A DNA stretch of 11,816 nt, taken from NCBI GenBank assembly GCA_043754515.1, contig JAYUUO010000148.1:1-11816 (forward strand). Direction: 5' to 3'. Positions 1 through 11,816 of this stretch are shown one piece after another. The position numbers and the translations under genes are program-made. The notes below the pieces were generated by a model. It did not search any database and had not been told where the DNA came from. It saw only the letters and a list, made by a program, of their open reading frames with translations. How positions within the stretch are numbered: position 1 is the first letter of the stretch; every line of letters begins with the position of its first letter. This stretch comes from Armatimonadota bacterium (GTDB lineage: Bacteria > Armatimonadota > Armatimonadia > Armatimonadales > Armatimonadaceae).

Positions 1-183
1 TGATACCCGGCGAGGGGCAATCAAGAACAACGACAACGTATGGGGCGGAAGTAACTAGCCTGCCCGGCACCATTGTGCGCCGGGTCTCACGAGTAGCGCG
101 AGGCAAGCTGTATTATTTTATTTTGAGACATACCAGGCTTTGCGATCCGTCTTATGGCAAGATGAAACTATGAAAAATCTCAC

Positions 184-212
184 TTGACGAACCGTGCCGG
201 CTATGTTACATT
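184..212 (+). promoter_or_regulatory. sigma70-type promoter for the PEP-CTERM protease gene
   Basis: TTGACG (184-189), 17-nt spacer, TACATT (207-212) preceded by an extended -10 TG (204-205); AT-rich tract upstream. Confidence 0.6.
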
Positions 213-376
213 ACGCCTGTTGTTGCTAGCCACTCGCTATGTCGCGAATTCCTCCGTGTCATCTGGAATTGGGCTCCGTCTGCCACAGTGACTGCCGGTA
301 GGCGAAATGCTATTCGCAACATATCCTTATCTCTAATAGCCCGACCACGCGACTTCGTCGCGGGAGGAACTAACAC

Positions 377-1708
377 ATGAATCGCATGTACAAAATGCGC
401 CTGATCGGTCTCACTGCCCTCGTGCTGATGGTGTCCGCCTCGTCCCACGCGACCCCGGTGCTTAACAGCCGCCCCGGAGCCGCCTATACCGTCTATTTGG
501 ACTTCGATGGGTTCGCGTTCAGCGGCAACTGGGGGACAGGCTCCACGCTCACCCCGGGAAATACCGCCGCTTACACCGGGAACGATGCCCAGAAGAGTGA
601 TGTCTGGGCGCGGATCTCGGAAAAATATTCGGCGTTTAACATAAACGTGACCACGGTTGACCCGGCGGTCGCCGCGCAACAGGCTGGTACATCACTGGCA
701 CGGCAGAACTACTACGATGCCACCGCGAAACTGATGCACACCGTCATCGGTGGGAACGGCTCCTGGGTAGGCGGTGGTGGTATCTCATATGTAGGGGTCA
801 CACAAAACGCCCAAGCCGGCTCGAACGGCTATCACACGGATTTTTGTTTCGCGGCACAGGCACCTAATAACACTCAATTCGTCGCTGAAGCAAGTGCACA
901 CGAGAATGGTCACGGTTTCTCCCTGAATCACCAGGGCGATTCTGGCGTTGGCGTCACCAACTTCAGCACCGAGTACAGTTCCAACAACGGGGCGGTCGGG
1001 AACGGCTCCTACGCGCCGGTAATGGGGAACTCGTACAGCACCCAACGCGGCACGTGGCGCACCGGTACCTACTACAACAGCCTCGCTAAGCCGCCGACGA
1101 CGACGAATCAGAATGACATCACGAACCTGCTCTCCAACACGGGGATGAGCCTCGTCAATGACGGTATCGGTCATTCCTTCGTGACAGCAACAGTGCTGCC
1201 GCTCATCGGTACAACGGTCGACTCACTAGCCGCGAAGGGTGTCATCACCCCCTCGTTCGTGAATGCCGCCAATCCTATCGGCGTCGGCAACTACACGAAA
1301 GACTACTTCAAGTTTACGATGAGCCTGAACGGAACAGTGTCCCTCACAGTGGCTGATGGGGCCGACTGGCTCACCCCCGGTACCACGGCGGCGGGCACCA
1401 CACTCCGCTCGAAGCTGAACATCTACAAATCGGGCGATCTAATTAACCCGTTCGCGTTCGCCTCCGAATCGGCTGACACGCTCTCCGAAACGTTCACGGG
1501 ATTGCTGACATCGGGAGATTACATCGCGGAAGTAACGAGCTTCGGCGGTTATGCTTCGACCTACGATACCAGCGCGAAATACTACGACATGGGTTCTTAT
1601 GTCATGCGGGGTTCCATCGCGGTCGTACCGGAGCCGGGCACCTACGCGCTACTAAGCCTCGGACTTCTCGGTCTACTGGCCAAACGACGCGTCAAGTCGC
1701 AAAGCTAA
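377..1708 (+). CDS. Secreted PEP-CTERM-sorted zinc metalloprotease (metzincin-like) with probable C-terminal beta-sandwich (PPC-like) domain
   Basis: RBS GGAGG at 363-367; signal peptide (MRLIGLTALVLMVSASSHA); LNSRPGA..VYLDFDG N-terminal motif; zinc motif HENGHGFSLNH (899-931); Met-turn-like APVMG; C-terminal VPEP, hydrophobic helix and basic tail (VPEPGTYALLSLGLLGLLAKRR). Confidence 0.9.
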   Translation: MNRMYKMRLIGLTALVLMVSASSHATPVLNSRPGAAYTVYLDFDGFAFSGNWGTGSTLTPGNTAAYTGNDAQKSDVWARISEKYSAFNINVTTVDPAVAAQQAGTSLARQNYYDATAKLMHTVIGGNGSWVGGGGISYVGVTQNAQAGSNGYHTDFCFAAQAPNNTQFVAEASAHENGHGFSLNHQGDSGVGVTNFSTEYSSNNGAVGNGSYAPVMGNSYSTQRGTWRTGTYYNSLAKPPTTTNQNDITNLLSNTGMSLVNDGIGHSFVTATVLPLIGTTVDSLAAKGVITPSFVNAANPIGVGNYTKDYFKFTMSLNGTVSLTVADGADWLTPGTTAAGTTLRSKLNIYKSGDLINPFAFASESADTLSETFTGLLTSGDYIAEVTSFGGYASTYDTSAKYYDMGSYVMRGSIAVVPEPGTYALLSLGLLGLLAKRRVKSQS

Positions 1709-1719
1709 TCGGGTAACAG

Positions 1720-1761
1720 CAAGCCCCGCCGTGACCGCGCGGCGGGGCTTGTTTCTTTGTT
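1720..1761. terminator. Intrinsic terminator between convergent genes, possibly bidirectional
   Basis: Perfect 12-bp inverted repeat caagccccgccg (1720-1731) / cggcggggcttg (1740-1751), followed by tttctttgtt on +; lies between the stops at 1708 (+) and 1764 (-). Confidence 0.85.
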
Positions 1762-1763
1762 AT

Positions 1764-3323
1764 CTACACGCGGTCGAGGCGGCGGCGGAGCGCGGGGTAG
1801 TCTATCTTCGCGTTGTGCCGCTTGTCCACTGGTAGCGCATCCCAGATGCGTACCTCGTCCAGCATCGCCCAGGCGAGCGCGGCTTTCAGCGCGGCGGTAT
1901 TGACCCCCTCCCCTTCCACGAGCAGGAGACGCTTGCCGCCATGCGAAACTAAGGCGGCGCGGCGTACGGCGGGGTCGCGCCGCGCCGCGCACTCCACCGC
2001 GAATGGGTACACGATTCCGCGCTCGTCGTTGATGCGCGCCCCACAACGACCGAGTAGCCAAAGCCGCCCCGTTGCGTCGAGGTAGCCGCTGTCGCCAGTG
2101 CGGTGCCAGATCACGCCATCTACGCGGAACTTGGTCTCTGTGTCCCCCTCCCCGTTCAGGTAGCCAGGTAGCACATGCGCCCCGCTTACCACAATCTCGC
2201 CCGGCGTGTTCGGTGGCAGGGCGAGCGCGGCGAATGCGCTTGCGGTAAACGGTCCGATTGGTGTTCCCCACGCGTCAGGCAATATGCGCAACGTGATGCA
2301 GTCCACCGGGTGCCCGGCGAGCAGACCTTTCCCATCACCCATCGCCACGCCGTCCGCGACGCTCATCTCGGCGCGGGCGATATGCGCGATCGGTTCGGCC
2401 TCGGTCGAACCGTAAACGGCGACTACTTCCGCGCCGGGTGCGGCTGCATCCGTGAGTCGTGCCAGCAGGTCGGGGAACACGGGCGCGCCGCCGGTGTGTA
2501 TCTGCCGCAGACCGGGGAGCGTGCCCGCGTCTTCCAACAGCCGCTCGAAAAAGGCGGGTGAGGCGGCGGCGCGGGTCGGGCGCAGACGCCGCATCTGCTC
2601 GCGGATCGGCGCGACGTTCACCGCGCCGGGGCGGCGCAGGTCCCCGGCGGGGATGATGCTGGTCACGCCCGAGGCGAGGTTCGCCAGTACAAAGATCGGG
2701 AGCGTCGCGAGGTCAATATCGCCAGGTGATAGATGGATGCTGTCAACGAGAGCATGGTGCTGCGCCGCGAGCAGGCCGTGCGTCCGCACCGCCGCCTTGG
2801 GCCGACCCGTGGAGCCGCTGGTGAACGTCAGCAGGGCGGGTGTTTCGGCATCGGCAACGAAAACCGTGTCGTGGGGAGCCAATCGCTCGGAGCGGTTTAA
2901 ATTTACCGCGCTGGGCACGGGCAAACCGCCGATGGAAATGTTACAGGGGATGCGGCGAAGGGCGGCGATAGTCAGCCGTAACAGGTGCGCCTTCACAGTG
3001 CCGATTAACGCATCGGGCGGGCGCAACGCGCAACATGCCTCGATATGCTCCCGCCCCGCCGACGGGTCGAGAAACATCGCGACGAGTCCAAGACGAAACA
3101 GCGCGAACAGAACGATGTATAACTCCAGCGACATTGGGACCAGGACTAGAACGGTCTGTCCCGGTCGCAAGCCTCTGTCGCGTAGCAACGCCGCGAGCCG
3201 TGCCGAGCGATCGCCGAGCTGCGCGAACGTGAGCGTTATGTCACGCCCACCCACCGTTTCGATCAGTGCCGTGGCACCGGGGCGGGACGCCACCTGCTCC
3301 AGGAGCAGATTTGCGGTGTTCAT
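1764..3323 (-). CDS. AMP-dependent synthetase/ligase (ANL superfamily), OleC-like clade
   Basis: Motifs FTSGSTGRPK, YGSTEAEP, WHRTGD and C-terminal PVDKRHNAKID, which resembles the PVDIRHNAKI end of OleC-type enzymes; ATGA overlap with the upstream GNAT stop. Confidence 0.88.
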   Translation of the reverse strand: MNTANLLLEQVASRPGATALIETVGGRDITLTFAQLGDRSARLAALLRDRGLRPGQTVLVLVPMSLELYIVLFALFRLGLVAMFLDPSAGREHIEACCALRPPDALIGTVKAHLLRLTIAALRRIPCNISIGGLPVPSAVNLNRSERLAPHDTVFVADAETPALLTFTSGSTGRPKAAVRTHGLLAAQHHALVDSIHLSPGDIDLATLPIFVLANLASGVTSIIPAGDLRRPGAVNVAPIREQMRRLRPTRAAASPAFFERLLEDAGTLPGLRQIHTGGAPVFPDLLARLTDAAAPGAEVVAVYGSTEAEPIAHIARAEMSVADGVAMGDGKGLLAGHPVDCITLRILPDAWGTPIGPFTASAFAALALPPNTPGEIVVSGAHVLPGYLNGEGDTETKFRVDGVIWHRTGDSGYLDATGRLWLLGRCGARINDERGIVYPFAVECAARRDPAVRRAALVSHGGKRLLLVEGEGVNTAALKAALAWAMLDEVRIWDALPVDKRHNAKIDYPALRRRLDRV

Positions 3324-4291
3324 AGCTCCCGCCCGTAGAGTGTATATCGCCGCAACGTCTTGGTGCCTCCATACACGATGCTCAGGTTACGCGACGCGTT
3401 GGAATCGTGCATCAGCGCGTGAACGGCGCGGGTGAACCCCGCGTCCCGCGCGGCGGATTGGCAGCGGTCTAGGAGGAGCATCCCCAGCCCTGCCCACTGC
3501 CGTCCGGGTAACACGGCGGTGGTTTTCACGATGAATGTTCGGGACGGCTCCCCGCGCTTCGCCTCCTCAAGGTCGGGGAGCGCGAACAAAAACCCCGCGA
3601 GCGTGCCGTCCTCCGTCCGCGCCATGAGACTGAGTTCTGGGCGCAAGTACGGCACAATGCGCCGGTATGAGTCGAAAAACTCCGACTCTGGGAGCGGCGT
3701 GTAGAGGAAGTTGTCGCGGAATCCTATAACGGACAGTTTGTAAATGGCGCGCAGTTCGTCCTCAATGGACTCGGCGCGAACCGGGCTAAGGGTCACGCCC
3801 GCATCTGCCATCCGCACGGCGACCTTCTCCGCTCGTTCGTCTCCATATGTCAGGTCGGTCGCGATCCGCGACGAGTAAGTCGCCAGCGGCGCGAACCCGG
3901 CGTCGGCAAAGTGACCAGGGTAGGAATGTGGGTTGGTCGGCTCCAAGAAGAACGGCGGCTCGGCGGGAGCAGTAATGTCTTCGTCGCCCGTGACGAGCCG
4001 GTATCGCCGCCAGGTGTTGCCGTCCATCGGTCCGATCGCCGTATCACATCCGTGTCGGGCGAGTTCGGCGAGTGCGTGTTCGAGTAGCGGCGCGGCGGCA
4101 TCGTCCCGGAATGATTCGTACTGGCCGAGAATACCAACCCGCCTACCGGAGAGCGCGGGCAGATTGCCCGACCACCACAAGGCGCAACGGGCGACGACCG
4201 CGCCGTCATGGGTTGCGATAACAGCGGCGTCGGCGTCCGGGAGCAGAGCGAACGACGCGTCGGGCGCGGTGACAGTGTAAGTTATGATCAT
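3320..4291 (-). CDS. GNAT-fold N-acyltransferase (YghO-like tandem GNAT)
   Basis: GPMDGNTWRRYR and FFLEPTNPHSYP motifs; C-terminal acyl-CoA-binding-like KTTAVLPGRQWAGLGMLL and HALMHDSNAS. Start placed at ATG 4291 (GGAAGG upstream); ATG 4363, which overlaps the kinase stop (TGATG), is an alternative. Confidence 0.75.
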   Translation of the reverse strand: MIITYTVTAPDASFALLPDADAAVIATHDGAVVARCALWWSGNLPALSGRRVGILGQYESFRDDAAAPLLEHALAELARHGCDTAIGPMDGNTWRRYRLVTGDEDITAPAEPPFFLEPTNPHSYPGHFADAGFAPLATYSSRIATDLTYGDERAEKVAVRMADAGVTLSPVRAESIEDELRAIYKLSVIGFRDNFLYTPLPESEFFDSYRRIVPYLRPELSLMARTEDGTLAGFLFALPDLEEAKRGEPSRTFIVKTTAVLPGRQWAGLGMLLLDRCQSAARDAGFTRAVHALMHDSNASRNLSIVYGGTKTLRRYTLYGREL

Positions 4292-4362
4292 TGGTTTACC
4301 TTCCATCGCGTCTAAAGATTGCACCCGGCCCGCCGCGCTTTTTTCAACCGCGAGGCGTGTCA

Positions 4363-5742
4363 TCAGGGAGAAATCCCCCGCGCCACGAGCGCGGACCCGA
4401 GGGCGACTCCCGCCTGTAGTATCCAGCGGCGCGAGGAGCCGCGTTTCCGGGCGGGCGTCGCGTCGTCGTCCGGCCATTCGGCGAAACGGGCACCCGTTAT
4501 CCCGACCGCGATTCCGACCGGCGCGAGGACGAGTACCGTCCACGGCGATTCGCTGCTACCACCGACGAATTTACTGATGACGTAGTACGGCACCAGCATG
4601 GCTACCGATGCTTGTAGGAAGGACCGCGCGATCACCCATTTGCCTTCGGCGTCCCGAAAAGTGCCGCGCAACCGAATGACACCGATGATCGCCAGATGCG
4701 CGGCGAACGAGACCGTGTACGGGAGAAGGAAGTCGGGGCGGTGGTACGTCGCCGCGAGAAAAAGCCAGACTATGCCGACCCCCGTCGCCCGCAACACGTC
4801 GCGGATGTCGTGAGTGCGGCTGGTACCGTCCCGGTTCTCGCGGGGGAAAAGCCACGCGTATAGCGCGAACAGCGTGATCGGCGCGGGGAGCCACTGCCAG
4901 CCGCCCAGAGTCCACGCCAGGAACGCGACCAAGGCCGCGCCGAGTGCCGCGCTGTCGTTCAGGGTCGTGCGCCGCCGATATAGCACCGCGAACGCGACCA
5001 GCATCAGCGTCACGCCGAGGCGCACGCTTAAATCAGATACGCCGAGCGGGCGGAAGGCGCGTAGCAGAAGGAGTGTGCCAAGCGGGATGAACAGGTTGTC
5101 GAGTCCGTTCCACGCCACTGCCTCCACGAGCATCATGAGTAACCCGAGAATAATGCCGATGAGAAGGGATTCGGCGCGGCCCGTGCCGGTAGCAAGTAGT
5201 AGCGGGACGTGGGTGCTCAAGAACGCGACCAGAAAAAAGCCGAGTGACCCTTCGAGACTCTTCTGCCCCTCGCCAGTTTCGTACCGCAGGGACCCGTAGC
5301 GCACACCGATTAGTGCCGCGACCGCGTCCCCGAGCGCGAGCAGTAGCACCGGAATCCCGAACATCACCAGGTCGCCGTGCGCGAAGTAGAAGAGCGCGGC
5401 GACGCCGACCGGGAAGTAGACCTCGCCGAGCGAGTCGCGGGACACGCCGTCGAGCACGCCGCCGAACCGCGCCCGTAGCAACGAGGATTGACGGAGTGCA
5501 AGTAGGCCCACTGACGCGACGACGCCGAGGGCGATCACAGGCACGGGGTCGCTACCAAATAGGCGCGGGAACGTCAGCGTGACCGCGCCCATGCCGACGT
5601 GGAGCAACTTGCGCAGGAGCTCGGGATGAAGTTTCTGGCGTTTCCCGAGGGCGCGAAGCCCCATCATCAGCGCGCCGAAGACGGCCAGCACGAGCAGCAC
5701 TGCCGGGATCGGCGGCAACAGTGGCACCGCGATCCAGCTCAC
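4363..5742 (-). CDS. Polytopic membrane protein: phytol/dolichol kinase-like (CTP-dependent isoprenoid alcohol kinase / cytidylyltransferase family) N-half plus degenerate DUF92-like C-half
   Basis: RKLLHVG, GEVYFPVG, GDAVAALIGVRYG...KSLEGS and GLDNLFIP motifs; many hydrophobic helices; GTG start overlaps upstream TGA (GTGA) with GAGGAG RBS at 5751-5756. Confidence 0.8.
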   Translation of the reverse strand: MSWIAVPLLPPIPAVLLVLAVFGALMMGLRALGKRQKLHPELLRKLLHVGMGAVTLTFPRLFGSDPVPVIALGVVASVGLLALRQSSLLRARFGGVLDGVSRDSLGEVYFPVGVAALFYFAHGDLVMFGIPVLLLALGDAVAALIGVRYGSLRYETGEGQKSLEGSLGFFLVAFLSTHVPLLLATGTGRAESLLIGIILGLLMMLVEAVAWNGLDNLFIPLGTLLLLRAFRPLGVSDLSVRLGVTLMLVAFAVLYRRRTTLNDSAALGAALVAFLAWTLGGWQWLPAPITLFALYAWLFPRENRDGTSRTHDIRDVLRATGVGIVWLFLAATYHRPDFLLPYTVSFAAHLAIIGVIRLRGTFRDAEGKWVIARSFLQASVAMLVPYYVISKFVGGSSESPWTVLVLAPVGIAVGITGARFAEWPDDDATPARKRGSSRRWILQAGVALGSALVARGISP

Positions 5743-6872
5743 GGTAGCCGCTCCTCGACAATAAACGCGCTGTAAAAGAATGCCTTGTCTGCCAGGTGCA
5801 GGTCGGACGCGAGCGGCTCGACGGGGCGCAGGATTCCCGCCATGGCTTCGGGGCGGCGGCGCGGGGCGAGCATGTTCCAGTACGCCAGCCGTGCGCCGGG
5901 CCGCGCGGACCCCGCGAGTCGCCGGAGCAATATCTCGTAATTTTCGGGCGACATATACTCGAAGATGTCGCTCAGATTGAATCGGTCAATCGCCGCGTCA
6001 CCCACTTCCTCCAGGAACGACTCTATGGAGCCGACACGTAACTCCAGCGCACCCAGATTATTCCGGATGGCGTCGAAGTTCTCCGGGCGGAGCGCGAAAG
6101 GGAGGGCTTCCGGGGCGTGAGTGCCTGTCAGAACCCAGCGCAAGTACGGGTTCGTCGCCGGGTCCAGACGGGTGACGGCGTGACGGGTTCGCGCGAGAAT
6201 CCTACCCGCGATACTGCCCTCGACATACTGGAAGAACGCTGGGTCGCGCCCGAGCCGCCCCATCACGAAGCGTGAGAAGAACAGTCGGAACAACAGACGC
6301 CAGCGGAACGTGTCCCACTCGCGGGCGTAGAACCGCTCGCGCTCGTCCGGGGTTCCGCCATGCAGAAGCCGCCGGGCGGCTCGCTTGTCATGCACCCAGG
6401 GCAGAATCTTCTCACGGAACAGCGCGAAGTAGCGCTCGAACTTGCCCGCGCCGCCGATGCCCGCGCCTATTTCGGCGGGGCGTGCGTCCCAGAACCGGCT
6501 CGTGTCGTCGTCAAGTAGTGGCCGGCACCGCCCGTACAGCGCGACGCGCTCCCCGGCGGACGCGGGCGCGGACCCCATCAGCGCGAGCAGTTCCGGATGC
6601 TCCAGAGTCCGGTATATGGCGACGCGTAGCGCGGCACAGGCGACCTGCGCCGCGCTCAGATCCAGCGCGACCACGCGCTTCGGGCAGCGTGTAAGCATCG
6701 CCAGCGCGTTATCGCCCGCCGAACAGATCGAGACGCACGTGTCGCCGGGTTGAATGTCAAGGCCCGCCAGGAGAACGTCGGCGTCCTCCCAGCACTGGGC
6801 GTAGCGTATAGCGGAGAAGTCCGCCCGCGCGGTGACTTCGGACGCTCCTGTCGGGCGCGTAATTGCTGTCAC
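5739..6872 (-). CDS. DUF3419 family protein, BtaA-like SAM-dependent 3-amino-3-carboxypropyl transferase
   Basis: IRYAQCWEDADVL, ICSAGDNAL, DLSAAQ, GKFERYF, NPYLRW, FNLSDIFEYM and YWN motifs. Start placed at GTG 6872 behind GAGGA (6877-6881); ATG 6923 is the alternative. Confidence 0.85.
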   Translation of the reverse strand: MTAITRPTGASEVTARADFSAIRYAQCWEDADVLLAGLDIQPGDTCVSICSAGDNALAMLTRCPKRVVALDLSAAQVACAALRVAIYRTLEHPELLALMGSAPASAGERVALYGRCRPLLDDDTSRFWDARPAEIGAGIGGAGKFERYFALFREKILPWVHDKRAARRLLHGGTPDERERFYAREWDTFRWRLLFRLFFSRFVMGRLGRDPAFFQYVEGSIAGRILARTRHAVTRLDPATNPYLRWVLTGTHAPEALPFALRPENFDAIRNNLGALELRVGSIESFLEEVGDAAIDRFNLSDIFEYMSPENYEILLRRLAGSARPGARLAYWNMLAPRRRPEAMAGILRPVEPLASDLHLADKAFFYSAFIVEERLP

Positions 6873-6978
6873 GGGTTCCTCAAAGTTGCCAGAGTAGATG
6901 GTTTCGGTGGCGCATTCGCGCATCCTCGCCGCGAGGCCGGTCCTAGTATATCCGAAAGAAAAATCGTCGCGCTTACAC

Positions 6979-7005
6979 GGATTATGTGGTTTTTATCACG
7001 GGTAA
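6979..7005 (+). promoter_or_regulatory. Candidate SigB/SigF-type general stress promoter for the Mn catalase
   Basis: GGATT (6979-6983), 16-nt spacer, GGGTAA (7000-7005); resembles SigB/SigF-type -35/-10 elements and lies upstream of a typical general-stress gene. Confidence 0.35.
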
Positions 7006-7097
7006 TTGCAGCGATGCGAACAATAAGGTTTGCCCCACCCCCGTGTCTTCGACGCACCCAACCCGCGTTCCTATGCACCCAGTTAGGACTCCGTACC

Positions 7098-7985
7098 ATG
7101 ATCCTCCGCATAGATAAGATTGCCGTTGACCTGCCAAAACCCAAACACCCGTCGCCGGACGGTGCCGCCGCCCTGCAAGAACTGCTCGGTGGGAAGTTCG
7201 GCGAAATGTCCACCCTGATGAACTACACGTTCCAATTGTTCAACTTCCGGGGGCGTGACAAACTGCGCCCGTACTATGACCTGATTGCCAACATCGCCGC
7301 CGAGGAATACAGCCATGTCGAGACGATTTCGTACGCGATCAACATGCTCCTGACAGGTGTTACCACGCGTGGTAATAACCCCGAGGCGACCCCTCTTGCA
7401 GACGTGATCCACGCGCGCAACTCGTACCACTACATCGCTAGCGATCAGGCCGCGTTGCCTGTAGACTCGATGGGCAACTTCTGGACCGGCCAGAACGTGT
7501 TTTCGAGCGGCAACCTGAAGCTCGATTTGCTACACAACTTCTTCCTGGAGTGCGGTGCGCGCGCCAACAAGATGCGCGTGTACGAGATGGTGGATGACCC
7601 AACGGCGCGTGCCGCAGTCGGCTACCTGCTGGTGCGCGGCGGGGTGCATGTCGTCGCCTACGCCCATGCGCTCGAAGAGCTGTGCGGCGTTGACCTGAAA
7701 GGCATCTTCCCGATCCCGGACCTCAGCAACAAGAAGTTCCCCGAAGCCGCGAAGCTCGAGGAGCAGGGTCTGCACCGGATCATGTATCGCTAGAGCCCGA
7801 GTGACTACACGGAGATCGGCAAAATCTGGAAGGGCGCGCACCCCGAGGACGGTTCGGAACTGATCGTGAGCGACACTATCCCCGAAGGGTTTACGCCGCC
7901 GAAGCTCGACGAGGAGCCGCAAATGAACGCGCCGGGGATTGACATGGACATGTTCAACGCCGCTAAGAAACTCGTTTTAGGCTAG
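7098..7985 (+). pseudogene. Manganese catalase (ferritin-like di-Mn, Thermus-type) with in-frame TAG at 7791-7793; pseudogene, sequence error or readthrough
   Basis: MILRIDKI..., LLGGKFGEMST, EEYSH, FFLECGAR and RGGVH ligand motifs; RBS AGGA before ATG 7098. The frame continues after TAG as SPSDYTEIGKIWKGAHPEDGSELIV...KKLVLG* (TAG 7983-7985), matching the recalled C-terminus of Thermus-type Mn catalases (YRFSPEDY..IWKG..PEDG). Confidence 0.88.
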
Positions 7986-7998
7986 TCCTTTCGTACCC

Positions 7999-8038
7999 GA
8001 GACGCCCCCGACTGGCCCGCCAGTCGAGGGCGTTTCTC
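7999..8038 (+). terminator. Intrinsic terminator-like hairpin after the Mn catalase
   Basis: gagacgccc-c-cgactggc / gccagtcg-a-gggcgtttc inverted repeat with one C-A mismatch, starting 13 nt after the 7985 stop. Its position supports 7985 as the ancestral gene end. Confidence 0.7.
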
Positions 8039-8207
8039 ATGCTACTGTTTCCACTCTACTGAAGCGCGGCGTACCTCCGTCACCGCATTTATTCACTCGT
8101 GCGAGTAAGTGGCACACACGGTCGCGTTCGTGCGCACCAAAATCGAGTGGTCGGTTTACCGCAGTGCGATCAACACCGGTGGCACGAATAATGCTCCCAC
8201 CCATATC

Positions 8208-11200
8208 ATGGAATTGCGTATTCGCCTTCTTCAAGGCTACGATGGCGAGCCGAATCGAGTACGCGTTACTCTACAGCGTCTTGATGTCGTCAGCGTCGCG
8301 GAAGGGTTATGGTTGTTTACGCTGGACGCTGCCGAGCGCGGCGACCTGCGCTGGTATCTAGAGGAGTACCCGCGGTATCCTTCGAGTGGGTTCGATGCCC
8401 GCGCTACGCGGGCCGAGACGTGGCTCCACCGCCGTGGCGCGGAACTCTTCGACTCGGTGTTCGCCTGCGAACGTCGGCTGGCTCTCTATGACGCCGTCGC
8501 GCCCCGCCTCGCCGACACCCGTATCGTAATAGAGACTGCGCAGGATGACTTCGCTGCTATGAGTCTGCCGTGGGAGATGTTGCGCGACGGACGAGACGGC
8601 GGCGGTACTCTCGCGCGGGACGCGGGTGCTTTCGTGCGTAGTCAGCCGGATCTGCCTGACGTCCGTCCCACGGAGTCGGCTAACAGTCTGAACATTTTAC
8701 TCGTGATCAGCAGACCAGGCGGCGTTGACGACATCCCATTTTTTGCAGTGGTTCGCCCCCTACTGAACCTTGCCCGCGAAAATGGTTCGCGAGTGCGCGT
8801 GGACGTACTACGTCCGCCGACCCTCGCACTCTTGGGGCGCGTTCTCGCGGACAATCCCGGTTTTTACCATGTGGTTCATTTCGACGGTCATGGCACCTTC
8901 GCGCCGGGGGGTGAGCACGGCGTGTATCATGCGGCGGCACGCGAGGGGTATCTATCATTCGAGGACCGGAGCGGGAATGCCGCCTACACATCCGGCATGG
9001 AAGTGCGTCACGCGCTCATGCGGGGCGGCGGCGTCCCGGTGATGGTACTGAACGTATGTCAGTCCGGCATGGCGTGATCCGACGTCCTCGCACCATCCGT
9101 CGGTATGCGCCTGTTGCGCGGCGGTGTTCATGGCGTCCTGACGATGTCGTATTCGGTTTACGTCCCCACAGCGGCGCGATTCACGACGCGGTTGTACCAG
9201 GGTCTACTCAATGGCGAATCGCTCGGCCAGGCGACGCACGCGGCGCGTGAAGATCTGGCGAGTAAATCAATGCTCCCCTCCCCGACCGGCAACTCTCCGG
9301 TTCATGATTGGATAGTGCCCGTCCTCTTCGAGGGTGAGCCGGGCAAACCCCTCATCGCCGCATCATCATCGCCTGACGTCGCTCCGCCCTTACAAGTACC
9401 ACGCAAAGGCCGGTTCGTGGGGCGTGATGGACTGTTCCTGAACGTAGAGCGGGCTTGTCGCGGGTACAATCTGTTCCTCTTCAATGGCATGATCGGCATC
9501 GGGAAGTCGGCTATGGCTGACGCTTTTGCTCTCTGGCTCGGTACGACGAACGGTTTATGGCGCGGTGTCGGTAGCCGCGCCTTCTCTTTCGCGTGGGAAA
9601 ATCTGTCGCTGGAACACCTCGTTAACACAATAGGCCAGGAAAGCCGCGACGCATTGAAGGAGCGCTATGGCGTGTTATGGGAGTGTCTGCCTTCGGACAT
9701 TCGGGAGAATCCGACGGGTGAGAATCTGTCCCGCTTGCAGGTTGCGCAACGCTTCTTGCGCGAATGTGCCTGCGAGGTCATCATAGACGGTGTGGATCAC
9801 GGGGGCGCTCTGTCGGAAAACATCCAGGAGGAGTGGCAACTTTTTTTCCGTGGCATTCAGGGCGGGCAGAGCCGGTTCTTCCTTACCGGGAGGCGCGCCA
9901 CCATGCCATTCAAAGCCAAAGTCAGCGGCGTGCGTGTGCAAGAACTCAAGCAGAGTGACGCGCTTGCTCTTGCGGAGAATATTCGCGGCGAGCGTCTGCC
10001 CAGCACCCCCGAAATGGGCACGATGATGGGGCGGCTTGGTGGCAATCCTCTCATGCTGGAGACGTTCGTCCCGGAGCTCGAACGCCTGTCGCCATCGCAA
10101 ATGGCGGATGGCCTCCGGGTTGGTGACATAGTCGTTTCAGACCCCCTCCGTGCCGCGCGGCTGACCAATGCGTTGAACACCGGGTTTGTTACTTTGTCAC
10201 ACGAGGAGCAGGAGAGGCTGACAGTTCTGGGGGGCTTCGCTCACTTCGTTTCGGTAGACGCGCTCACCCGGTTGAGCACACTGCCGGACGCGCCGGTGTT
10301 TATCCGGGGGGTGGTTCGTGAGGAATGGGAGCGGGTCCTGCAAAGCGCGGAGCATGCCGGGCTAGTTGAAGCCGTGGTCGAAAACGACTGGTACCACCTC
10401 CCGGTCGCGCTCCCGTGGTTTTTCCGGGAGGGCTTGGGCTCACTTCTAGCGGCGTCGCCAGACGCGCTGAGGGACGCCTTGATCACGGTGTATGCCGACT
10501 ATCCCGATCCGTCTCGGGAGAAGCAGGGTGTGCCCACGTCGGTGGTGCTATCACTCATTGACTGGGAGCATGACAACATGCTGTCCGCGTTCGGGGCAAC
10601 GGTGGAGCGGACGCGCTGGCACGACGCGGCTAAGATCTTAGGATTTCTATCGCGCTGTTGCAGAGAATCGGGGGACTGGGACACGTTAGGGGCGTTCACA
10701 GTCCGACTTCGTGCCGGAGTTTGTGACTCGGATGGCGATACCTTGCCGGGGCTTGAAGCGGCATGGGGACTCCTGATGGTCCAGGAAGCGGGACTCGCGG
10801 GCCACCGGTGCGACTTCGTCGCCGAGTCGTCCATCAGCGACCTCCTCATGGCGCATTTCGAGCGGAACGGTGACCGGGAGCGGTTGGCGTTGATCTTGCA
10901 CGGTTGCGGCGAGCGAGTACGCGAGCAGTGCGATTACGAACGTGCGTCGGAGCTTCTAGAACGCAGCCTCGCCCTTCGCATCAGCCTGAGTGACGCGGCA
11001 GGTATCGCGGCGACACAGTTCGCTCTCGGAAAAGTGGCGCACTATCAGAGACTTTTCGACGGAGCGGGGGAGTGGTACCACCAATGTTCCAATGGGTTCA
11101 GCCGATGTGGCGATCTACGTGGTCAGGGGGATACGGCACATCAGTTAGGCTTGATTGCCGAGGAGCGTTTGCAAGGAGGCGTCGCGGAACGGTATTACCG

Positions 11201-11816
11201 GCAGAGCATCGCACTCAAGGAGCGATCAGGGGATGGGCGCGGCAAAGCCGCCACACTGTTCCGAATCGGAGAGCTGGCGAAGCGGCTACGAGCGTGGAAC
11301 GACGCAGAGACCGCGTTCCGTGATAGCCTCGCGCTCAGTGATCAGTATGAGGGCGATACACCAGACCGCGGGCACACGCTCCGCGCACTCTCTTCCGTGG
11401 CTCAGGAACGGCAACAATGGGACGAGGCAGAGCGATGGTTGGGGCAAGCCATGACCATGGCACGGGAGAAGGCGGATACGGGACTGGAAGCGGATGCGCT
11501 GAGAGATTTCGGCTCACTCGCACGGGCGAAGGGCGACTGGAGCGGCGCGGAGTCGTTCCTTCGCAAAAGCCTCGCGCTATCGGAGGTTCGTGGTGACGAA
11601 CACGGGCGGGGTGATACGCTACACGCTCTCTCCCTCCTCGCCGAGGCGTGCGACAACATAACTTCGGCTATCGGGTATGGGGAGCGCGCCCTCACCTTGT
11701 TCCTCATGAGTGACGCCCCGCGACAATGCGCGTTGGTACGAGAATCGCTGACGCGTTTCGGAGCCGCGCGAGGGCAACAGTCGAAACAGCCAGCGGATAG
11801 GGTCCCTACCCCGTTT
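8208..11816 (+). CDS. CHAT (caspase-like peptidase)-STAND/NB-ARC-like ATPase-TPR protein; in-frame TGA at 9075-9077; 3' end outside the window
   Basis: Manual translation: LRWYLEEY, LPWEML, VISRP, catalytic HFDGHG (8877-8894) and LNVCQSG (Cys 9057-9059). After TGA the same frame gives the CHAT C-terminus (GVLTMSYSV...LYQGL..GESLGQA...DWIVPVLF), FVGR, Walker A GMIGIGKS (9486-9509), Walker B EVIIDGVD, FLTGR, LGGNPL and TPRs (~10880-11750, e.g. GDTAHQLGLIAEE...AERYYRQSIALKE). No further stop to 11816. GTG 8109 is an alternative start. Confidence 0.88.

Follow-up and report, generated by a model that had tools for sequence, protein, structure and literature searches.

A disrupted CHAT-STAND-TPR gene in an Armatimonadota bacterium and the small candidate partners of its relatives

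The caspase-STAND protein KrAvs12 cuts the small protein EACC1, which yields a membrane-damaging fragment, and phage protection by a caspase-like protease without an effector is described in the same report (10.1101/2025.11.14.688446). EACC1 itself was defined by Kaur et al. (PMC7159879), where it was first read as a sensor. For the Avs-type STAND sensors, 589 clades, which may include that of the gene studied here, are given and newer families are described in PMC13581612; neither CHAT nor caspase was matched in seven supplementary files of this source.

We have analysed a stretch of 11,816 nucleotides from an Armatimonadota bacterium (JAYUUO010000148.1), called the window throughout, which carries a gene of the CHAT-STAND-TPR type. 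This architecture is already known; new are the unnamed families of small partner proteins beside its relatives, a plausible variant of the protease-gated death modules. The reading that we prefer, with some reserve, is that the window gene is a recently inactivated pseudogene and that its intact relatives are the sensor-protease of a defence family made of a protease and a cleavable membrane effector.

Domain architecture of the window gene

The window is the whole contig C148 of the assembly G000, and therefore nothing downstream of the gene is readable. The assembly is fragmented into 313 contigs. The ATG at 8208 lines up with the starts of the homologs in the alignment, and the frame runs from there through 1203 codons to the contig end, with TGA as codon 290. 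The sequence-only reading had given one frame of at least 1203 codons, lost from the ORF track after 9077 because it runs off the window. The length of the frame was right, but the ORF 8109-9077 terminates at the TGA, and only a second piece (9105-11816) extends past the contig end. The ends of the homologs suggest that the contig breaks off in the last codons of the gene with few codons missing, probably near the natural C-terminus of the protein. A BLAST search with the window found no continuation beyond the contig end in G000, the exact pattern from the 3' end of the window gave 0 matches in viral contigs, none of the 6 loci from a metagenome scan came from the species of the window, and no RNA dataset containing the stretch was listed. 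One contig from the sequencing run X3 runs on for about 2.9 kb beyond the window.

Table 1. Features of the CHAT-STAND-TPR gene, in window positions
Feature	Position	Strand	Remark
CHAT-STAND-TPR gene, one in-frame stop	8208..11816	+	reaches contig end
CHAT protease module, residues 1-380, separase/Csx29-like	8208..9347	+	Pfam CHAT, structure matches
His228 of dyad, motif HFDGHG	8889..8891	+	His in 119/120 homologs
Cys284 of dyad, motif LNVCQS	9057..9059	+	Cys in 120/120 homologs
TGA, codon 290, strain-specific nonsense allele	9075..9077	+	six codons past catalytic Cys
6-bp hairpin right behind stop, before ATG 9105	9079..9103	+	probably incidental
STAND NTPase module, residues ~400-745, winged helix included	9405..10442	+	model, Foldseek, motifs
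Walker A (K433)	9486-9509	+	STAND module
Walker B Asp (D527)	9786-9788	+	STAND module
Sensor Arg (R562)	9891-9893	+	STAND module
GNPL (GxP motif)	10041-10052	+	STAND module
Winged-helix position, Pro in window	10401..10403	+	His in 115/120 homologs
TPR array, six to seven diverged repeats of 40 residues, putative sensor	10884..11717	+	profiles, alignment

When the stop was read through as X, Pfam CHAT matched with an E value of 2.3e-13 (50.7 bits against a cut-off of 24) and Pfam TPR_12 with 1.7e-24. Pfam gave no NB-ARC or NACHT hit, and no curated NB-ARC, NACHT or nSTAND profile exceeded its cut-off, the one ATPase match being AAA_16 with 20.9 of the required 32.6 bits. The sequence-only reading had proposed an NLR-like protein with CHAT, STAND and TPR parts, and profiles, conserved motifs, the fold model and structure matches together confirm this architecture. 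The order of effector, STAND domain and repeats, as in Avs proteins and bacterial NLRs, is present in the window gene.

The His/Cys dyad named in that reading was recovered at H228 and C284 (Table 1), and from established knowledge of the caspase fold we take H228 to be a catalytic residue. Directly before C284 the window has Val, where Ala or Ser stands in 120/120 homologs. A fold model of residues 1-831, computed from 121 sequences, reached a pLDDT of 91.3 and a pTM of 0.91, whereas the N-terminal fragment modelled from a single sequence was unusable (pLDDT 31.9). With VIA-align, residues 1-380 matched the TPR-CHAT structure 8d9g with Z 24.3 (rmsd 3.3, 300 residues aligned) and separase 5fby with Z 23.0. 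A search of PDB sequences gave TPR matches only, among the best 60 of 137. A complete caspase-haemoglobinase fold is not contained in one product of the window gene, as the TGA cuts off residues 291-380.

The P-loop, Walker A and B, the sensor Arg, the helical domain with the GxP motif and the winged helix of a STAND module were all found. The motifs FVGR, Walker A/B and GNPL of the sequence-only reading are there, and FVGRD, K433, D527, R562 and GNPL are each kept in 119-120 of 120 homologs. The middle part of the model matched PH0952 and a resistosome with Z 11.9-12.4, and the top ranks of a Foldseek search were taken by Apaf-1, NRC resistosomes, Csx29 and CED-4. The His of the winged helix has a role in NLRs. 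Its loss is a trait of the subclade P0001-P0003, since the intact P0002 and P0003 also lack it, and Walker B is altered in this subclade. Because of these two changes the switch of the subclade may differ.

For the TPR array, "roughly seven" repeats had been announced. Six were scored by a custom profile, the first with just 0.8 bits, and the seventh was visible in the alignment. The repeats of the subclade reach at most 46 bits each, against 80-89 bits for most repeats of P0007. The diverged TPRs, the altered Walker B and the lost His predate the stop, as the intact members have them too.

The in-frame stop and the state of the allele

The alleles were compared in 4 of 22 sequencing runs. In X3, a separately assembled contig with a depth of 11 contained the TGA and showed zero differences over 7472-9493, and X1 and X2 contain every sampled word. 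The genome may stem from X1-X3, which therefore do not count as independent samples. In X5 and X6, ice and glacier runs of two further studies, changes at 9075 and 9077 turn the codon into Arg; each of these alleles is represented by one contig with a depth of 3-5. Codon 290 encodes Arg in P0002 and P0003 as well, which are the closest homologs of full length. Further residues of the window differ from the other strains: V283 is Ala there and in 118/120 homologs, T312 is Ala there and in 29/30 homologs, and T798 is Ala there and in 25/30 homologs. In the model, the TGA lies inside the CHAT fold, ahead of the strands and helices at residues 298-375.

Since the stop splits the protease fold, is replaced by a sense codon in X5 and X6 and is accompanied by changes at near-invariant residues, the window allele is very probably a decaying, strain-specific pseudogene that was inactivated recently. 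In its reasoning, the sequence-only reading passed over the stop within the protease and the signs of decay. Recoding of the TGA was considered and rejected. No selenocysteine tRNA was present among 77 tRNAs and TGA is a common terminator in the genome; for pyrrolysine, neither pylS nor pylB scored above cut-off.

Two other explanations of the stop were weighed. A misassembly of a gene that is intact in the sampled population comes to mind with 313 contigs and several in-frame stops, but the bases are identical in the X3 contig at a depth of 11, X1 and X2 contain all sampled words, and the codon is two bases off the intact allele amid many other strain differences. We regard such an error as scarcely credible: the TGA is real DNA. 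Hardly more probable is a functional stop, by which a split protease would arise through a restart at ATG 9105, or which would be passed by read-through. The TGA is placed in the loop that follows the catalytic Cys, and it is in this loop that caspases are cut into a large and a small subunit. The in-frame ATG 9105 sits 28 nt past the stop and the hairpin lies after the TGA, but ATG 9105 has no clear ribosome-binding site ahead of it, and no difference at the ATG or the hairpin is among those listed for the intact alleles X5 and X6. Among the listed strain differences, the ratio of amino-acid-changing to silent ones was 7:1 in the CHAT part versus 3:7 in the rest (Fisher p 0.025 in this small and incomplete sample), which would suit a functional stop; the altered neighbour of the catalytic Cys (V283) and the missing selenocysteine tRNA speak against it. 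So do the other in-frame stops in G000, which include the sole uvrB and one lon (a homolog from a small database bridged 7 of 156 candidates).

Small neighbouring genes and the proposed mechanism of the family

The family comprises at least 864 proteins at E 1e-10 among 8000 scored candidates. Its closest intact homologs have 1210 and 1215 aa and 43-44% identity. The best titled genomic match was an Armatimonadota record, others included cyanobacteria, actinobacteria and acidobacteria, and many homologs came from filamentous cyanobacteria and actinobacteria. Within the phylum of the window the CHAT part was patchy, occurring in 9/401 genomes. It was matched by 13 records of a plasmid collection and by no phage record. 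Seven of the 80 homologous genome loci were in pieces (two tandem paralog pairs set aside), and split genes were also seen at 3/3 plasmid loci that were opened.

The neighbours in the window are a manganese catalase, a four-gene operon of lipid type and a PEP-CTERM peptidase. The closest intact ortholog (G002:C100, 45%) is flanked by a regulator-like gene and, downstream, by PhyH. Both in the window, whose downstream side lies past the contig end, and at the ortholog the neighbours are metabolic, and no defence island was found. PADLOC recognised generic TPR and CHAT domains in the window gene, and a named Avs profile did not match in PADLOC 2.0.0 (2023), which is older than the newer Avs families of PMC13581612. 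Gasdermin, Cas7-11 and Csx30 were absent from the window genes and the scanned neighbour clusters.

Among the clusters formed from 783 ORFs that flank the gene at 86 homologous loci, one family without a known function was dominant, with members at 31 loci. Two further partner types were recognised by inspection, and a fourth type occurs in L125, L122 and probably L103. The three types that were modelled are Pfam-less proteins of 120-150 aa with a hydrophobic helix. They were found at 40/80 genome loci (31, 5 and 4). Related cyanobacteria prevail among the 80 loci, and the counts are inflated by kinship and seeding. Where at least 600 nt were available downstream, 39/63 loci had a small partner and 24/63 had none of the three modelled types. 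The sequence-only reading had placed a possible substrate just downstream of the gene. This applies to the family with its 39/63 loci, but no partner gene was found in G000 (92.7% complete) with any partner query, PDC-M35B included, and the closest intact ortholog has PhyH in the place of an adjacent partner.

One of the types, A3, has 118 representatives; all five of its matches among the 80 loci are seeds of the A3 profile. Within the phylum it occurs in 4/401 genomes, all of them among the nine with the protease, and one of the four is a seed. The A3 gene overlaps the end of the protease gene in G314 and comes after a protease paralog in G002, and in G071 the two are on different contigs. 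For the other two types, each of the 4 matches in the plasmid collection has a CHAT match no more than about 6 kb away. In the A3 partner, the hydrophobic helix is directly preceded by a variable linker, in which Tyr or Phe stands near residue 39 (52/88 rows). In the A3 representative P0158, the CHAT domain of the family is fused to the C-terminal half of the partner; this fusion could alternatively stem from a deletion.

No credible Pfam or NCBIfam family was obtained for the partners, the one hit being a partial L7/L12 match, and no partner type matched EACC1. An Atlas look-up returned unnamed clusters only; the Atlas score of 0.79 between a partner and an EACC1 cluster is no more than a lead. 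Homology among the three types was not demonstrable (hhalign probability 0.3-6%). The cyanobacterial type matched the PADLOC profile PDC-M35B in 10/15 members (best E 4.3e-9). As the PDC-M35A profile matches trypsin-like proteases, one partner type occurs with two unrelated protease classes. A predicted complex between residues 1-385 of the relative P0022, which hold its CHAT domain, and the cognate partner scored 0.10 and was given no weight. In the open-access literature, no description of a CHAT-STAND-TPR protein paired with a small partner was found.

By analogy with the Avs proteins and with KrAvs12/EACC1, we propose that the TPR array would bind a trigger, for which a phage protein is the likeliest candidate, and that the STAND domain would then exchange its nucleotide and oligomerise. 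The clustering would switch on the N-terminal CHAT protease, which would cut the co-encoded protein of 120-150 aa in the linker ahead of its hydrophobic helix. The released fragment would harm the membrane and kill or arrest the cell. A protease with a cleavable membrane effector is a mechanism that we think has somewhat better than even chances for the family. The patchy presence (9/401 genomes) and the plasmid carriage favour a role in conflict. That the partner is a substrate is suggested by the CHAT fusion in P0158 and by the occurrence of one type with another class of protease. A bolder version, which we would put just short of even, is that a two-gene death system, so far undescribed and found across phyla, has its sensor half in the genes of the clade, with at least four interchangeable cleavage-activated membrane effectors, one of which is also used with a trypsin-like protease.

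The proteins of the subclade P0001-P0003 might instead be STAND proteases that cut a host or phage protein independently of a partner, the neighbour found elsewhere being optional, an anchor or an inhibitor. The G002:C100 ortholog has no adjacent partner, but the one behind the paralog in G002 could act in trans; none was found in G000, but the X3 contig continues past the window end, where one could lie. The 24/63 loci without a modelled partner, the effector-less anti-phage protease (10.1101/2025.11.14.688446) and the first interpretation of EACC1 by Kaur et al. as a sensor (PMC7159879) are in line with independence, whereas the fusion of partner and CHAT domain and the second protease class point to a substrate. 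We consider partner independence unlikely. Less likely still is a family of signalling or developmental proteases outside defence, comparable to the CHAT protein HetF and the STAND regulator AfsR. Weak profile matches to HetF and AfsR, far under cut-off, the many homologs in filamentous cyanobacteria and actinobacteria and the missing defence island at the window gene would agree with such a role. The presence in 9/401 genomes, the frequent breakage, the plasmid carriage and the varying neighbours, however, misfit a core developmental gene, and a DNA-binding domain was not detected.

By itself the window locus, a broken copy of a known architecture, has little weight. In the partner families, however, the CHAT-NLR proteases, a large class in bacteria, have candidate substrates. 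If this is true, cyanobacteria, actinobacteria and Armatimonadota would possess new membrane effectors that are released by a protease, and new effector families would be added to the list of EACC1, Pepco and gasdermin. The allele pair, broken here and intact in the ice and glacier strains, represents turnover of a putative immune gene among close kin.

Comparison with known systems

In the "all-in-one" bacterial NLRs whose N-terminal effector is a CHAT domain (10.1101/2020.01.06.895854), the order of effector, STAND domain and TPRs is the same as in the window gene. This order and the conserved nucleotide-binding motifs are shared with the Avs-type sensors (PMC13581612), but the window gene matches no Avs profile of PADLOC and the window copy is broken. 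Apaf-1, CED-4 and the NB-ARC domains of plant NLRs were top Foldseek matches (E 6.7e-9 to 1e-7, 13-16% identity); in contrast to these, the caspase is fused in the window protein and not recruited, and the sensor consists of TPRs.

In structure, residues 1-380 matched Csx29 and SAVED-CHAT best (Z 24.3 and 19.0). Csx29 acts in Craspase, where it cuts the co-encoded Csx30 (10.1101/2025.11.14.688446). Both differ from the window protein in that they have no STAND domain and are triggered by a CRISPR complex or cyclic oligoadenylate; CRISPR genes are absent from the window. The cyanobacterial partner type has a homolog in M35B of the PADLOC candidate system PDC-M35 (10.1101/2024.01.29.577857, where the system is not mentioned in the main text), whereas M35A of this system resembles trypsin-like proteases.

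The protease of the window family is of the separase/Csx29-type CHAT class, unlike that of KrAvs12, and P0034 did not match the model of the EACC1-associated caspase (13 bits against a cut-off of 140). EACC1 is encoded upstream of its protease, whereas the candidate partners, which do not match EACC1, usually lie downstream. In both cases, a caspase-fold protease is N-terminal to a STAND sensor and adjoins a small protein with a hydrophobic helix, of about 120 aa for EACC1 and 120-150 aa for the partners. A small protein with a linker and then a hydrophobic helix, which may correspond to EACC1 in its layout, is encoded at 40/80 homologous loci; at the window locus none was found. In EACC1, a cut near residue 49 frees the membrane-damaging C-terminal part, and in the A3 partner the Tyr or Phe of the linker lies near residue 39.

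In-frame amber codon in the manganese catalase gene

The manganese catalase gene is interrupted by an in-frame TAG, at a position where 10 of 10 homologs carry Phe, Trp or His. The same TAG is present in X5 and X6, sequencing runs of two other studies on ice and glacier strains, because every difference between these runs and the window in that stretch is accounted for. Six strain differences lie 3' of the TAG and five of them are silent (p ~0.007 if the tract were neutral). These mostly silent changes hint that the amber codon may be read through or, alternatively, that the tract may have been recombined.

A CUA-anticodon tRNA and further in-frame stops

The Armatimonadota assembly under study, G000, also encodes an atypical tRNA whose anticodon is CUA. 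It scored 37.2 bits against the Rfam tRNA cut-off of 29 and is located between ORFs of a mobile-looking region. A search of 24 relatives found it in none of them, and neither pylS nor pylB was found in G000. This tRNA may be an amber suppressor. It cannot account for the TGA stop in the CHAT-STAND-TPR gene.

In-frame TAG codons were further observed in the sole uvrB and in one lon gene of G000, and both genes were free of stops in four relatives. Together with the CUA tRNA, the uvrB and lon codons suggest either that amber alleles are tolerated or that the mutation load is raised. The candidate in-frame stops comprised 71 of 1194 TAG, 54 of 680 TAA and 31 of 991 TGA, with no clear enrichment of TAG.

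Features in the window, in G000 and at homologous loci
Feature	Location	Strand	Remark
PEP-CTERM protein with reprolysin-like metallopeptidase motif	window 377-1708	+	
Four-gene operon	window 1764-6923	-	DUF3419 protein, membrane protein, GNAT-type protein, acyl-CoA ligase
Manganese catalase gene	window 7098-7985	+	in-frame TAG at 7791-7793
Atypical tRNA, CUA anticodon	G000:C138:11927-11999 = L160:428-500	-	Rfam tRNA match
uvrB, in-frame TAG	G000:C112:34990		
lon, in-frame TAG	G000:C266:21941		
Caspase-nSTAND1-trypsin gene with two unknown genes, example	L108:11936-14896		one of three cyanobacterial loci
PIN-domain gene with small gene, example	L067:4986-5764		cyanobacteria

Other features of the window

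The 459-residue membrane protein of the operon had no Pfam match, and its acyl-CoA ligase was closest to PRK09274 and to olefin beta-lactone synthetase, both under the cut-off. Positions 1-104 show 99% identity to the start of contig C1 and are a repeat at the assembly break.

Genes accompanying the CHAT-STAND-TPR relatives

In the 515-residue protein P0158, a natural fusion, the CHAT domain of this family is joined to the small partner's hydrophobic half, and both STAND and TPR are lacking. Three cyanobacterial loci, L096, L104 and L108, share a caspase-nSTAND1-trypsin gene, accompanied by two unknown genes, next to the CHAT-STAND-TPR gene. At 12 of 86 homologous loci, in cyanobacteria, the CHAT-STAND-TPR gene is separated from its partner by a PIN-domain gene preceded by a small gene, a toxin-antitoxin-like pair.
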